From contig JAJUIT010000002.1 in assembly GCA_029267465.1 (NCBI GenBank), positions 1-62,767 of the forward strand: 62,767 bases of DNA. Direction: 5' to 3'. The notes beneath the pieces are model-generated. The model made no database searches. It saw only the letters and a list, made by a program, of their open reading frames with translations, and had not been told where the DNA came from. The stretch comes from Synergistaceae bacterium. Its GTDB lineage: Bacteria > Synergistota > Synergistia > Synergistales > 79-D21. This document shows, piece by piece, positions 1-62,767 of this stretch. Position numbers and translations under genes: made by a program. Numbering within the stretch: the first letter of the stretch is position 1; every line of letters begins with the position of its first letter.

Positions 1-288
1 ATTCTCCCGTTTTCCGTCAATCAGAGGCTTTTTCCAGTCATCGTCAAAGAAACGGTCCGCATAGCCGAACCCGTCGATTCTCCAATGATAGAATTCATTT
101 GTGTACGGCGTCACCTTGTAGGGGACCATCTTCTCGAAACTCGAAAGCGGCTTTCCCCATTCAATTCCCCGGAAACCGCCAGGGTCGTTTCTCAAATCAG
201 CCGTTTTCAGCGAGGCCGCTGCCGGGCTGAAACTGAAACAGATCCCCAGAACCAGTCCAATCACCGCAACCAGGGTTTTCTTCTTCAC
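1..288 (-). CDS. Partial CDS (C-terminus lies beyond the window edge): hypothetical exported protein with a signal-peptide-like N-terminus
   Basis: My own reverse-strand translation from GTG at 288, with GAGGGA about 5 nt upstream: VKKKTLVAVIGLVLGICFSFSPAAASLKTADLRNDPGGFRGIEWGK... The frame stays open to nt 1. It is absent from the ORF track because no stop falls in the window. Confidence 0.45.
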   Translation of the reverse strand, partial: MKKKTLVAVIGLVLGICFSFSPAAASLKTADLRNDPGGFRGIEWGKPLSSFEKMVPYKVTPYTNEFYHWRIDGFGYADRFFDDDWKKPLIDGKREN

Positions 289-309
289 TTCGATCCCTCT
301 CCCGTCATC

Positions 310-1890
310 CTAGGCATTCGAGAACAACCTCCGCCCTTCCCCCTGTCCGTGGGCAAGAAGATAACAGATCGTCAGCATCAAAACATCCATCGGCTTATCA
401 AAATCCAGCCCGATGAGGGCCTGGATCTCGGAAATGTAGTTTCGAATCGTGTTGTAATGCACATGAAGGTCCATGGCAGACTTTTTTGCATTGAAGCCGT
501 TCTTCACCAGGGTCTCGATCACCTGGACAGGCTTCAGGGTCCGGTTTTCTTCCGGCAGCTCCAGGAGCGGCCGCCAGTAGCGTTCGACCAGGACCTGCCC
601 TTCCCCCGACTTGGCAATTTTCCGGAAAAGGGAAAACAACACGGCTTCCTCGTGGGGGTAGGCACCCGGCGGCAGAAAGGTCTTTTGTAGAATCGCGATG
701 GACTTCTTGCAGTCCAGGTAGGAATCCTGAAGTTCGATCAGGTGCTCGGCCTTTCTTCCGACAACCCCCCAGAGCTTCGCCTTCTGGCAGAACCCGGAAA
801 TTCTCTCGAAGTGCGCTTCCCTTTCCGACCATGGGGTGATGGAAACCCTCAAGTGCCCGATGTGAAACACGAACGATTCTTCCTCCCCCTTTTCCAGGGA
901 ATCCCTTGAATCCGCCAGTTGAAGGATCGTGACAAAGCAGGGTTCGGGAACTTTCAGGCCAAGGGCCGAGGCCCGCTGCAAGGCGACTTTCTGGTCCGAA
1001 AAACCGCCCAGGCACAGCTTTTCCAGGAAGGCCGCCTGAGAGCCCGCGGAAACCTGGTTTCCCAGGATTTTTTCCAGGGCAAAGGATCGAATCAGGTTCA
1101 ACACAACCATGGCAAGGCGCTCTTGCCTCAAGGAAGGGACCTTTTCCTCGGGCTTCAGGATCAGGTGAACCTCCGTTCTCGCCTGCCCGGTTGAGCGGTA
1201 CACGGCGCTCACCGTTTCGGGAGGGATGTTTCTCGTCGTTCTCGTCACCTGAATGGTACCGTGAGCGGGCAACTGGTCTTCCGCCAGGACCTCTCCCTCG
1301 AAATAGGCGTTCGCCTCCTCGAGAGAGAGCGCCGTTCCTTCTTCAGACACAAAAAGCTGAAGGTCCAGCGAAGGACAATAGATGTAAACGGAATGCTTCA
1401 ATTCCCGGGCAAGAGCGCAAGCGAGTTCGGTCGGCTCGAGGAAATCTTCCAGGAAGCGGATTTCTGTCCCTTTGTCCGGGCTCGGGCCTTGCGGGGCATT
1501 GAGGTGCCTCTGGACCACTTCGATGATATCGGCCCAACGGTAGGAAAACGGGATCAGAATGAGGGGAAGTTCGATCTCGTCAGCAACATCGATGATTCGC
1601 TTCGGAAGCTCCGACAGGAACCTGTCGAGCTTGATCCCCAGGGCGGACGCTCCATGTTCCCGGATCCTTCGGACGAAATGCTCCAGTTCCTCCGGGTGAT
1701 CCTTGAAAATATAGGCGTTCCCGATGAGGAATTCCCCTCCCCTGAGCCACTTGTGAATATCCGGGGAATCAAAAACCGTGATGGTGGTGATCGGGTTCAG
1801 GACCCCTCCGCTTCCCGCAAGAAGACGGAAGTCCGGGAAAAGGTTCATTTTGTAGAGATCAATCACCTGCATCCGCTTCCCTCGCTTCAT
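310..1890 (-). CDS. PucR-family transcriptional regulator (PucR C-terminal HTH)
   Basis: 526-aa ORF. The N-terminal 'LLAGSGG...ITVFDSPDIHKWLRGGEFLIGNAY' and C-terminal 'SAMDLHVHYNTIRNYISEIQALIG' HTH are typical of PucR/CdaR-like regulators. Its ATG overlaps the upstream stop (ATGA). Confidence 0.8.
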   Translation of the reverse strand: MKRGKRMQVIDLYKMNLFPDFRLLAGSGGVLNPITTITVFDSPDIHKWLRGGEFLIGNAYIFKDHPEELEHFVRRIREHGASALGIKLDRFLSELPKRIIDVADEIELPLILIPFSYRWADIIEVVQRHLNAPQGPSPDKGTEIRFLEDFLEPTELACALARELKHSVYIYCPSLDLQLFVSEEGTALSLEEANAYFEGEVLAEDQLPAHGTIQVTRTTRNIPPETVSAVYRSTGQARTEVHLILKPEEKVPSLRQERLAMVVLNLIRSFALEKILGNQVSAGSQAAFLEKLCLGGFSDQKVALQRASALGLKVPEPCFVTILQLADSRDSLEKGEEESFVFHIGHLRVSITPWSEREAHFERISGFCQKAKLWGVVGRKAEHLIELQDSYLDCKKSIAILQKTFLPPGAYPHEEAVLFSLFRKIAKSGEGQVLVERYWRPLLELPEENRTLKPVQVIETLVKNGFNAKKSAMDLHVHYNTIRNYISEIQALIGLDFDKPMDVLMLTICYLLAHGQGEGRRLFSNA

Positions 1891-3008
1891 GCCAGAAGTG
1901 CCAGGAGAAGCCCCCCGGCCAGGACGGACCCGATCTGTCCCGAGACGTTGGCGCTGACCGCGTGCATCAGCAGGAAATTCTGGGGATCCTCCTTCTGCCC
2001 AAGCTTCTGGATCACCCTCGCAGACATGGGAAAGGCGGAGATTCCTGCCGCTCCGACCATGGGGTTGACCTTGTCCTTCCGGAAGAGATTCAGCAGCTTG
2101 GCCGAGAGCACCCCCACCGCCGTATCCAGGACGAAGGCCACAAGCCCCATGGCAATGATGACCAGGGTTGTGGGCTGAAGGAAACGCTCGGCCGCCAGGG
2201 TGGTCGAAATGGCAAGTCCCAGGAGAAGAGTGACGATGTTGGCCAGCTCGTTCTGGGCTCCCTTTGAAAGCCGGTCCACGACGCCGCTTTCGCGGATGAG
2301 GTTGCCGAACATCAGAAAACCGATGAGGGCCACCGAGGCCGGGGCGAAAAAGCCGGAGATCGCGGTAACCGCGATGGGAAAGCCGATCTTTAGCGCCCTG
2401 GAGACTTCCCGCTCCCTGTAGGCCATGGAGATCCGGCGCTCGGCCTTCGTCGTGAGAGCCCGGATCACGGGCGGCTGGATCAGCGGGACCAGCGCCATGT
2501 AGGAATAGGCCGCCACGGAGATCGGGCCCAGGAGGTGCGGCGCGAACTTCGACGCGACGTAGATGGACGTGGGGCCGTCCGCCGCGCCGATGATTCCGAT
2601 GGAAGCCGCCTCGCGGACGTCAAAACCGAGAACGAGGGCCAGTCCCATCGTCAGGAAGATCCCGGCCTGGGCCGTCAGGCCGAAGAGGAACATGAGGGGG
2701 TTCAGGAAAAGCGGCGTGAAGTCGATCATGGCTCCCACTGCCAAAAAGATCAGCAGCGGGAAAAGTTCAGTGGCGATCCCCATGTTGAAGAGGAGGCTCA
2801 GGACCCCTTCCTGCAGCTTGCCGTCGAACATGTGGTTGACAGCGGCGGAAAGCGGGATGTTCACCAGGATGGCGCCGAATCCCATGGGCAACAGCAGGGC
2901 GGGTTCATATTCCTTCGCGATGGCGAGGTAGATCAGTAGTCCCCCGATTCCAAGCATGACCGCCTGCTTCACGGTCAGGGCGGCAAAACCCGCCAGAAAA
3001 GCATCCAT
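1887..3008 (-). CDS. Sodium-ion-translocating decarboxylase beta subunit (OadB/GcdB/MmdB family)
   Basis: Polytopic membrane ORF matching this family by eye: 'MDAFLAGFAALTVKQAVMLGIGGLLIYLAIAKEYEPALLLPMGFGAILVNIP'. I trimmed the start to ATG 3008; the ORF-track N-terminus is an unlikely extension. Confidence 0.8.
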   Translation of the reverse strand: MDAFLAGFAALTVKQAVMLGIGGLLIYLAIAKEYEPALLLPMGFGAILVNIPLSAAVNHMFDGKLQEGVLSLLFNMGIATELFPLLIFLAVGAMIDFTPLFLNPLMFLFGLTAQAGIFLTMGLALVLGFDVREAASIGIIGAADGPTSIYVASKFAPHLLGPISVAAYSYMALVPLIQPPVIRALTTKAERRISMAYREREVSRALKIGFPIAVTAISGFFAPASVALIGFLMFGNLIRESGVVDRLSKGAQNELANIVTLLLGLAISTTLAAERFLQPTTLVIIAMGLVAFVLDTAVGVLSAKLLNLFRKDKVNPMVGAAGISAFPMSARVIQKLGQKEDPQNFLLMHAVSANVSGQIGSVLAGGLLLALLA

Positions 3009-3127
3009 TCGTTGTCCCCCCTGGTCGTTCTCCCGGGTTGATTCGGCTCTCCCCGGATTCGAAATTGGCACACTCAGTAATTATCCCACACAAAGCCCCA
3101 CAAGGGGGAGGGGCGTCCCCTTCGGCC

Positions 3128-3157
3128 TTGACACCTTTTCCGAAGTCCCCCTAGAAT
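3128..3157 (+). promoter_or_regulatory. Candidate sigma70 promoter: TTGACA, 18-nt spacer, TAGAAT
   Basis: TTGACA at 3128-3133 and TAGAAT at 3152-3157, about 240 nt upstream of the yedE start. This implies a long leader. Confidence 0.45.
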
Positions 3158-3400
3158 TGAAGGCAATTCTTGATTCGCCTCGAGGGGAGGGCATCGCATG
3201 ATCCGCAAGGACGCCTGCCGGTGAAGCCGGATCGGTGGTGCGCGCGGCGCGCGCACGTCGGTGCGGTGTTCCGACGCTCCCCTCCGCTTTCTTCCCTGAA
3301 GATCCCCGCACCCCATCCGGCCTGAACGCTCAACCGCCAGCGGTCTGTTGCGGCATGCTCCCTGTTCTCGCGGCACACCATTCCAGGGAGGTGCTTCGCC

Positions 3401-4501
3401 TTGATCAACCGTTTCCTGATGTCCCGCTTCGGCCCTTCGCTGACCGGAGCGGTCGTGGGGGTTCTCGCCCCCGTCCTCGTTTTTCTGGGCAACCCCGGGA
3501 ACATGGGGGTTTGTGTCGCCTGCTTCGGCAGGGACATCGCCGGCGCACTCGGAATGCATCGGGCAGCCGTCGTCCAGTACCTGAGGCCGGAGATTGCGGG
3601 CTTCATTCTCGGCAGCTTCGTTTCGGCGCTGATTTACCGGGAGTATAAACCCCGGGCTGGATCGGCCCCGATCATCCGTTTCTTCCTGGGCGTGTTCGCC
3701 ATGGTCGGAGCCCTGATCTTCCTGGGCTGCCCGTGGAGGGCCTACTTGCGCCTTTCAGGCGGTGATCTGAACGCTCTCTGGGGAATCGCAGGCCTTGCTG
3801 CGGGAGTCGGCATTGGTATCGCCTTTCTCTGGAACGGCTTCAACCTGGGCCGCAGCGCCCCCACCGCGAAGGCTTCCGGGCTCGTCATGCCCGCCTTCTC
3901 CGTCCTCCTCCTCGTGCTGCTTCTTTTGGCCCCCCAATTCGGGCGGGACGCGGCGGGCCTTCCCACCGGCCCCATCTTCTTCTCGAAGGAAGGCCCCGGC
4001 TCCATGCACGCCCCTGCTTTCATTGCCCTCGGAGCAGGCCTTTTGATCGGGTGGATGGCCCAGCGAAGCCGCTTCTGCACGGTGGGAGCCCTCCGGGATC
4101 TTTTCATGCTGAAGGACCCGCACCTGTTCTACGGGATCCTGGCCCTCCTCGTCGCCGCCATCGGGACCAACGTCGCGCTCGGCCAGTTCAAGCTCGGTTT
4201 CGCGGGCCAGCCCGTGGCCCACACGAACGCCCTCTGGAACTTCCTAGGAATGCTTCTCTCGGGATTGGCCTTCACCCTGGCCGGTGGATGCCCTGGGCGC
4301 CAGCTCATCATGAGCGGCGAGGGAGACAACGACGCGGCGCTTTTCGTGCTGGGGCTGATCGTCGGGGCCGCCGTGGCGCACAATTTCAGCTTCGCCAGCA
4401 GCGCCAAGGGACCTGGTCCCTACGCTGCGGTCGCCTTTGCGGTCGGCATGGTCTTTTGCCTGGCCGTCGGCTTTTTGAACCGCGGACGCGTGTCCGCCTA
4501 G
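3401..4501 (+). CDS. yedE: YedE/FdhT-family selenium/sulfur-compound transport membrane protein
   Basis: 366-aa multi-TM ORF with paired Cys motifs 'FLGCPWR' and 'LAGGCPGRQL'. TTG start with AGGGAGG upstream. Followed by yedF-like and selD genes. Confidence 0.8.
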   Translation: MINRFLMSRFGPSLTGAVVGVLAPVLVFLGNPGNMGVCVACFGRDIAGALGMHRAAVVQYLRPEIAGFILGSFVSALIYREYKPRAGSAPIIRFFLGVFAMVGALIFLGCPWRAYLRLSGGDLNALWGIAGLAAGVGIGIAFLWNGFNLGRSAPTAKASGLVMPAFSVLLLVLLLLAPQFGRDAAGLPTGPIFFSKEGPGSMHAPAFIALGAGLLIGWMAQRSRFCTVGALRDLFMLKDPHLFYGILALLVAAIGTNVALGQFKLGFAGQPVAHTNALWNFLGMLLSGLAFTLAGGCPGRQLIMSGEGDNDAALFVLGLIVGAAVAHNFSFASSAKGPGPYAAVAFAVGMVFCLAVGFLNRGRVSA

Positions 4502-4515
4502 GGAGGGATTCGGTC

Positions 4516-4737
4516 ATGACTGATAAGATACTCGTGGACGCGCGGGGACTTTCCTGCCCGCAGCCCGTCCTGGAAACGAAAGCCGCCCTGGAATCCGCAA
4601 GGGGAAACACCGTCGAAGTCCTGGTCGACACCGTCACTTCAAGGGAAAACGTCCTCCGGCTGGCTTCCCGGATGAACTGGAAGGGGACCTGGGAGGAAAC
4701 ACAGGAAGGAACATTCCGCATCACCCTGGAAAAATAG
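4516..4737 (+). CDS. yedF: TusA/SirA-like sulfurtransferase-fold protein (YedF-like)
   Basis: 73 aa starting 'MTDKILVDARGLSCPQPVLETK' (CPxP motif). GGGAGGGA lies upstream of ATG 4516. It is the in-frame 3' part of track ORF 4051-4737. Confidence 0.75.
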   Translation: MTDKILVDARGLSCPQPVLETKAALESARGNTVEVLVDTVTSRENVLRLASRMNWKGTWEETQEGTFRITLEK

Positions 4738-4783
4738 GCTCCACAATGGGAATTCGGACCCCCCAAAAAGGAGGCGATCCTCC

Positions 4784-5818
4784 GTGAGAAGGCTGACGGA
4801 GATGGCGCGGACCAGCGGCTGAGCGGCCAAGATCGGTCCGGCGGACCTGGAAAAACTGTTAAAATCCCTGAAACCCGATACCGGGGGACGCCTGCTGACC
4901 GGTTGGGACCACGGGGAGGATGCCGCGCTGTGGGCCATCGACGAAAACCGGGTCGGGATCCTGACGCTGGATTTCATCACCCCCATCGTGGACGACCCTG
5001 AACTTTGGGGGCAAATCGCCGCGGCCAACGCCCTGAGCGACGTTTTCGCCATGGGGGGAAAGCCTTTTGTCGCTCTCAACATCGTGGGTTTCCCGGTCCA
5101 CTGCGAACCCCTCGAACTGCTCGAAGCCGTACTAAAAGGCGGGCAGTCGAAGGTCATCGAAGCGGGAGCCGTCCTGGCCGGCGGCCACAGCGTGGAAGAC
5201 GAGGAACCCAAGTACGGACTGGCGGTATTCGGCGAAGCTGAAAAGGCAAAAATCTGGCGCGTGTCAGGGGCTCGCCCCGGGGACGTCCTGATCCTCACAA
5301 AGCCCCTGGGAACCGGGCTCTGCACCACGGCAATCAAGGCCGGCATGGCGGACCTGCTGGACACGAAACCCGTGTTCGATTCCATGGCCCGGCTGAATGA
5401 CCTGCCGCGCCACCTGGACAGGGAACTTCACCAATCGATCCATGCCTGCACGGACGTAACAGGCTTCGGACTTGCGGGACACCTCCTTGACATGCTTTCC
5501 GGGTACAGGGTCGACTGCCGGCTCGATCCCGAGGCACTGCCGGCCTTCAAGGGCGTCCTGGACGTGGCCGACCTGGGATTGATTCCAGCCGGGGCCTACC
5601 GAAACCGCGAACTCTATTCCTCCCGGATTGACAATCTGGAGAAGGCCCCCCTGAGCCTCCAGGACCTGCTCTTCGATCCCCAGACCTCGGGAGGGCTGCT
5701 GCTGGCCGTGGACCCCGAAGCGGCACAGGCCTTCTTGGAGCTCTGCCAAAGCGGGTGCGCGCCGGAAAGCCGGGCGATCGGACGTTTCCTGGATGGAACC
5801 GGGAGAATCCGTTTCTGA
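4784..5818 (+). CDS. selD: Selenide, water dikinase (selenophosphate synthetase), selenocysteine-containing: in-frame TGA at 4820-4822
   Basis: The track ORF (4988-5818) has SelD/AIR-synthase-like motifs. Extending upstream in frame gives V-RRLTEMARTSG-U-AAKIGPADLEKLL, matching the SelD N-terminal G(C/U)xxK motif. AAAAAGGAGG sits 9 nt before GTG 4784. Confidence 0.85.
4827..4850 (+). promoter_or_regulatory. Candidate bacterial SECIS hairpin downstream of the selD UGA
   Basis: CCA[agauc]GGUCC-ggc-GGACC-UGG. The apical stem starts 12 nt after the UGA. Confidence 0.4.
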
Positions 5819-5843
5819 AGCTGGCCTTTCGAAAGGAGGAACC

Positions 5844-7022
5844 ATGGAACAGGAACGCTCTCTTTACCTGAACAACGCGGCCACGTCGTGGCCGAAACCG
5901 CGATGCGTTGCCGAAGCGATGTCGGCCTTCCTGGAAGCGAGGGGAGCCAACCTCGCCAGGGGATCGGCATCTACGCGCGACCTCGACACCCTCGACATGG
6001 TCACGACCTGCCGCTTGAAAATCGCCGCCTTCTTCGGGGGACCGTCAACGGATCCCCGAAATGTGACCTTTACGGCCAACGTGACCGAGGCTCTGAACAT
6101 CGTCCTGAAGGGCTTCCTGAAACCAGGCATGCGGGCCGCCACGTCCTCTATGGAGCACAACGCCGTCATGCGGCCGCTACGCCGCCTGGAAAGCGAGGGA
6201 GTCTCGGTCACCGTGATGCCCTGCACGAAGGAAGGAGTCCTAGAACCCCATACGCTTGAAAGGGAACTTGGGAAGGGGCTCGACCTGGTCGTATTCACCC
6301 ACGCGAGCAACGTCTGTGGAACCGTGCAGGACCTGGACCTTCTTGCCCCGCTCTGCAATTCGGCCGGTGTCCCGCTGGTCCTGGACACGGCCCAGACGGC
6401 AGGGGTTCTGCCCATCGACGCCGCCCGCTGGAACCTGGCCGCCTGCTGCTTCACGGGACACAAGGGCCTGATGGGCCCCCAGGGGACGGGCGGAATCCTG
6501 TGGAGGGAAGATTTTGCAGCGGCGTGCCGTCCCCTGATCGAAGGGGGAACCGGCAGCTTTTCCCACGAGGAGGTTCAGCCTTCGGTCCTTCCAGACAAAT
6601 TTGAGGCCGGAACGCCGAACCTGCCCGGGCTCGCCGGTCTTTTGGCCTCGCTGAACTGGCTGGAGGAAAAGGAAGTGGAAACCATCCGCCGGAGGGAGGA
6701 AGAACTGGGCATTAGACTGCTCGAAGGGCTTTTACAAATACCCGGGATCAGACTCTATGGGAAACGGACGATGAGGGGCCGTCTTCCCGTCTTCGCCGTC
6801 AACTTCGAAAACCTGGACAACGGCCGTGCCGCCCTGGAACTGGCCGACCGCTGGGGTATCGAGACCCGCCCCGGCCTGCACTGCGCACCGGCCGCCCATA
6901 AGACCCTTGGATCGTTTCCCCAGGGGGCCCTCCGAATCGCCCCCGGTTTCTTCAACACCGAGGAGGAAATCGATCTCTGCCTGGAAGCCCTGCGGGTCCT
7001 CAGCCGTGAACATCATCCCTGA
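5844..7022 (+). CDS. Class-V aminotransferase: cysteine desulfurase / selenocysteine lyase-like protein
   Basis: 'LYLNNAATSWPKP', 'FTHASNVCG' and the PLP-Lys region 'FTGHKGLMGPQGTGG'. GGAGGA lies upstream of ATG 5844. Sits immediately after selD. Confidence 0.8.
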   Translation: MEQERSLYLNNAATSWPKPRCVAEAMSAFLEARGANLARGSASTRDLDTLDMVTTCRLKIAAFFGGPSTDPRNVTFTANVTEALNIVLKGFLKPGMRAATSSMEHNAVMRPLRRLESEGVSVTVMPCTKEGVLEPHTLERELGKGLDLVVFTHASNVCGTVQDLDLLAPLCNSAGVPLVLDTAQTAGVLPIDAARWNLAACCFTGHKGLMGPQGTGGILWREDFAAACRPLIEGGTGSFSHEEVQPSVLPDKFEAGTPNLPGLAGLLASLNWLEEKEVETIRRREEELGIRLLEGLLQIPGIRLYGKRTMRGRLPVFAVNFENLDNGRAALELADRWGIETRPGLHCAPAAHKTLGSFPQGALRIAPGFFNTEEEIDLCLEALRVLSREHHP

Positions 7023-7139
7023 GCTTCGAGAACCCCGGCACCCGGACGGCGGTCCGCGACGCGGATCGAGAGGCGCCCGACTTCAAGACCCGAAATCCTG
7101 ACATCTCTGCTTCAGTTTTGTTTCAAGTACTAAACAGCC

Positions 7140-7168
7140 TTGTCTTTACCTGGAAGAACGTCTAAAAT
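7140..7168 (+). promoter_or_regulatory. Candidate sigma70 promoter: TTGTCT, 17-nt spacer, TAAAAT
   Basis: Hexamers at 7140-7145 and 7163-7168, in a locally AT-richer stretch between the desulfurase gene and the TnpB-like gene. Confidence 0.4.
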
Positions 7169-7266
7169 AACAGGTGAAAAGGGGCTCGGGGGGATGACAG
7201 GATGCCGGGAAAGAACGGCAGGATAGCTCCGGAAAACCCGAAAAGGCGAACAGAGTCCGCTCTCGA

Positions 7267-7299
7267 GGCGGCAGGGGATTTTTCTCCCTGCCGCCTTTT
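7267..7299 (+). terminator. Intrinsic terminator / attenuator hairpin
   Basis: Perfect 10-bp stem GGCGGCAGGG (7267-7276) / CCCTGCCGCC (7286-7295), 9-nt loop, then TTTT-G-TGTT. There is no T-tract on the opposite strand. Confidence 0.6.
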
Positions 7300-7317
7300 G
7301 TGTTCTACGGGGAGGTG

Positions 7318-8652
7318 ATGACCGTGGAAATGAACCAAAAAGATAGGGCCTTGGCCATCGACATCGGCGACACCTACCTGTTTGCGATGATTTCCAACGC
7401 ACCCCTGTCCCGAGCGGTCCTCGTGAAAAACCCGCTCGACCGTGCAGCGATCGACCGGGCACGGCGTTCCATGCAGTCGGACCCCGAGAAATTCCACTCG
7501 GAAATGGGGCGCATCGCCTCCTGCGTGGACGCGACCTGCGACCTGGTCCTGAGAAAATGCCTGGAGTGGCAGGTTGGTTCGATCGCCATCGGCACCCGCT
7601 CCATCAAGAACCCGTTCTCCATCCGCCCCCGGGCCCTCCGGGACAATCCGCTCCTCAACCTGAGCCTTCACTTGCTGAGCACGCTTCGTTTCCGTTGCGC
7701 CCTGGCAAGGATCGACGTCCACCTCGTCGATGAAACGAATACCAGCCGCATCGACGCCCTCGGCCTGGAACCCGTTGCGGGGACTGGAAGCCGAAGGAAA
7801 GACCGGGCGACGGGCCGCCTGACACGAAAGGAGTACCATAGCACCACGGGCGCTGCGATCCACCGGGATATCAACGCCGCCATCAACATCGGGAGGCTGG
7901 TTTTCGGGGATTCCTTCGCGGAGCCCATCCTCCGGGGGCGCCAGTGGGAGCACCCGGAGGTGGAGTTTATCGAGATCGAAAGCCCGGCCCAGGAGGTCCG
8001 CTCAAAGGCCTTTTCCCGGCGTCTCGCGGCCGAGGAGGTCGACAGCCTCGTGGCCGAACTTGCCGGGATCGCCCTCGAGGAGGCTCGGGATGCTTTCCTC
8101 CGGCAAAAGCTGGAGGAAAGCCTGGCCGGGCTTATCCACACCGGACTGGATTTCGGCCAGCTCGACAAGGAGTCGGCACTTCAGGCGGAGACCGTTCGCG
8201 GGCTCAACACGAAGCGGCTCAGAAGGTACCTGAAGCGACGAAGGGACCTGGAGGAAAACGCCAGGAAGCTAGGACTCGTCGTGTCCAGGAGGGCGAAAAA
8301 GGTCCTCGTCGAATGGGAGCCCGGCGAAGAGGAGGTTCTCCAGGCCGAGGGAGAAGCCCTGGCGCTGGAGGCCGAGAAGGGAGGGGCCCGTTCGCTCCTG
8401 TCAGCCGCCCTTTCGCTGCAATCCCGAAGCGAGGCCCGGGCCGCCCGCAGGGAAACCCTTGAAAAGATCCTCACCGAGCAGGTCCAGGCGGGCACCACGT
8501 ATCGCCTGGATTCCCCGCCGGCCCGCGTCCGGTTCATCCGCACCCGCCGGGACACCTACGCCTTCCCCGACATCCTGGAGGTCCTGCCTCCGAGTGCGAG
8601 GCCCTACCTGGTCGAGACGCCCGCCCGAAAACCGGTCCCGGTCAGCGGCTGA
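7318..8652 (+). CDS. TnpB/Cas12-like RuvC-fold protein. It lacks the N-terminal WED/REC region, Zn-finger cysteines and RuvC-II Glu, and carries a ~245-aa charged helical C-terminal extension
   Basis: Motifs in TnpB order: 'ALAIDIGD', 'IDVHLVDETNTSRI', 'IHRDINAAINIGR'. Third-position GC and a non-R/G/P composition support real coding. Start is uncertain (ATG 7318, GTG 7324 or ATG 7330 after GGGGAGG); the track start 7300 lies inside the terminator tail. Confidence 0.6.
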   Translation: MTVEMNQKDRALAIDIGDTYLFAMISNAPLSRAVLVKNPLDRAAIDRARRSMQSDPEKFHSEMGRIASCVDATCDLVLRKCLEWQVGSIAIGTRSIKNPFSIRPRALRDNPLLNLSLHLLSTLRFRCALARIDVHLVDETNTSRIDALGLEPVAGTGSRRKDRATGRLTRKEYHSTTGAAIHRDINAAINIGRLVFGDSFAEPILRGRQWEHPEVEFIEIESPAQEVRSKAFSRRLAAEEVDSLVAELAGIALEEARDAFLRQKLEESLAGLIHTGLDFGQLDKESALQAETVRGLNTKRLRRYLKRRRDLEENARKLGLVVSRRAKKVLVEWEPGEEEVLQAEGEALALEAEKGGARSLLSAALSLQSRSEARAARRETLEKILTEQVQAGTTYRLDSPPARVRFIRTRRDTYAFPDILEVLPPSARPYLVETPARKPVPVSG

Positions 8653-9523
8653 CCTGCCAGACGCCCGCAGTGATCAGAGCCGCCCCCAGGATCATGGCCG
8701 CAGAAACGGGTTCGCCCAGACCTGAAACCGCAAGAAGGGTGGCAGATACCGGGTTGAGGTACATCAGGACCCCCGCCTGCGAAGCGGGAAGGATTTTCAG
8801 TGCGTCGTACCAGAAAACGTAGGCCAGCCCCGAGCAGAAAATCCCCAGGAAAAGGACGGACACCCACGCCTGGAAGTTCATCCGGAGAATCGTCCCCAGG
8901 TCTCCCTTCACCGCGAACAGGGCGGTTGTCATGAGCCATCCGGCGAGCATGACCTTGAGCATCATGGGGGCCGGCTCGTGCCGCTTGAGAAAATTGCGGG
9001 ACATGACGCTGAAGACGGCCCAGTTGAGGGCGCTCAGGAGAACGAGGAGGTCTCCGAAAGAACCGGGGTTCGAAAAGCGCAGGCGGCCAGGATCCCCCCT
9101 TGTGACGACGAGAAGGACGCCGCAGGCGCCGCAGGCCAGGCCGAACCAGCGGCGGAAGGACATTTTCTCTCCTAGGAACAGGCTTCCCAGGATCGCGATG
9201 AAAACGGGCATGCTGGAAATGATCCAGGCCGACGTCGCGGCCTGGGCGGTTTTCAGTCCCGTGCTCTGAACGAGATGGTGAAACGGGACACCGAGAAACC
9301 CGAGGAGGACGACAAGCCCCCATTCCCGAGCCGATAGGGGGTCCTTTTCCCTGCGGAGGGCAGAAAAACCCCAGAGCACCGCCGTTCCGAGCCCGAAGCG
9401 CAGCCAGACGAGAGGAAGCGGGGTCAGGGTCCGGAGGGCCACCTTGATGGCCACGAACGATGCCCCCCAGGAAACCGCCGCGGCGATTCCGGCAGCCAGG
9501 GCCTTCCTCCTTTTCCGTTCCAT
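8642..9523 (-). CDS. EamA/DMT-family transporter
   Basis: 10-TM-like ORF with two EamA repeats. Start trimmed to 'MERKRRKALAAGIAAAVSWGASFVAIK', with GAGGAGGG upstream. Confidence 0.8.
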   Translation of the reverse strand: MERKRRKALAAGIAAAVSWGASFVAIKVALRTLTPLPLVWLRFGLGTAVLWGFSALRREKDPLSAREWGLVVLLGFLGVPFHHLVQSTGLKTAQAATSAWIISSMPVFIAILGSLFLGEKMSFRRWFGLACGACGVLLVVTRGDPGRLRFSNPGSFGDLLVLLSALNWAVFSVMSRNFLKRHEPAPMMLKVMLAGWLMTTALFAVKGDLGTILRMNFQAWVSVLFLGIFCSGLAYVFWYDALKILPASQAGVLMYLNPVSATLLAVSGLGEPVSAAMILGAALITAGVWQVSR

Positions 9524-9602
9524 GGGTTTTCCCTCCTCTGCAGGGCCATTATCGGCATTGACCCCGGGGAGGCGCAAGGGAATTTCATGCTAAACTCAAG
9601 AC

Positions 9603-10484
9603 ATGGCAGAATCCGGAAAACCCGTTCTCAATCCAGTGATCGCGCTTACCGTTGGCATCGCGGCCATTTCGACCGGAGCCATCTTCGCCCGGGTCGCGGA
9701 AGCTCCCGCTCTCACCATTGCCGCCTATCGGGTCGGCCTGGCGACGCTGGTTCTGGCGCCCTTCTGTTCCCGAAAATGCCCGAAAGAGCTTTCCGCCCTC
9801 CATCATGGGGATTGGCTGTCCGTCCTGGGAGCAGGTTTCTTCCTGGCGGTGCATTTCGGCACCTGGATCGCTTCCCTGGGCTATACCTCTGTTGCGAGCA
9901 GTGTCGTTCTCGTGGAAACCATCCCCCTCTGGGTTGGGATCCTGACCCCGCTGGTGACCGGGGAACGGCCCGGGAAGGCCACCCTTGCGGGAATTGCCCT
10001 GAGCTTCACCGGGGGCGTCCTGATCGGGGCGGGCGATTTCGCCCTCGGCGGCCGCGCCCTTCTTGGAGATGCCCTCGCACTTGCGGGAGGGTTTTCCGGG
10101 GCCCTGTACATCATGCTGGGGCGCAGGGTGCGCCCCAGGCTTTCTCTTTTGGGTTACGTGACGACCTGTTACGGGACAGCCGGAGTTCTCCTCTGGATCC
10201 TGGTCCTCGCCTCGAGAACTCCCTTCACCGGATTTTCGGCGCCAACCTGGCGGGCTTTCGCCGGCATGGCCCTGATCCCCCAGGTCATCGGCCACTCTTC
10301 CTACAACTGGGCCCTCCGCTGGTTCTCAGCGAGCACGGTCGCCGTCTGCCTTCTGGGAGAACCGATCGGAAGCACCCTTCTGGCCTGGATCTTCTTCGGT
10401 GAAACCCTGACTCCCTGGAAAACCGCAGGCGGCGCGCTCATCCTGGCCGGGATCGTTCTGGCCGCCCGGGGCGAAAAAAGCTAG
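9603..10484 (+). CDS. EamA/DMT-family transporter
   Basis: 293-aa polytopic ORF divergent from the previous one. Typical EamA repeat architecture. Confidence 0.8.
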   Translation: MAESGKPVLNPVIALTVGIAAISTGAIFARVAEAPALTIAAYRVGLATLVLAPFCSRKCPKELSALHHGDWLSVLGAGFFLAVHFGTWIASLGYTSVASSVVLVETIPLWVGILTPLVTGERPGKATLAGIALSFTGGVLIGAGDFALGGRALLGDALALAGGFSGALYIMLGRRVRPRLSLLGYVTTCYGTAGVLLWILVLASRTPFTGFSAPTWRAFAGMALIPQVIGHSSYNWALRWFSASTVAVCLLGEPIGSTLLAWIFFGETLTPWKTAGGALILAGIVLAARGEKS

Positions 10485-11536
10485 AAAGGGCTCCTGGAAG
10501 GGTGCTCTCCCCTCCCGTAGGCACGGTGGATCGCCAGCAGGTCGGACAGGAGCGCCTGCCCGGTTTCGATGCGTCCGGCCCCCGGTCCCACGATCGTGAT
10601 GTCACCGAGATGGTCCGTCGTGTACGTGATGGCGTTCATCGCGCCCATGATTCCCGCCAGGGGACGCGTGAGCGGAACCGCCACGGGGGCAACCAGGGCC
10701 TTGACGCGGTCCTTTTCCCGGTAGACCTCCGCCACCAGCTTGATGCGCTTGCCCCTGGAAAGGGCGGTCTGGATCATTTCGGGGCTGACTTCCGTGATTC
10801 CCGTTCGTTCCACGTCCTCCAGCTCCAGCGTCGCGTCCATGAACAGGACCGCCATGATGCAGGCCTTTACCGCCGCGTCCCACCCCTCCACGTCGGCAGT
10901 CGGGTCCGCTTCGGCAATCCCGATCCGCTGGGCCTCTGCAAGCGCTTCCTCGTAGGTTTTTCCCTTTTCCATCTCGGTCAGGATGAAGTTGGTGGTGCCG
11001 TTGACAATCCCCTGAACGTGCTGAATGTCGCACCCGGCCAGGGTTTCCCTGACCAGGTTCAGCGCCGGTGTCCCGCTCATGATCACGCCCTCGTAGCGGA
11101 ACGCAACCCCGCTTCCCTCGGCCAGGGCCGTCAGCTCTGACATTGCCCGGACCAGGGGCCCCTTGTTGGAGGTCACGACGTGCTTCTTCGCCTTCAGGGC
11201 GGTGCGGATATGGGTCAAACCGGGCTCCCCGCGCACGAGGCTGGTGGGGGTGGTTTCTACAAGGATGTCCGTATGGGGGCTCTTGATGGCTTCAAGCGGA
11301 TCGATCATCCGGGCTCCCTCGCATCCCCAGAACCCCCCGTCCCTTTCCATGGCTTCCAGCAGCATCGCTGGGTCGAGCCCCTGATCGTTGGCCAGGCACC
11401 CCCGCCGGGCCGTGACAACCGAAGTGATCCGGAATCCGAAACCGTATTTCGCGGCAAGCCGCTCCCTCTTGTCTGCGAGGATGCGGGCAAGGCCCTGGGC
11501 GACATTGCCGAATCCCACCAGGCAAATGTTCCACAT
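10481..11536 (-). CDS. hom: Homoserine dehydrogenase
   Basis: 'MWNICLVGFGNVAQGLARIL' NAD-binding N-terminus and a homoserine-DH catalytic region. Start trimmed to ATG 11536; the track N-terminus overlaps the AOR gene. Confidence 0.85.
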   Translation of the reverse strand: MWNICLVGFGNVAQGLARILADKRERLAAKYGFGFRITSVVTARRGCLANDQGLDPAMLLEAMERDGGFWGCEGARMIDPLEAIKSPHTDILVETTPTSLVRGEPGLTHIRTALKAKKHVVTSNKGPLVRAMSELTALAEGSGVAFRYEGVIMSGTPALNLVRETLAGCDIQHVQGIVNGTTNFILTEMEKGKTYEEALAEAQRIGIAEADPTADVEGWDAAVKACIMAVLFMDATLELEDVERTGITEVSPEMIQTALSRGKRIKLVAEVYREKDRVKALVAPVAVPLTRPLAGIMGAMNAITYTTDHLGDITIVGPGAGRIETGQALLSDLLAIHRAYGRGEHPSRSPF

Positions 11537-11538
11537 GG

Positions 11539-13371
11539 TTACTTCTCCCCTTTCTCCAGGATGGACTCCCTGAAGCCCTCCGCCAGGCCCAGGCGTTTCA
11601 GGGTCGATTCCCTGGGGTGTCCCTGGGCATCCCAGCCCCGCAGGGAGTAATAATCGTCCAGCATCAGCTTCAGGTCCCAAACCGTCAGCGAAACGGCCGT
11701 TTTCCCCTGGGGCGGCATGGGCAGGGGCTCCCTGAGGAGCCTTGGCGGAAGGGTGTCCTGGGTGCCTTCCGGCCCGGCATGCCTGAGGTTGAACAGCCTG
11801 GCCAGGTTCCATACTCTTTCTCCGATCTCAAGGTACCCCGATTCGTCCAGTTCGATCCCGCTGGCGGCCTTGAGCCCTTTCAGGGCATCCTCCGTTTCCA
11901 TGGGGAGAAAATCGCAAACCACGAGAGAATAGGCCGCGGCACGGTCATCCTGCAGGTTCTTGACGATCCTGGCGGTCCCTTCGGCGGAGAACCGCTCGAC
12001 CGCCCCATCGATCTCGGGCATGACCGTCCAGGCGCGCTGGTGGCATCCGCCCCGGTCCGCTGTCGCGTAAGCCAGGGCCATTCCCCAGCTCGATCGAGGG
12101 TCGTACCCCGGAAGCTCCAGCCCCTTCACTTGGACAGCCAGTTCCCAGGCCTCCACGCCGATTGCTTCGGACGCCTTCCTTGACCCCTCCGCCAGGAGGT
12201 TTCCGATCCCTTCACGCCTGGCGATGGCTTCCAGAAGCCTCACCTGCCCGGCGGCGTCCCCGAACTCGGGGACTTCTTCGAGCAGGCCCCGGGATGCGGC
12301 ATCCATGGCAAAGGCCGCCACGCCGCCCGCCGAGATCACGTCCATCCCCATGTCGTTGCAGACAGCGATGGCCCGGGCCACGTCCTCCACGTCGGTCAGA
12401 CCGCAGGAGGCCCCCAGCAGGGCCAGCGCCTCGTATTCGACCTTCACGTCGCGCCCTTCCGAGGCCATCACGCGCCCGCAGACGATGGGGCAGTTGAAGC
12501 AGCCCGCGTCCCTTCTCGCATGGTAGCGGAGGTTCGCGCCGTTGAGAGCATGGGCGTTTTCCAGGAAGCCCTTGCGGAAATTGAAGCAGGGGAGAATTCC
12601 CGTGCGGTTCATCGGTTCCACGAGGGCAGCGGTCCCGAGAACCCGAAGGCTGTGGACCCCCGGATTTTTCATCACCCGCTCGAGGAGGTCCTTCACGAGG
12701 ACCTTCATTCCTGCCTCGTCCGCCAGTGGGATCGGTTTGGAGCCCTTCAGCGCCACGGCCTTCAGGTTCTTGGAGCCCATGACGGCCCCGGCGCCTCCCC
12801 TGCCCGCCATCCCCGCCCGCCAGGGATCGGCGTCGCAATCGATGGCGATGGAGGCAAAACGGACGAGGTTCTCGCCGGCCGGGCCGATGGAGGCCACGTG
12901 CGCCTTGGGGTCGGTTTCCTCCCGAACCCCGCGCACGGTTTCTTCGACCCCCTTTCCCCAGAAGTCCGCCGCCTCACGCAATTCGGCCTTTCCGTCGCAA
13001 AGCCACAGGTAGACCGGGACATCCGCCCGGCCCGTGAAAACGATCCCGTCGTAGCCGGCCTTTCTGAGGAAAGGAGCAAAGTGCCCGCCGGCATGGCTGT
13101 CAAGCCAAAGCCCCGTGAGGGGGGAACGGGTAGCGACGGTGAAACGGCCGGAGGTCGGGAAGGGCGTACCGGTAAGAGGTCCGGTCAAGAAGCAGAGCGG
13201 GTTGCCGGAATCCAGCGGATCGCCACCAGGAGTGGACAGTTCGTCAAGAAGCGCGATCCCGAGCCCCTTGCCTCCCAGGAAACGGCTCACGGCAGAAGCG
13301 GTAAGGAAACGGTCCCGAATCGTTCCGGACGCGAGGTCCACAAAAAGCAGTCTTCCAAACACGGCCATCAC
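11539..13371 (-). CDS. aor: Aldehyde:ferredoxin oxidoreductase (tungstopterin AOR family)
   Basis: 610 aa. AOR N-domain 'FLGGKGLG', Fe-S Cys motif 'CFNCPIVCGR', 'TADRGGCHQRAW'. Confidence 0.9.
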   Translation of the reverse strand: MMAVFGRLLFVDLASGTIRDRFLTASAVSRFLGGKGLGIALLDELSTPGGDPLDSGNPLCFLTGPLTGTPFPTSGRFTVATRSPLTGLWLDSHAGGHFAPFLRKAGYDGIVFTGRADVPVYLWLCDGKAELREAADFWGKGVEETVRGVREETDPKAHVASIGPAGENLVRFASIAIDCDADPWRAGMAGRGGAGAVMGSKNLKAVALKGSKPIPLADEAGMKVLVKDLLERVMKNPGVHSLRVLGTAALVEPMNRTGILPCFNFRKGFLENAHALNGANLRYHARRDAGCFNCPIVCGRVMASEGRDVKVEYEALALLGASCGLTDVEDVARAIAVCNDMGMDVISAGGVAAFAMDAASRGLLEEVPEFGDAAGQVRLLEAIARREGIGNLLAEGSRKASEAIGVEAWELAVQVKGLELPGYDPRSSWGMALAYATADRGGCHQRAWTVMPEIDGAVERFSAEGTARIVKNLQDDRAAAYSLVVCDFLPMETEDALKGLKAASGIELDESGYLEIGERVWNLARLFNLRHAGPEGTQDTLPPRLLREPLPMPPQGKTAVSLTVWDLKLMLDDYYSLRGWDAQGHPRESTLKRLGLAEGFRESILEKGEK

Positions 13372-13467
13372 CTCCTGTCAGGGGAATGATAGCATGTTAA
13401 AGCTCCATAAGAAAAGAAACTGCTAGAATAGCGTCATCAAGAAAAGATTTTTCAGGAGGCGATCGAT

Positions 13468-14940
13468 GTGGAAGTTCGGGCGATCGAGATCACCCTGGGA
13501 AGCTGGCCGTGCGATTTCCTGGCCGCGGCGGTTTTCGAGGACGACTGGAGCACTCTGGAACGGTTGGAAACCGGCTGGACGGAACGGCTGAAATCCCTGG
13601 CGGAAAAGCGAGCCTACAAGGGCAAGGCGGGGGAAGTCCTGATTCTCCCCATGCCCGGTGAGCCCACGCTGGCGATGGTGGGGCTGGGCAAAAGGGGTCC
13701 GCTTGGGCAGGAAACCGTGAGGCAGGCGGCCGGCGAGATCGTGCGGGCCGCTCTTCGGGACCGGGGACCGCGGGTCCTGTTCGTTCTGCCGGAAACCCCG
13801 GGGTGGGCCCTATCAAAGGCCGCCGCGGAGGGAGCCCTCCTGGCAAGCTACAGCTTCGAGAAATACCGCGGCCGGGGCGAGGACGAACCGCCGCGTTTCG
13901 AAGTGGAGACCCTGCTGCTGGCTGACGGGGATGAAGCGGGACTTCAAACCGGGGCGATCCTGGGAGAGGCCCAGAACTACGCCCGCGACCTTGCCAACGA
14001 ACCAGGCAACGTCATCACCCCGGAATCGCTGGCGGAAACCGCCAGAAGGGTCTCCGAGGAATCGGGGCTCGAGTGCACCGTCTTCGACGACGAAGCGATC
14101 CGCCAGATGGGAATGGAAGCCCTTTGGAGTGTCGGAAAAGGCTCGAAGAACAAGCCCCGCCTCATCCACCTGTCCTGGAAGCCGGGGGAGGCCGCGCGAG
14201 AGCGGATCGCCCTGGTCGGGAAAGGGCTGACGTTCGACAGCGGAGGGCTGAACATCAAGACCGGCGATTTCATGAGGACCATGAAAGGCGACAAGTCCGG
14301 GGCCTGCGCAGTCCTGGCTGCCATGAGCGCCGTCAGCGCCCTGAGGCTGCCCCTGGAGGTCCACGGGCTGATCGGAGCGGCCGAGAACATGCCGGGAGGG
14401 GATGCGTACCGTCCCGACGACATCCTTCGGGCGAAGAACGGCAAAACGATCGAGATCGACAACACGGATGCCGAGGGGCGCCTGACCCTGGCGGATGTTC
14501 TCTGCTACGCCAGCGATCTCGAACCGGCTGTCTTGCTGGATATCGCCACCCTCACGGGATCCTGCCACATCGCCCTTGGAGACTACACCGGGGGCCTTTT
14601 TTCGCCCGACGAAACGCTCGTTGATCAGCTCATGGAGGCTTCCCGCCTTTCCGGCGAGCGTCTCTGGCCTTTCCCCATGGATGACGAGCGGCTTCGCAAA
14701 AAATTGAAATCAGACGTCGCCGACCTGGTGAACGCCGGCAGCCGGTACGGCGGGGCCATCTTCGCCGCCATGTTCCTGCAGGAATTCGTGAAGAAGGGCA
14801 TTGCCTGGGCCCATATTGACATGGCCGGCACCGATCACAGCAAGGAGGAGTACGGCTACGTTCCGAAGGGCTTTACGGGGTTCGGGACACGGACAATGCT
14901 GGAATTTCTCCTTAACCGGGCGGGAAGGACCGGAGCATGA
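13468..14940 (+). CDS. pepA: Leucyl aminopeptidase (M17)
   Basis: 'NTDAEGRLTLAD' signature and 'VGKGLTFDSGG'. GTG start with AGGAGG 8 nt upstream. Confidence 0.9.
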   Translation: MEVRAIEITLGSWPCDFLAAAVFEDDWSTLERLETGWTERLKSLAEKRAYKGKAGEVLILPMPGEPTLAMVGLGKRGPLGQETVRQAAGEIVRAALRDRGPRVLFVLPETPGWALSKAAAEGALLASYSFEKYRGRGEDEPPRFEVETLLLADGDEAGLQTGAILGEAQNYARDLANEPGNVITPESLAETARRVSEESGLECTVFDDEAIRQMGMEALWSVGKGSKNKPRLIHLSWKPGEAARERIALVGKGLTFDSGGLNIKTGDFMRTMKGDKSGACAVLAAMSAVSALRLPLEVHGLIGAAENMPGGDAYRPDDILRAKNGKTIEIDNTDAEGRLTLADVLCYASDLEPAVLLDIATLTGSCHIALGDYTGGLFSPDETLVDQLMEASRLSGERLWPFPMDDERLRKKLKSDVADLVNAGSRYGGAIFAAMFLQEFVKKGIAWAHIDMAGTDHSKEEYGYVPKGFTGFGTRTMLEFLLNRAGRTGA

Positions 14941-17750
14941 ACGAGGACGACTGGACCTTCGAGGGGAGAAAAACCTGGCCGCCTTTTCACGGAGAAGCGC
15001 CCGAGAAATCTCCCCGGAAGCCTTCCGGACGAATCTTCGAGGGGAGGAGGCGCCTCTGGATCCTCCTCCCCTTCCTTCTTCTCCTTTTCGTTGCCTGGCC
15101 CGCTTTCGCGCGTTTCTACACCGACTGGCTCTGGTTCTATTCCCTGGGGTTTTCGGCCGTCTTCCGGACGCGTGTCCTCACGAGGATCGCCCTTTTCGTC
15201 GGCTCTTCGCTTTTGCTGTTCGCCTTTCTGGCCTTCAACTGGATCACCGCATGGCGGCGTTCGAAGGACGAACTATCCGAAACCTGGTCGGTCCGATGGA
15301 ACCCGCGCTTTTTGCCCTGGCTCATCCTGGGTGCGGCTGCCGTTCTATCTGCGGGCAACAGCCTGGGAGGGAGTTCGGCCTGGGAAACGATCCTGGGTTT
15401 CTTTTACGGGGGACCGTTCGGACAGAAAGACCCGATCTTCGGGAAGGACGTCGGGTTTTATGTCTTCACCCTTCCCTTTCTGGCGCTCCTCCGAAGCTGG
15501 CTGCTGAACGGGCTCTTCCTGGCGCTGCTGGGAACCGCGCTCCTCTCCCTTCCAGGAAGGCTGGGGCGCTTCTTCGCCAGTGACTTCAGCCTCCGGCCCC
15601 ATACAAGGAGGCACCTGTCGGTTCTCGCCTCGCTTCTCGTGCTTGCCTGGGGCAGCGGATTCCTCCTTGACCGCTGGAACCTGCTTTATTCCCCCTCCGG
15701 GATCGTCTTCGGCCCCGGCTACACAGACATCCACGCGCTTCTGCCCGCGCTGAGCGTCCTTTTCGCCCTCAGCACCGCGGCGGCGGTCCTCGTCTTCACG
15801 GGAACCGGGCGTTCCCGGAAAGCCCTCTGGTGGACCCTGGGCAGCCTGGCCGCGGCCGTCTTCGTCCTGAGGAGCCTCGTCCCCGGGCTGATGCAGTCGT
15901 ACATCGTCAAGCCCAACGAGTTCGAGCGCGAAAAGCCCTACATTGGTTACCACATCGCGGCCACCCTGGAAGCCTTCGGACTCAGCGAGGTGACCATCCT
16001 CGACATGACCCCGGAGAACGACGTGACCACCGAGGGAATCGCGGCCAATTCGGACACCATCCGGAACATCCGCCTCTGGGACTACGGTCCGCTTCTTCGG
16101 ACCTACAAGCAGCTCCAGGAAATCCGCTCCTACTACGATTTCACTGACGTGGACATCGACCGCTACCGGTTTGGCGGACAGATGCGGCAGGTCATGCTAT
16201 CAGCCAGGGAGCTGGATCCCACACAGCTGCAGAACCGTACCTGGGTCAACACCCACCTCGAATTCACCCACGGATACGGACTGGTGATGAACCCGGTCAA
16301 CGAGGTGGGACCCTCGGGGCTTCCCATCCTCTTCATCCGGGACCTCCCTCCGAAGGTGGACGTCCCTCTTTCGATCGACCGGCCCCAGATTTACTACGGG
16401 GAGAAGACCAGCACCTACGCCCTGGTGAAGACCGACGTGCGGGAGTTCGACTATCCCATGGGGGAGTCGAACGTCCGGAACACCTACGAGGGGAAGGGCG
16501 GGGTAGGGATCGGAACCGCCTGGCGGAGAATCCTTTTCGCGACCCGCTTCGGAGACACGGAAATCTTCTTCACGGGTTCCCTGCGTCCCGAAAGCCGGAT
16601 CCTGTACAACCGGAACATCCAGGGAGCCCTGAGGCAGCTGGCCCCCTTCCTTCTCTACGACGCGGATCCCTACCTCGTCGTCCTGGGAGGGAAGCTTTTG
16701 TGGATCCAGGACGCCTACACAGCCACAGACCGCTATCCCTATTCCAGGCCGGTGTCCCTCTCCGACCCGACGCTCTCGAATTTCCAGGGGGCGAACTACC
16801 TGCGCAACAGCGTGAAGGCCACGGTGGACGCCTATGACGGCACGGTCACCTTCTACGCCCTTGACGAGAAGGACCCCCTGCTTGCGATGTGGCGTTCCGT
16901 CTTTCCCAGTCTTTTCAAGCCCGCCTCCGCCCTGTCCCCGGAGCTCAGGGAGCATCTGCGGTACCCGGAAGGGCTCTTCGAGATCCAGAGCGCCGTCTAC
17001 CGGACCTACCACATGAAAGACCCGAACACCTTCTACAACAAGGAAGACGTCTGGACCATCACCCCCGAGGGGAGCCGAAAGGCGGTTTCTCCCAACTACA
17101 CCATTCTCCGGCTGATGGGAGAAAAGGCCCCGGAGTTTGCGCTGATCATCCCTTTCATGCCGGTGGGCCGCAACAACATGATCGCCTGGATGGCGGGGCG
17201 CAGCGACGGGGAGAACTATGGAAAGCTCGTGGTCTACAAGTTCCCCAAGCAGAAGCTCATCTTCGGGCCCGCACAGATCGAGGCCCTCATCGACCAGAAC
17301 CCGGAGATCTCTGCCCAGCTTTCCCTGTGGAGCCAGAGAGGATCGGAGGTCATCCGGGGCGACCTGCTGGTGATCCCGGTCGGCAAGGGGCTCCTCTACG
17401 TGCAGCCGCTCTACCTGAAGGCGGAGAGGGGAGACCTTCCCGAGCTGAAACGGGTCATCCTTTCCACCGGGGGGCGGGTTGCCATGGCGGAAACCTTTGA
17501 CGAAGCCTTGAGGCGCGTCGTGGGAATCCAGGCCGGGAAGCCTGCGGCCTTGCCAAAACCGGGAAGCGTCTCACCCCCCGCGTCCTCCGGCTCCCGGGAA
17601 GAGGATCTGAAGGCATTGGCCCGGGAGGCCCGAAAAGCCTATGAAGCGGCGGAAGCGGCCCAGCGGGCCGGCGACTGGGCCCGCTACGGAGAGGAACTCA
17701 AGCGCCTTCAGACCCTCCTGGAACGGATGACGCAAAACGGCACCCCCTGA
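14937..17750 (+). CDS. UPF0182-family large membrane protein (function unknown)
   Basis: 937 aa with an N-terminal multi-TM block ('FYTDWLWFYSLGF') and a large soluble domain. Start overlaps the pepA stop (ATGA). Confidence 0.75.
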   Translation: MNEDDWTFEGRKTWPPFHGEAPEKSPRKPSGRIFEGRRRLWILLPFLLLLFVAWPAFARFYTDWLWFYSLGFSAVFRTRVLTRIALFVGSSLLLFAFLAFNWITAWRRSKDELSETWSVRWNPRFLPWLILGAAAVLSAGNSLGGSSAWETILGFFYGGPFGQKDPIFGKDVGFYVFTLPFLALLRSWLLNGLFLALLGTALLSLPGRLGRFFASDFSLRPHTRRHLSVLASLLVLAWGSGFLLDRWNLLYSPSGIVFGPGYTDIHALLPALSVLFALSTAAAVLVFTGTGRSRKALWWTLGSLAAAVFVLRSLVPGLMQSYIVKPNEFEREKPYIGYHIAATLEAFGLSEVTILDMTPENDVTTEGIAANSDTIRNIRLWDYGPLLRTYKQLQEIRSYYDFTDVDIDRYRFGGQMRQVMLSARELDPTQLQNRTWVNTHLEFTHGYGLVMNPVNEVGPSGLPILFIRDLPPKVDVPLSIDRPQIYYGEKTSTYALVKTDVREFDYPMGESNVRNTYEGKGGVGIGTAWRRILFATRFGDTEIFFTGSLRPESRILYNRNIQGALRQLAPFLLYDADPYLVVLGGKLLWIQDAYTATDRYPYSRPVSLSDPTLSNFQGANYLRNSVKATVDAYDGTVTFYALDEKDPLLAMWRSVFPSLFKPASALSPELREHLRYPEGLFEIQSAVYRTYHMKDPNTFYNKEDVWTITPEGSRKAVSPNYTILRLMGEKAPEFALIIPFMPVGRNNMIAWMAGRSDGENYGKLVVYKFPKQKLIFGPAQIEALIDQNPEISAQLSLWSQRGSEVIRGDLLVIPVGKGLLYVQPLYLKAERGDLPELKRVILSTGGRVAMAETFDEALRRVVGIQAGKPAALPKPGSVSPPASSGSREEDLKALAREARKAYEAAEAAQRAGDWARYGEELKRLQTLLERMTQNGTP

Positions 17751-17760
17751 TGCGAAAAGG

Positions 17761-17786
17761 GCCGGCCGAAAAGGCCGGCTTTTTTC
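17761..17786 (+). terminator. Intrinsic terminator
   Basis: GCCGGCC-gaaaa-GGCCGGC followed by TTTTTT, directly after the UPF0182 stop. Confidence 0.65.
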
Positions 17787-17876
17787 ATCTGGGAACCGTA
17801 TCCGTTCGTTATAATAGGAGAGGAATGCCGGAGCAGAGCTTCAATAAACCATCTCACAACGATTGGAGGCTGGAAA

Positions 17877-19751
17877 ATGGGAGGCTACTTCGGAACCGCA
17901 CTCATGGTGGATCTCACGGAACAGACCGCGGAGGAGTCGCTCCTTCCCGGAGAGTGGTACCGGGACTACATCGGGGGGGAGGGACTCGGCGTCCGCCTCT
18001 TGCTGGACCTGGTAGACCCGGAATCCGAACTTCTGGCTCCGGAACAGCCGCTGATCTTCACCACCGGGTCCCTGACAGGCACTGCGGCACCGGCGAGCGG
18101 GCGCTGTGCCGTCGTGTTCCGCTCCCCCCTGACGGGAACGCTGGGAGCCTCCAACGCCGGCGGGCATTTTGCCCCGGCCCTGAAGCGGGCGGGCTACGAC
18201 GTCCTGGTCGTCACCGGAAGATCGGAAAAGCCAGTCGTTTTGGTTATCGACGACGACGGCGTCGACTTCCTGGAGGCGGAAGAGGCCTGGGGCAAGGGAG
18301 TCGGCGCAACGGAAGACTGGATCCGGGGCCAGCTCGAGGGTTCCGGCTGGCAGATCGCATCGATCGGACCGGCCGGGGAAAAGGGAGTCCTCTTTTCCTC
18401 CATCATGACCGACCGGCACCGGGCCTTCGGCCGCGGTGGCGCCGGGGCCCTCATGGGCAGCAAGAACCTGAAGGCCATCGCCGTTCGGGGAACGGAAGAG
18501 CTTCCCATCGCCGATCCCGAGGGGCTGAAGGAAGCAGCCAAGGCCGCCCGGGAGGAACTCTTCAACGAGGCCTTCGTCCGGGACGAGATGAAGCCCTACG
18601 GGACACCTTCCTTTTACGACGCCATTTGCGGCCTGGGGATCCTGCCGACACGCAACTGGCAAAGGGACACCTATCCAGAATCGCTTCCCGAGATGGCCTA
18701 CAAGACCTATCACGAAACCCTGGAAGTGAAGCCCTACGCGTGCTTCGGCTGTCCCATCGCCTGCGGGCGCCACACGAAAATCAGGACCGGCAAATGGGCG
18801 GGGATGGAGGGCGGAGGCCCAGAATACGAGGCCATGGCCGCTTTCGGGAGCAAGTGCGAGGTGAAGGACCTGAACGCCGTAGCCGCTGCCAACCACCTGG
18901 CCAACGACATGGGCCTGGACGTCATCTCCACCGGCCAGGTCATCGCCACGGCCATGGAGTGGGCGGAAAAGGGCATCCTGACGAAAGAACGTCTCGGCGG
19001 TCTCGACCTGGCTTTCGGGAATGGAGAAGCTGTTGTGGAAGCCGTCCGGCTCATTGCAAACCGGGAAGGCGTCGGTGACCTGCTGGCCCTGGGCAGCGTC
19101 CGTGCCGCCGAGAGGCTGGGACCGGGGGCGGAAGGGGCCGTCATGGCCGTCAAGGGAATGGAGATGGCCGCGGACGGAGTCCGGGCCAGCAAGGGCGAGG
19201 CCGTCGTCCACGCGGTTTCCCCTCGGGGAGCGGATCACCTGCGCCCCTACGCCTCCACGATCGATGCCTTCGGCTACCGGGAGCCGGAGCTGGGCATCGC
19301 CCCTGACGCGTCCATTTCCATCACGGAGGACGGAAACAAGGGCTGGGTCAAGCCCCTCATGGCCAACGCCATGATCCCGAACCTGCTGGGGACCTGTCTC
19401 TTCACCAACATCACCCTGGGAATCAAGCCCTCCACGTGGGCGAAACTGCACTCGAAAGCCGTCGGCAGAGAGATGGAAAAGGACGAACTGCTGCTGGCCG
19501 CCGAGCGGGTGATCAACCTGGAGCGCATGGTGAACGCCATTTTCGGGTTCGATGGGAGCGACGACACCCTGCCGGAACGCTTCCTGAAGGAACCGGGGGC
19601 CGACGGCCCCGGCGCGGGACAGGTCGTCGACCTGAAGACCGCCCTGGAGAGCTTCTACCAGGCGATGGGGTGGGACCCGGAGGAAGGGCTTCCCTCCGTG
19701 GAAACCCTGACACGGCTCGGGCTCGACTGGATGCTTTACGGTTGCGAATGA
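17877..19751 (+). CDS. aor: Aldehyde:ferredoxin oxidoreductase (second AOR-family paralog)
   Basis: 624 aa with 'IGGEGLG', 'CFGCPIACGR' and 'SPRGADHLR'. GGAGG upstream of the ATG. Confidence 0.9.
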   Translation: MGGYFGTALMVDLTEQTAEESLLPGEWYRDYIGGEGLGVRLLLDLVDPESELLAPEQPLIFTTGSLTGTAAPASGRCAVVFRSPLTGTLGASNAGGHFAPALKRAGYDVLVVTGRSEKPVVLVIDDDGVDFLEAEEAWGKGVGATEDWIRGQLEGSGWQIASIGPAGEKGVLFSSIMTDRHRAFGRGGAGALMGSKNLKAIAVRGTEELPIADPEGLKEAAKAAREELFNEAFVRDEMKPYGTPSFYDAICGLGILPTRNWQRDTYPESLPEMAYKTYHETLEVKPYACFGCPIACGRHTKIRTGKWAGMEGGGPEYEAMAAFGSKCEVKDLNAVAAANHLANDMGLDVISTGQVIATAMEWAEKGILTKERLGGLDLAFGNGEAVVEAVRLIANREGVGDLLALGSVRAAERLGPGAEGAVMAVKGMEMAADGVRASKGEAVVHAVSPRGADHLRPYASTIDAFGYREPELGIAPDASISITEDGNKGWVKPLMANAMIPNLLGTCLFTNITLGIKPSTWAKLHSKAVGREMEKDELLLAAERVINLERMVNAIFGFDGSDDTLPERFLKEPGADGPGAGQVVDLKTALESFYQAMGWDPEEGLPSVETLTRLGLDWMLYGCE

Positions 19752-19767
19752 TCCCTCTGGTTCCGAG

Positions 19768-19807
19768 AAAAAAGGGGGGGCGGGCCCTGGAGCCCGCCCC
19801 TTTTTTT
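19768..19807. terminator. Bidirectional intrinsic terminator between convergent genes
   Basis: AAAAAA, then GGGGCGGGC-cctgga-GCCCGCCCC, then TTTTTTT. Confidence 0.65.
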
Positions 19808-19821
19808 CGGAGGGTTGTCTT

Positions 19822-20544
19822 TCAGGCCAGGTCCTCGAGGATCCGCCTTCGGACCGCCTGGTCATCGTCGAGGTAGGCGTTGATTTCGGCGGTGAGGTTG
19901 TAGAGCAGGAATAGCCAGTAGATCCCCAGGGTCAGGACCATGAAAACCAGGGAAAGAAAGAGGTTCCTGTGGCGGATCCGCTTCGGCGGCAGGTCGGGGT
20001 CTTCTCCCAGCACATGGGCCACCAGTTTCTGTCTCAAGTCCTGGACTGCATCGGTGAGCCTGAAGACGGAGTTCAGGTAGAGGGCGATGAAAACGAACGC
20101 CGCGAACCCCACCAGCCTGCCCAAACCGCCGGGGAGAATTACGCTGACCAGGTGCAGCAGGATATACCCCCAGAAGAGGACAGTGGAAACCCCCATTCCC
20201 GCTAAAAGGTCAAGGCCGTTCTGGTAATTGACCCGTTCGGTTTCATCGCCGGCATGGGCAATGAGGTGGGAAAGCAGAAGTCGGAGGTTCGCCAGGTTCG
20301 TGTTCAGGGCTCCGCCCCACTGGTAGACGACTACCAGCTGCAGCACCGTCCCGATCACCCCCAGCAAAAGGGAGATCAGCAGGATTCCTCCTCCCCCGAC
20401 GGCACCCAGCGGGCTTGCCGCCATCAACGCACCCATGAACCCGAAAAAGCCGATGGCCGTTCCGAGGATCCCGACGATGCTCAGAACCACCGAGGCAACC
20501 GCCAGGTTCGAGTTAACCCGTTTTTCCACCGAGAGATCCAGCAT
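19822..20544 (-). CDS. Hypothetical polytopic membrane protein
   Basis: 240-aa hydrophobic ORF. The C-terminal 'LTLGIYWLFLLYNL' resembles DUF4234-type motifs. No functional call. Confidence 0.55.
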   Translation of the reverse strand: MLDLSVEKRVNSNLAVASVVLSIVGILGTAIGFFGFMGALMAASPLGAVGGGGILLISLLLGVIGTVLQLVVVYQWGGALNTNLANLRLLLSHLIAHAGDETERVNYQNGLDLLAGMGVSTVLFWGYILLHLVSVILPGGLGRLVGFAAFVFIALYLNSVFRLTDAVQDLRQKLVAHVLGEDPDLPPKRIRHRNLFLSLVFMVLTLGIYWLFLLYNLTAEINAYLDDDQAVRRRILEDLA

Positions 20545-20550
20545 CGATCC

Positions 20551-20970
20551 TCAAGCCTCTGTCAGGAAGCCCGCCCGCTCCTGGGCCTTCCTCACCAGCG
20601 CCTCCCGGGAAACGACCACGCGCTCGTGGCGTCCGTGGCAGATCTCTCCGAGCCCATCCCAGCCCACGAAAGTGAAGTGCAGGTGGTTCCCGTCAATCCC
20701 CGTCAGGACGATCCTGTAATGAACGTGAACGCCAAGGAGCGAAGGGGCCGTATGCGAGATCTCGACCTTCCTGCCGACGGAGATCATCCCTTCGGGAAGG
20801 AACCGGTCGATCATGTCGATCGCCATCCGGATCATCGTGTTGACACAGGCGGACGTCGAGAGGAACTCGTTCAGGCTCGGAGAAAAGTTCCCAACCGTAT
20901 CGGAGGCTTCCACCGTCTTCGAGGTTTCTTCCGTCATTCCGACCGCAAACGCATCTCTCAGGTCAAACAT
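20551..20970 (-). CDS. Hotdog-fold thioesterase-like protein
   Basis: 'MFDLRDAFAVGMTEETSKTVEASDTV...VGRKVEISHTAPSLLG...' resembles FlK/PaaI-like thioesterases. Start trimmed to ATG 20970. Confidence 0.55.
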   Translation of the reverse strand: MFDLRDAFAVGMTEETSKTVEASDTVGNFSPSLNEFLSTSACVNTMIRMAIDMIDRFLPEGMISVGRKVEISHTAPSLLGVHVHYRIVLTGIDGNHLHFTFVGWDGLGEICHGRHERVVVSREALVRKAQERAGFLTEA

Positions 20971-21211
20971 TCTCCCCACCCCTTTCCGCGGCTTTGCCGA
21001 GGGCCCAGAAGCAAAACCGGGCTCCCGGTTTCCCTTGATTCTCATCTTTATCTTAGCAGAATCCATGTTCGAGTTCCTTACCGCAACGTATAATGGGAGC
21101 GGATTCTCCGCGGGAGGAAAAACAACCATGAGAAAACACCGGCTGAAGATCTTCATGGAGCGCCCCCAGTCGGCCGTTTGCTGAGGCGGATTCAGCTACG
21201 GGAAAGAAGAA

Positions 21212-21466
21212 ATGGAATCTTTCCCGATGAGGACGGACCGTGAGTCCGTCGGCAGGCTCCTTGTGAAGGTGCGGGACACCTTCGGGGACCGGATTGAGAT
21301 CGACATCCTGGATCCTCGGTGTTCTTTCTGGATCTTCGATCTGGTCCGGTTCAGGGTCAAGAGCACAGAACCCGTCTGGATCCTTGACGGCAAACTGCTT
21401 TTCCGGGGAATCCCCGGCTGGACCGAACTGGAGGGTGTCCTCGCGGAAAGGCTAGGAATGGAATGA
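21212..21466 (+). CDS. Small hypothetical protein (84 aa)
   Basis: The ORF is translationally coupled to pcm (ATGA overlap at 21463). No recognisable motif. Confidence 0.4.
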   Translation: MESFPMRTDRESVGRLLVKVRDTFGDRIEIDILDPRCSFWIFDLVRFRVKSTEPVWILDGKLLFRGIPGWTELEGVLAERLGME

Positions 21467-22149
21467 AACCCTGGAGAGAACGGGCCCGGCGGATGATCGA
21501 AACCCAGATCCGCCCCAGGGGAATCCGCGACACGCGGATTCTTGCCGCCCTGGAACGGGTCGACCGTACGGAATTTGTGCCGGAAGACCTAGCGCCCCTG
21601 GCGGATGCGGACGGGCCGCTTCCGATCGGTGAGGGACAGACCGTTTCACAGCCCTACATGGTCGCCCTGATGACGGAACTTCTGGCCCTCCCGGAGCGGA
21701 CCCGTGTCCTGGAAATCGGAACGGGATCAGGCTACCAGGCTGCGATCCTCGCAGAGATGGGAATGGAAGTCGTTTCCGTTGAGCGGATCGGCTCGTTGGC
21801 GCGAGCGGCGCGCGAACGCCTGGCAAGGCTTGGGTATCGTGTTTCCGTTGTTCATGGTGACGGGCGCCTGGGGGTCCCGGAGATGGCCCCTTACGGAGCC
21901 GTTCTAGTGACGGCAGGGGCCCCCCGGGTCGAAAGGGCCTGGACGGACCAGCTGAGCGAAGGGGGGAGGCTGGTCGTCCCCCTGGTGATCCAGCCGGGGC
22001 TGGAACGCCTGCTCGTTCGGTTGAAAACCCCGGCCGGTTTTCAGGACAGCTGGTCCGAATACTGCCGTTTCGTGCCGCTGCTTCCCGGCACGGGGAATGA
22101 TTCTTACGAGCACGACGGCCCTCCGCCGGGGAGCCGATTTTCCAAGTAG
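21463..22149 (+). CDS. pcm: Protein-L-isoaspartate O-methyltransferase
   Basis: 'VLEIGTGSGYQAAILA' SAM motif and typical Pcm length. Confidence 0.9.
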   Translation: MKPWRERARRMIETQIRPRGIRDTRILAALERVDRTEFVPEDLAPLADADGPLPIGEGQTVSQPYMVALMTELLALPERTRVLEIGTGSGYQAAILAEMGMEVVSVERIGSLARAARERLARLGYRVSVVHGDGRLGVPEMAPYGAVLVTAGAPRVERAWTDQLSEGGRLVVPLVIQPGLERLLVRLKTPAGFQDSWSEYCRFVPLLPGTGNDSYEHDGPPPGSRFSK

Positions 22150-22161
22150 GGGGGAAGTGCC

Positions 22162-22620
22162 TTGCCGAAACGCATCCTGGTCTGTCTTGATTTCAGCCGC
22201 CTCGGGGACGATGTGGTGACCTACGGGCACAGGCTGGCGCACCGTCTCGACGCCGAGGTTTCCTTCATCCACGTCATTGAATTCACCCAGGCCTTCAGGG
22301 GCTACGGGAACCCCTCGACGATCAGCCTGCCCGATGCAGTCCGCACCAAGGCCCGGGAACACCTCGAGCTTCTGGTTCTTCAGTCGGAAGCCAGAATGCC
22401 CACGGGAAAGGACCACCGTCATCCCCTGGTCGTACGGGAAGGGGAACCGGCGGAAGAGATCATCGCCTTTGCCAGGGAGGGGCGTTTCGACCTGGTGGTG
22501 GTGGGGAACCGCGGCAACAGCCGAATCACTAGCCTGGTGGTCGGATCCACCGCGTCGAAAGTGGCGCGTTACGCCCCCTGTTCCGTGCTGATTTACAGAC
22601 CGGGATTTGAGCCCCTTTAA
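22162..22620 (+). CDS. Universal stress protein (UspA family)
   Basis: 'RILVCLDFS...' N-terminus and C-terminal 'VVGNRGNSRITSLVVGSTASKVARYAPCSVLI'. Confidence 0.8.
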   Translation: MPKRILVCLDFSRLGDDVVTYGHRLAHRLDAEVSFIHVIEFTQAFRGYGNPSTISLPDAVRTKAREHLELLVLQSEARMPTGKDHRHPLVVREGEPAEEIIAFAREGRFDLVVVGNRGNSRITSLVVGSTASKVARYAPCSVLIYRPGFEPL

Positions 22621-23357
22621 CGGATGAACGGCGGTGAAGGCTTTTCACCCGCCTCACGCAGGACTTTCTTGAGACGTCGGCCCGTCACCATGAAGTAGGC
22701 CCGCTCCGCGATGTTGACGGAGTGGTCGCCGATTCGCTCCAGGTGACGGGCCACGGCGAGGAGCGCCGTGGAGGACAGGAGTGCGTCGGGGTTGCCTTGC
22801 GCAGGGCCGGCCATGATTCCCAGCAGTTCGTCAAAAATCGAATGGTAAAGCCGATCCATTTCGTCATCTGCCCTGAACACCACCTCCGCCAGGGCGGAGT
22901 CGCCCTTCTCGAAGGATTCAAGGGCCTGTTCCAGCATCTTTGAGGCAATGTCCCTCATCCGGGGAATATCGATCAGGGGTTTCAGGAGGGAGCGCCTGTT
23001 CAGCCAAAGTGCCCGTTCCGCGATGTTTGACGCCTCATCCCCGATCCGTTCGAGATCGGTCACGATCTTCAGGACCGAAAAGGCAAAGCGAAGATCCTCC
23101 CTCACGGGTTTCCGCATTCCGATCGATCGGAGGCATTCCAGTTCCGCATCCACTTCCAGCTCATCGATCGCGTCATCCCCCTCAAGGACTTCCTGGGCAA
23201 GTTCGCTGTCGCGCTCTTCCAGGGCCCGGACAGCATCGCGGAACGCCTTCCCGGCGCGGCTTCCCATCTCCATCACCAGGGCCGTCAGGGCGAGACGGTC
23301 TTTCTCGTAGAGGAAATGATCCTGAGAGTTTTCCTCATTCCTTGAGCCGAAGATCAT
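22617..23357 (-). CDS. phoU: Phosphate signalling complex protein PhoU
   Basis: Two PhoU repeats ('ALEERD..LAQEVLEGDDAIDELE', 'DSALAEVVFRADDEMDRLY'). Confidence 0.85.
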   Translation of the reverse strand: MIFGSRNEENSQDHFLYEKDRLALTALVMEMGSRAGKAFRDAVRALEERDSELAQEVLEGDDAIDELEVDAELECLRSIGMRKPVREDLRFAFSVLKIVTDLERIGDEASNIAERALWLNRRSLLKPLIDIPRMRDIASKMLEQALESFEKGDSALAEVVFRADDEMDRLYHSIFDELLGIMAGPAQGNPDALLSSTALLAVARHLERIGDHSVNIAERAYFMVTGRRLKKVLREAGEKPSPPFIR

Positions 23358-23375
23358 GCGAACCCCTCCCTAGCG

Positions 23376-24986
23376 TTATCCAAGCCTTCCCCCAATGGAC
23401 TCGCTCCGGGCGATTTCACAAGCCGCCCGGACCAGGTCTTCCGCTGCAGACAGGAACTCCCAGGCTGCGACTTCCGACCGGGAATCGAACAACCCTCCCT
23501 TTTCCAGCAGGCGGGACCGGAGCGATTCTGCATCCTTCCGGAAGTCTTCTGCCAGGTCCAATGCCCTTCGCGAGAGGTCGGAATCCCCGAGGACAAAGGA
23601 CCCGAGCGCAAACCCCACCAGCCTCACCAGGCGCCGAACCGAGTTTTCCCAGTTGCTTTCCTTCAGGCGAGCGGTGAGAATGCCGCACTCTCCACCCAGG
23701 CAGAGGGGCGCCAGCCGCTGGGCCGTCACCCAGACAAGGCTCCGGAGGGCGATCAGGGCATAGGAAATGCTGGCGTAGGCCATTCTCGCCGGATCCCCCC
23801 CTGGCGGGGCAGGGATCTCAAACATAAAGTCAAGGCAGGATTCCGCCAGGGCCGGGAGGTCTTTCCGCAGGGCCTCCACCCTCGCTTCAGGCTCCAGGGC
23901 CAGGAGGATCCTCGTCAGAAGTTCATCGGCATAGCCTGCAAGCCTGGCCATTTCCTTGGCAAGAAGGTGAAGCGCGACGAAGGGCAGTGCCAGGGCGGCC
24001 TCGTCCAGGTAGAGCGGTTCCGAGAGGGTTTCCCGCTCCCGAATTGGAAGTTTTTCCAGGAACCTTGTGAAGGTACCGGTGAAAGGGTACAGGAGAAGGG
24101 CGTTCAGCACGACGATCAAGCCCAGGGCAGCGGGAGGGGACATAGGCGGAGGAAGTGTCGCCACGGTCGCGCGGAGGGGCAAAAGCCCCCAGGCCAGGCT
24201 TGCGGCGGCAACCCCGCACAGCCGGTAAAGCAGGTTGGCCCAGGCCAGCCTCCGGGCATTTCGCTTCCGCGTTCCAAGAGAAACCAGGAGAACGGGTGCG
24301 GCTCCCCCGACATGCACTCCCAGGGCGATCGGAAAGACAGCTGCCGCAGGAAGCAGTCCCGCGGTGATCAGGGCGATCGAGAGAGCCACCACGGCGTTGC
24401 CCCCCTGAAGGATCGCCGTGAGGACCGCCGAAACCCCCAGAACCGCAATAAAATTCCCCTCCGCCGCACCGATGCAGCTTTTGAGGAATGCGCTGTCGGA
24501 AAGGGGTTGGATTCCCGCCCTGAGGAGCGCCATGCCCGTCAGAAGGAGAGAAAGCCCCAGCAGCTTTTCGGAGGTGTTCCGGACTTTGCCTTCCGGCAGC
24601 CTCGTCCCGGCGACGCAGACGGCCAGGAAAAGGGGAGAGAAAACAGTCCAGTCCATCCCCAGGAGAAAGGTCACGGCCATCGCCCCGACACTGGCCCCCA
24701 TGAGTACGGTCAGCGCGTCTGAAAAAGGGAGCAGCCCCGCGTCCACGAGGCCCACGGCCAGTGAAGTAGCGACAGAACTGCTTTGGGTCCCCCCGGCCAG
24801 GAAAACCCCGAAAAGGAAAGCCCCGGGCCGATGCGCCGTAAGGCGGGCAAGGGCGTTCTTCGTCTTTCCCCCAAAGGCTTTCCGAAACGATTCGGTCAGA
24901 GCCTGGGCTCCATAGAGAAAGAGCGCCAGGCCCCCGATGAAGAAGGTCAGTCCAAGGGAGGCGGACACGGATTTTCCCCTTTCCAC
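23376..24986 (-). CDS. Na/Pi cotransporter family protein with a C-terminal PhoU-like domain
   Basis: 536 aa. N-terminal 'FIGGLALFLYGAQALTESF' and repeated Na_Pi_cotrans segments. Confidence 0.85.
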   Translation of the reverse strand: MERGKSVSASLGLTFFIGGLALFLYGAQALTESFRKAFGGKTKNALARLTAHRPGAFLFGVFLAGGTQSSSVATSLAVGLVDAGLLPFSDALTVLMGASVGAMAVTFLLGMDWTVFSPLFLAVCVAGTRLPEGKVRNTSEKLLGLSLLLTGMALLRAGIQPLSDSAFLKSCIGAAEGNFIAVLGVSAVLTAILQGGNAVVALSIALITAGLLPAAAVFPIALGVHVGGAAPVLLVSLGTRKRNARRLAWANLLYRLCGVAAASLAWGLLPLRATVATLPPPMSPPAALGLIVVLNALLLYPFTGTFTRFLEKLPIRERETLSEPLYLDEAALALPFVALHLLAKEMARLAGYADELLTRILLALEPEARVEALRKDLPALAESCLDFMFEIPAPPGGDPARMAYASISYALIALRSLVWVTAQRLAPLCLGGECGILTARLKESNWENSVRRLVRLVGFALGSFVLGDSDLSRRALDLAEDFRKDAESLRSRLLEKGGLFDSRSEVAAWEFLSAAEDLVRAACEIARSESIGGRLG

Positions 24987-25900
24987 GCATGCCCGAAACG
25001 TTCCGCCATCCGGCCGTGCCGGATCCCCCAGGCAGACGCGACAAGCCCAGGAAGAGCAAGGGCTCTCAGGACTTCCCCGACAATGACCGCCCCTGGAAGG
25101 GCAAGATCCTCCCGGTCCTTCGGGAGTCCTGGAATTTGCAACCTTTTCTCGCGGGGAAGCCCCTGGAGCTTCAAGATGAGCGAATCGACCGAATCCCGCG
25201 AAAGCCAGGTCCCATGGAGCTTTTCGGGTTCGAAAGAGGGGAGGCCGGACTGGATGGAAGCCAAAACCATGACGGTTCCTCCCATGCCGACAAGGCGAGG
25301 GCAGGAAAGGCCCAAAAAGTGGCGCCGCACAAGCATCGAAACGGTTTCCCGCATGTGGAAGATTTCGTCCGCCCCAGGGGGATCCGCAGGGATGCAGGCC
25401 TCCTTCAGCCGCAAGGCCCCGATGGGAAGCAGGGCACGCGAGCCCGCTTTCCCCTTCTCGCTGGAGATGATTTCGGTGCTTCCTCCTCCCACGTCAAGGG
25501 TGCATATGGGGACTTCCCGGTCGGGAAACAGCAGGACAGCCGAAAGGAAAGCAAGACGCGCCTCGGTTTCGGGCCCGATGACCTCAAGCGGGATTCCCGT
25601 TCGGCAAAACAGCCTCCGGGCAAAATCCCCGGGGTTTGAAACTCTCCTTAAAGCCTCGGTTCCAAGGGCTTCCATTTCAGTCGCGCCGAGGGCGGCGGCT
25701 TCCGCGGAAAACTCGGCCACGGCATCGAGGGTCCTTTCTACAGCCTCGGGCAAAAAGTCCTTCCTTCCAGCCAGCCCCTCCGCCAGGCGAGTCACCCGAG
25801 CCCTTTCCAGGAGCGGGATGAACCCTCCCCCCGGCTTGCCTTCCGCCACGAGCATCTTGACCGAGACGGAACCGATGTCGAAAACGGCGGCTCTTTTCAC
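24947..25900 (-). CDS. Ppx/GppA-family phosphatase (exopolyphosphatase-like)
   Basis: 'AVFDIGSVSVKMLVAEG' and 'LDVGGGSTEI' ASKHA-fold motifs. Confidence 0.8.
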   Translation of the reverse strand: MKRAAVFDIGSVSVKMLVAEGKPGGGFIPLLERARVTRLAEGLAGRKDFLPEAVERTLDAVAEFSAEAAALGATEMEALGTEALRRVSNPGDFARRLFCRTGIPLEVIGPETEARLAFLSAVLLFPDREVPICTLDVGGGSTEIISSEKGKAGSRALLPIGALRLKEACIPADPPGADEIFHMRETVSMLVRRHFLGLSCPRLVGMGGTVMVLASIQSGLPSFEPEKLHGTWLSRDSVDSLILKLQGLPREKRLQIPGLPKDREDLALPGAVIVGEVLRALALPGLVASAWGIRHGRMAERFGHAWKGENPCPPPLD

Positions 25901-25907
25901 GAACCCT

Positions 25908-26438
25908 TTACCCCGGAAAGCCGGGCAGGCAGGCTTTCAGCATTTGTTCTGCAAAACGGCGGACCTTTGGCCTGTACGCCTCCATGGATTCCACCCTGCC
26001 TGGCTTCACGACGATGGGAAGGGAGGCGATGGGTTTTTTCCCGCAGGCGGCTTCCATGGCTTCGAAAGCACCCCGGTCACCCGAGCCTCCCATCGTGCAA
26101 AAAAACCCTACGTTTCGGGCGTTTCGGCAATGACGATCACAGAAGGTCCGGATTGCTGGAGCCGCGGTGAAGGCCCAGACCGGCGTTCCGATCACCACGA
26201 GGTCGAAGTCTTCCGGCTTCGCCCGAGGGGGCTTGATCCGGGCTTCCGCTTTCAGTGCGGCGTCGCGGCCTGCCCCAAGGTAGCCGAGAATCCCCGACCG
26301 TTCCTTGAGGTCGATGATTTCCTCCGTTTCGACCGAGACGGACTCTCCCCCCAGTTCCTTCAGAACCGAAGCCGCCAGGCCGGCAATCGACCGAGTCACG
26401 CCTGTCCGGGAATAGAACACCACGAGAATCTTCACCAA
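25908..26438 (-). CDS. Flavodoxin-family protein
   Basis: 'MVKILVVFYSRTGVTRSIA' FMN-binding N-terminus. Confidence 0.7.
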   Translation of the reverse strand: MVKILVVFYSRTGVTRSIAGLAASVLKELGGESVSVETEEIIDLKERSGILGYLGAGRDAALKAEARIKPPRAKPEDFDLVVIGTPVWAFTAAPAIRTFCDRHCRNARNVGFFCTMGGSGDRGAFEAMEAACGKKPIASLPIVVKPGRVESMEAYRPKVRRFAEQMLKACLPGFPG

Positions 26439-26447
26439 AATCCCCTC

Positions 26448-27716
26448 CTATTTCCCCAGAAGTTCCCTTCCCCTGGAAAGCATTTGTTCGAAAATCCCCT
26501 CCGGCAGGAAGAGCCCCCCGGTCAGCCAGGCCACGTGGTTCGTTTGCGGTGTTCCTCCTGTAACGATCGGCCCCATCAGGGCGCTTGCCGCGGAAGGCTC
26601 CGCCTTCCGCCTTTCTGAATCCCAGAGGATGGCCAGGAGCCGGAAAAGCTCGTCGTCCTCGAGGGTGAAAGCCCCATCCACGAGGTCCTTCACGAGTCCC
26701 CAGACGAGGGCCGATGGCACCCCCACCGCCAGGCCGTCGGCTTCCGTCAGGCCATGGAGCCCCAAGTCCTTCACCGAAACTTCCGGCGTCCCCCGTACCA
26801 GGGCCAGCGTCATGCAGCAGGCCTGGACCGGCTCCACAAACCAGCATTTGACGGCATCCCCGAACACTGACTTCAGGCCGAAGGTGATCCCACCCGGCGC
26901 GCCTCCCACTCCGCAGGGCAGCGTGACGCTCAGGGGGTGCGACTCGTCGACCGTCACGCCGGCCTCCTCCAGCTGCCGCTTCAGGCGGAGAGCGGCGACG
27001 GCATAGCCCATGAAAAGGTCGATGGAACGCTCGTCGTCGACGAAGTGGCAGTCGGGATCCGCTTCACACTTCCGGCGCCCCTCCGCCACCGCTTCACTGT
27101 AATCCGACTCGACCTCCACCACGGTGACGCCCCTGGCCCGAAGAAGGGCCTTCTTCCAGGCCTTGGCGTCCCGCGACATGGTGACGGTCGCCCGAAACCC
27201 CAGCGCTGACGCCATGATCCCGATGCTCATCCCCAGGTTGCCCGTGGAACCGACGGCGATCTCCTTTCGGGAGAAGACCTCCCGCGCCTTCGGCAGGGCG
27301 AGGCAGGAATAGTCGGATCCCTCCTGGACGAGGCCGGCCTCCAGGGCAATCCTCTCGGCGACTTTCAGGACCTCGTGGATGCCCCCCCGGGCCTTGATGG
27401 ATCCCGCAACGGGGAGTTCACTGTCCGCCTTGACCCAGAGACTGCCGGGAATCGGTTTCCCGTAGGCCTTCTCCAGCGCTGCCTTCGCTGCCGGGACAAA
27501 AACCAGGGGGGATTCGATCAGCCCTTCCCCGGTCTCCGGGAAAACGCTCCGGATGAACGGGGCGAAGCGATTGAGCCGGGCTTCTGCCTCCAGGACGTCG
27601 GCCATCCCGATGGGCAGCCGGCCGAGAACCTCCCTTGCAGGGGGTTTGCCGCCGTTTTTCCAGAAAACGGCTTTGCCCTCCGCCATCTCTTCAAGGATCC
27701 CGGAATGTTCAGGCAT
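26448..27716 (-). CDS. dsdA: D-serine ammonia-lyase (D-serine dehydratase)
   Basis: 'KADSELPVAGSIKARGGIHEVL' PLP-Lys motif. 422 aa. Confidence 0.85.
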   Translation of the reverse strand: MPEHSGILEEMAEGKAVFWKNGGKPPAREVLGRLPIGMADVLEAEARLNRFAPFIRSVFPETGEGLIESPLVFVPAAKAALEKAYGKPIPGSLWVKADSELPVAGSIKARGGIHEVLKVAERIALEAGLVQEGSDYSCLALPKAREVFSRKEIAVGSTGNLGMSIGIMASALGFRATVTMSRDAKAWKKALLRARGVTVVEVESDYSEAVAEGRRKCEADPDCHFVDDERSIDLFMGYAVAALRLKRQLEEAGVTVDESHPLSVTLPCGVGGAPGGITFGLKSVFGDAVKCWFVEPVQACCMTLALVRGTPEVSVKDLGLHGLTEADGLAVGVPSALVWGLVKDLVDGAFTLEDDELFRLLAILWDSERRKAEPSAASALMGPIVTGGTPQTNHVAWLTGGLFLPEGIFEQMLSRGRELLGK

Positions 27717-28839
27717 GGTCTTCCCCTCCCTTGTAGACCCGGGCCACCCTCCTGGAAAAAAGGGTCATGGCCTGGGCTGGTATGCTGTCGATCCGGCCCG
27801 CGTACTCCAGGGCCGTGATTTCCTCCCCTCCCTGGCGGCCGATGAGCACGGCCTCGTCCCCTTTGCGGGCCCCTGGGACACCGGCCAGGTCGACCATCAT
27901 CTGGTCCATGCAGATCGAACCCACCACGGGGACACGGACTCCCCGGATGAGAATCTCTGGGTTTCGGGTCCCCCTCAGGAATCCGTCATTGAAGCCGACT
28001 GGGATCACCCCGATCCGGGTCGCCCCTCTCGTCACGTACCGAAGGCCGTATCCAACCGGGTGCCTGGCGGGAAGCTCGCGTACCGCCACGAGCTCGCTCT
28101 TGACCTCGAAAACGGGCGCGAGGCCGATCGGCCGAGCTGCGTAGCCGCTGGGCAGGCCGTACAGGAAGATGCCGCAACGAACCGCGTCAAGGTGAAATTC
28201 GGGGCAATTCAGGATCCCCGCGCTATTGCAGGCGTGGCGGAGGGGAATCCGGATCCCTTCCTCTTCGAGTGCGCGGAGAACATCAAGGAACCTCTCCCCC
28301 TGCCACCGGGCATAATCGAGGTTCGGTTCGTCCGCGGTCGCAAAGTGCGTGTAGATCCCGGAAATTTCCGTCCCCTCCATGGAACGGATCGCCTTGACGG
28401 CAGACAGGATTTCTCCCGGTGCAAAACCGATCCGCCCAAGGCCGGTGTCGACCTTCACGTGCAGGCGGGCGGGCCGGCCTGCCTGCAGCCCGGCCTGGGC
28501 AAGGGTCGTTGCGAGAGCCAGGTCCCCGCAGGTGGCGCAGAGGTTCCACCGGGGGATCTCCGCCGCCTGTCTCTCAGGGATGGAACCCAGGACGAGGATC
28601 TCTCCTCCCACTCCCTGGCTCCGCAGCTCAACGGCTTCAGCGACGGTCGCCACGGCAAAGTGAGAGCAGCCCTCGGAAGCGAGGACCCGGGCAACGGGAC
28701 CCGCCCCCATCCCGTAGGCATCCGCCTTGACCACCGCAATGATCCGGCATTCCGGCTTCAGGAGACGTTTCACTGCGCGGTAGTTCTCCCGGATTGCAGA
28801 GATGTCGATTTCCACTCTTGCAAGCCTGAAATCCTGCAT
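27709..28839 (-). CDS. alr: Alanine racemase
   Basis: 'VEIDISAIRENY' and 'AVVKADAYGMG' PLP-Lys motif. Start trimmed to MQDF (28839); the alternative is 28890. Confidence 0.85.
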   Translation of the reverse strand: MQDFRLARVEIDISAIRENYRAVKRLLKPECRIIAVVKADAYGMGAGPVARVLASEGCSHFAVATVAEAVELRSQGVGGEILVLGSIPERQAAEIPRWNLCATCGDLALATTLAQAGLQAGRPARLHVKVDTGLGRIGFAPGEILSAVKAIRSMEGTEISGIYTHFATADEPNLDYARWQGERFLDVLRALEEEGIRIPLRHACNSAGILNCPEFHLDAVRCGIFLYGLPSGYAARPIGLAPVFEVKSELVAVRELPARHPVGYGLRYVTRGATRIGVIPVGFNDGFLRGTRNPEILIRGVRVPVVGSICMDQMMVDLAGVPGARKGDEAVLIGRQGGEEITALEYAGRIDSIPAQAMTLFSRRVARVYKGGEDHA

Positions 28840-28958
28840 TTCGATTTCCGATCCCTCCCGGCGGGACTCATCTTTCGCCCTTGCTTCCATTCTATGACAA
28901 CGAGGCTGTCGCGGTACAATGGGAAAGAAAGTGGGTCCGGTGAGAGGAGAGGAAGGGG

Positions 28959-29729
28959 ATGTCCCTGGGCTTTTTCCTTTACAAGCTGGCAGGATCGTTG
29001 ATCGTTCCTCCCGGGCTTTTCATCCTGGCCGCCGCCGCGCTCGCCGCGCAGAACCTTCGCCGTCGGGAAGGCCGGGCCGCGGGCTTTTTGGCTTTGTTTT
29101 TGGCTGTCGGGCTTTTCCTTTTCTCGACCCCGGCAGGCGCCCGCTTTCTCGCCGGCGACCTGGAGGAAGTGAAGGCGTCCCTGCCCAAAGCGGGAGAAAA
29201 GGCCGCTCTTCTCGTGCTGGGAGGGGGAGTCCGGTACGGCGGGGCATTATCGGGAGACGAGCCCGGCCCTTTGACCACCCTTCGGATTCTCTCCGCGTTC
29301 GAAATCTCCCGAAAGCACCCCTGGCCCGTCATCGTAACCGGCGGCTCGCCGTGGAGAGCCAGTGAGGCAACGACCTCAGAGATCATGGCGGGAAAGCTCC
29401 AGGACCTCGGCTATTCCGGGGCACTGCTCCTGGTGAGCCGTTCCCGGACGACCCGAGAAGATCTGGCCCAGGCCCGTGAGGTCCTCAGAGCGAAGGGGAT
29501 CCGCCAGGTTGTTCTCGTCACCAACGCGTTTCACATGAAACGGGCGCTCTGGATCGCAAGTAAAGTCATGCCTGAAGTCCTCGTCTACCCCTTTCCCGCC
29601 GGGCACCTGCTTGACCGTGTCCCGCTACAGCCGGCGGATTTCCTGCCCGCCCCCGAGATGGCCGGGTACCTGGCCTTCAGGGAGAAAGTGGCACTGGCTG
29701 CCGAACGTCTGATGGCCCCGTTTCGCTGA
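28959..29729 (+). CDS. YdcF/DUF218-family protein
   Basis: N-terminal TM segment, then 'LLVLGGG' and 'VLVTNAFHMKRA', characteristic of DUF218. Confidence 0.7.
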   Translation: MSLGFFLYKLAGSLIVPPGLFILAAAALAAQNLRRREGRAAGFLALFLAVGLFLFSTPAGARFLAGDLEEVKASLPKAGEKAALLVLGGGVRYGGALSGDEPGPLTTLRILSAFEISRKHPWPVIVTGGSPWRASEATTSEIMAGKLQDLGYSGALLLVSRSRTTREDLAQAREVLRAKGIRQVVLVTNAFHMKRALWIASKVMPEVLVYPFPAGHLLDRVPLQPADFLPAPEMAGYLAFREKVALAAERLMAPFR

Positions 29730-31017
29730 CAGGCCGTTGAGATCCTAGCTGCTCCCGGAGAAACTCGAGGGTTTCGATCCAGGACATCCGGACGGCTTCC
29801 GCGGTCTGGGCGGCGGTCCCCCCGTAGGCGATGGCAAAACGGGCCAGGGGGTGAAACGTGTGCCGAACCGTGGTCGGCAGGCCAGGCAGAAGATCCGAGC
29901 CGATCAGGTGACCCGCCCCGGGGTAGGTTCGATGCCGAAAAGGCCTTGCAAATCCAGCTTTTTTCAGGCGCATCTCGATCTGGCTTCCCATCAGGGCGGA
30001 GGGCATCACGGCGTCTTCTTCGGGAGACAGCAGGAGAACCGCCGCGGAAGTCCGCTCCAGGGGAATCCAGGCCGGGTGATCTTCGGGGATTTCAGAAAGT
30101 GCCGCACGGTACATGGGTTCGAGGTGAAGGGGCCCTTTCGATCGCGGAGCAAGGCGGTCATACCGGGGGGAAACGAAGGGCAGGGGAGTCCCGCCCAGCG
30201 TCCAGGACGCCCTCTTTTCGTACCCCCTGCCCACGCCGGACCAGAGGACACTGCTCGGCATGAAGGCCACCACGGCCTTCACCTCGGGAAAAATGGAAGC
30301 CGCCAGCAGGGCCAGCTCCGCCCCCTTGGAGGTTCCGCTCACCCCGATTCTTTCCGGATCGACCCCCTCTGCCGCCGCAAGCCGCTTCAGGGCCGCCCCG
30401 ACCCTTTCCACCGGGATCTCCACGAGAGCCCTGGAGAGGGGCGGAATGCCGAACGGGGCCAGGGCCAGTGCGGCAATCCCCCGTGAGGCCATAAGGGCGG
30501 AAAACGGTTCGTGCCGAAGCCCCCCTCCGGAATGGACGATATCCACCACGCCCGGGAAAGGACCTGGACCGGGAGGGAGGAACAGGGTTCCGACCAGGTC
30601 GTTCTCCCGGATCTCCACGCGACGGACCCCTCCGGCGACAAGAACCCGCGTCAGCATCGCCCGGGCCAGGAAACTCCCCTGGCCGTACGCCTCCAGGTCC
30701 AAAGTCAACGGGAAGAGGTCATGAAGAGAGAACTTTCCCTGTCCCTTGACCTGAGGCTCGGGGAGCATCGACCAGAAAAGCCCCCGGGAATCCAGTCCCT
30801 CGTAAGTCCCGGAAAGAGAGGGGATTTCCGCCGGATCGACCGTTCCCTGGGCGGAAGCCTCGAACTCGGCTTCGGACACCCAGTCGGTGCCCTTTTCGTC
30901 GTGGAGGCGGCAGACAAGCCTGATCCTGGATCCAGGTTCGACGCCTTCCAACCGGATGCGGACGTCTTCGTCCAGAAGGCTTTCCGCCGGAAAGACCCGA
31001 AGGGCCGGGGACGTCAC
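29677..31017 (-). CDS. Acyl-CoA thioester hydrolase / BAAT-family alpha/beta hydrolase
   Basis: BAAT N-domain-like 'LRVFPAESLLDEDVRIRLEGVEPGSRIRL' and C-terminal hydrolase 'GVSGTSKGAELAL'. GTG start at 31017, 4 nt after the rnhA stop. Confidence 0.7.
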   Translation of the reverse strand: MTSPALRVFPAESLLDEDVRIRLEGVEPGSRIRLVCRLHDEKGTDWVSEAEFEASAQGTVDPAEIPSLSGTYEGLDSRGLFWSMLPEPQVKGQGKFSLHDLFPLTLDLEAYGQGSFLARAMLTRVLVAGGVRRVEIRENDLVGTLFLPPGPGPFPGVVDIVHSGGGLRHEPFSALMASRGIAALALAPFGIPPLSRALVEIPVERVGAALKRLAAAEGVDPERIGVSGTSKGAELALLAASIFPEVKAVVAFMPSSVLWSGVGRGYEKRASWTLGGTPLPFVSPRYDRLAPRSKGPLHLEPMYRAALSEIPEDHPAWIPLERTSAAVLLLSPEEDAVMPSALMGSQIEMRLKKAGFARPFRHRTYPGAGHLIGSDLLPGLPTTVRHTFHPLARFAIAYGGTAAQTAEAVRMSWIETLEFLREQLGSQRPVSETGPSDVRQPVPLSP

Positions 31018-31021
31018 AGCG

Positions 31022-31585
31022 TCACTCCGGCTTCCGGCGGCCCTGGGCCGCTTCCAGGTGGGGGCAGTTGCCTGACTGCCGAAAGCGATCGCACGAGCAG
31101 GAGCGGTGCCGGACATCGACTGCGTAGACCTCCCCGTCCGGGTCCGATGCAATGGCGATCCCGTCGTGCACCCATTTCAGGGGTTCCGGCGAGACCCCGG
31201 GTCCGTCCAGGGCCCTGTTGGACAGCAAGTCAGCCCGGCTGTTCTGCTCTCGGGGGATCCAGGCAAACCGGACCGTTTTCCCCTCACAGAGCGTCCAAAC
31301 CCGGCTAGCGAGCTCGCGGAGCCTGGGTTCGTTGATCTTCCAGAGCCGTGAGACCTGGCTGACCACGAGGCGGCTGTCCCCGTAGACGTCCATTTCCCGG
31401 ATCTGCCTTCGGTCGGCTTCCTCGAGCAGGAGGATGAGGGCCAGGTACTCCGCCTCGTTGTTCGTCCGGACACCCAGCGGAACCGCCGTTTCCCAGACCA
31501 CCTTCCCCAGGTCGTCCACGATCAGGGCTCCGGCCCCGGCTTCGCCTGGGTTGCCCCTCGATGCCCCGTCAAAATATCCCTTCAT
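31022..31585 (-). CDS. rnhA: Ribonuclease HI fused to a C-terminal SWIM-type zinc finger
   Basis: DEDD residues in 'YFDGASRGNPG', 'NNEAEYLAL', 'VYGDSRLVV', 'NSRADLLSN'. The C-terminal 'CSCDRFRQSGNCPH' fits CxCxnCxH. Confidence 0.75.
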   Translation of the reverse strand: MKGYFDGASRGNPGEAGAGALIVDDLGKVVWETAVPLGVRTNNEAEYLALILLLEEADRRQIREMDVYGDSRLVVSQVSRLWKINEPRLRELASRVWTLCEGKTVRFAWIPREQNSRADLLSNRALDGPGVSPEPLKWVHDGIAIASDPDGEVYAVDVRHRSCSCDRFRQSGNCPHLEAAQGRRKPE

Positions 31586-33705
31586 CGAGATCGCCCTCCC
31601 CAGTACGGATCCGTTCCGCTTTCGCGGGCCTCGCAGGCGATCTTCAGGCAGGCTTCGACCGCATCCGGAGCGTACAGGGTCCCGGCGCCCCGGCGGAGTT
31701 CCTCGCAGACCTGTTCCAGCGTGAAGGCTCCCCGGTAGGGCCGGTGCGACTGCATGGCATCGAACACGTCCGCGACCGCCAGGATCCGGGCTTCCGGGAG
31801 GATGGCCTCACCGGGCAGGCCGCAGGGATACCCGCTCCCGTCCAGCCTCTCGTGATGCTGGCGGACGATGTCCGCCAGGGGCCAGGGAAAGCGGATCTTC
31901 TTCAGGATGTCGTAGCCAACCTCCGCGTGCATCTGCACCAGCTTCGATTCCATCGGGCTCAGCCGGCAGGGCTTGTTGAGGATCTCGGCCGGGATCCCCA
32001 GCTTCCCGATGTCGTGGATAAGCCCGGCGAGGGAGAGGACTTCCCGGGTTTCCTCGTCCAGCCCCATTTCCTGGGCGATCATGGCTGCGATCCGGGAAAC
32101 GTTCTTCTGGTGCTCGGCCGTGAAGGGGTCACGGAAATCGACCGTGGAGGCCAGAACGCTGACCGTGTCGATCCAGAGGCGGCGCATCGTTTCGGCGTTC
32201 TCGCGAAGCTTCCGCTCCGCGGCTTTCCGGTCCCGGATATCCTGGTAGATCCCGTAGACGGCACGCCCCTCGCCTTCCACCTGGAAGGACAGCCCCTGGA
32301 GGAACACCTCCACGGGCATGCCGTCCTTCCGGTAACGCACGGTTTCCGTGCTGACACGGCCTCCCCCGTGGACCTCCCGGGTGATGCGGGAGGCTTCTTC
32401 GTGGCGGTCGCGCGGGGCGATCAGGTCGTCCACCGCGACCCCGGGGGAGGCGTCCTCCGGATCCAGGCCAAAGAGTTCAAGGAAGGCGGGGTTCACCCGG
32501 CGGATCCGGCTCATCTCGTCCGCCAGCACCACGGCCTCCGGGGAGTGGTGGAAAAGATTCTCGAAGTAGGCCTTTTCCCTCCGGATTTTCTCCTCGTACC
32601 GGACTCTCTCGGTGATGTCCGTCCCGATGCCGATGATCCGAACGTCACCGTCGAGCTCGATCCGTTCCCCGGAAAGCAGGCAGTGGATTTCCGTCCCGTC
32701 CTTTCTCCGGAACCGGGCTTCGAAGTCCCGCACGGTTCCCTTTTCTCCCAGCAACCGGTGGAAACGGACCCTTTCCTCGAGGTCCATCCAGGCCCCCAGG
32801 TCGGCGAACGTCTTCCCCCGGATTTCTTCCAGGCAATAGCCGGAAAGGGTTTCCGCCTGGGCGTTCATGTCCAGGACTCTCCCCTCCGGGGCTTCCAGGA
32901 TGAACACCGCGTCGGGAATGGCCTGGAAGACCCGGTTCATCCGGTCGGCCGCCTCCCTCTGAAGACGTTCCTTTTCCCGCGCTTCCGTCAGGTCCAGGTA
33001 CACGACAAAATCACGCACGGGGCCGCTCCCGATCCGCGTCTTCAGGTTGTAGACCATCACCGGAAGGAGCGTCCCGTCCTTCCGTCTCCTTTGGGTTTCA
33101 ATCCGGTAAGTCCCGCCGGAATCCGCTTCGCGCGTCAGGCGTTCCGCCTCTTCCCTGAGGGATTCGGGGACGATCAGGTCGTCGAGCGTTCTCCCTGCGG
33201 CCTCTTCGGCCGAATAGCCGAACAGGTTTTCAAATTCCCGGTTGACCTGCCGAACGACGCTTCCCGATTCCACGATGCACACCGCGCAGGGGGCTCCCCC
33301 AAACAGGGCTTCCAGGCAGGCCCGGTCTTCCGAGGGAGTGTCCGCCTCCCGACCCACCCTTTCCAGGTTTTCATAGATCGCGAAGTCGACCGCTGCTCCC
33401 AATCGCGGGGGAGTCCTGACCGCAAGGCAGCGGACGCGGACAGGGTCCCCGCCCTTGCGCCGCCGGAGCGCCCGGAAATCGAAACAATCCCCGCTTTCCG
33501 CCCGGCGGGTGAGTGTCCTGGCTTCGGCGTTTTCAGGCCCGAAGGCGATCAGGTCGTCCAGGTTCGCTCCCTCGGCTTCTTCCGGCGTATAGCCGAAAAG
33601 ATCCGTAAAAGCGGGATTCACCTTCAGGATCGTTCCGCCAGGCCCCAGGACCACTACCGCAAGGGGGGAACAATTGAAGAACTGTTCCCCGAACAAACCG
33701 TCCAT
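31582..33705 (-). CDS. Multi-PAS sensor protein with a C-terminal HD-GYP domain (c-di-GMP phosphodiesterase type)
   Basis: Several PAS repeats ('NPAF..LFGY..EE') and HD-GYP 'HDIGKL...HHERLDGSGYP'. Start trimmed to ATG 33705, with GGAGGGG upstream. Confidence 0.85.
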   Translation of the reverse strand: MDGLFGEQFFNCSPLAVVVLGPGGTILKVNPAFTDLFGYTPEEAEGANLDDLIAFGPENAEARTLTRRAESGDCFDFRALRRRKGGDPVRVRCLAVRTPPRLGAAVDFAIYENLERVGREADTPSEDRACLEALFGGAPCAVCIVESGSVVRQVNREFENLFGYSAEEAAGRTLDDLIVPESLREEAERLTREADSGGTYRIETQRRRKDGTLLPVMVYNLKTRIGSGPVRDFVVYLDLTEAREKERLQREAADRMNRVFQAIPDAVFILEAPEGRVLDMNAQAETLSGYCLEEIRGKTFADLGAWMDLEERVRFHRLLGEKGTVRDFEARFRRKDGTEIHCLLSGERIELDGDVRIIGIGTDITERVRYEEKIRREKAYFENLFHHSPEAVVLADEMSRIRRVNPAFLELFGLDPEDASPGVAVDDLIAPRDRHEEASRITREVHGGGRVSTETVRYRKDGMPVEVFLQGLSFQVEGEGRAVYGIYQDIRDRKAAERKLRENAETMRRLWIDTVSVLASTVDFRDPFTAEHQKNVSRIAAMIAQEMGLDEETREVLSLAGLIHDIGKLGIPAEILNKPCRLSPMESKLVQMHAEVGYDILKKIRFPWPLADIVRQHHERLDGSGYPCGLPGEAILPEARILAVADVFDAMQSHRPYRGAFTLEQVCEELRRGAGTLYAPDAVEACLKIACEARESGTDPYWGGRSR

Positions 33706-33798
33706 CGCTTTTTCCCCTCCGATCTCCTGCTCGGCTGATGCCGTGTTGATTGTAGCACCCTCTTCGAAGCGCAGGAGGCGCACCGGGAACGGGCCGCG

Positions 33799-33834
33799 AA
33801 AAAGGCCCGGCGCTCTTTCGGGCTTCGCCGGGCC
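33799..33834 (-). terminator. Intrinsic terminator after buk (minus strand)
   Basis: On the minus strand: GGCCCGGCG, 13-nt loop, CGCCGGGCC, then TTTTT. Confidence 0.6.
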
Positions 33835-33859
33835 TTTCCGGGTTCCTCCATCGCTGAAG

Positions 33860-34957
33860 CTACGCGTACTGCCGGGGCTTTTCCTCCCCCCGAAGAACGC
33901 GAAGGGCTCCCTGGGCCAGGGCCGCCGATTCGTCCTCGCCTGGATAGATCCGGACCGGGGCGATGAAGGCCACCCGGGAGGCGATCCGATCCGTGAACCG
34001 GCTGCTGTAGGCCAGGCCGCCCGTCAGGACCACGGCATCGACCTGCCCTTTCAGGACTGCGGCCCTCGCCCCGATTTCCCGGGCCACCTGGTAGGCCATT
34101 GCCTCATAGACCCGCTCTGCCTTCTCATCGCCTTCGTCGATGCGGCGCTCGACTTCCCGCAGGTCGTTGGTCCCCAGGTGTGCTACCAGCCCGCCGCCTC
34201 CCACCAGCTTTTTCATGATCTGGTCCAGGCCGTAGGTCCCGGAGAAACAGAGGCGAACGAACTCTCCGGCGGGCAGGGAGCCGGCCCTTTCCGGCGAAAA
34301 CGGCCCTTCCCCGTCCAGGGCGTTGTTCACGTCGATCACGCGCCCTCTCTCGTGGGCGCCGACGGAAATCCCCCCGCCCATGTGGGCGATCACGAGGTTG
34401 ACTTCCGTGTAGGCCTTGCCCAGGTCGCGAGCGGCTCGGCGGGCCACTGCCTTCTGGTTCAGCGCGTGGAAGATCGACCGCCGTTCGATCTCGGGAATGC
34501 CCGAGAGCCGTGCCTCAGGAACCAGCTCGTCGACCACCACGGGATCGACGATGAAGGCCCGGTCGTGCCCCGCTTCCGCCGCCAGGTGCGCTGCCATCGG
34601 GGCCCCTAGGTTCGAAGCGTGCGCTCCCCAGCGGCAGCTCTTCAGGTCCTCGATCATGGCCGGGCTCACGGTATACGTTCCGCCCGGGATGGGCTTCAGA
34701 AGCCCCCCCCGGCCGACGACGGCATCGAGGCTCGAAACCGGCGTTTCGTGACGCGCCAGGGCCTGCCGCACCGCATCCAGCCGGAAAGATTCCTGGTCCA
34801 TGATGTTCGCAAAGGTCCGGACGAGGTCCGCGTCGTACCGCTGGGTATCGCTCCAGATCTCGGTTTCGTCCTCGAAAAGCGCCACCTTCGTGCTGGTGGA
34901 ACCCGGGTTCAGCGTCAGGATCCGGTATTTTCCCTTATCCAAAGCTACTCCTCCCAT
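33860..34957 (-). CDS. buk: Butyrate kinase (paralog 1)
   Basis: 'ILTLNPGSTSTKVALF', 'VVGRGGLLKPIPGGTY', 'AHMGGGISV'. The start may be the TTG 15 nt downstream, preceded by GGAGGA. Confidence 0.9.
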   Translation of the reverse strand: MGGVALDKGKYRILTLNPGSTSTKVALFEDETEIWSDTQRYDADLVRTFANIMDQESFRLDAVRQALARHETPVSSLDAVVGRGGLLKPIPGGTYTVSPAMIEDLKSCRWGAHASNLGAPMAAHLAAEAGHDRAFIVDPVVVDELVPEARLSGIPEIERRSIFHALNQKAVARRAARDLGKAYTEVNLVIAHMGGGISVGAHERGRVIDVNNALDGEGPFSPERAGSLPAGEFVRLCFSGTYGLDQIMKKLVGGGGLVAHLGTNDLREVERRIDEGDEKAERVYEAMAYQVAREIGARAAVLKGQVDAVVLTGGLAYSSRFTDRIASRVAFIAPVRIYPGEDESAALAQGALRVLRGEEKPRQYA

Positions 34958-35001
34958 CGGTGAAGGGGGCCTCCCTAGGCAGCCCCCTCGGCTGAACTCT
35001 C

Positions 35002-35931
35002 CTAGCCCTTGAAGACCGAGAGGGCGACGGCTGCGGCGATGGACAGCGTCTTGGCCTCGATCGTGTCGGAACGGCTCGTCAGGACCACCGGGGCCGAGGC
35101 GCCCAGAATCAGTCCCGCGGTCTTGTTCTCGGAGAAGTAGACCAGGGCCTTGACCATCATGTTGCCGGCGTCGATGTTCGGGACGAGCAGGATGTCGGCC
35201 TTTCCTGCCACCTCGGAAACGATGCCCTTGTGTTTGGCCGATTCCTCGCTGACGGCGTTGTCCAGGGCAAAGGGGCCATCCACGAGGCAGTTCTTGATCT
35301 GCCCGCGGCGCTGCATCTGCGTAATGGCGGCGGCATCAAGCGTCGCCGGCATGTCGGGGTTCACGACCTCAACGGCAGCAAGGACGGCGACCTTCGGGCA
35401 CTCGACACCGAAGGAACGGGCAAGCCCGACGGTGTTTACGAGGATGTCGGCCTTGGTCTTGAGGTCGGGGTACATGTTGAAGGCGGCATCAGCAATGAAG
35501 AAGATGCGGTCGTACCCCTTCACTTCATGGAAGTAGCAGTGGGAAATGGTTTTGCCGGTGCGGAGCCCGATCTCCTTGTTCAGAAGGGCCTTGAGGAAGT
35601 AGTTGGTGTGGATCATGCCTTTCATGAAGATGTCGGCCTTGCCGGAGGAAACGAGCTGGACGGCCGTCAGGCCCACCTGGGCCTCCCCGCGGCGCTCGTC
35701 GACGACCTCGTAGTTGGCCAGGTCGATTCCCGCCTTGTCGGCCTCAGCCTTGATCTTGTCGCTGTTGCCCACGAGGATGCCGAAGGCGAACCCTTCCCTG
35801 CGGGCCGCCTCGATGGCCTCGAGGACCCCCGCGTCCTCCGCGAGAGCGATGGCGACCTTGCGGGGCCCCTTCTCGGCGCCGATCCGTTTTGCGTAATCCA
35901 GCAGTGCGGTGAGCGAACGAAGCTGTTCCAT
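35002..35931 (-). CDS. ptb: Phosphate butyryltransferase (paralog 1)
   Basis: Phosphate acetyl/butyryl-transferase family by eye ('KADIFMKGMIHT', 'VLTSRSD'). Confidence 0.85.
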   Translation of the reverse strand: MEQLRSLTALLDYAKRIGAEKGPRKVAIALAEDAGVLEAIEAARREGFAFGILVGNSDKIKAEADKAGIDLANYEVVDERRGEAQVGLTAVQLVSSGKADIFMKGMIHTNYFLKALLNKEIGLRTGKTISHCYFHEVKGYDRIFFIADAAFNMYPDLKTKADILVNTVGLARSFGVECPKVAVLAAVEVVNPDMPATLDAAAITQMQRRGQIKNCLVDGPFALDNAVSEESAKHKGIVSEVAGKADILLVPNIDAGNMMVKALVYFSENKTAGLILGASAPVVLTSRSDTIEAKTLSIAAAVALSVFKG

Positions 35932-35969
35932 ACGTTGAAACCTCCTTGAAAAGATAATTTTGACTCGCT

Positions 35970-36875
35970 TCAGGACATGGCAAGAACGGCTCCGAAAGCG
36001 ATCGAAAGCCGCTTGGTTTCCGCGTTGTCGAACCGGCTCGTGAGAACGATGGGGCGGCGAGCTCCAAGGATGACCCCGGCCCCCTTGCCTACGGACATGT
36101 ACATCATGACTTTCCCCACGAAATTGCCCGCCTCGATGCTCGGGACAAGGAGCATGTCCGCGTCGCCGGCAACGGGAGATTCAATCCCCTTGATCCGGGC
36201 TGCCTCGGCGCTGACGGCGTTGTCCAGGGCAAGGGGCCCGTCGATGAGACACCCCTTGATCTGCCCCCGCCGGTTCATTTGGGCCAGGGCCGCCGCGTCC
36301 AGCGTGGCCTGCATGTCCGGGTTCACGACTTCCACGGCCGCCAGGGCCGCGATCTTGGGGCACTCCACGCCGATCCGGTGATAGGCCCAGACTGCATTTT
36401 CCACGATTCCTACCTTGGTCGGAAGGTCGGGGTACATCGTCATCCCCCCGTCGCTCATCCCGATCACCCCGGGCATGCGAGGGACCTGGAAAAGGAACAG
36501 GTGGGAAAGCAGGGACCCGCTGCGAAGCCCCCACTCCTTGTTCAGGACGGCCTTCAGGAGAACCGCGGTTTTCACGTTGCCTTTCATCAGCAGGTGCGCT
36601 TCTCCCGAGGACACCATCCGTACGGCCTTTTCCGCGGCAAGGGCATCATCCGGCTCGTCGACGAACTCAAGCCCGGAAATGTCCAGGCCGAGGCTTTCGG
36701 CAATGGCCATCGTTTTCCCGCGGCTGCCCACCAGGACGGGATCGACGACGCCCTCTTGCGCTGCGTCCGCTACCGCTTCCAGGATGTCATCCCCCTGGGG
36801 GCAGGCCACGGCGAGAGTCATCCGCGGGGCGGCTTTGCATTTTTCCAGCAGGAAATCCAGGTTTTTGAGCTGCAT
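35970..36875 (-). CDS. ptb: Phosphate butyryltransferase (paralog 2)
   Basis: Same family ('EAHLLMKGNVKT', 'VLTSRFD'). Confidence 0.85.
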   Translation of the reverse strand: MQLKNLDFLLEKCKAAPRMTLAVACPQGDDILEAVADAAQEGVVDPVLVGSRGKTMAIAESLGLDISGLEFVDEPDDALAAEKAVRMVSSGEAHLLMKGNVKTAVLLKAVLNKEWGLRSGSLLSHLFLFQVPRMPGVIGMSDGGMTMYPDLPTKVGIVENAVWAYHRIGVECPKIAALAAVEVVNPDMQATLDAAALAQMNRRGQIKGCLIDGPLALDNAVSAEAARIKGIESPVAGDADMLLVPSIEAGNFVGKVMMYMSVGKGAGVILGARRPIVLTSRFDNAETKRLSIAFGAVLAMS

Positions 36876-36881
36876 CGCTCT

Positions 36882-37970
36882 TCAGGCCTCCGTCTTCACG
36901 AAATCCCCGTAACGCATCGGGGTTTCCTCTTTCCTGAGAACCCGCATCGCCCCTTCCGCCAGGGCGAGCAGTTCATCCTCGCCGGGATACAGCAGGACCG
37001 GGGCGATCCACTGCACCCTCCCGACCACCATTTCGACGAAATCGGAATCGTGAGCGACTCCTCCCGTCAGGAGGATGGCATCGACCTTTCCCCCCATCGC
37101 CGCGGCACAGGCGCCGATTTCCTTGGCCACCTGAAAGGCCATGGAGCGGTAGGCCAAGGCCGCGGACTCGTCTCCGCCGGCAATGAGGGCCTTGACCTTT
37201 CGCACGTCGCTTTCCCCCGTGTACGCCACGAGCCCTCCCTTGCCGACCAGGCGTTTTCTCAGGTCCTGCAGGGTGTAGCGGCCGCTGAAGCAGAGGCGGG
37301 CGAGGTCTCCGGCCGGCAGGCCGCCCGCACGCTCGGGGGAGAAGGGGCCGAACTCGTTGGCGTTGTTGGTATCGACCATCCTTCCCTGGCGATGGGCGCA
37401 AACCGTGATGCCGCCTCCCAGGTGAGCCACGACGAAATCCATCTTTTTCCAGTCGCCGTTCAGGTCCCTCGCCGCCCGGCGTACCGTCGCCTTGATGTTG
37501 AGGGCATGCCCCAGGGATCTCTTGGGCAGCTCGGGAAGCCCGGTCACGCGGGCGATGTCATCCAGCTCGTCCACAGCGACCGGATCCACGATCAAAGCCG
37601 GGATCCCGAGCGGCGCCGCAATCGCGTCGGCCAGGATGCCCCCCAGGTTTGAAGCGTGCTCCCAGGGTTTCCCGCGCCGGAGATGAACCTTCATGAGATC
37701 GTCCACGGCGTAGGTTCCGCCCGGGATCGGATCCAGAAGGCCGCCTCTTCCCACAACCGCGGCAAGCTGGCTGAAATGGTTGCCGTGTTCCTCGCAGGCT
37801 TTCTCGATGGCGGCCATCCGGAACCCGAACTGGTCGGCCATGGTCGGAAAGGCCGCCAGATCTTCGGGATCGTGAGTTACCGTACTGTGCCAGACTTCGA
37901 CACCGTCATCGAACCAGCCCACCTTGGTGCTCGTGGAACCGGGGTTGATGGCCAGGACCTGGAAGCCCAT
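36882..37970 (-). CDS. buk: Butyrate kinase (paralog 2)
   Basis: 'VLAINPGSTSTKVGWF', 'VVGRGGLLDPIPGGTY', 'AHLGGGITV'. Start trimmed to MGFQ (37970). Confidence 0.9.
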   Translation of the reverse strand: MGFQVLAINPGSTSTKVGWFDDGVEVWHSTVTHDPEDLAAFPTMADQFGFRMAAIEKACEEHGNHFSQLAAVVGRGGLLDPIPGGTYAVDDLMKVHLRRGKPWEHASNLGGILADAIAAPLGIPALIVDPVAVDELDDIARVTGLPELPKRSLGHALNIKATVRRAARDLNGDWKKMDFVVAHLGGGITVCAHRQGRMVDTNNANEFGPFSPERAGGLPAGDLARLCFSGRYTLQDLRKRLVGKGGLVAYTGESDVRKVKALIAGGDESAALAYRSMAFQVAKEIGACAAAMGGKVDAILLTGGVAHDSDFVEMVVGRVQWIAPVLLYPGEDELLALAEGAMRVLRKEETPMRYGDFVKTEA

Positions 37971-38168
37971 GTCAGCGCACCCCGCGGGCCTCTCGCCGGC
38001 CAGATGCCCTGCCCCAACCAAACTTGCCTCCAACAAAGGATCTCTTCACCGGGCAGACCCCCTCCAGGAATCTCTTTCACCGGACCGGAACCCGTGTCCG
38101 GGCACACAAAAAGACAAAGCCTTTACAGGCCTTTTCCGAAAAACGATTATATCACTTTGGGAAAACAC

Positions 38169-39194
38169 TCATTCCCATTGAAAAGCTGAAGCCTTGAAGA
38201 GGAACCAGGCTTCCGACCCTGGAACCAGGCCGAGTTCAGCGGCAGACGAGCGGGTCAGCCGTGCGGTCAGGATCCGGTCTCCGCAGGCTCCCTTCAGGAG
38301 TACGGCGCCAGACCCGTTCTCGAGGCTTAACTGGAGGATCCTCACCCGGACGGCGTTGCGCGTGGATAGCCCTTGCGGCTTCAAAACGGCAACGGTGATG
38401 TCTTCCGCATCGAGGAAACCGGTCCTCCCCGGAGAGGGAGGCTTCGTCGCGACAATGGACTGTCCGTCTCCAATTTTCATCGACACCAGGCCCCCCTCCT
38501 GCTCGAACCAGGGCCCCTCGAACCGGTTTTGCACCACGTACCGCCCCGGACGCCCTTCCTGGAACGCCAGAAGCCTGTCGGCCACCTGGCTCATCCAGGC
38601 CATGTCGTGACTCACCACCACCAGGGTGGCGCCCCACTCCTCCCGGGCCTTCAGGGCCGCCGATTTCAGGAGAACCGCGCTCCCGGCATCCACTCCCGCC
38701 GTGGGTTCGTCCAGGAGCAGCACCGGGGTCCGGAGGGCAAGCCGGGAAGCCAGGGCCACGCGTCGGGCCTCTCCGCCCGAAAGGGATTTCCAGGGGCGTC
38801 CCGCGAAGGAAGCCGGGCTGAGCCCCACGAGCTCGAGGCTGTGAAACACCCTGTCCTTCAGGCCTTCGCGGATCCCCCGGACCTTTAGGCCATAGGCGAT
38901 GTTTTCGAAAACCGAGGTCCGCAGCAGGTAGGGATCCTGCAGCAAAAGGGTGACCTGCCGGCGGAGCGCCAGCAAGTCGCAGCTTTCGGCCGGGGAGCCC
39001 ATGAAATGCAGGGAACCGCTTGAAGGAGTCTCCAGGAAAGCCAGGACCCTCAGAAGGGTGCTCTTGCCGCTGCCGTTGGGCCCCTCCAGTCCCAAAATCG
39101 AGCCCTCGCCGATCTCCAGGTGCTCCACGTCCAGCACCAGGCGGTCTTTGTAGCGAACCTGCAGGTTCTCGAGGCGGTAGACCGGGGCGCTCAT
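38169..39194 (-). CDS. ABC transporter ATP-binding protein with a C-terminal TOBE-like domain (tungstate/molybdate type)
   Basis: Walker A 'GPNGSGKST', signature 'LSGGEARR', Walker B 'LLLDEP'. Start at ATG 39194 overlaps the permease stop. The 587-aa track ORF is an artefactual extension. Confidence 0.8.
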   Translation of the reverse strand: MSAPVYRLENLQVRYKDRLVLDVEHLEIGEGSILGLEGPNGSGKSTLLRVLAFLETPSSGSLHFMGSPAESCDLLALRRQVTLLLQDPYLLRTSVFENIAYGLKVRGIREGLKDRVFHSLELVGLSPASFAGRPWKSLSGGEARRVALASRLALRTPVLLLDEPTAGVDAGSAVLLKSAALKAREEWGATLVVVSHDMAWMSQVADRLLAFQEGRPGRYVVQNRFEGPWFEQEGGLVSMKIGDGQSIVATKPPSPGRTGFLDAEDITVAVLKPQGLSTRNAVRVRILQLSLENGSGAVLLKGACGDRILTARLTRSSAAELGLVPGSEAWFLFKASAFQWE

Positions 39195-39904
39195 GAGGCG
39201 GACCTCCTCCGGAAAAGGGAGAGGGCGCCGTTCAGCGCGAAGGAAATGAAGAGAAGGACGATCCCGAGGGCAATCCCCGTGGAGAACTCTCCCTTGCCGG
39301 TTTCCAGGGTGATGGCCGTCGTGATCGTCCTGGTGTGCCACTTGATGTTCCCGCCAAGCATCATCGAAACCCCGACCTCCGCCACGACCCGGCCGTATGC
39401 CGTAACGGCCGCTGCCAGGACGGCATAGCGGACCTCCCTGAGGATGGCAAAAACCATTTTCCCCGGAGGTGTTCCTAGAGTCTGGAGCGTCAGGAGCATC
39501 CGGGGATCCGCGCTCTCCAGTGCCGAAGCCGTGAGCGCCACGACGATCGGGAGCGCCAGGAAGGTCTGGCCGATGGCCATCCCGCGGACCGTGAAAAGCA
39601 GGTTCAAAGAACCCAGGGGGCCCTGCCTGGAGATGAGGGCATAGACCAAAAGGCCCACAACAACCGTGGGAAGAGCCAGGCAGGTGTCGACCGCCACGCG
39701 GACCCAAGCCTTGCCGGGGAAAGTCCGAGTCCCGAGCAGGATCCCCAGGGGAAGGCCCAGCAGAAGGCTGGCCAGCATCGAAAGAAAGGTGAGGCGCATT
39801 GAAACCTCGATGGCCGACCAGGTTTCCCGGTCCCCGCTTAAGAGCAACGTCAGTGCCTGGGAAAATCCCTGCGCAATGAATTCCACGAAAATCCCCCGCT
39901 TCAC
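39191..39904 (-). CDS. ABC transporter permease (TupB-like, tungstate type)
   Basis: 237 aa, about 6 TM segments, with a binding-protein-dependent permease loop 'LQTLGTPPGKMVFAILREV'. Confidence 0.75.
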   Translation of the reverse strand: MKRGIFVEFIAQGFSQALTLLLSGDRETWSAIEVSMRLTFLSMLASLLLGLPLGILLGTRTFPGKAWVRVAVDTCLALPTVVVGLLVYALISRQGPLGSLNLLFTVRGMAIGQTFLALPIVVALTASALESADPRMLLTLQTLGTPPGKMVFAILREVRYAVLAAAVTAYGRVVAEVGVSMMLGGNIKWHTRTITTAITLETGKGEFSTGIALGIVLLFISFALNGALSLFRRRSAS

Positions 39905-40044
39905 CGTTGGCGGATATGTCGAAAACTAGCACAGGACAGACCGGGGCGCAAGAAACCGAAAGCGGTCACGGTCTTTTCACGTTTTCGCCGTATACTGGCA
40001 CGGGCTGCCTGCCCCCATCTCCTGCCGGAAAGAAGGGTTTCCTT

Positions 40045-40869
40045 TTGTCACTGGCGTATTTTGAAGGGAAGTTCCGCCCCTTGAACTCCGTCTGCATCCC
40101 AGTAAGCGACCTGGCCCTCCAGCGCGGGGTCGGGGTGTTCGATTCCCTGCGCACCCTTGGGAAAAGGCCTCTTGCACTATCCCTGCACCTGGACCGCCTC
40201 GAGCACTCCCTGCGGGAAGCCGGCATCGCGCCCCCGGCTTCCAGGGAAGAGATCGAGAGGGTCGTCCGAGAGGGCATTTCCTTCATGGAAGAGGAAACCT
40301 CGATCCGGATCTACGTTACGGGAGGAGACCGCTGCGAGGGGGGGAGATTTCTCTCCCCAAGGTGGTTCGTCCTGTTCGAGCCCATGCACCGGATCGACCC
40401 ATCCGCGACGGCCGAGGGCGTGACCCTCTGGCCCCTGCCCCACGAACGGCCTCTTCCGCTCCTGAAAAGCATCAACTACATGGCCGCCTTCGTGGAAAGG
40501 GGACAACACCCGGAGGCCTTCGAGATCCTTTACTGTCCCGGCGGCGAGATCACGGAAGCCACTTCGAGCAACGCCTTCATGGTTATCGATGGGAAGCTGG
40601 TCACGGCCCCGCTGGAGCGGGTTCTCTCCGGCGTCACCCGCGCGTTCGTCCTGGAGGTGGCCAGGGAAGCCGGTTACCGGATCGAGGAACGGTGCCCCAG
40701 GCTGGAGGAGCTGCCCCAGGCACGCGAGTTTTTTATCACCGGCAGCGTCAAGGAAATCGTTCCCGTGATCCGGATCGGAACAACCCGGGTCGGGGACGGG
40801 CGACCCGGACCCGTAACGAGGCATCTGACGCAGCGATTGGCTTCTTCCATCGAACGCTGGGTGGAGTAA
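40045..40869 (+). CDS. Class-IV aminotransferase (branched-chain / D-amino-acid aminotransferase family)
   Basis: 'AYFEGKFRPLNSVCIPVSDLALQRGVGVFD' is a typical class-IV N-terminus. I prefer TTG 40045; track start 39907 would leave 2 bp to the divergent gene. Confidence 0.7.
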   Translation: MSLAYFEGKFRPLNSVCIPVSDLALQRGVGVFDSLRTLGKRPLALSLHLDRLEHSLREAGIAPPASREEIERVVREGISFMEEETSIRIYVTGGDRCEGGRFLSPRWFVLFEPMHRIDPSATAEGVTLWPLPHERPLPLLKSINYMAAFVERGQHPEAFEILYCPGGEITEATSSNAFMVIDGKLVTAPLERVLSGVTRAFVLEVAREAGYRIEERCPRLEELPQAREFFITGSVKEIVPVIRIGTTRVGDGRPGPVTRHLTQRLASSIERWVE

Positions 40870-40873
40870 GCCG

Positions 40874-42688
40874 ATGGCCGTCCTGGTCGCCTCGCGGTCT
40901 ATCCCGGGTGCTGAACCCCTTCTCCGGTCTCTCCGGGCAGAAGGGATCGAGGGGCACGCCTGGGAGGTGGGGACCGAACTCCCCGGGCCGGAAGGCGCGC
41001 GGTGGGATGCGGTGATCCTGGACCTTCGGGCCCCGTGGCCGGTGAAGGCTCGATTTTTGCCGGCGGGACCACGGGTTGCCGTCCTCGATCCGGCCCATGA
41101 AGCCTTGGCTTCCGTCGCCCGGGAGAGAGGAGCGAGGCAACTCCTTCACGACGAGTCCCCCTCCGTCCTGGCAGAGGCCCTCCGGCGGCTTTCCGCCGAG
41201 ACGATCGAGGCCCGAGGCAGCCTGCCTGAGATCCTCCTCCAAACCAGCCTGCCCGTCGCCCTCTTCCACCCGGTTTACGGACTGGAAAGCTGCAACCTCG
41301 CTTTCTGCGAACGGGTGAGAGCAAGGCGCGAGGAACTGGAGGGACTCGACCTGGTCAGCCTCTTCGGCCAGAAACAGGCCCGCTCGCTGTCCGGCCTTTT
41401 TACCGGCCTCCTTTTGGGGGAACGGGAAACCGAATGGAGAGATCTTTGTTTCTCCCTTCCCGCAAGAGGAGAAGTCCTTGCCGAGGCCTCCTTCTCCGCG
41501 GTTTTCCGCGATGCCATCGACCGGGCCCGGATCCTTGCCACCTTGGCCCCGGAAGGGAGAACCCGACAGTGGGAGGGATGCCTGGAGGCACGGTCCCGAA
41601 AGCTCGCGGTCCTTCAATCGCTCAGCCTGGCCTTGAACGAAACCTGGAATCCCCGGTCCACCCTGAAGGTCCTTGTCAACCTGATTCTTTCCCACGCAGA
41701 CGTCGACGCGGCTGCCGTGTCCCTGCTGGACGAGGCGACGATGAAACTGAAATTCGCAGAAGGGGAGGGGTTTTGGGGATCAGCAATCCAGTCCAGGTTC
41801 TCTGACGTTGGGGAGGGAGTTGGCGGCGAGGCGGCCCTGCGAAGGGAAACCGTCCTCCTGCCCGACCTGGACAATCCCGGCGTCACCAGGGTGGAGCCTT
41901 TCCTCCTGAACGAAGAGGGGTTCAGGGCGGCCTGCGCGGCACCCCTACTGGCTCCCGACCGGCTACTCGGCGTCCTCGAGATCTTCAGCAGGAAGAGCCT
42001 GGAAGCCCCCGAGGCCCTGAAGGAAATGACCGAAACGGTGGCGAGGCAGGCTTCCGCGGCCCTGCACCGCGGTTTCCTGGTGGAGGAACTGGAACGGGCG
42101 AACCTCGAACTCAACCTCGCCTACGACTCCACCATCGAAGGGTGGTCGAGAGCCCTGGACCTGAAGTGCCGCGAACCAGAATGGCACACGAAGAAAATCG
42201 CCGAGCTGACCGTCTGCCTTGCCCGGCGGCTCGGGATGGAAGGGAAGGATCTCCAGGCGATCCGCAGGGGGGCGATCCTGCACGATATCGGGAAGATGGG
42301 AATTCCGGACGCGATCCTCACGAAACCCGGTCCCCTGACCGAGGAAGAGTGGAAGGTCATGCGCCTGCATCCGGTCTATGCCCTCCAGATGCTGCAGCCC
42401 ATCGGCTTTCTGAAGGATTCCGTCGCTATCCCGTACAGCCACCACGAACGCTGGGACGGCCAGGGGTATCCTCTCGGCCTGAGGGGAGAGGGGATTCCCT
42501 TCTTCGCCCGGGTCTTCTCCGTCGTGGACGTCTGGGTCAGCCTGACGGCGGACCAGCCTTACCGGAAGGCCTGGACTCCCGAGAGGGCCCTGGCCTACAT
42601 CCGGGAGGGTTCGGGACGCCTGTTCGACCCCCTCGTGGTGCAGGCTTTCCTGGAAATGATCGAATCCGAACCCGGGAAAAATCCCTGA
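40874..42688 (+). CDS. GAF-domain HD-GYP protein with an N-terminal receiver-like region
   Basis: 'HDIGKMGIPDAIL...HHERWDGQGYP' with a GAF-like middle region. Confidence 0.85.
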   Translation: MAVLVASRSIPGAEPLLRSLRAEGIEGHAWEVGTELPGPEGARWDAVILDLRAPWPVKARFLPAGPRVAVLDPAHEALASVARERGARQLLHDESPSVLAEALRRLSAETIEARGSLPEILLQTSLPVALFHPVYGLESCNLAFCERVRARREELEGLDLVSLFGQKQARSLSGLFTGLLLGERETEWRDLCFSLPARGEVLAEASFSAVFRDAIDRARILATLAPEGRTRQWEGCLEARSRKLAVLQSLSLALNETWNPRSTLKVLVNLILSHADVDAAAVSLLDEATMKLKFAEGEGFWGSAIQSRFSDVGEGVGGEAALRRETVLLPDLDNPGVTRVEPFLLNEEGFRAACAAPLLAPDRLLGVLEIFSRKSLEAPEALKEMTETVARQASAALHRGFLVEELERANLELNLAYDSTIEGWSRALDLKCREPEWHTKKIAELTVCLARRLGMEGKDLQAIRRGAILHDIGKMGIPDAILTKPGPLTEEEWKVMRLHPVYALQMLQPIGFLKDSVAIPYSHHERWDGQGYPLGLRGEGIPFFARVFSVVDVWVSLTADQPYRKAWTPERALAYIREGSGRLFDPLVVQAFLEMIESEPGKNP

Positions 42689-42992
42689 AATCGAAAAAAA
42701 GAGGCCGAACAACCCGTCCTTCCAGGTCATTTCCCATGAATTTTCCAGGAAATGTTGACGGGCTGTCAATTTTCCCCGCCCCTTTTTATGAATCATTTTA
42801 TTCTTTCCACGGAATCTTTATTCTTCCGAAATCAATCCATTCAAGCTGAAAACTCCTTCCCTGGACTTAGCTGGAATCGATCCTTGACCCGGCTTTCCTG
42901 AAGCCCGCCCCTCCCGTCGTTTTTTACAGTTTATAAATCATCCTATTCAATAATTCTTTTTAAAATTCGGCTGAATCCACTATTTGTAGATC

Positions 42993-43020
42993 TTGACGCC
43001 TTTTTGCGCCTTTTTATAAT
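42993..43020 (+). promoter_or_regulatory. Candidate sigma70 promoter for flp: TTGACG, 16-nt spacer, TATAAT
   Basis: Hexamers at 42993-42998 and 43015-43020, in the only strongly AT-rich ~400-bp stretch of the window. Confidence 0.5.
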
Positions 43021-43111
43021 GAACTTTACAAACTTCCTTTCAGTCAGCGAGGCAGGATGGGGTTTCCGTTAGAAATCGGGGAGAGGACATTCAGTCTGGG
43101 AGGTGGACGAG

Positions 43112-43297
43112 ATGATGAAGAAGCTGGTCGGTCTGGTTCGAGATGAAGAGGGACAGGGGATGGTGGAGTACGGCCTGATCATCGCCGTCATCGCGGTGGC
43201 TCTTGTGGCCGCCCTGGTAACTCTTAAGGGAGGCATTGCCGGGGTGTTTCAAAATGCCTCCGATCAGATGAGCGGCAGCAGCAGCAGCGGGTCCTGA
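43112..43297 (+). CDS. flp: Flp-family type IVb pilin
   Basis: 'EEGQGMVEYGLIIAVIAVALVAAL' (G/xxxxEY processing motif plus a hydrophobic helix). GGAGG lies 8 nt before ATG 43112. Confidence 0.85.
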   Translation: MMKKLVGLVRDEEGQGMVEYGLIIAVIAVALVAALVTLKGGIAGVFQNASDQMSGSSSSGS

Positions 43298-43328
43298 GCA
43301 AAACCCAGGCGCGAGGCAGGCGAGAGAA

Positions 43329-43354
43329 AGGGGCGGGCCTCCGCCCCTTTTTTC
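43329..43354 (+). terminator. Intrinsic terminator/attenuator after flp
   Basis: A-GGGGCGG-gcct-CCGCCCC-T followed by a T-tract. Confidence 0.65.
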
Positions 43355-43394
43355 TCCCCGGAAGGCGAAAGCCAACCCTGGAAGAGGTGAGAAC

Positions 43395-43901
43395 ATGGCG
43401 GGTTTCTGGATCTTTCTTCCGGCATCCCTTTTCGGGGGGCTTTGGGATCTCCGGTTCAGGAAAGTCCCGAACCTGCTGAACGGGACGATCCTGCTGGGAG
43501 CCCTTGCCTGGCACGCGTACCGCGGGGATTTGGTCTCGTCGGCCCTGGGAGCCGCTGCCGGGTTTTCGGCCCTTCTCCTTCCTTACTGGCTCGGCGGCAT
43601 GGGAGCGGGGGACGTCAAGTTCATGGCGGCCCTGGGAGCCGCCGCGGGCTGGCCCTCCGCGGCGGATGCCCTTCTCTGGTCCGCCCTTTCGGGAGGGGTT
43701 CTGGTCGTCGTGCTGGCCCTCAGGCCGGAGGACTGGACGCAGGCATGGCTGGAGGCCGCCTCCGGCTGGAAAGAGGCGGTCCGTGCCCTTTGCAGGAACG
43801 CAGGCTCGAGGAAACGGGAAAAGGTTCCTTACGCCCTGGCGATGACGGCCGGTTTCATCCTTTCCCATTTTTTCCCTCTCCTCGGGAGGGTCACCGCATG
43901 A
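43395..43901 (+). CDS. cpaA: A24-family prepilin peptidase (CpaA/TadV)
   Basis: 168-aa membrane ORF with 'WDLRFRKVPN' and 'GMGAGDVKFMAALG' Asp motifs. Confidence 0.8.
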   Translation: MAGFWIFLPASLFGGLWDLRFRKVPNLLNGTILLGALAWHAYRGDLVSSALGAAAGFSALLLPYWLGGMGAGDVKFMAALGAAAGWPSAADALLWSALSGGVLVVVLALRPEDWTQAWLEAASGWKEAVRALCRNAGSRKREKVPYALAMTAGFILSHFFPLLGRVTA

Positions 43902-44290
43902 ACGGGGAAAAACATCGCGGAGCCGCGCTGGTCGAACTGGCCCTCACCCTTCCCGTGCTGCTGGTCCTCGTCATGGGGATCATCGAGATGGCCTCCCTCT
44001 TCCAGCAGTTCCAGGTCGTCCAGCATGCGGCCCGGGAGGGGGCTCGCCTCGCGGCAGTCGGTGAATCCCCCGAGGAGGTGACCGCCGCCGTCCTGAATCT
44101 CCTCTCCCTGCGGTCTTTCGCCGGGACGCCGACCATCCGGGTGGAGGAAGTGACCCTCTCTTCCTACGTGGAATCGAAAGTCTCCGTCTCGGTACCCCTG
44201 AGGACGGTCACACCGCTCGGCCAGTTCGTTCCCGCTTTTTTGGGAACCTTCCAGCCAACGGCGGTGGCCGCTTTCCGAAAGGAGGGATGA
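43898..44290 (+). CDS. TadE-like pseudopilin
   Basis: 'HRGAALVELALTLPVLLVLVMGIIEM' TadE N-terminal motif. ATG 43898 overlaps the cpaA stop. Confidence 0.75.
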   Translation: MNGEKHRGAALVELALTLPVLLVLVMGIIEMASLFQQFQVVQHAAREGARLAAVGESPEEVTAAVLNLLSLRSFAGTPTIRVEEVTLSSYVESKVSVSVPLRTVTPLGQFVPAFLGTFQPTAVAAFRKEG

Positions 44291-45255
44291 GCATGAGGCA
44301 CTCCCGGCAACGGCGGGGCGGCATCCTTGTAGTGACGGCGCTTTCCCTGGGCATCCTGCTTTCGGCGGCCTCGCTGGCGGTGGACTACGGTTACGCGGTC
44401 CTCATGAGGGAGCGCCTCCAGGGAGCCGTCGATGCCGCTGCCCTCTGCGGGGCCATGGAGCTGGCCATGGGAAACCCTCAAACAGCCGCCGGCCGGGCCG
44501 TCCAAATGGGCAGCGAAAACCTCGAGGCTTCCTATGCGGTCCGTTTCCCGGCATCCAACCGCTGCCACGTGGACGGGGAAAAAGCCCTCCGGACGTTCTT
44601 CGCCGTTTTCCTGGGGAAAGACACGATCCTGGTCCGAGCCCACGCGGAAGCCATCGCTTCCCCCGTTTCCGAGGTCCAGGGGCTGCGGCCTTTCGCCATC
44701 GTCCCTCCCGAGGGAGGATTCACCTACGGCGTAACCTACGTGATCAAGTACGGTCCCGGCCCTGGAAGCGGAGCCTACCACGGGAACTTCAACGCGGTGG
44801 CCCTGGACCCGACGGACCGCGGAGCCAAGGACTATCTCCAGAACATCAAGTACGGTTCCGACGGCTGGGTCCGCATCGGAAGCGAGATAAGCACCGATGA
44901 CGACTGGATCTACACCGAGCCGGGCAACATGGCCGGACCAACCCGGGAAGGGGTGAACTATCTCGTGGGGCAGGATCCCCACGACTGGGACTATTACCAG
45001 TCCATGCCGGACATTGAGACAAGCAGCCGGCTGATCACGATCCCCGTCATCGAGTCCATGGCCGATATCAACGGCCGGGAGCTGGTCCACGTCATCGGCT
45101 TCGCCAGGGTTTTCCTGGAAAACGCGGTGGGAACGGGCAACGACGTGGACATCCATGCCCGCTTCGTGAAGATGGCGACCCCGAATTCCAGAACCGGGAG
45201 GAACGTCCCCGACTACGGAGCCTACGGGATCCGCCTGGTCGTCCCGGAATCCTGA
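44287..45255 (+). CDS. TadG-like / Flp pilus-assembly protein
   Basis: 'RRGGILVVTALSLGILLSAASLAVDYGYAVLMRERLQGAVDAAALCGA' resembles the putative Flp pilus-assembly TadG N-terminus. Confidence 0.65.
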   Translation: MSMRHSRQRRGGILVVTALSLGILLSAASLAVDYGYAVLMRERLQGAVDAAALCGAMELAMGNPQTAAGRAVQMGSENLEASYAVRFPASNRCHVDGEKALRTFFAVFLGKDTILVRAHAEAIASPVSEVQGLRPFAIVPPEGGFTYGVTYVIKYGPGPGSGAYHGNFNAVALDPTDRGAKDYLQNIKYGSDGWVRIGSEISTDDDWIYTEPGNMAGPTREGVNYLVGQDPHDWDYYQSMPDIETSSRLITIPVIESMADINGRELVHVIGFARVFLENAVGTGNDVDIHARFVKMATPNSRTGRNVPDYGAYGIRLVVPES

Positions 45256-45267
45256 GGAGGAAAAGGA

Positions 45268-46143
45268 ATGCGAAGGAAAATCCTGCTTTTGACTCTATCG
45301 CTCCTTCTGGCTTTGATCGCAGCCGCGCTGGTCTTCGGGCAGATCCGGGAGTACCGGAAACGCCTGGCCGCCGCCGAGAACAGGATGATTCCGGTTACGG
45401 CGGCCGCCCGGGAGATCGAGGCCTTCAGCACCCTCACCCCGGAGGATATCGTGGTCCTGAAGATGCCCCGAGGGGCCTTCCCAGCGGAAGAAATCCCGGC
45501 CGCTGACCAGCTCGCCGGCAAACGGACCCTCTACCGCCTCGCCAAGGGAGATCCCATCCTGAAATTCAAGCTGGCCGAAGCAGGGGGGAAAGGAAGCCTG
45601 TCCCTGACCCTGCCGAACGGGATGCGGGCGATCGCCATGGCCGTGGACGAAGTCAGCCTGGTTTCCGGGCATATCCGCACCGATGACCGGGTGGACGTGG
45701 TCATCCTGGAAAAACGCCCAGGCGGAATCACCCCAGCCCGCAACCTGCTGTCGGGACTGAAGGTCCTGGCCGTCGGAGTGGACTCGGGCATCCCCGCGGA
45801 AGGGCGGAAAAAACCGGCCCCCGCCGAGCTGGCGAAATCGGTGGTCCTCGAGGTTTCGCCGCAGCAGGCCCCGATTTTGGCCTGGGCTCAGCGCCGCGGG
45901 GATCTCTGGCTTTCCCTTCGTCCCGCCGGGGACACGGGAAAGACCCCCGAAGCGGTCTACTCCGGGCCGGACCCAACGGCTTGGAAGGAACAGTCCAGGC
46001 CGGGCGGCGAAACGACGCAGGCGAGCATGAAACCCGCTTCTTCACCGACCCCGGGAACTCCCGTCCGACGGCCCGCCGGCGGCTGGTCCGTCACGGTGAT
46101 GGTTCCCGGAAAGACGGAATCCGTGGCGGTTCCAGCGCAATGA
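45268..46143 (+). CDS. cpaB: Flp pilus assembly protein CpaB/RcpC
   Basis: N-terminal TM segment, then SAF-like 'IPVTAAAREIEAFSTLTPEDI' and RcpC-type repeats. Confidence 0.8.
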   Translation: MRRKILLLTLSLLLALIAAALVFGQIREYRKRLAAAENRMIPVTAAAREIEAFSTLTPEDIVVLKMPRGAFPAEEIPAADQLAGKRTLYRLAKGDPILKFKLAEAGGKGSLSLTLPNGMRAIAMAVDEVSLVSGHIRTDDRVDVVILEKRPGGITPARNLLSGLKVLAVGVDSGIPAEGRKKPAPAELAKSVVLEVSPQQAPILAWAQRRGDLWLSLRPAGDTGKTPEAVYSGPDPTAWKEQSRPGGETTQASMKPASSPTPGTPVRRPAGGWSVTVMVPGKTESVAVPAQ

Positions 46144-46156
46144 GGAGGCCTGAACG

Positions 46157-47332
46157 ATGAGGAAACATCGGACTTTTCCGGTTCTAGCGGCGGTTTGCCT
46201 GCTATTGTCCTGGGCCCTGCCTTCCGCCGCTGCTCTTTCCCGGCCGCAGCAGACCTTCCACCTGGAAACGGGGCAAAACGCCCCGCTTGTGTTCCAGTCC
46301 CTGACGCGGGTCGCCATCGGGAACCCCAACGTCCTGGACGCGCAGCCCGTCAGCCGGAACGACCTGCTCCTTTTTGGGAAATCCGAGGGGGTGTCTTCCC
46401 TCGTGGTCTGGGATTCGAAGGGATGTCACGTGTTCGACATCCTCGTCCACCCCTCCCGGCGAGTTCGGACCTGGGACCTTGAGCAGATGCTGCAGGATTC
46501 GGGCATCAAGGCCGCCTTGACGGAAACTACCGTCATCCTGGAGGGAACCGTCAGGACCCCGTACGAAAGGAAAAGGGCCGAGGCCATCGCGAGGGGCTTC
46601 GCACCCAACGTCGTCAACCTCCTGAACGTCGAGGGCGATCCACGCGTCAAAATCGAGGCCATCGTCATGGAGATGGCGAAAGGAAAAGGGCAAAAGCTCG
46701 GGCTCTCTTACCTGGAAGGCGGGAGGGGACAGATCGTTTCAGGGTCTGCCAACCTCGTCAACTCCGAGCTGGGGCAGATCGGGTTTACCTGGAACCGGGC
46801 CGCCGATATCCCCTCAAACCTCAAGGGCCTTTTCGAGGCCGTGGGCAACACCTCCAGCACGAGGATCCTCAGCCGTCCGAGCGTAAGCGGGCTCAGCGGA
46901 GAAAAGGCCTTCATCAACGTTGGGGGAGAAATCCCCGTTCCGGTCGGCGTCGAGAACAACCAGATCAAGATCGAATGGAAACCCTACGGCGTCATCATGA
47001 CGATCGTCCCCGAAGTCCTCAGCGACGGGGACATCCTCCTGAACCTCTCCGCCGAGGTATCTGAACTGGACTGGGAGAACCGCATTGTCACGAACGGCGT
47101 TTCCATCCCGGCCCTAAGGAGCCGAAAGGTAGAAAACCGGACGGTCCTGAAAGACGGAGAGCCGCTGGTGATCGGGGGGCTACTGGACAACAAGCAAACC
47201 CGAATGGTCAAGAAGATCCCGCTCCTCGCGGACCTGCCTCTTCTCGGCAGCCTCTTCCGCAGCAAGCAGTTCCAGAACAACGAGACCGAGCTCGTGATCA
47301 CGGTCGTTCCCCAGGTGGTGAAGAATCCATGA
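46157..47332 (+). CDS. cpaC: Secretin CpaC/RcpA
   Basis: Signal peptide, BON-like N-domain, and secretin C-domain 'TELVITVVPQVV'. Confidence 0.85.
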   Translation: MRKHRTFPVLAAVCLLLSWALPSAAALSRPQQTFHLETGQNAPLVFQSLTRVAIGNPNVLDAQPVSRNDLLLFGKSEGVSSLVVWDSKGCHVFDILVHPSRRVRTWDLEQMLQDSGIKAALTETTVILEGTVRTPYERKRAEAIARGFAPNVVNLLNVEGDPRVKIEAIVMEMAKGKGQKLGLSYLEGGRGQIVSGSANLVNSELGQIGFTWNRAADIPSNLKGLFEAVGNTSSTRILSRPSVSGLSGEKAFINVGGEIPVPVGVENNQIKIEWKPYGVIMTIVPEVLSDGDILLNLSAEVSELDWENRIVTNGVSIPALRSRKVENRTVLKDGEPLVIGGLLDNKQTRMVKKIPLLADLPLLGSLFRSKQFQNNETELVITVVPQVVKNP

Positions 47333-48459
47333 TCCGCCTTTTCCTGGCAGGCATCGAAGAGCGTCGAAACGGGTGGAAGAGGGGACTTCAGGAAAGTTCC
47401 ACGATCGAGGTCGCCGGCGAGGCCGGTTCGTTTGCGGAGCTGAGGTCCCTCGTGCAGGCCGCCAGGCCCCTCGTTCTTCTCATGGGATTGTGAGCCGGGG
47501 AACAGGAAGCGGCGGACCTCCTGGATGCGCTCAAGTCCCTCCAGTTCCTCCCGGGGATTATCGTTGCGGCCGAGGAGAACGATCCGGAGGCCATCCGGAC
47601 CATCATCCGGCTCCAGGCAAGGGATTTTGTGCCTGCCGCCTGCCCCGTGGCCGAACTCGATGCCGCGGTGAACCGGGCCTATTCCGCTGCTGTGGGGCAA
47701 AACCGGGATCGGACGGGAATCCTCCTGGGACTTTGGGGATGCCGGGGGGGAGCCGGGACGACCTCTCTCGCCCTGGCGCTTGCCGGGGCCGCCCGCCGGA
47801 AGGGGCTCAAGGTCGCTGTAGCCGACGGGGACATCGCTCTGGGCGACGCTGCGTTCCTCATGAACGCGAGGCCAACCCTGACCTGGGTGGACTGGGCCCG
47901 GGACAGCGGAAGCGGGGAACGGGACATCCACCGCTACCTCCTGACCACGGAAGAAGGCTTCTCGATCCTGGCTGCCCCCAAATCACCGGCCCAGGCCGAA
48001 CTCATCCGCCCCCAGGCGGTATCGGAAGCCCTTGACCTGCTCCAGAAGTCCCACGACCTCGTCATCGCGGACCTGCACAGGAGCTTTGACGAGATCACCC
48101 TGCTTTTCGCTGAAAAGGCGCAGCACCTCTGGCTCGTGACGGACGCCTCCCTCACGGGGGTCAAGAATGGCAGCCTCTTCTGGAACCTGATGGACCAGCT
48201 CCGGCTCGTCCACGAAGAGAGATGCGCCGTGATCAACCGGGTCAACAAGGGAAACGCCCAGACTGCCGCAAAAATGGCGTCCCTTTACAAGGCCTCGGCC
48301 CTGATCCCCGAGGAACCCGCCCTGGACCGGGCCTGGGAAAGCGGACGAAGCCCGGTTCTGACCCTTCCGCGCTCGCCGTTCGTGAAAGCGGTGGGAGAAC
48401 TCCTGAACCGTCTTTTCCCTGATTCCTCCCCAGGCGGGAAAGGGAGGAAATCCCAATGA
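47329..48459 (+). CDS. cpaE: CpaE/TadZ (receiver-like domain plus ParA/MinD-type ATPase), interrupted by an in-frame TGA at 47491-47493: possible pseudogene or recoding
   Basis: ATG 47329 overlaps the cpaC stop. My translation gives a continuous CheY-like fold across the TGA (…ARPLVLLMGL*AGEQEAADLLDALKSLQ…), followed by 'LGLWGCRGGAGTTSLALALA' (deviant Walker A). The track ORF starts only at GTG 47629. Confidence 0.65.
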
Positions 48460-49793
48460 GCCTTCTCAAGCGGCTTGCAGGGCGTTCCGCGGAGGAACAG
48501 AAGGAAAGGATCCAGGTTTCCCCGGCCTTCCGGGCCGCGCAGAGGCGGCTTTTGGTCCGGCTTGCCGAGGAAGTCGACCCGAAGGACCTGGGCGGGTCGG
48601 ACCCTGGAAGCCAGGGGAACGCCGAGCTTCGCAGGAAGGTCGTCCGAATCGTGGACAGCTTTCTTTCCGCCAGCCCGGAACTGTCGGCAGCCGAGCAGGA
48701 GCGGCTCCGCGAGGAAGTCCTGAACGAGGTGTTCGGGTACGGGCCCATTCAGCCCCTGATCGACGACGATTCGATCAGCGAGATCATGGTGAACGGGCCG
48801 GACATCGTCTACGTGGAGCGGCGGGGGAACATCGAGCTCACCGATGTCGTCTTCGCTGACGACGAACACGTCAAGCGGGTGCTCGAACGCATCGTCTCTC
48901 CCCTGGGAAGGCGCATCGACGAGTCTTCCCCCATGGTGGACGCCCGCCTGCCGGACGGATCCAGGGTCAACGGCGTCATTCCCCCTCTCTCCCTGGAAGG
49001 ACCCCTGATCACCATCCGCAAGTTCCGGAAGACCCCCCTGACGACCGCTGATCTCATCGCGGGCGGAACCCTCTCCGAGGAAGCCGTGGCGTTCATCCGC
49101 ACCGCCGTGGAGGCGCGTTTCAACATCGTGATCGTCGGGGGAACGGGTTCCGGGAAAACGACGCTTCTGAACGTCCTTTCAGGCTTCATCCCCGAAAAGG
49201 AACGGATCCTGACCATCGAGGATGCCGCCGAGCTCAAGCTCCAGCAGCCCCACGTCGTCAGGCTCGAAGCGCGGCCGGCCAACATCGAGGGAAAAGGGGC
49301 GATCCCCATCCGGAGCCTGGTTAAAAATGCTCTCCGGATGCGCCCGGACCGGATCATCGTAGGGGAATGCCGCGGAGGGGAGGCCTTCGACATGCTCCAG
49401 GCCATGAACACGGGGCATGACGGCTCCATGACCACGATCCATGCCAACTCCGCCCGGGACGCCCTTGCGCGGCTGGAAAGCATGGTCATGATGTCGGGCC
49501 TCGAGCTGCCCCTCAAGGCCATCCGGGACCAGATCGCCTCCGCCGTAGACCTCTTGATCTACCAGGAACGCCTGCGGGACGGGTCTCGACGCGTGATGAC
49601 CGTCACCGAGATCACCGGCATGGAAGGAGAGATCATCCAGACGCAGGACCTCTTCCACTTTGACCTCCAGGGTTTCGACGAAAGGGGACGGGTTCGCGGA
49701 AAACTCCGGCCCACCGGGATCCAGCCGAAACACCTGGCCAAGTTCGAGCTCGCGGGTGTAGCCCTGCCCGCGGACTGCCTTGCGGGGCGCTGA
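48456..49793 (+). CDS. cpaF: CpaF/TadA secretion ATPase
   Basis: Walker A 'GGTGSGKTTLLN', 'GECRGGEAFDMLQAMNTGHDGSMTTIHAN'. Confidence 0.9.
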   Translation: MSLLKRLAGRSAEEQKERIQVSPAFRAAQRRLLVRLAEEVDPKDLGGSDPGSQGNAELRRKVVRIVDSFLSASPELSAAEQERLREEVLNEVFGYGPIQPLIDDDSISEIMVNGPDIVYVERRGNIELTDVVFADDEHVKRVLERIVSPLGRRIDESSPMVDARLPDGSRVNGVIPPLSLEGPLITIRKFRKTPLTTADLIAGGTLSEEAVAFIRTAVEARFNIVIVGGTGSGKTTLLNVLSGFIPEKERILTIEDAAELKLQQPHVVRLEARPANIEGKGAIPIRSLVKNALRMRPDRIIVGECRGGEAFDMLQAMNTGHDGSMTTIHANSARDALARLESMVMMSGLELPLKAIRDQIASAVDLLIYQERLRDGSRRVMTVTEITGMEGEIIQTQDLFHFDLQGFDERGRVRGKLRPTGIQPKHLAKFELAGVALPADCLAGR

Positions 49794-49805
49794 GGGGGGA
49801 GAACG

Positions 49806-50738
49806 GTGCAGGACATCCTTGTGGCTCTCCTGTCGGTTGCCCTGGGGCTCGCTTCCCTTTTGTGCGTCTTCCGGGCCTTCCGTCCGGTCCCGGTAAACGA
49901 TCCCCTCAAGCGGGTGAAGCACTGGTTCGCCCAGGACAAGCCCTCCAGCGAGGAACGCCAGCGCCTGCGATTCGTTTCCTCGCTGGCTCCCAGGCAGCTT
50001 CAGCGGAAAGTTTCCCGGCTCCTGCAGAACGCGGGAATTCCCCTGGAAGTGGAGGAAGCCCTTCTCCTGTGGGCAATCCTGCTTTTAGCCTGCACTCTTT
50101 CCGGGTTCCTTTCGGCCGGAATTTTGGGCCTTTCTGTCGGACTTGCATCCGGGGGGAGCCTTCCCCTCCTGTTTCTCCGGGTCCAGGGCACCCGGAGAAA
50201 ACGGCAAATGGAGGGACAGATCCCCGACCTGCTGGATCTGCTCGCTTCCGGCCTAAGGGCGGGATTCAGCTTTTTCCAGAGCCTCCAGCACGCTGCCGGC
50301 CAGATGGAGGCCCCGATCGGCCCGACGCTCCGGCAGGTGATCACGGAGATGACGGTCGGTTTCGACGTCGAAACGGCCCTTCGGAGGTGGGTGGAACGCA
50401 CGGGCAGCCTCGACCTGGAGCTGGCCGTTTCCGCCATCCTGATCCAGAGGGAAGTCGGCGGGAATCTTGCCGAGGTGCTGGACAACATTTCCGGAATCAT
50501 GCGGGACCGGCGCGAGGCCCAGATGGAAATGCGCTCCCTGACGGCCCAGGGACGCATGGAAGGCTGGATCATCTCGCTGCTCCCGGTCGTCCTCGGGATT
50601 TTCTTCACCCTGACGCGGCCGGAATACATGGGCGTTCTTTTCCACACTCCCCAGGGAGTCCGGATGCTCACGCTTTCCGGGGTCTTCGGGGTGATCGGGA
50701 TTTTCCTGGTGACCCGGATCGTCAAGCCCCGCTACTGA
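49806..50738 (+). CDS. tadB: TadB (type II secretion system F-family membrane protein)
   Basis: T2SSF domain architecture, immediately after cpaF. Confidence 0.85.
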   Translation: MQDILVALLSVALGLASLLCVFRAFRPVPVNDPLKRVKHWFAQDKPSSEERQRLRFVSSLAPRQLQRKVSRLLQNAGIPLEVEEALLLWAILLLACTLSGFLSAGILGLSVGLASGGSLPLLFLRVQGTRRKRQMEGQIPDLLDLLASGLRAGFSFFQSLQHAAGQMEAPIGPTLRQVITEMTVGFDVETALRRWVERTGSLDLELAVSAILIQREVGGNLAEVLDNISGIMRDRREAQMEMRSLTAQGRMEGWIISLLPVVLGIFFTLTRPEYMGVLFHTPQGVRMLTLSGVFGVIGIFLVTRIVKPRY

Positions 50739-50752
50739 AGGAGGGGATCCGA

Positions 50753-51643
50753 ATGGAAACGTGGGTCTCGACGGTTCTGTTTGCGATGCTTGGATTGAGC
50801 CTCTGGCTCTTTTTCCAGGCTTTTCTCCCGGGTGAGGATGTCCGGCTTCAAAGGGCTTCGGAGTACCTGGAAGTCCAGAGAAGAAACGAGACGCCGAGCT
50901 TTAGGCAGAGGATCCTCTCCCCGCTGGGGAAGGCCCTGGTGAATGTCCTGTCGCGCCTCTATCCCCCCAGGACGCTCGAGCGGCTGGACGAATACTGCGA
51001 AAGGGCAGGGCGCCCGCTGGGCATAACCGGGAAAGCTCTCGCGGTGTCCAAGGTGGTGTCGGCCTTCCTGCTCTGGACCGCCGCCGGACTGTTCGTCCGG
51101 GGCAGGTTTTTCCTTCCCGCCTCGATCCTCGCCGCCTGCGCCGGCTACCTTCTGCCCGGCCTGTGGGTGACCTCCCGGACCCGGAGGAGAGTGGAACTCG
51201 CTCGGGCCCAGCTGGCCGACGCAATGGATCTGCTCGTCGTCAGCGTGGAAGCCGGGCTGGGGCTCGACGCGGCCCTCCAGCGCGTCGCAAGCCGGTTTCG
51301 GCATCCCTTGGGGGAACTCTTCTCGAAGGCCATGGCCGAAATCAGCCTCGGTTCTCCTCGCGAAGCCGCTTTCAGAGGCATTGCCGAGGCGTTGCCCTTC
51401 GACGAAATCAAATCTTTCACCGCCAGCATCATCCAGGCCGAGCGCCTGGGGACCAGCATCGCCGCGGTTCTTCGCGCCCAGGCCGCCGGGCTGCGGAAGC
51501 GGCGCCGCCTGAGAGCCGAAGAGCATGCGAGGAAAGCCCCGGTGAAGATCCTTTTCCCCCTCGTCCTCTTCATCTTCCCCAGCCTGTTCGTCATCATCCT
51601 GGGGCCGGCCATGATCCAGATCCTGGAGAACCTGAGGCCATGA
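50753..51643 (+). CDS. tadC: TadC (type II secretion system F-family membrane protein)
   Basis: The last 296 codons of track ORF 49862-51643. GGAGGGG lies upstream of ATG 50753. Has a T2SSF domain. Confidence 0.8.
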   Translation: METWVSTVLFAMLGLSLWLFFQAFLPGEDVRLQRASEYLEVQRRNETPSFRQRILSPLGKALVNVLSRLYPPRTLERLDEYCERAGRPLGITGKALAVSKVVSAFLLWTAAGLFVRGRFFLPASILAACAGYLLPGLWVTSRTRRRVELARAQLADAMDLLVVSVEAGLGLDAALQRVASRFRHPLGELFSKAMAEISLGSPREAAFRGIAEALPFDEIKSFTASIIQAERLGTSIAAVLRAQAAGLRKRRRLRAEEHARKAPVKILFPLVLFIFPSLFVIILGPAMIQILENLRP

Positions 51644-52020
51644 CGAAGATCTTTTCTGGGGTGCCTCTCGCCGCGTTCGGCCCGGACGGCAGGATCTGGT
51701 TCGAGCCGGTCTGGGCGGCCGCCACGTTCCGGGAACGCTTCAGGGGACTCATGTTCACGGATCCCAAATCGATGGGGGTCTGGTTCGATGGGTGCCGCTC
51801 CATTCATTCCCACTGGATGCGCTACCCGCTGGATATCCTGTTTCTGGGCGAGGACGGAGCCGTTCTTTGGCACGTGGTCCTGAACCCCTGGTCCTTCGCC
51901 TCCCATCCCCACGCGGCATCGGTCCTGGAAATTCCCGCGGGCTATGCGGACATGAAAACCCTTCCGGACCGGCTTGCCCTGGCCCCGGCAGAGGTCGGAC
52001 CTTCGTCGGGTTCCCTCTGA
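51640..52020 (+). CDS. DUF192-family protein
   Basis: 'RGLMF...' and 'LDILFLGEDGAVL...VLEIPAG' resemble DUF192 (COG1430). ATG overlaps the tadC stop. Confidence 0.6.
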   Translation: MTKIFSGVPLAAFGPDGRIWFEPVWAAATFRERFRGLMFTDPKSMGVWFDGCRSIHSHWMRYPLDILFLGEDGAVLWHVVLNPWSFASHPHAASVLEIPAGYADMKTLPDRLALAPAEVGPSSGSL

Positions 52021-52076
52021 TACAATAGCCTCGTCCTAATAGCAGCCGCATTCGACCGCAGGGGGAGGGAACCGCT

Positions 52077-53213
52077 TTGGGCGGCAAAATCGCTGTCACG
52101 CTCCAGGACGCTTCAATCGCTGAGCAGGCCCAGTTCCTGAAGCTTTTGAAGGAGGCCGGATTTGCGATCGAGGTCGCGCCTTCCGCCCCCGGCGGGGAAG
52201 TGCCGCTCCCCCTCATGGCGCTGGGGAAGGTGCTCACCCAGCCGGATCCTTCAGGGGAAGATCTCGCTGCGCTGGCGGAAGGTGTTTCAAGGTTGATTCG
52301 CCTCCCCGTTGCCCTCTTTTTCCCGGCGCAGGAGAAGACCCTTCTTTCCTGCAGGGCCGCCGCTTCCGGAACTCCTCCCACCTGGATCGAGGCGGAATTT
52401 CCGGCCGGTTCCGCAGAAATTGCCCTGAAACCGGAAGGAGAATTCCGCCCTTGTTTTTTCCCCCTCGAGAAAACGGACCTCTCCGCGGGACTCCTCGTGG
52501 CCGCCCTCCGCGGCCGCTCCGAGGAAGAGAAAGCCTTGCCTTTTCTGAACGGGCTGGCGGAAGCGATCGGCGAGGCAAGGGCGAGAACGGAGCGACTCCG
52601 GTGCCTCGACCGGGGAGCATCCATGCTGGATTCCTCGGTCGACGCCATGGTGGAAGCCTGCGCAACCCTGCTGGAACTCCGAGGGCATGAAACCGCCGGA
52701 CACAGCGAACGCGTGACATCCCTCGCGGTCAAGCTCGGGGAGCGCCTGGGCCTTTCCAGCCGGGAGCTGGTCGACTTGCGCCGTGGGGCCCTGCTGCACG
52801 ACATCGGCAAGCTCACCCTTCCGGACAGCCTTCTCCAGAAGAGCCCCCCGCTGACGGAGGAGGACTGGAAGACACTGCGGACTCACACGGTGAGGGCCTT
52901 TGAAGCCTTCCGGTCCGTGCCGGCCCTCCAGGGAGCCCTGGAGGTTCCCCTTCGCCATCACGAACGCTTCGACGGCAGCGGATACCCGGACGGCCTGAAA
53001 GGGAAGGACATCCCCATCGCGGCAAGAATTTTCGCGGTCGTGGACGTGTGGGACGCCCTTCTCTCGGAAACCTGCTACCGGAAACGGTGGAGTCCCGGGA
53101 AGGTTCTCGAACACCTCCGGCGGGCATCCGGGGTGCATTTTGACCCGGAGGTCGTTTCGGCCTTCGTCTCGCTTCTGGAGGAAGCCCCCTCCCTCTTAGA
53201 CAGGCCCTTTTAA
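52077..53213 (+). CDS. HD-GYP domain protein
   Basis: 'HDIGKLTLPDSLL...HHERFDGSGYP'. TTG start with GGGGGAGGGA upstream. Confidence 0.85.
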   Translation: MGGKIAVTLQDASIAEQAQFLKLLKEAGFAIEVAPSAPGGEVPLPLMALGKVLTQPDPSGEDLAALAEGVSRLIRLPVALFFPAQEKTLLSCRAAASGTPPTWIEAEFPAGSAEIALKPEGEFRPCFFPLEKTDLSAGLLVAALRGRSEEEKALPFLNGLAEAIGEARARTERLRCLDRGASMLDSSVDAMVEACATLLELRGHETAGHSERVTSLAVKLGERLGLSSRELVDLRRGALLHDIGKLTLPDSLLQKSPPLTEEDWKTLRTHTVRAFEAFRSVPALQGALEVPLRHHERFDGSGYPDGLKGKDIPIAARIFAVVDVWDALLSETCYRKRWSPGKVLEHLRRASGVHFDPEVVSAFVSLLEEAPSLLDRPF

Positions 53214-53951
53214 AGTCTCCTTTTCTGAAACGACCCGGTCGGTTTCAGCGAGGACTTCTCCGATGCCGCGCTGGATCACGAGGTGCGCCCTTCCGTCAAA
53301 GGGCGTGGCTTCGCGGTTCACGATCGCCACCTTCGCTCCGCAGGCCGCGGCGACGCCGGGGAGGCAATTCGCCGGAGAAACGGCCAGGGAAGAGCCCAAA
53401 ACCACGAACAACCGAGCCGTGGAAGCCAGGCGTTCGGCTTCTTCCAGGGAGGCCTCGGGAAGATTTTCCCCGAAAAGAACCACGTCCGGCCTTAGGCGGC
53501 CCCCGCAGGCAGGGCAGAGGGGCCCTTCCAGGAGTCTCACTCCAGGGCTTTTCGCCCCGCAGGCCCTGCAGCGTGCGGTTCGCAGGCTCCCATGGAGCTC
53601 CACCACGCGGCGGGAACCCGCCTCCTGGTGGAGACCATCCACATTCTGGGTCACAATGGCCGACAGCAGGCCCCGCCTCTCCCAATCCGCCAGGATCCCG
53701 TGTCCCCGGTTCGGGGAGGCTGCCTTCAGGGCTTCCACCCTCATTCGGTAAAAGGCGTAGAACTCGTCGGGGCGGTTTTCCATGGCCCACTCCGTCGCCA
53801 GCCGGGCTGGATCATACTGCGCCCAAAGCCCCTGCCTGGAACGGAAATCCGGGAGGTTCGACTCGGTGCTCATTCCCGCCCCCGTGAGCACGACAAAGGG
53901 GCCTCCTTCCAGGATCCATTCCGCCAGCGTTTCGATGTCCTTTCTGTTCAT
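53196..53951 (-). CDS. cobB: NAD-dependent protein deacylase (Sir2/CobB family)
   Basis: 'GAGMSTESNLPDFRS', 'TQNVDGLH', and Zn ribbon 'CRACG...CPACGG'. Confidence 0.85.
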   Translation of the reverse strand: MNRKDIETLAEWILEGGPFVVLTGAGMSTESNLPDFRSRQGLWAQYDPARLATEWAMENRPDEFYAFYRMRVEALKAASPNRGHGILADWERRGLLSAIVTQNVDGLHQEAGSRRVVELHGSLRTARCRACGAKSPGVRLLEGPLCPACGGRLRPDVVLFGENLPEASLEEAERLASTARLFVVLGSSLAVSPANCLPGVAAACGAKVAIVNREATPFDGRAHLVIQRGIGEVLAETDRVVSEKETLKGPV

Positions 53952-54257
53952 GCCGACTCGCCTCCCCTGGATACAGATCGGGTTCCTGCTTCATTCTACC
54001 CTGCCTTTGCGGTTATTGATCAGTATTGATCAATCGCTCCTCACGCCTCGCCCGCCTAAAACAGGCTTTGTTTCCGGGACCTGCCCGCAGGTTGCCCCCC
54101 TCTTTCCGCGGCGCGACCATGCCTGCCGGGAAAATCCTTTCCTCCCGACTCAATCGATTTCACCCCACCTGGCTAAAAATTCCCCCAGGATTTCGGGGGA
54201 AATCCCCCTGCAAGGAGCTTGAAGAGGCTGACTTTTTTTGATCTTCAGAACGACAAA

Positions 54258-54293
54258 CCGCGGCAGGGGGAGTTTAAGCTCCCCCTGCCGCGG
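54258..54293 (-). terminator. Strong hairpin terminator after the ThrC-like gene
   Basis: Perfect 15-bp stem CCGCGGCAGGGGGAG / CTCCCCCTGCCGCGG with a 6-nt loop. The minus-strand tail is TTTGTCGTT. Confidence 0.55.
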
Positions 54294-54329
54294 TCCTCTC
54301 CTTGATGAAGTTTCTTAAAAGGCGCTCGC

Positions 54330-55427
54330 CTAGGCCGGCGGCTTTTTCAGTCCGGAGCCGGTAAGCGGAACGACGATCCGTTCTTCCGCCTTAACGCCCC
54401 CTTCTCTCATTGCCTTCGCGGCTGCGGCGGAGGCCGCTGCCGCCGTCGGTTCAACAAGAAAACCTTCTTTCGCCAGGCGCTTCTGTTCCTGGAGCACCTC
54501 GTCATCTTCCACGAGGACGCACTCTCCGCCCGTTTCGGCGACTGCCCGCTCCATCTCGGCAATTCTGGGCGGAACCGGGACCGCGATTCCCTCAGCAACG
54601 GTTTCTCTCGCTTCGCCAGCGGATTTCCCGTACAGGCGCGCGTAAAGAGGCGCACAACCTGAGCTCTGACAGGCGATGAGCCGCGGTAAACGTTCGATGA
54701 GTCCCCTGGCCAGGAGTTCGGAAAAACCTTTCCAGGCTCCCAGGAGCAGGGTCCCGTTTCCGGCGGGGATGAATAGCGCGTCCGGAGGCTGAAAACCCAG
54801 CTGTTCCCAGATCTCGAAGGCAAAGGTCTTCGTCCCCTCGAGGAAGAAGGGGTTCCAGACGTGGCTGGCGTAAAAACGCTTTTGCGCCAGTTTCCATGCC
54901 TCCCTGGCCGTCGCCGTCCGATCCCCGTCGACGGAACGCAGCTGCGCCCCGTAGGACCGGATCTGCTCCCTTTTTTTCTCCGAGGTGTTAGCCGGGACCA
55001 GGATCATCGCCTTGATCTTGCTCCTTGCCGCGTAGGCGGCGATGCTCGCCCCGGCGTTTCCCGAGGAGTCCTGGACCACTTCGGGGGACTTCAGGGCCAG
55101 GGCTTCCGCCATCACCATGACGGCCCCCCTGTCCTTGAAGGATCCGGTGGGGAATAAGAATTCAAGCTTGTAATACAGGTTCTCCGGTTCATGGGCGCGG
55201 ACCAGCGGCGTCCATCCTTCCCCCATCGTCGGTGCCTCCCGGAGTTCGAACGGGAGCGCCGATCCGTACCGCCACAACCCCTGCAGTCTTCCGTCGATCC
55301 GCAGCTCTTCCCACTCCACCGTCGTATTCAGGGGGGAACCGCAGCCGCACCGAACGGGGCGGCTGGCCGCTTCATAGCGTTGCCCGCATACCGGGCAATC
55401 CGTTCGTATCCGCTTTCCCCAGTCCAT
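54330..55427 (-). CDS. Threonine synthase-like PLP-dependent enzyme
   Basis: N-terminal Cys-rich ribbon 'CPVCGQ...CGCG' and PLP-Lys motif 'FPTGSFKDRG'. Confidence 0.75.
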   Translation of the reverse strand: MDWGKRIRTDCPVCGQRYEAASRPVRCGCGSPLNTTVEWEELRIDGRLQGLWRYGSALPFELREAPTMGEGWTPLVRAHEPENLYYKLEFLFPTGSFKDRGAVMVMAEALALKSPEVVQDSSGNAGASIAAYAARSKIKAMILVPANTSEKKREQIRSYGAQLRSVDGDRTATAREAWKLAQKRFYASHVWNPFFLEGTKTFAFEIWEQLGFQPPDALFIPAGNGTLLLGAWKGFSELLARGLIERLPRLIACQSSGCAPLYARLYGKSAGEARETVAEGIAVPVPPRIAEMERAVAETGGECVLVEDDEVLQEQKRLAKEGFLVEPTAAAASAAAAKAMREGGVKAEERIVVPLTGSGLKKPPA

Positions 55428-55461
55428 CTTTTCACCTCCGGAAAAAAAGCATCCGCGCCGT

Positions 55462-55508
55462 AATCAAACAAGGAAAGGCCCCGGGGAAATCCCCGGGGCC
55501 TTTCCTTG
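55462..55508 (-). terminator. Intrinsic terminator after bioY
   Basis: ~18-bp perfect stem CAAGGAAAGGCCCCGGGG / CCCCGGGGCCTTTCCTTG, starting 2 nt after the bioY stop. The minus-strand tail is TTTGATT. Confidence 0.7.
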
Positions 55509-55509
55509 T

Positions 55510-56073
55510 TCAGTGCCAGTCTCCCTTCCCGGCCGCCGATAGCCGGGGGCCGATGCGAGAGGCGATGAAGGCCGCCGCGACTCCCTTTAGAAGATCACCC
55601 GCCAGAAAGGGGATCATCCCGACTTTCGCGGCCTGGGCCCAGGTCATCGACTTGCCCATGACCAGGTTCACGTTCAGGTAAAGCCCAGCGAGCCCCAGGG
55701 CGTAGATCACCGCCAGGCCCGACAGGCAGGCGGTGAGGCAAACAGCAAAGCGATGTCCTTTCAGCGTTACGATCCCGGAGATGAGCCACGCTGCCAGTAT
55801 GAACCCGAGAAGGAACCCGAAGGTGGGATGAAGAACCACCGAAGGACCGCTTTCCCCCGCAAACACGGGGAGGCCGAGCAGGCCCATGGCCAGGTAAAGG
55901 ATCATCGACGCCAGAGCGGCCCGCGGCGGAAGCAGGACGCCGGAAAGAAAGACGAAAAGGACCTGGAGCGTCATTGGAACAAGGGGCAGGGGAATCCTCA
56001 CCTGTGCCCCAATGGCGGTCAGGACGGCAAAGAGGGAAGCCTGGATCATGGTGCGGGTCCGGTTTGGCATCAT
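55510..56073 (-). CDS. bioY: Biotin transporter BioY
   Basis: 'ASLFAVLTAIGAQVRIPLPLVPMTLQVLFVFLSG' is typical of BioY. Confidence 0.85.
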   Translation of the reverse strand: MMPNRTRTMIQASLFAVLTAIGAQVRIPLPLVPMTLQVLFVFLSGVLLPPRAALASMILYLAMGLLGLPVFAGESGPSVVLHPTFGFLLGFILAAWLISGIVTLKGHRFAVCLTACLSGLAVIYALGLAGLYLNVNLVMGKSMTWAQAAKVGMIPFLAGDLLKGVAAAFIASRIGPRLSAAGKGDWH

Positions 56074-56074
56074 G

Positions 56075-56104
56075 TGTCACCCTTTCTATTTTTTCTGGTT
56101 GACA
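56075..56104 (-). promoter_or_regulatory. BirA-type operator
   Basis: The minus strand reads TGTCAACC, 14 nt, GGGTGACA: an inverted repeat of TGTnAACC/GGTTnACA type. It lies between the -10 hexamer and the bioY start codon. Confidence 0.5.
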
Positions 56105-56110
56105 CCTGGC

Positions 56111-56139
56111 ATTATAGCCGCTCCCCTACTCCACCGCAA
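56111..56139 (-). promoter_or_regulatory. Candidate sigma70 promoter for bioY: TTGCGG, 17-nt spacer, TATAAT
   Basis: Minus-strand hexamers at 56139-56134 and 56116-56111. Confidence 0.45.
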
Positions 56140-56179
56140 TCCCTTGAAAAAAGCCCCCGAAAACGCTCGTTCCGACGGA

Positions 56180-57685
56180 TCAGACCGCCGTAAGGATTTC
56201 CTGCGCCAGGCCTGAAAATTTGCCCAGGTATTCCCGCCTTTCCTTCCTGAGATCTCCGATCATCTTCCTGTAGGTTTCGCTGTCCCAGACCCGGTAGGGG
56301 TCGAACCTCTCACCGTCCTCGAAGGGGTAGGTTTCCGGGATTTCGTAGCCCAGGATGTCGTCATAACGGAATCGCAGCTGGCCCCGAAGGGCTGCTTCGA
56401 TGCAGGCGAACGTAACCTCCGGGGTGATATTTGCCCCGTTGTTCCCTCCCACCCTTCCCGTGCTCATGACGTAGCAGCGGATCTGGGGGTTTTCCCTCAG
56501 GATCTGGAGAATCCGGTTCCCGTTCTTCTGGGGCTGGTTGACGATGAAGGGATCGAAACCGACCACCCGTTTCGCCTGGCCCACCCGGCTGGGGTCTTCG
56601 GCGCTGGTGATGGTAGATTCCCCGAGCATGAAATAGGCAGCCGCCTGTTCGGGGGAGATGAGCCGGCCAATGGGGGGAATGTCATAGCGCCGCATGTTGA
56701 AAAGAAGGATGTCGGTATGCGGAAGGTCAATGCGGTCCGTGGTGTTGGGAATGGCTTCCCTGGGGACCACGGCCCGGCCGTTCGTGGAGATGGCGTGGTT
56801 GTCAAAATTGATGTCCCCGTCATCGTCGACCCAGCAGTTCTCCAGGATCGCCCGGCTGTCCATGGCTGCCGCCAGGAGCGGAGGCTGCTTGCTCACGTTG
56901 TCGGTCTTGATGTAGAAGTTTCTTTCCGTTCCCAGGGAACGGCCGTCAGACAGGAGGAGGTTGATGTCGTCCTGCAGGACTTCCACCCCTTCGGGGGCTT
57001 TCAAGCCGTGATCCGCGGTGGTGATCGTCGTCTTGCCCGTTCCCGACAGGCCGAAAATCAAAAGCCCGAGTTCCTTCATTCCGCTTTCCGACTGCAGGCG
57101 GATCTTCTTGCTCCCCGCGTGAAGGCCGATGCCGTTCAGTTCCTCCCTAGCGATGTGCATCGCCATGCGCAGGGTCGCCATCTTCGCTTCCCCGTAATAG
57201 TCGCTTCCCAGGATATAGGTCACCCGCTGATTCGGGAAGACCAGGACCTTCCTCTGGTGCCATTCCGGGACCACCACGGTCACCATGTCCGCCAAGTCCT
57301 CGTCCATCTGGGGGAAGAAATTCCCGTGGAACATGTGGGCGATCCGGGAAAACCTCCTCGTGACATAGAGATTGGCCTTCAGTGGACTGCCCTCCGGGGA
57401 TCCCACGCGTGCGCTCACGCGGATCATCTGCTGCCAGCGGAGATAGCCCCAGACCTGCTCCAGCAGGGAGATCGTCCCTTCGTCGACTTCGTAGATGTTC
57501 TCGGTGAAAGCCGCGCTCCGCGAGCGGATCCTGGTGACGTAGAGTGCCGCGTTCCGGTTGTTCGGAATGCAATCCGTGGCGCTGAGATGGCGCAGCTCCT
57601 CCTCCGTCAGGTCTCGAAGGAGGCTGCGGCAAACGGGATGCCTCAGCCTCCTGTAAAAAGAGTCCTGTGCTTCTTCCAGTATCAC
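56180..57685 (-). CDS. pckA: Phosphoenolpyruvate carboxykinase (ATP-type)
   Basis: Kinase-1a 'IFGLSGTGKTT'. Start trimmed to GTG 57685, with GAAGGAGG upstream. Confidence 0.8.
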   Translation of the reverse strand: MILEEAQDSFYRRLRHPVCRSLLRDLTEEELRHLSATDCIPNNRNAALYVTRIRSRSAAFTENIYEVDEGTISLLEQVWGYLRWQQMIRVSARVGSPEGSPLKANLYVTRRFSRIAHMFHGNFFPQMDEDLADMVTVVVPEWHQRKVLVFPNQRVTYILGSDYYGEAKMATLRMAMHIAREELNGIGLHAGSKKIRLQSESGMKELGLLIFGLSGTGKTTITTADHGLKAPEGVEVLQDDINLLLSDGRSLGTERNFYIKTDNVSKQPPLLAAAMDSRAILENCWVDDDGDINFDNHAISTNGRAVVPREAIPNTTDRIDLPHTDILLFNMRRYDIPPIGRLISPEQAAAYFMLGESTITSAEDPSRVGQAKRVVGFDPFIVNQPQKNGNRILQILRENPQIRCYVMSTGRVGGNNGANITPEVTFACIEAALRGQLRFRYDDILGYEIPETYPFEDGERFDPYRVWDSETYRKMIGDLRKERREYLGKFSGLAQEILTAV

Positions 57686-57720
57686 TTTCGATTCGCCTCC
57701 TTCGATTCCGGTGCCGCTCT

Positions 57721-58344
57721 TCAGCGCCATTCCCAGCCGAGAATCTGCCCCCTGGCGAGAAGAGAGCCGAAGAGAGCCGATGCCCGTTCTTCCATTGAAA
57801 GGGGGACGGGCACCTCCATGATCACCGTTTCTTCGTAACGGCAGTTCAGGGATTCGGCCTCTACGCCGAGTTCCCTGAGGTAGAACCTCAGGTTTCCCTG
57901 TTCCTCGTAGGACAGGCGGATCACTGACGTCCGGGATGCGACCTTCCACGCGGCCCCTGCCGCCTCAAGGACCCTCCTCGCGGCGGCTCCGTAGGCTTCG
58001 ATGAGGCCCCGGACCCCCAGCTTGATCCCCCCAAAGTAGCGCGTGACCACCACCGCCGTGTTGGTCATCCCCGCCCGCTGGATGGCCCCGAGGATCGGCT
58101 TTCCCGCCGTTCCCGAGGGTTCACCCGCATCGGAATAATATTCCATTGGGGGAAATCCCACCCGGTAGGCCCAGCAGTGATGGTTGGCGTCTGGGCGAGC
58201 GGACGCGATTTCCCTCACGGCCTCCTTCGCCTCCAGCGGGGTGCGGGCCACCCGAACCGCCGCAATGAAACGCGAGCGCTTTTCCGTCATCTCGATTTCA
58301 ATCTCGGCGGCCGGTTCGAGAAAACGATCCCCTGCTTCAGTCAC
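57721..58344 (-). CDS. yigZ: YigZ / IMPACT-family protein (UPF0029)
   Basis: 'KRSRFIAAV' and 'ANHHCWAYRVG' motifs. Confidence 0.8.
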   Translation of the reverse strand: MTEAGDRFLEPAAEIEIEMTEKRSRFIAAVRVARTPLEAKEAVREIASARPDANHHCWAYRVGFPPMEYYSDAGEPSGTAGKPILGAIQRAGMTNTAVVVTRYFGGIKLGVRGLIEAYGAAARRVLEAAGAAWKVASRTSVIRLSYEEQGNLRFYLRELGVEAESLNCRYEETVIMEVPVPLSMEERASALFGSLLARGQILGWEWR

Positions 58345-58825
58345 GGACCCGGAGCGCCTCCCTGAGTTTGGCCCAGGTCACGGGAAGCGCCTCGGGCAGC
58401 ACTCGAGTCTGTCCGGTGACGGTGATGAAGTTGGTATCCCCGCTCCACCGGGGAACGATGTGGAGATGGACATGTCCATCCACTCCGGCTCCCGCGATCC
58501 GGCCGAGATTGACCCCCATGTTGAACCCGTGGGGCGACATGGCTTTCTTCAGGGCCGCAATGCAGTCGCCCGCCAGCCGGTTCATTTCGAGCAGCTCCTC
58601 GTCCAGGAGGTTCTCGTATTCAGCGATGTGCCTGTAGGGGACGACCATCAGGTGACCGGGATTGTAGGGAAACGCGTTCATGATGACAAAGCAGCTCTTT
58701 CCCCGGTGCAGGATCAGGAGGGCCTCATCGTCGCCCTTTTTGGGGAACTCGCAGAAAATGCAGCCGGGCGTTTTTTCCGCCGATTCGATATACGCCATTC
58801 GCCACGGGGAATAAAGCGTATCCAA
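58337..58825 (-). CDS. HIT-family nucleotide hydrolase/transferase
   Basis: Histidine triad 'GHVHLHIVPRW' and 'CIFC' N-terminal motif. Confidence 0.85.
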   Translation of the reverse strand: MDTLYSPWRMAYIESAEKTPGCIFCEFPKKGDDEALLILHRGKSCFVIMNAFPYNPGHLMVVPYRHIAEYENLLDEELLEMNRLAGDCIAALKKAMSPHGFNMGVNLGRIAGAGVDGHVHLHIVPRWSGDTNFITVTGQTRVLPEALPVTWAKLREALRVRD

Positions 58826-58863
58826 TGAGATTCCTCCTTCACTGTTTCACGTGAAACATTCCC

Positions 58864-59094
58864 TTACGGGCGTTTCTTCCCCCGGTCTTTCCAAAGGGGC
58901 CGGATCATCGCCCAGCCCTGAGACATTCCCACCAGGGCACCAAGAGCCGTCATGGCCGGCACCACCCACGCGGGGGCCCCCCTTCCGGCAAATTGCCTTC
59001 CCAGCAAAAGCCCCAGGATAATGAAGCCGCAGACCACGAGTGCACCGGAGAGGATCCTCGAGAAGGCAGCGATATCCTCAAACTTGAATGGCAT
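58864..59094 (-). CDS. Small two-TM membrane protein (AtpZ/AtpI-like?)
   Basis: 76-aa ORF with two hydrophobic helices and a basic tail, tightly packed after parB. Confidence 0.45.
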   Translation of the reverse strand: MPFKFEDIAAFSRILSGALVVCGFIILGLLLGRQFAGRGAPAWVVPAMTALGALVGMSQGWAMIRPLWKDRGKKRP

Positions 59095-59097
59095 GGC

Positions 59098-59976
59098 TTA
59101 CTCCTCTTCCGCCCGGAAAACGCGATCCCCTTCTTCTCGGATCAGGGCAAGAAGCCCCTCGGCCTGCCTTTCGCTCAACCCCTCGAGCCTTAGGGAAATC
59201 CCGTCGGGCCTCCGGTTTAGAGAAGCCTTGAACCCCTTCTCCCTGGAAAACGCGGCGAATTCCTCCGGGATCCGGAGCGTGTTCTTTCTCGAAGCGGGAA
59301 GGGCCGGGAGGCGATCCTTCTCCTTCTGGACGAGGTCTTCCGCCTGCCGGACCGAGAGCCCCTGCCGGACAATCCGTTCTGCCAGCTTCGTGACTTTGAC
59401 AGGGTCATCCAGTCCGGCCAGGGCCCTGGCGTGACCTTCGCTCAGCGACCGGTCCGCCAGCATCGCCTTCACTGCATCGGGAAGGGAAAGCAGCCGGAGC
59501 TTGTTCGTCACGGCAGCGCGGCTCCACCCCAGCCTCCGTGAAGCCTCTTCGTGCGAGATGGCAAACCGGGAGATCAGGTCGCGGATGCCGTCCGCCACCT
59601 CCAGGGGACTCAGGTCCTCCCGCTGCAGGTTCTCGATGAGGGCGGCCTGGACCGACTGGGATTCGTTCATCACCAGGACACGGACGGGAACTTCCTTGAG
59701 CCCGGCTAGTCCGGCTGCCCTCCATCGCCGTTCCCCGGCCACGATCTCGTAGCCCCCTCCGGCCGGGCGGACCACGAGGGGCTGGATGATCCCATGCTGG
59801 CGGATGGATTCGGCCAGGGACTCGAGCTGCTGCGGATCGATCCGCTTCCTTGGCTGAGCCGGGTTCGGCCGGATCTCCCCGATCGGAAGGCTGTGCACAG
59901 CAGCCTTGACCGGGGGGTTTTCCCCACCCGGCAAAAGCGCCCCCAGACCTCGTCCTAGAGCTTTCTGCCCAGCCAT
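59098..59976 (-). CDS. parB: Chromosome partitioning protein ParB/Spo0J
   Basis: 'IRPNPAQPRK', 'IVAGERRWRAA', plus an HTH. Confidence 0.9.
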   Translation of the reverse strand: MAGQKALGRGLGALLPGGENPPVKAAVHSLPIGEIRPNPAQPRKRIDPQQLESLAESIRQHGIIQPLVVRPAGGGYEIVAGERRWRAAGLAGLKEVPVRVLVMNESQSVQAALIENLQREDLSPLEVADGIRDLISRFAISHEEASRRLGWSRAAVTNKLRLLSLPDAVKAMLADRSLSEGHARALAGLDDPVKVTKLAERIVRQGLSVRQAEDLVQKEKDRLPALPASRKNTLRIPEEFAAFSREKGFKASLNRRPDGISLRLEGLSERQAEGLLALIREEGDRVFRAEEE

Positions 59977-60725
59977 TTCTGCGACACCTCCCTCGCAAGG
60001 TCCCTGAAAGCCTCTGCGCCTGCACTCTGGGGATCGTAGTAACCGATGGGCCGTCCGTGGCTCGGAGCTTCCGACAGCTTGACGTTGCGGGGAATGACCG
60101 TTTCAAGGACAAGGTCTCCGAACTGCCGCCGCACCTCTTCCATAACTTCCCGTGAAAGGCGAGTCCGGCCGTCGAACATCGTCATGACCAGCCCGGAAAG
60201 GGAAAGGTCTTCCCTGAGGTAGGAACGGACGAGGTCCATCGTCCTGAGGAGCTGCCCCAGGCCTTCCAGGGCAAAATATTCGCACTGCACCGGGACGAGA
60301 ATGCCGTCGCTCGCAACCAGGGCGTTCACCGTCAGAAGCCCCAGGGAGGGGGGACAATCGATCAGCACGATGTCGAACCCCTTCAGGTCCGTCATTTTCC
60401 GCCGGAGTCGACTCTCGCGGCTCATTGCCCCCGCCAGTTCCACTTCGGCTCCGGCCAGATCCAGGGTCGCCGGAAGAAGGAAGACGTTTTCCCAGGCAGT
60501 GGCCACGACGGCTTCGGAAGCGGACAGGTTTCCCGCGATCACGTCGTAGACGCTGCATTCAAGGGCGCTCCGGTCGATCCCGAGGCCGCTGCTGCTGTTG
60601 CCCTGGGGATCGGCGTCGACCACGAGAGTACGGATCCCCATCCGCCCCAGCTCCGCGGAAAGGTTGACGCAGCAGGTCGTCTTGCCGACTCCGCCCTTCT
60701 GGTTCGCGACCGCCATCACCAGCAT
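59955..60725 (-). CDS. parA: Chromosome partitioning ATPase ParA/Soj
   Basis: Deviant Walker A 'NQKGGVGKTT'. Confidence 0.9.
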   Translation of the reverse strand: MLVMAVANQKGGVGKTTCCVNLSAELGRMGIRTLVVDADPQGNSSSGLGIDRSALECSVYDVIAGNLSASEAVVATAWENVFLLPATLDLAGAEVELAGAMSRESRLRRKMTDLKGFDIVLIDCPPSLGLLTVNALVASDGILVPVQCEYFALEGLGQLLRTMDLVRSYLREDLSLSGLVMTMFDGRTRLSREVMEEVRRQFGDLVLETVIPRNVKLSEAPSHGRPIGYYDPQSAGAEAFRDLAREVSQKWLGRKL

Positions 60726-60729
60726 CGTC

Positions 60730-61425
60730 TCACCTCCACCAGGGTTTTCTTTCCAGCATCGCGGGATTCCTAGGAAATTGCTCCGGAGTGGTTTTCTCCT
60801 TTGTCCAGCGGACGATCACGCGTTCCTTCCCGTCTAGGGGATACGGGTAGAGAACCGGATCCCCAAGCCCGAGGCGGGACCACTTTTCCCCGACCGCATC
60901 CAGCTCCTCGTGGACGCGGGGGCCCTTGAAGGCCAGGAGGGTTCCCCCGACCGCCGCAAGGGGGCTCATCAGCTCCGCTAGAGGCCCCGCTGCCGTTACT
61001 GCCCTTGCCGCCGCGATGTCGAAGCCTTCGCGGTTCTTCCGGGCCAGTTCCTCGGAGCGCATGCAGACAACGGTCACGTTTCGCAGGCCGAGTGAATCGA
61101 CGATTCCCTGAAGGGCGATGCACTTGCGGCTCACGCTGTCGAGGAGGCTGATGGAAAGGCCGGGCCTGCAGATGGCCCAGACGACCCCAGGCAACCCCCC
61201 TCCCGTGCCGACATCGACAACCCGTCCTTCGCGCGGCAGGAGGGGAAGGGCCGCCGCGCAATCGAGAATATGTTCCTTCCACAGGGTTTCGGGGTCGACC
61301 GGCCCGGTGAGCCTGGCGCGCTTGTTCCCCACGACCAGGGCCTCACAGTACTCCCACAGGCGCTCCCGGTTCGCCGCCGCTTCCTCCAGGGCTGCCCCCA
61401 GGGGGAGGGGTTCCGCCGTCCTCAT
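60730..61425 (-). CDS. rsmG: 16S rRNA (guanine527-N7)-methyltransferase RsmG (GidB)
   Basis: 'VVDVGTGGGLPG' SAM motif, positioned upstream of parAB. Confidence 0.9.
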   Translation of the reverse strand: MRTAEPLPLGAALEEAAANRERLWEYCEALVVGNKRARLTGPVDPETLWKEHILDCAAALPLLPREGRVVDVGTGGGLPGVVWAICRPGLSISLLDSVSRKCIALQGIVDSLGLRNVTVVCMRSEELARKNREGFDIAAARAVTAAGPLAELMSPLAAVGGTLLAFKGPRVHEELDAVGEKWSRLGLGDPVLYPYPLDGKERVIVRWTKEKTTPEQFPRNPAMLERKPWWR

Positions 61426-61529
61426 TCCGCCCGTTTCCTCCCTTTTTCCCGAAGCTCGTCCTTACAAGGTATCATATCGTATCGGACAGGATTTCCGGGA
61501 GTTTTCGCCGGAAAGGGGGGAATCCGGTC

Positions 61530-62351
61530 TTGCCCGGGCCAAAACGGGCCTTCATCCTGGCCCTTCTGCTCCTGAACCTTTTTGCACCCCGCCTGAACCC
61601 GCTTTTGACTCCCGGCGCCGCCTGGGGCGAAACGATCCGCGCAACCGTCATGACCGTTTTCGACGGCGACACGGTGGAGATCCTTCTGGACAACGGGCGT
61701 ACCGAAAAGGTGCGCTACCTGATGATCGATGCCCCGGAGCTGCACCACCCCAAGAGGGAAGTCGAGGAGTTCGGGCTGGAAGCCGCCCTCGCAAACCGAG
61801 ACCTCGTCCTGGGGAAGCGTGTTCGCCTTGAAACCGACGTCCAGCCGCGGGACCGCTTTGGGCGGCTCCTGGCCTTCGTCTGGATCGACCGGCCGGACGG
61901 TTCCATCCTTGTCAACGAAAAACTGGTGGAGGAAGGGTTTGCGGTGCCCTTCACGCTTCCCCCCAATGTCCGTTACCTGGAAAGGATCCGGTCCGCCCTG
62001 ATGCGCGCCCGAAATGGGGGAAAGGGCTTCTGGGGGGTCGCCGCCGGGCGTCTCTTTACCCCGAAGCAGGTCTGGGCCGACCTGCCCCTCCTGGCGGGCT
62101 GCTTTCTCACCCTCGAGATGCACGTCGACGGGATGACCCGTTCAAAAACCGGCTGGCGGCTGTTTGAACGGGGAGCACGCACCACTCTCGTCCTGTTCGA
62201 CGATCCTCCCGGCCTCTTTGGCCCGATCGCCGCTCTCAAGGGAACCCGCGTCCGGGTTGTGGGAAAGGTCCAAGCCTCCTACCGCGGGGCGGAGATTCAT
62301 GTCAGCGATCCGGTGCAGATTCTCTCGGTTTTCCACCCCGCCCGCCCCTAG
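61530..62351 (+). CDS. Secreted thermonuclease (SNase) family protein with a C-terminal OB-like extension
   Basis: Signal-like N-terminus, then 'VFDGDTVEI', 'RYLMIDAPE', 'DRFGRLLAFVW'. Confidence 0.8.
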   Translation: MPGPKRAFILALLLLNLFAPRLNPLLTPGAAWGETIRATVMTVFDGDTVEILLDNGRTEKVRYLMIDAPELHHPKREVEEFGLEAALANRDLVLGKRVRLETDVQPRDRFGRLLAFVWIDRPDGSILVNEKLVEEGFAVPFTLPPNVRYLERIRSALMRARNGGKGFWGVAAGRLFTPKQVWADLPLLAGCFLTLEMHVDGMTRSKTGWRLFERGARTTLVLFDDPPGLFGPIAALKGTRVRVVGKVQASYRGAEIHVSDPVQILSVFHPARP

Positions 62352-62371
62352 CGGTACAGGCAGCGGGCATG

Positions 62372-62400
62372 TTTTCCACAATTTTTTCCACATATCCACA
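62372..62400 (+). promoter_or_regulatory. Cluster of three co-oriented DnaA-box-like 9-mers
   Basis: TTTTCCACA (62372-62380), TTTTCCACA (62384-62392) and ATATCCACA (62392-62400). Each is one mismatch from TTATCCACA. Confidence 0.45.
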
Positions 62401-62522
62401 ACCCGGCATTGATCACCTAGTCTTTATTCCACCGTATTAAAGTATATCTATGGTAGCCGCGTTGTCTTGCTATTCTTTTTATGTACCATGATAATGAAAA
62501 GAGAAAGGGAGGTGTATTCCCG

Positions 62523-62767
62523 GTGTGGCAACCTGAAAAACCGAAAAATGACGTCGATTCGATTCCCCTTTACGCCCCGGGAACCGCGGAAAGGGAACTT
62601 CTTCTCGCCGAGCTCGAGCGCCTTCGGGGCACCACCGAAGAAATTCCGCTTCTCATCGGCGGCAAGCGTTTTTGGGAAGGAGAAATCCTTGAGATCCGCT
62701 CTCCCGCCGAACACCGGCTGGTCCTGGGAAGAACCCGCCTGGCGGGGGAAAGGGAAATCGACGCAGC
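62523..62767 (+). CDS. Partial CDS (N-terminus only): probable 1-pyrroline-5-carboxylate / aldehyde dehydrogenase family protein
   Basis: My translation from GTG 62523, with GGGAGGTG about 8 nt upstream: VWQPEKPKNDVDSIPLYAPGTAERELLLAELERLRGTTEEIPLLIGGKRFWEGE... This resembles P5CDH N-termini. The frame runs off the window. Confidence 0.5.
   Translation, partial: MWQPEKPKNDVDSIPLYAPGTAERELLLAELERLRGTTEEIPLLIGGKRFWEGEILEIRSPAEHRLVLGRTRLAGEREIDA

Follow-up and report, generated by a model that had tools for sequence, protein, structure and literature searches.

What becomes of a TnpB when little more than its RuvC domain is left, and does such a remnant still work as a nuclease? Cas12 descends from TnpB, and in most of the domesticated TnpBs documented so far RNA guidance is retained; those reduced to RuvC have been mentioned only in passing. 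The question is raised by a gene in the window, the whole 62,767-nucleotide stretch of Synergistaceae DNA analysed here. Its open reading frame spans 7300..8652 (+), and the conserved start is the ATG at 7318. Residues are numbered from this ATG; the numbers used in an earlier note on the locus are higher by 6. That note described split RuvC motifs in the order found in TnpB and Cas12, and all of them are present in the frame: AIDIGD, which carries D15, VGSIAIGTRSIKN with G92, LRFRCALARIDVHLVDETNTS with E139 and T142, and HRDINAAINIGR with D184. Only 14 residues precede D15, and the 3' end shares 11 nt with a convergent EamA ORF (8642..9577, −), so that the short N-terminus and the overlap are as the note had read them. 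The stretch from TS to HRD measures 38 residues and holds no Cys. The Shine-Dalgarno (SD) sequence GGGGAGG of the gene is kept in 10 of the 11 aligned ortholog leaders that reach that point, the remaining one (L004) having AGGGAGG. The features of the locus are collected in Table 1.

Table 1. Features of the RuvC-only gene and its 5' leader, in window coordinates.
Feature	Position	Strand	Basis or remark
Sigma-70-type promoter-like site, TTGTCT-17-TAAAAT, for leader and gene	7140..7168	+	Scan and conservation
Conserved 5' leader RNA, about 125-130 nt, intrinsic terminator at its end	7171..7301	+	Alignment conservation
Putative uORF, 38 codons, SD-like GGGGGG 8 nt upstream	7202..7318	+	Frame and SD
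Intrinsic terminator, 13-bp stem GAGGCGGCAGGGG/CTCCCTGCCGCCTT and U tract	7265..7301	+	Terminator scan; 16 nt before main ATG
SD of main gene, GGGGAGG	7309..7315	+	2 nt upstream of ATG 7318
Gene, 444 aa	7318-8652	+	ORF and conserved start
RuvC core, aa 1-215	7318..7962	+	Fold, homology, invariant residues, dN/dS
D15 codon	7360-7362	+	
G92 codon (canonical Glu position)	7591-7593	+	
E139 codon (relocated Glu)	7732-7734	+	
Zn-less TNB-like insert, aa 140-182	7735-7863	+	
D184 codon	7867-7869	+	
C-terminal tail, aa 216-444, and stop codon	7963..8652	+	Clade-specific, conserved in homologs

Residues 1-215 are a RuvC domain of the TnpB/Cas12 type. The Pfam family PF07282 (Cas12f1-like TNB) matches at E=6e-6, with 26.8 bits against a cut-off of 26.3, and a family profile searched against 1.84 billion proteins matched about 190 full-length TnpBs at E<1e-3, the best at 1e-13. 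In the same search, query residues ~8-205 align with TnpB residues ~190-400, from RuvC-I to RuvC-III, at E-values of 1e-9 to 1e-13. A Foldseek search with the AF2 model, which is of moderate confidence only (pLDDT 70-87 in the core, whole-protein mean 59), placed the ISFba1 TnpB (8iaz) on top at E 8e-4, followed by Cas12f, RuvC, Fanzor2 and IsrB. A single-protein sequence search against the PDB and a PADLOC search returned no match, PHROGs gave a weak generic transposase family and nothing else, and in NCBIfam the C-terminal end of guided_TnpB matched only weakly (19 bits, the cut-off being 100). The Pfam, profile and Foldseek matches, together with the alignment of G92 described below, establish that the likeness to TnpB is more than chance. 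The searches that the earlier note had proposed thus support the homology, and the outcome it named as fatal, no profile or structural match to TnpB, did not occur. Its reading of a stand-alone, TnpB-derived RuvC module without the WED/REC lobe is likewise supported by the profile alignment and the 14-residue N-terminus.

The active site is rearranged. In an alignment with Cas12f/TnpB sequences of solved structure, G92 falls exactly on the catalytic Glu ('IavGkn' opposite 'IQMEDL'), and E139 lies 47 residues downstream of G92, in 'VDE.nTS', just after a strand predicted at 133-137 in the AF2 model, which is consistent with a location on beta-5. In the published rearranged site a Gly (or Pro) replaces the RuvC-II Glu and an alternative Glu stands on beta-5, ~45 residues downstream; the type has been named TnpB2 (Jiang et al. 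2023, PMC10530073), and rearranged-site TnpBs form the RIIr clades in the account that Altae-Tran et al. 2023 (PMC10691335) give of them. Fanzor has the same rearranged site, and mutating its alternative Glu abolishes cleavage; for the rearranged TvTnpB, TAM-specific cleavage has been shown. Across eight members of the mini-family and the 17 nearest full-length TnpBs, G92, E139 and D184 are invariant and D15 is nearly so. These 17 TnpBs read IxIGxNxxWKQ ... EE.YTSK ... NADxNG, and CxxC pairs are absent from all of them. Judged by its sequence, with Gly at the Glu position and an alternative Glu, the protein is of the TnpB2/RIIr type, and the (near-)invariance of D15, E139 and D184 means that it is probably an active nuclease that uses them as its triad. 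Since the published rearranged-site enzymes have no collateral ssDNase activity, an unguided version may cut free DNA poorly.

This changes the meaning of two of the four oddities listed in the earlier note. The RuvC-II Glu is indeed missing from its canonical position, but catalysis need not be lost with it, since E139 is invariant as in TnpB2, RIIr and Fanzor. The insert is indeed free of Cys, but the lack of a zinc finger is no special feature, as the 17 closest full-length TnpBs also have no CxxC. Both traits are common property of the protein and its closest full-length relatives, and not losses.

The missing guide lobe is another matter. The first ~190 residues of the 17 aligned full-length TnpBs have no counterpart in the protein, and the DNA upstream of the RuvC core is the leader and then another gene. 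By this comparison the WED/REC guide-RNA lobe is wholly lost, and the protein would not be a functional RNA-guided TnpB or Cas12. There is no omega-RNA at the 3' end or overlapping it; the 11-nt eamA overlap leaves no room for one, and along the gene the identity of codons at synonymous sites stays flat (0.46-0.68), with no extra constraint. There is no tnpA in the 10-kb flanks of the gene or of its relatives, and there are no transposon ends at the locus. It is not an IS200/IS605-IS607 transposon, for which TnpA, subterminal hairpin ends and multiple or mobile copies would be expected. The note's observations that tnpA and obvious element ends are absent and that a 3' omega-RNA has no room are all borne out, and the chromosomal neighbours are constant among relatives.

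In at least 10 Synergistota metagenome genomes the gene occurs once, in strictly conserved synteny. The neighbourhood is identical at L001, L002, L004-L012, L023, L024 and L043, and the named records among the syntenic loci are all Synergistetes/Synergistaceae MAGs; a search of GTDB genomes with the single-protein query found three Synergistota MAGs. Orthologs of the full 444 aa share 71-96% identity and have no frameshifts. An apparent frameshift in L012 was traced to an N in the assembly, and a decaying frame there was rejected. At a dS of about 1, dN/dS is 0.06 in the core and 0.22 in the tail, against 0.08-0.19 in neighbouring housekeeping genes. Selection is strongly purifying. These ratios, the synteny and the single copy support the view that the gene is domesticated and really translated.

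The wider family consists of ~240-290 aa proteins that start at RuvC-I, have variable C-termini and carry the derived motifs GxRSIKNP[FY] and NPLLNL. Its short members measure 241-289 aa, and it has diverged to 26% identity. Loss of WED/REC is common to this wider family of about 250-aa proteins. Short TnpB-like matches of 158-263 aa (P0046, P0052, P0094, P0139, P0154 and others) were not counted as members, for they keep ordinary TnpB2 motifs and look like fragments or truncated copies. A profile search (alignment A2) of a word-indexed database added almost nothing. The pattern RD[IVL]N[AG]A[IL]NI, searched in GTDB genomes, was swamped by ordinary TnpBs. Across clades, no conserved neighbour points to a pathway; the short form of the gene, at L014-L016, L045 and L046, is in each case followed by a DEAD-box helicase.

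Four long helices are predicted in the tail, with a small beta unit at its end. L, E, A and R are abundant in it, and its net charge is about 0; it is conserved at full length in 13 homologs, with a dN/dS of 0.28 over aa 216-330 and 0.15 over aa 331-444. Within the clade, the long extension that the note described is conserved. No homolog of it was found outside the clade among 1.84 billion proteins, no family in Pfam, PHROG or PADLOC, and no Foldseek match with E<1 for a tail-only AF2 model (pLDDT about 62). It shows no similarity to the C-terminal extensions of P0022 and P0024. On these comparisons the ~230-aa tail is clade-specific and without known fold.

What the earlier note overlooked is the conserved leader of promoter, uORF and terminator that lies directly 5' of the gene. 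A promoter scan of 6900-8800 gave a single match (0.0 expected in shuffles). Both of its hexamers are conserved in 11 orthologous loci, pairwise identity at the site is 0.74 compared with 0.49 at 4-fold degenerate sites, and equivalent sites (9-10/12 matches) stand upstream of the distant loci L003, L013, L014 and L016. The leader alignment (A5) has 59 invariant columns out of 136. Identity rises to 0.91 in the terminator of close relatives, again against 0.49 at 4-fold sites, and at the distant loci L013, L045 and L046 the terminator stem is kept by compensatory changes, from GGCGGCAG/CTGCCGCC to GGCGACAG/CTGTCGCC. All 16 loci examined, among them some whose proteins are only 26-46% identical, have a promoter directly upstream of the gene, together with a ~100-150 nt RNA and a terminator. 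Between clades, the leader is conserved in sequence only around the terminator, and the 5' ~18 nt are among its least conserved parts (0.62). The leader motif is unique within the window, and all four true matches in a metagenome scan lie directly 5' of an ortholog; the other 24 matches have no terminator and no gene. In Rfam, region 6900-7450 matched no family better than E=3, and what matched reflects the terminator hairpin only. Complementarity of leader 16-mers to the rest of the window is at chance (6 matches against 5.45 in shuffles). RNAalifold gives a plausible P1, hairpin and terminator for the close-clade leader, with covariation in only 2 of 25 pairs because the helices are almost invariant in close relatives; a defined aptamer structure was set aside on these grounds.

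The uORF crosses the terminator and ends in a TGA that overlaps the ATG of the main gene. An SD and a uORF ending at, in or after the terminator are found in 15 of the 16 leaders, the exception being L004, although such a frame has a chance of 0.14-0.43 per locus of staying open, open frames being cheap in GC-rich DNA. In an AT-rich clade the arrangement is AAGGAG-N8-12-ATG followed by 20-23 codons and a stop at the hairpin base; in the close clade the frame is broken in two of 11 loci (L002 and L004). The layout suggests that the uORF is translated. Its peptide sequences are not conserved between clades, and a conserved leader peptide acting as a partner of the protein is rejected for that reason.

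We think it rather probable, on the strength of these results, that a Synergistota lineage has exapted the gene as a host gene and inherits it vertically, and that it is a RuvC-only descendant of a rearranged-site tnpB that encodes a guide-free nuclease gated by its leader. The ancestor would have been a tnpB of the TnpB2/RIIr type, whose product has Gly in place of the RuvC-II Glu, makes up for it with a Glu on the following strand and lacks a zinc finger; the whole N-terminal WED/REC lobe would then have been deleted. The remainder would be an RNase-H-fold RuvC domain of 215 aa with a complete triad (D15, E139, D184) and a TNB-like insert. Such a domain may act as a nuclease that depends on metal, needs no omega-RNA guide and selects its substrate by nucleic-acid structure or through partners, not by base-pairing. 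DNA and RNA would both be possible substrates, because TnpB's RuvC domain can cut RNA as well as DNA. The tail, which would have been added in this clade and is absent or unrelated in other lineages, most likely serves oligomerisation or the docking of a partner or substrate. The promoter would drive a ~125-nt RNA with an SD, a uORF and a strong terminator, and since this terminator lies so close ahead of the main ATG, the mRNA of the nuclease would be made only on read-through, which most plausibly is coupled to uORF translation.

Other readings of the locus deserve weighing against this one. A decaying, 5'-truncated tnpB pseudogene with a fortuitously open tail frame has the truncated architecture in its favour and nothing more. 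It is refuted by the intact orthologs, the purifying selection in core and tail, the conserved synteny and the assembly N behind the L012 case; within the clade the short N-terminus, the Gly and the tail are all conserved, and the chance that the gene is such a relic is next to nil. In line with the loss of the catalytic Glu that the earlier note described, the protein might be catalytically dead, with a structural or regulatory role in which, as for TldR or Cas12k, the RuvC fold only provides a platform for binding. The Gly at the canonical position, the absent zinc finger and the many exapted TnpBs that PMC10691335, where it treats exaptation, describes as inactivated all agree with such a role. 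Inactivated lineages, however, typically lose catalytic residues, whereas D15, E139 and D184 are kept here in a family diverged to 26% identity, as in the experimentally active rearranged triad, and the known dead derivatives retain the WED/REC lobe and guide RNA that are absent here, which makes a dead scaffold very unlikely. The apparently intact triad would also suit a toxin or defence effector, a potentially lethal unguided nuclease silenced by the terminator and released when translation or transcription coupling is disturbed, for instance by phage, antibiotics or starvation. With its tight gating by terminator and uORF, the leader resembles ribosome-sensing attenuators. Toxin roles have been proposed for some exapted active TnpBs in the same treatment of exaptation (PMC10691335). 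Yet PADLOC finds no match, no antitoxin or immunity gene is adjacent, the gene lies outside any defence island, and stable housekeeping synteny, vertical inheritance and so low a dN/dS in the core are atypical of fast-turnover defence genes; a toxin or defence role is unlikely.

The leader admits another interpretation, in which the RuvC core binds the ~125-nt 5' RNA as its cognate non-coding RNA, be it guide, scaffold or autoregulatory ligand, the two forming a minimised OMEGA-like module with its RNA on the 5' side. The upstream RNA in every locus examined, the conservation of the terminator region far above neutral sites, the occurrence of the leader next to the family gene only, and its weakly conserved 5' ~18 nt, as a guide segment might be, are what such a module would show, and TnpB's RuvC domain is known to bind and process its own RNA. 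But the WED/REC lobe, which holds the omega-RNA and the guide-target duplex, is entirely absent. In the close clade a second promoter cannot fit between terminator and ATG, the classic layout of a cis-acting attenuator; nearly all leaders carry an SD and uORF, between clades only the surroundings of the terminator are kept, complementarity to the window is at chance and Rfam gives no match. A cognate RNA of this kind is quite unlikely. A bolder proposal receives similarly little weight: that the RuvC core and the RNA are a functional pair, with the nuclease binding and/or cleaving the RNA, which would serve it as minimal guide or scaffold or else be its autoregulatory substrate. If true, the pair of RuvC core and 5'-encoded RNA would be the smallest RNA-associated TnpB descendant, without WED/REC. 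Alternatively, a transposon RNA-guided enzyme would have become a guide-free housekeeping nuclease of Synergistota under a new translation-sensing attenuator.

Read as a leader-gated, guide-free host nuclease, the family seemingly took the route opposite to that of most domesticated TnpBs, dropping the guide-binding half while very strong purifying selection keeps the rearranged catalytic centre intact, which suggests that the RuvC domain of a TnpB, left by itself, can be of use to cells through an activity that needs no guide. The 215-aa core would offer a compact, natural minimal RuvC scaffold with an active site of the TnpB2/Fanzor type and could help to dissect the rearranged site by itself. 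The leader is an undescribed regulatory element that could show how cells restrain such a nuclease.

Small, stand-alone, guide-free nucleases of the RNase-H fold are known in RuvC and RuvX/YqgF. RuvC structures appear in the Foldseek results at E 6e-3 to 3e-2, and the catalytic Glu of the RuvX family, which lies on beta-5, resembles the rearranged site found here. Unlike these enzymes, the protein has a sequence profile that points to TnpB and carries a TNB insert after the second and before the third catalytic residue. TldR and the sigma-E-associated dead Cas12f/TnpB proteins likewise descend from TnpB and are domesticated, no longer mobile and fixed in the genomes of their hosts. They have lost catalysis and keep WED/REC and a guide RNA; the protein described here is the reverse, with catalytic residues kept and the guide-binding half lost, and is not a TldR.

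Closest are the rearranged-site TnpBs, the best full-length sequence matches of the family. They share with it the RuvC fold, the order of motifs and the Gly with an invariant alternative Glu ~45-47 residues on in '(D/E)E.xTS'; a Cys-free insert between TS and RD/AD and the 'D.N.A.NI.R' end are common to both as well. In contrast to them, the protein has no WED/REC lobe of ~190 aa, its helical segment from RuvC-I to beta-4 is about 25 aa shorter, and it reads GxRSIKNP[FY] and HRDxN where they read GxNxxWKQ and NADxN. Its gene has no omega-RNA, IS ends or tnpA, is single-copy and vertically inherited, and has a 5' leader and a tail. The earlier note considered the architecture unlike any known, a view that finds no support. 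RuvC-only, non-mobile TnpBs of ~220 aa (e.g. WP_004214924.1) are noted once, in Halobacteria, in the survey of exapted forms in PMC10691335, which also describes ~280-aa GATase-linked TnpBs of Sulfolobaceae. Going by that description, the archaeal forms are similarly exapted, non-mobile and reduced to RuvC or to WED plus RuvC, with an apparently active site, and the protein here, with a 215-aa core that is a RuvC domain and with no mobility, is a RuvC-only, non-mobile TnpB like those of Halobacteria. Those forms come from archaea and this family from bacteria (Synergistota), and neither a ~230-aa tail nor a leader of uORF and terminator belongs to their description in that survey. What sets the Synergistota family apart is the combination of WED/REC loss, a clade-specific ~230-aa helical tail and a 5' leader conserved in every family member examined.

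The gene lies in an ORF spanning 7300..8652 (+), with a conserved start at ATG 7318, the Shine-Dalgarno (SD) sequence GGGGAGG before it, and a product of 444 aa. The likeness of this product to TnpB and Cas12, seen by eye in an earlier note that proposed profile searches and structural modeling as checks, is statistically supported. Pfam PF07282 (Cas12f1-like TNB) matches at E 6e-6, just over the gathering score. A family HMM run against 1.84 billion representative proteins also matches TnpB-type RuvC, with 209 hits, mostly TnpBs of 400–450 aa whose residues ~190–400 align to query residues ~8–205 (E down to 1e-13). The AF2 model (mean pLDDT 59; core 70–87) has ISFba1 TnpB, Cas12f, RuvC resolvases, Fanzor2, and IsrB as its top PDB matches in Foldseek. 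All the split RuvC motifs listed earlier are found in the ORF, D15 is preceded by 14 residues only, the 38 residues from TS to HRD contain no Cys, and the 3' end runs 11 nt into the convergent EamA gene. The observation is thus confirmed, and its interpretation is supported in part. Four long ORFs overlap the gene in other frames or on the other strand; their translations are R/G/P/S-rich, typical of GC-rich non-coding frames, whereas the strong dN/dS signal sits in the + frame from 7318.

The interpretation requires revision at the active site, where a missing RuvC-II Glu and a lost zinc finger had been read as peculiar to this protein. In an alignment of the core (residues 1–215) with 7 other short-family members and the 17 best full-length TnpB matches, G17, G92, E139, T142, D184, and N186 are invariant and D15 is nearly so. 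The full-length relatives carry the motifs IxIGxNxxWKQ ... (E/D)E.YTSK ... NADxNG, and they lack CxxC pairs as well. When the profile is aligned to PDB sequences, G92 coincides exactly with the catalytic Glu of Cas12f/TnpB proteins of solved structure (IQMEDL), and E139 with the Pro of 'IDPxYTS'. Clades are known in which the RuvC-II Glu has become Gly and is compensated by an alternative Glu, a site likened to that of RuvX with its catalytic Glu on β-5, and some large TnpB branches have lost their zinc fingers (Altae-Tran et al., PMC10691335). The alternative Glu lies ~45 residues downstream in all rearranged TnpBs and Fanzors; mutating it abolishes Fanzor cleavage, the rearranged TvTnpB cleaves TAM-specifically, and rearranged-site enzymes have no collateral ssDNase activity (Jiang et al., PMC10530073). 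Here, G92 and E139 are 47 residues apart and E139 falls just after a predicted strand (133–137), consistent with the published site; D15, E139, and D184 thus most likely form a complete triad. Judged from the alignment, the missing Glu and zinc finger are a legacy of this known rearranged type.

The claim of a stand-alone RuvC module devoid of the WED/REC guide-RNA lobe is borne out, as that half is missing entirely. An exhaustive search recovered proteins of 241–289 aa that begin at RuvC-I (P0016–P0021, P0023, and P0025; E 1e-25 to 1e-74), and a second search added P0164–P0173. The short proteins share the derived motifs GxRSIKNP[FY], NPLLNL, and [HD]RDxN, which ordinary TnpBs do not show. 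By these sequence criteria, WED/REC loss marks a wider family of RuvC-only proteins, which sources annotate merely as 'transposase' or 'hypothetical protein'. Short TnpB-like matches with ordinary motifs look like fragments and were rejected as members.

The ~230-aa tail is restricted to the window's clade, with no match beyond it among the 1.84 billion proteins and none to a Pfam, PHROG, or PADLOC family. A tail-only AF2 model predicts four long helices and a small beta unit, for which Foldseek returned nothing at E<1. Two other homologs, P0022 (465 aa) and P0024 (369 aa), have long C-terminal extensions unrelated to this tail. The RuvC core therefore appears to be the constant part and the C-terminus a variable appendage, and the two unrelated extensions suggest that the core gained such modules repeatedly and independently. 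In the short-form clade, whose members (~260 aa) lack the tail, the RuvC-only gene is always followed, on the same strand and after a gap of 110–150 nt, by a DEAD-box helicase gene, and a divergent PolX-type polymerase gene (HHH_8/PHP) lies upstream in 4/5 loci. These neighbors may tie the family functionally to RNA or DNA metabolism, or be plain synteny.

A conserved 5' leader upstream of the gene had been overlooked; all RuvC-only family genes examined have such a leader directly 5'. Across 7 distinct orthologous loci, identity is 0.91 in the terminator region, 0.74 in the promoter, and 0.71 in the SD/ATG block, against 0.49 at the gene's 4-fold degenerate sites; synonymous-site conservation is flat along the gene itself. 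The leader matches no Rfam family. A metagenome scan for its motif found 28 loci, with the full hairpin in only 4, all directly 5' of an ortholog. Distant members (loci L003, L013, L014/L015, L016, L045, and L046) keep the order of promoter, RNA of ~100–150 nt, and terminator; their leader sequences diverge, and the terminator stems show compensatory changes. An SD and a uORF ending at, in, or just past the terminator occur in 15/16 leaders examined, the exception being L004. The AT-rich clade has AAGGAG-N8-12-ATG followed by 20–23 codons and a stop at the hairpin base; in the window's clade, 38–40 codons run through the hairpin and the TGA overlaps the main ATG in 8/10 loci checked. The chance of the frame staying open is 0.14–0.43 per locus, the uORF peptides show no sequence conservation, and covariation support for further leader structure is minimal. 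In some metagenomes, automatic gene calls (P0008, P0010, and P0013; 478–497 aa) begin 34–53 codons further upstream and read across the GC-rich leader with its terminator; the added stretches lack conservation and are probably artefacts. A second promoter would not fit between terminator and ATG, so we infer that the nuclease mRNA can be made only when the terminator is read through. This arrangement matches that of a translation-coupled attenuator, and the leader may be an undescribed attenuator of this kind or a small RNA.

Positions of leader elements, core motifs, and associated genes (residues in ATG numbering; L-numbers are related loci from other genomes or metagenomes)
Feature	Locus	Position	Strand	Detail
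Sigma-70-like promoter	window	7140-7168	+	TTGTCT-17-TAAAAT
Intrinsic terminator	window	7265-7297	+	13-bp stem + U tract; end 16 nt before main ATG
Leader	window	7140-7317
Leader	L001	9803-10000
Leader	L003	1361-1578
Leader	L013	6776-7000
Leader	L014	6508-6760
Leader	L016	6758-7000
Leader	L045, L046
RuvC core motif	window	D15		AIDIGD
RuvC core motif	window	G92		IAIGTRSIKN
RuvC core motif	window	E139/T142		LVDETNTS
RuvC core motif	window	D184		HRDINAAINIGR
Overlapping ORF	window	7162-7953	-
Overlapping ORF	window	7668-8168	-
Overlapping ORF	window	7944-8462	+
Overlapping ORF	window	8181-8555	-
Upstream gene-call extension (cf.)	L008	3913-4014
Selenium/sulfur cluster (putative)	window	3401-7022
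Voltage_CLC gene	L008	2262-3793
DEAD-box helicase gene	L014	7688-9268
DEAD-box helicase gene	L015	7928-9397
DEAD-box helicase gene	L016	7895-9508
DEAD-box helicase gene	L045	5895-7472
DEAD-box helicase gene	L046	5926-7506

The proposal that the gene is domesticated and really translated is upheld by its inheritance. The 13 full-length homologs (71–96% identity; 442–444 aa, N-terminal gene-call extensions aside) all retain the entire tail. On every contig long enough to judge, the neighbor order is constant: Sulf_transp, TusA, SelD, Aminotran_5, (Voltage_CLC), the gene, convergent EamA, EamA, homoserine dehydrogenase, and AFOR. The three GTDB-genome matches are MAGs of Synergistetes, Synergistaceae, and Synergistales. 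The locus has no tnpA, as the earlier note stated, and there is no second gene copy. Protein identity to orthologs is similar for the gene (74–85%) and its neighbors (71–94%). With dS about 1, dN/dS is 0.06 for residues 1–215, 0.28 for 216–330, and 0.15 for 331–444, so that the tail too is under purifying selection; adjacent housekeeping genes give 0.08–0.19. The sole apparent frameshift (locus L012) comes from an N in the assembled sequence. Together, the full-length homologs, synteny, purifying selection, and want of a true frameshift refute a decaying pseudogene, a reading left with next to no probability. The upstream cluster, putatively for selenium/sulfur handling, is conserved and syntenic in all relatives and encodes a Sulf_transp permease, TusA, SelD (AIRS/AIRS_C), and a cysteine-desulfurase- or selenocysteine-lyase-like Aminotran_5 protein. 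Every relative carries a gene for a Voltage_CLC channel of 465 aa, placed after the Aminotran_5 gene and before the leader. It is cleanly absent in the window (7022-7088, compared with L008 2262-3793), where just the final ~13 nt of its 3' end, along with the leader, can still be aligned.

We consider it fairly probable that the protein acts as a metal-dependent nuclease and needs no guide. Its catalytic unit would be the bare TnpB2-type RuvC domain with a TNB-like insert, the leader would gate its expression, and the tail would serve for oligomerisation or docking. Both DNA and RNA are candidate substrates, because TnpB RuvC domains process their own mRNA besides cleaving DNA (PMC10278001). 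Genomic context in the window's clade, with a selenium-utilisation operon on one side and transporters on the other, offers few functional clues. A role as a toxin or defence effector that attenuation sets free is unlikely, as PADLOC gives no match and inheritance is stable and vertical. That the leader RNA serves as the protein's cognate RNA partner is a still more doubtful idea, since leader complementarity to the window is not above chance. A catalytically dead scaffold, contradicted by the invariant triad, is improbable even beside these.

The gene is an exapted RuvC-only TnpB derivative, noteworthy to specialists and experimentally tractable. The assertion that it differs from every known architecture is not supported; its oddities, taken one by one, are largely accounted for by published TnpB diversity. 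Among the papers searched, none describes the bacterial family, and none its tail or leader. What appears new, from comparative sequence evidence, is a Synergistota family whose triad is rearranged yet intact; purifying selection on it is very strong, its helical tail is specific to one clade, and its uORF-terminator leader is conserved. The product belongs by homology to the TnpB/Cas12 RuvC superfamily and is of the rearranged type (TnpB2/RIIr), but it departs from a functional OMEGA/TnpB system in WED/REC, 3' omega-RNA, and transposon context, and it does not show the defining features of TldR, the nuclease-dead exapted TnpB. By description, it comes closest to the halobacterial TnpBs that are non-mobile and RuvC-only (~220 aa) and to the GATase-linked TnpBs (~280 aa), both treated in a few sentences with no function assigned (Altae-Tran et al., PMC10691335).
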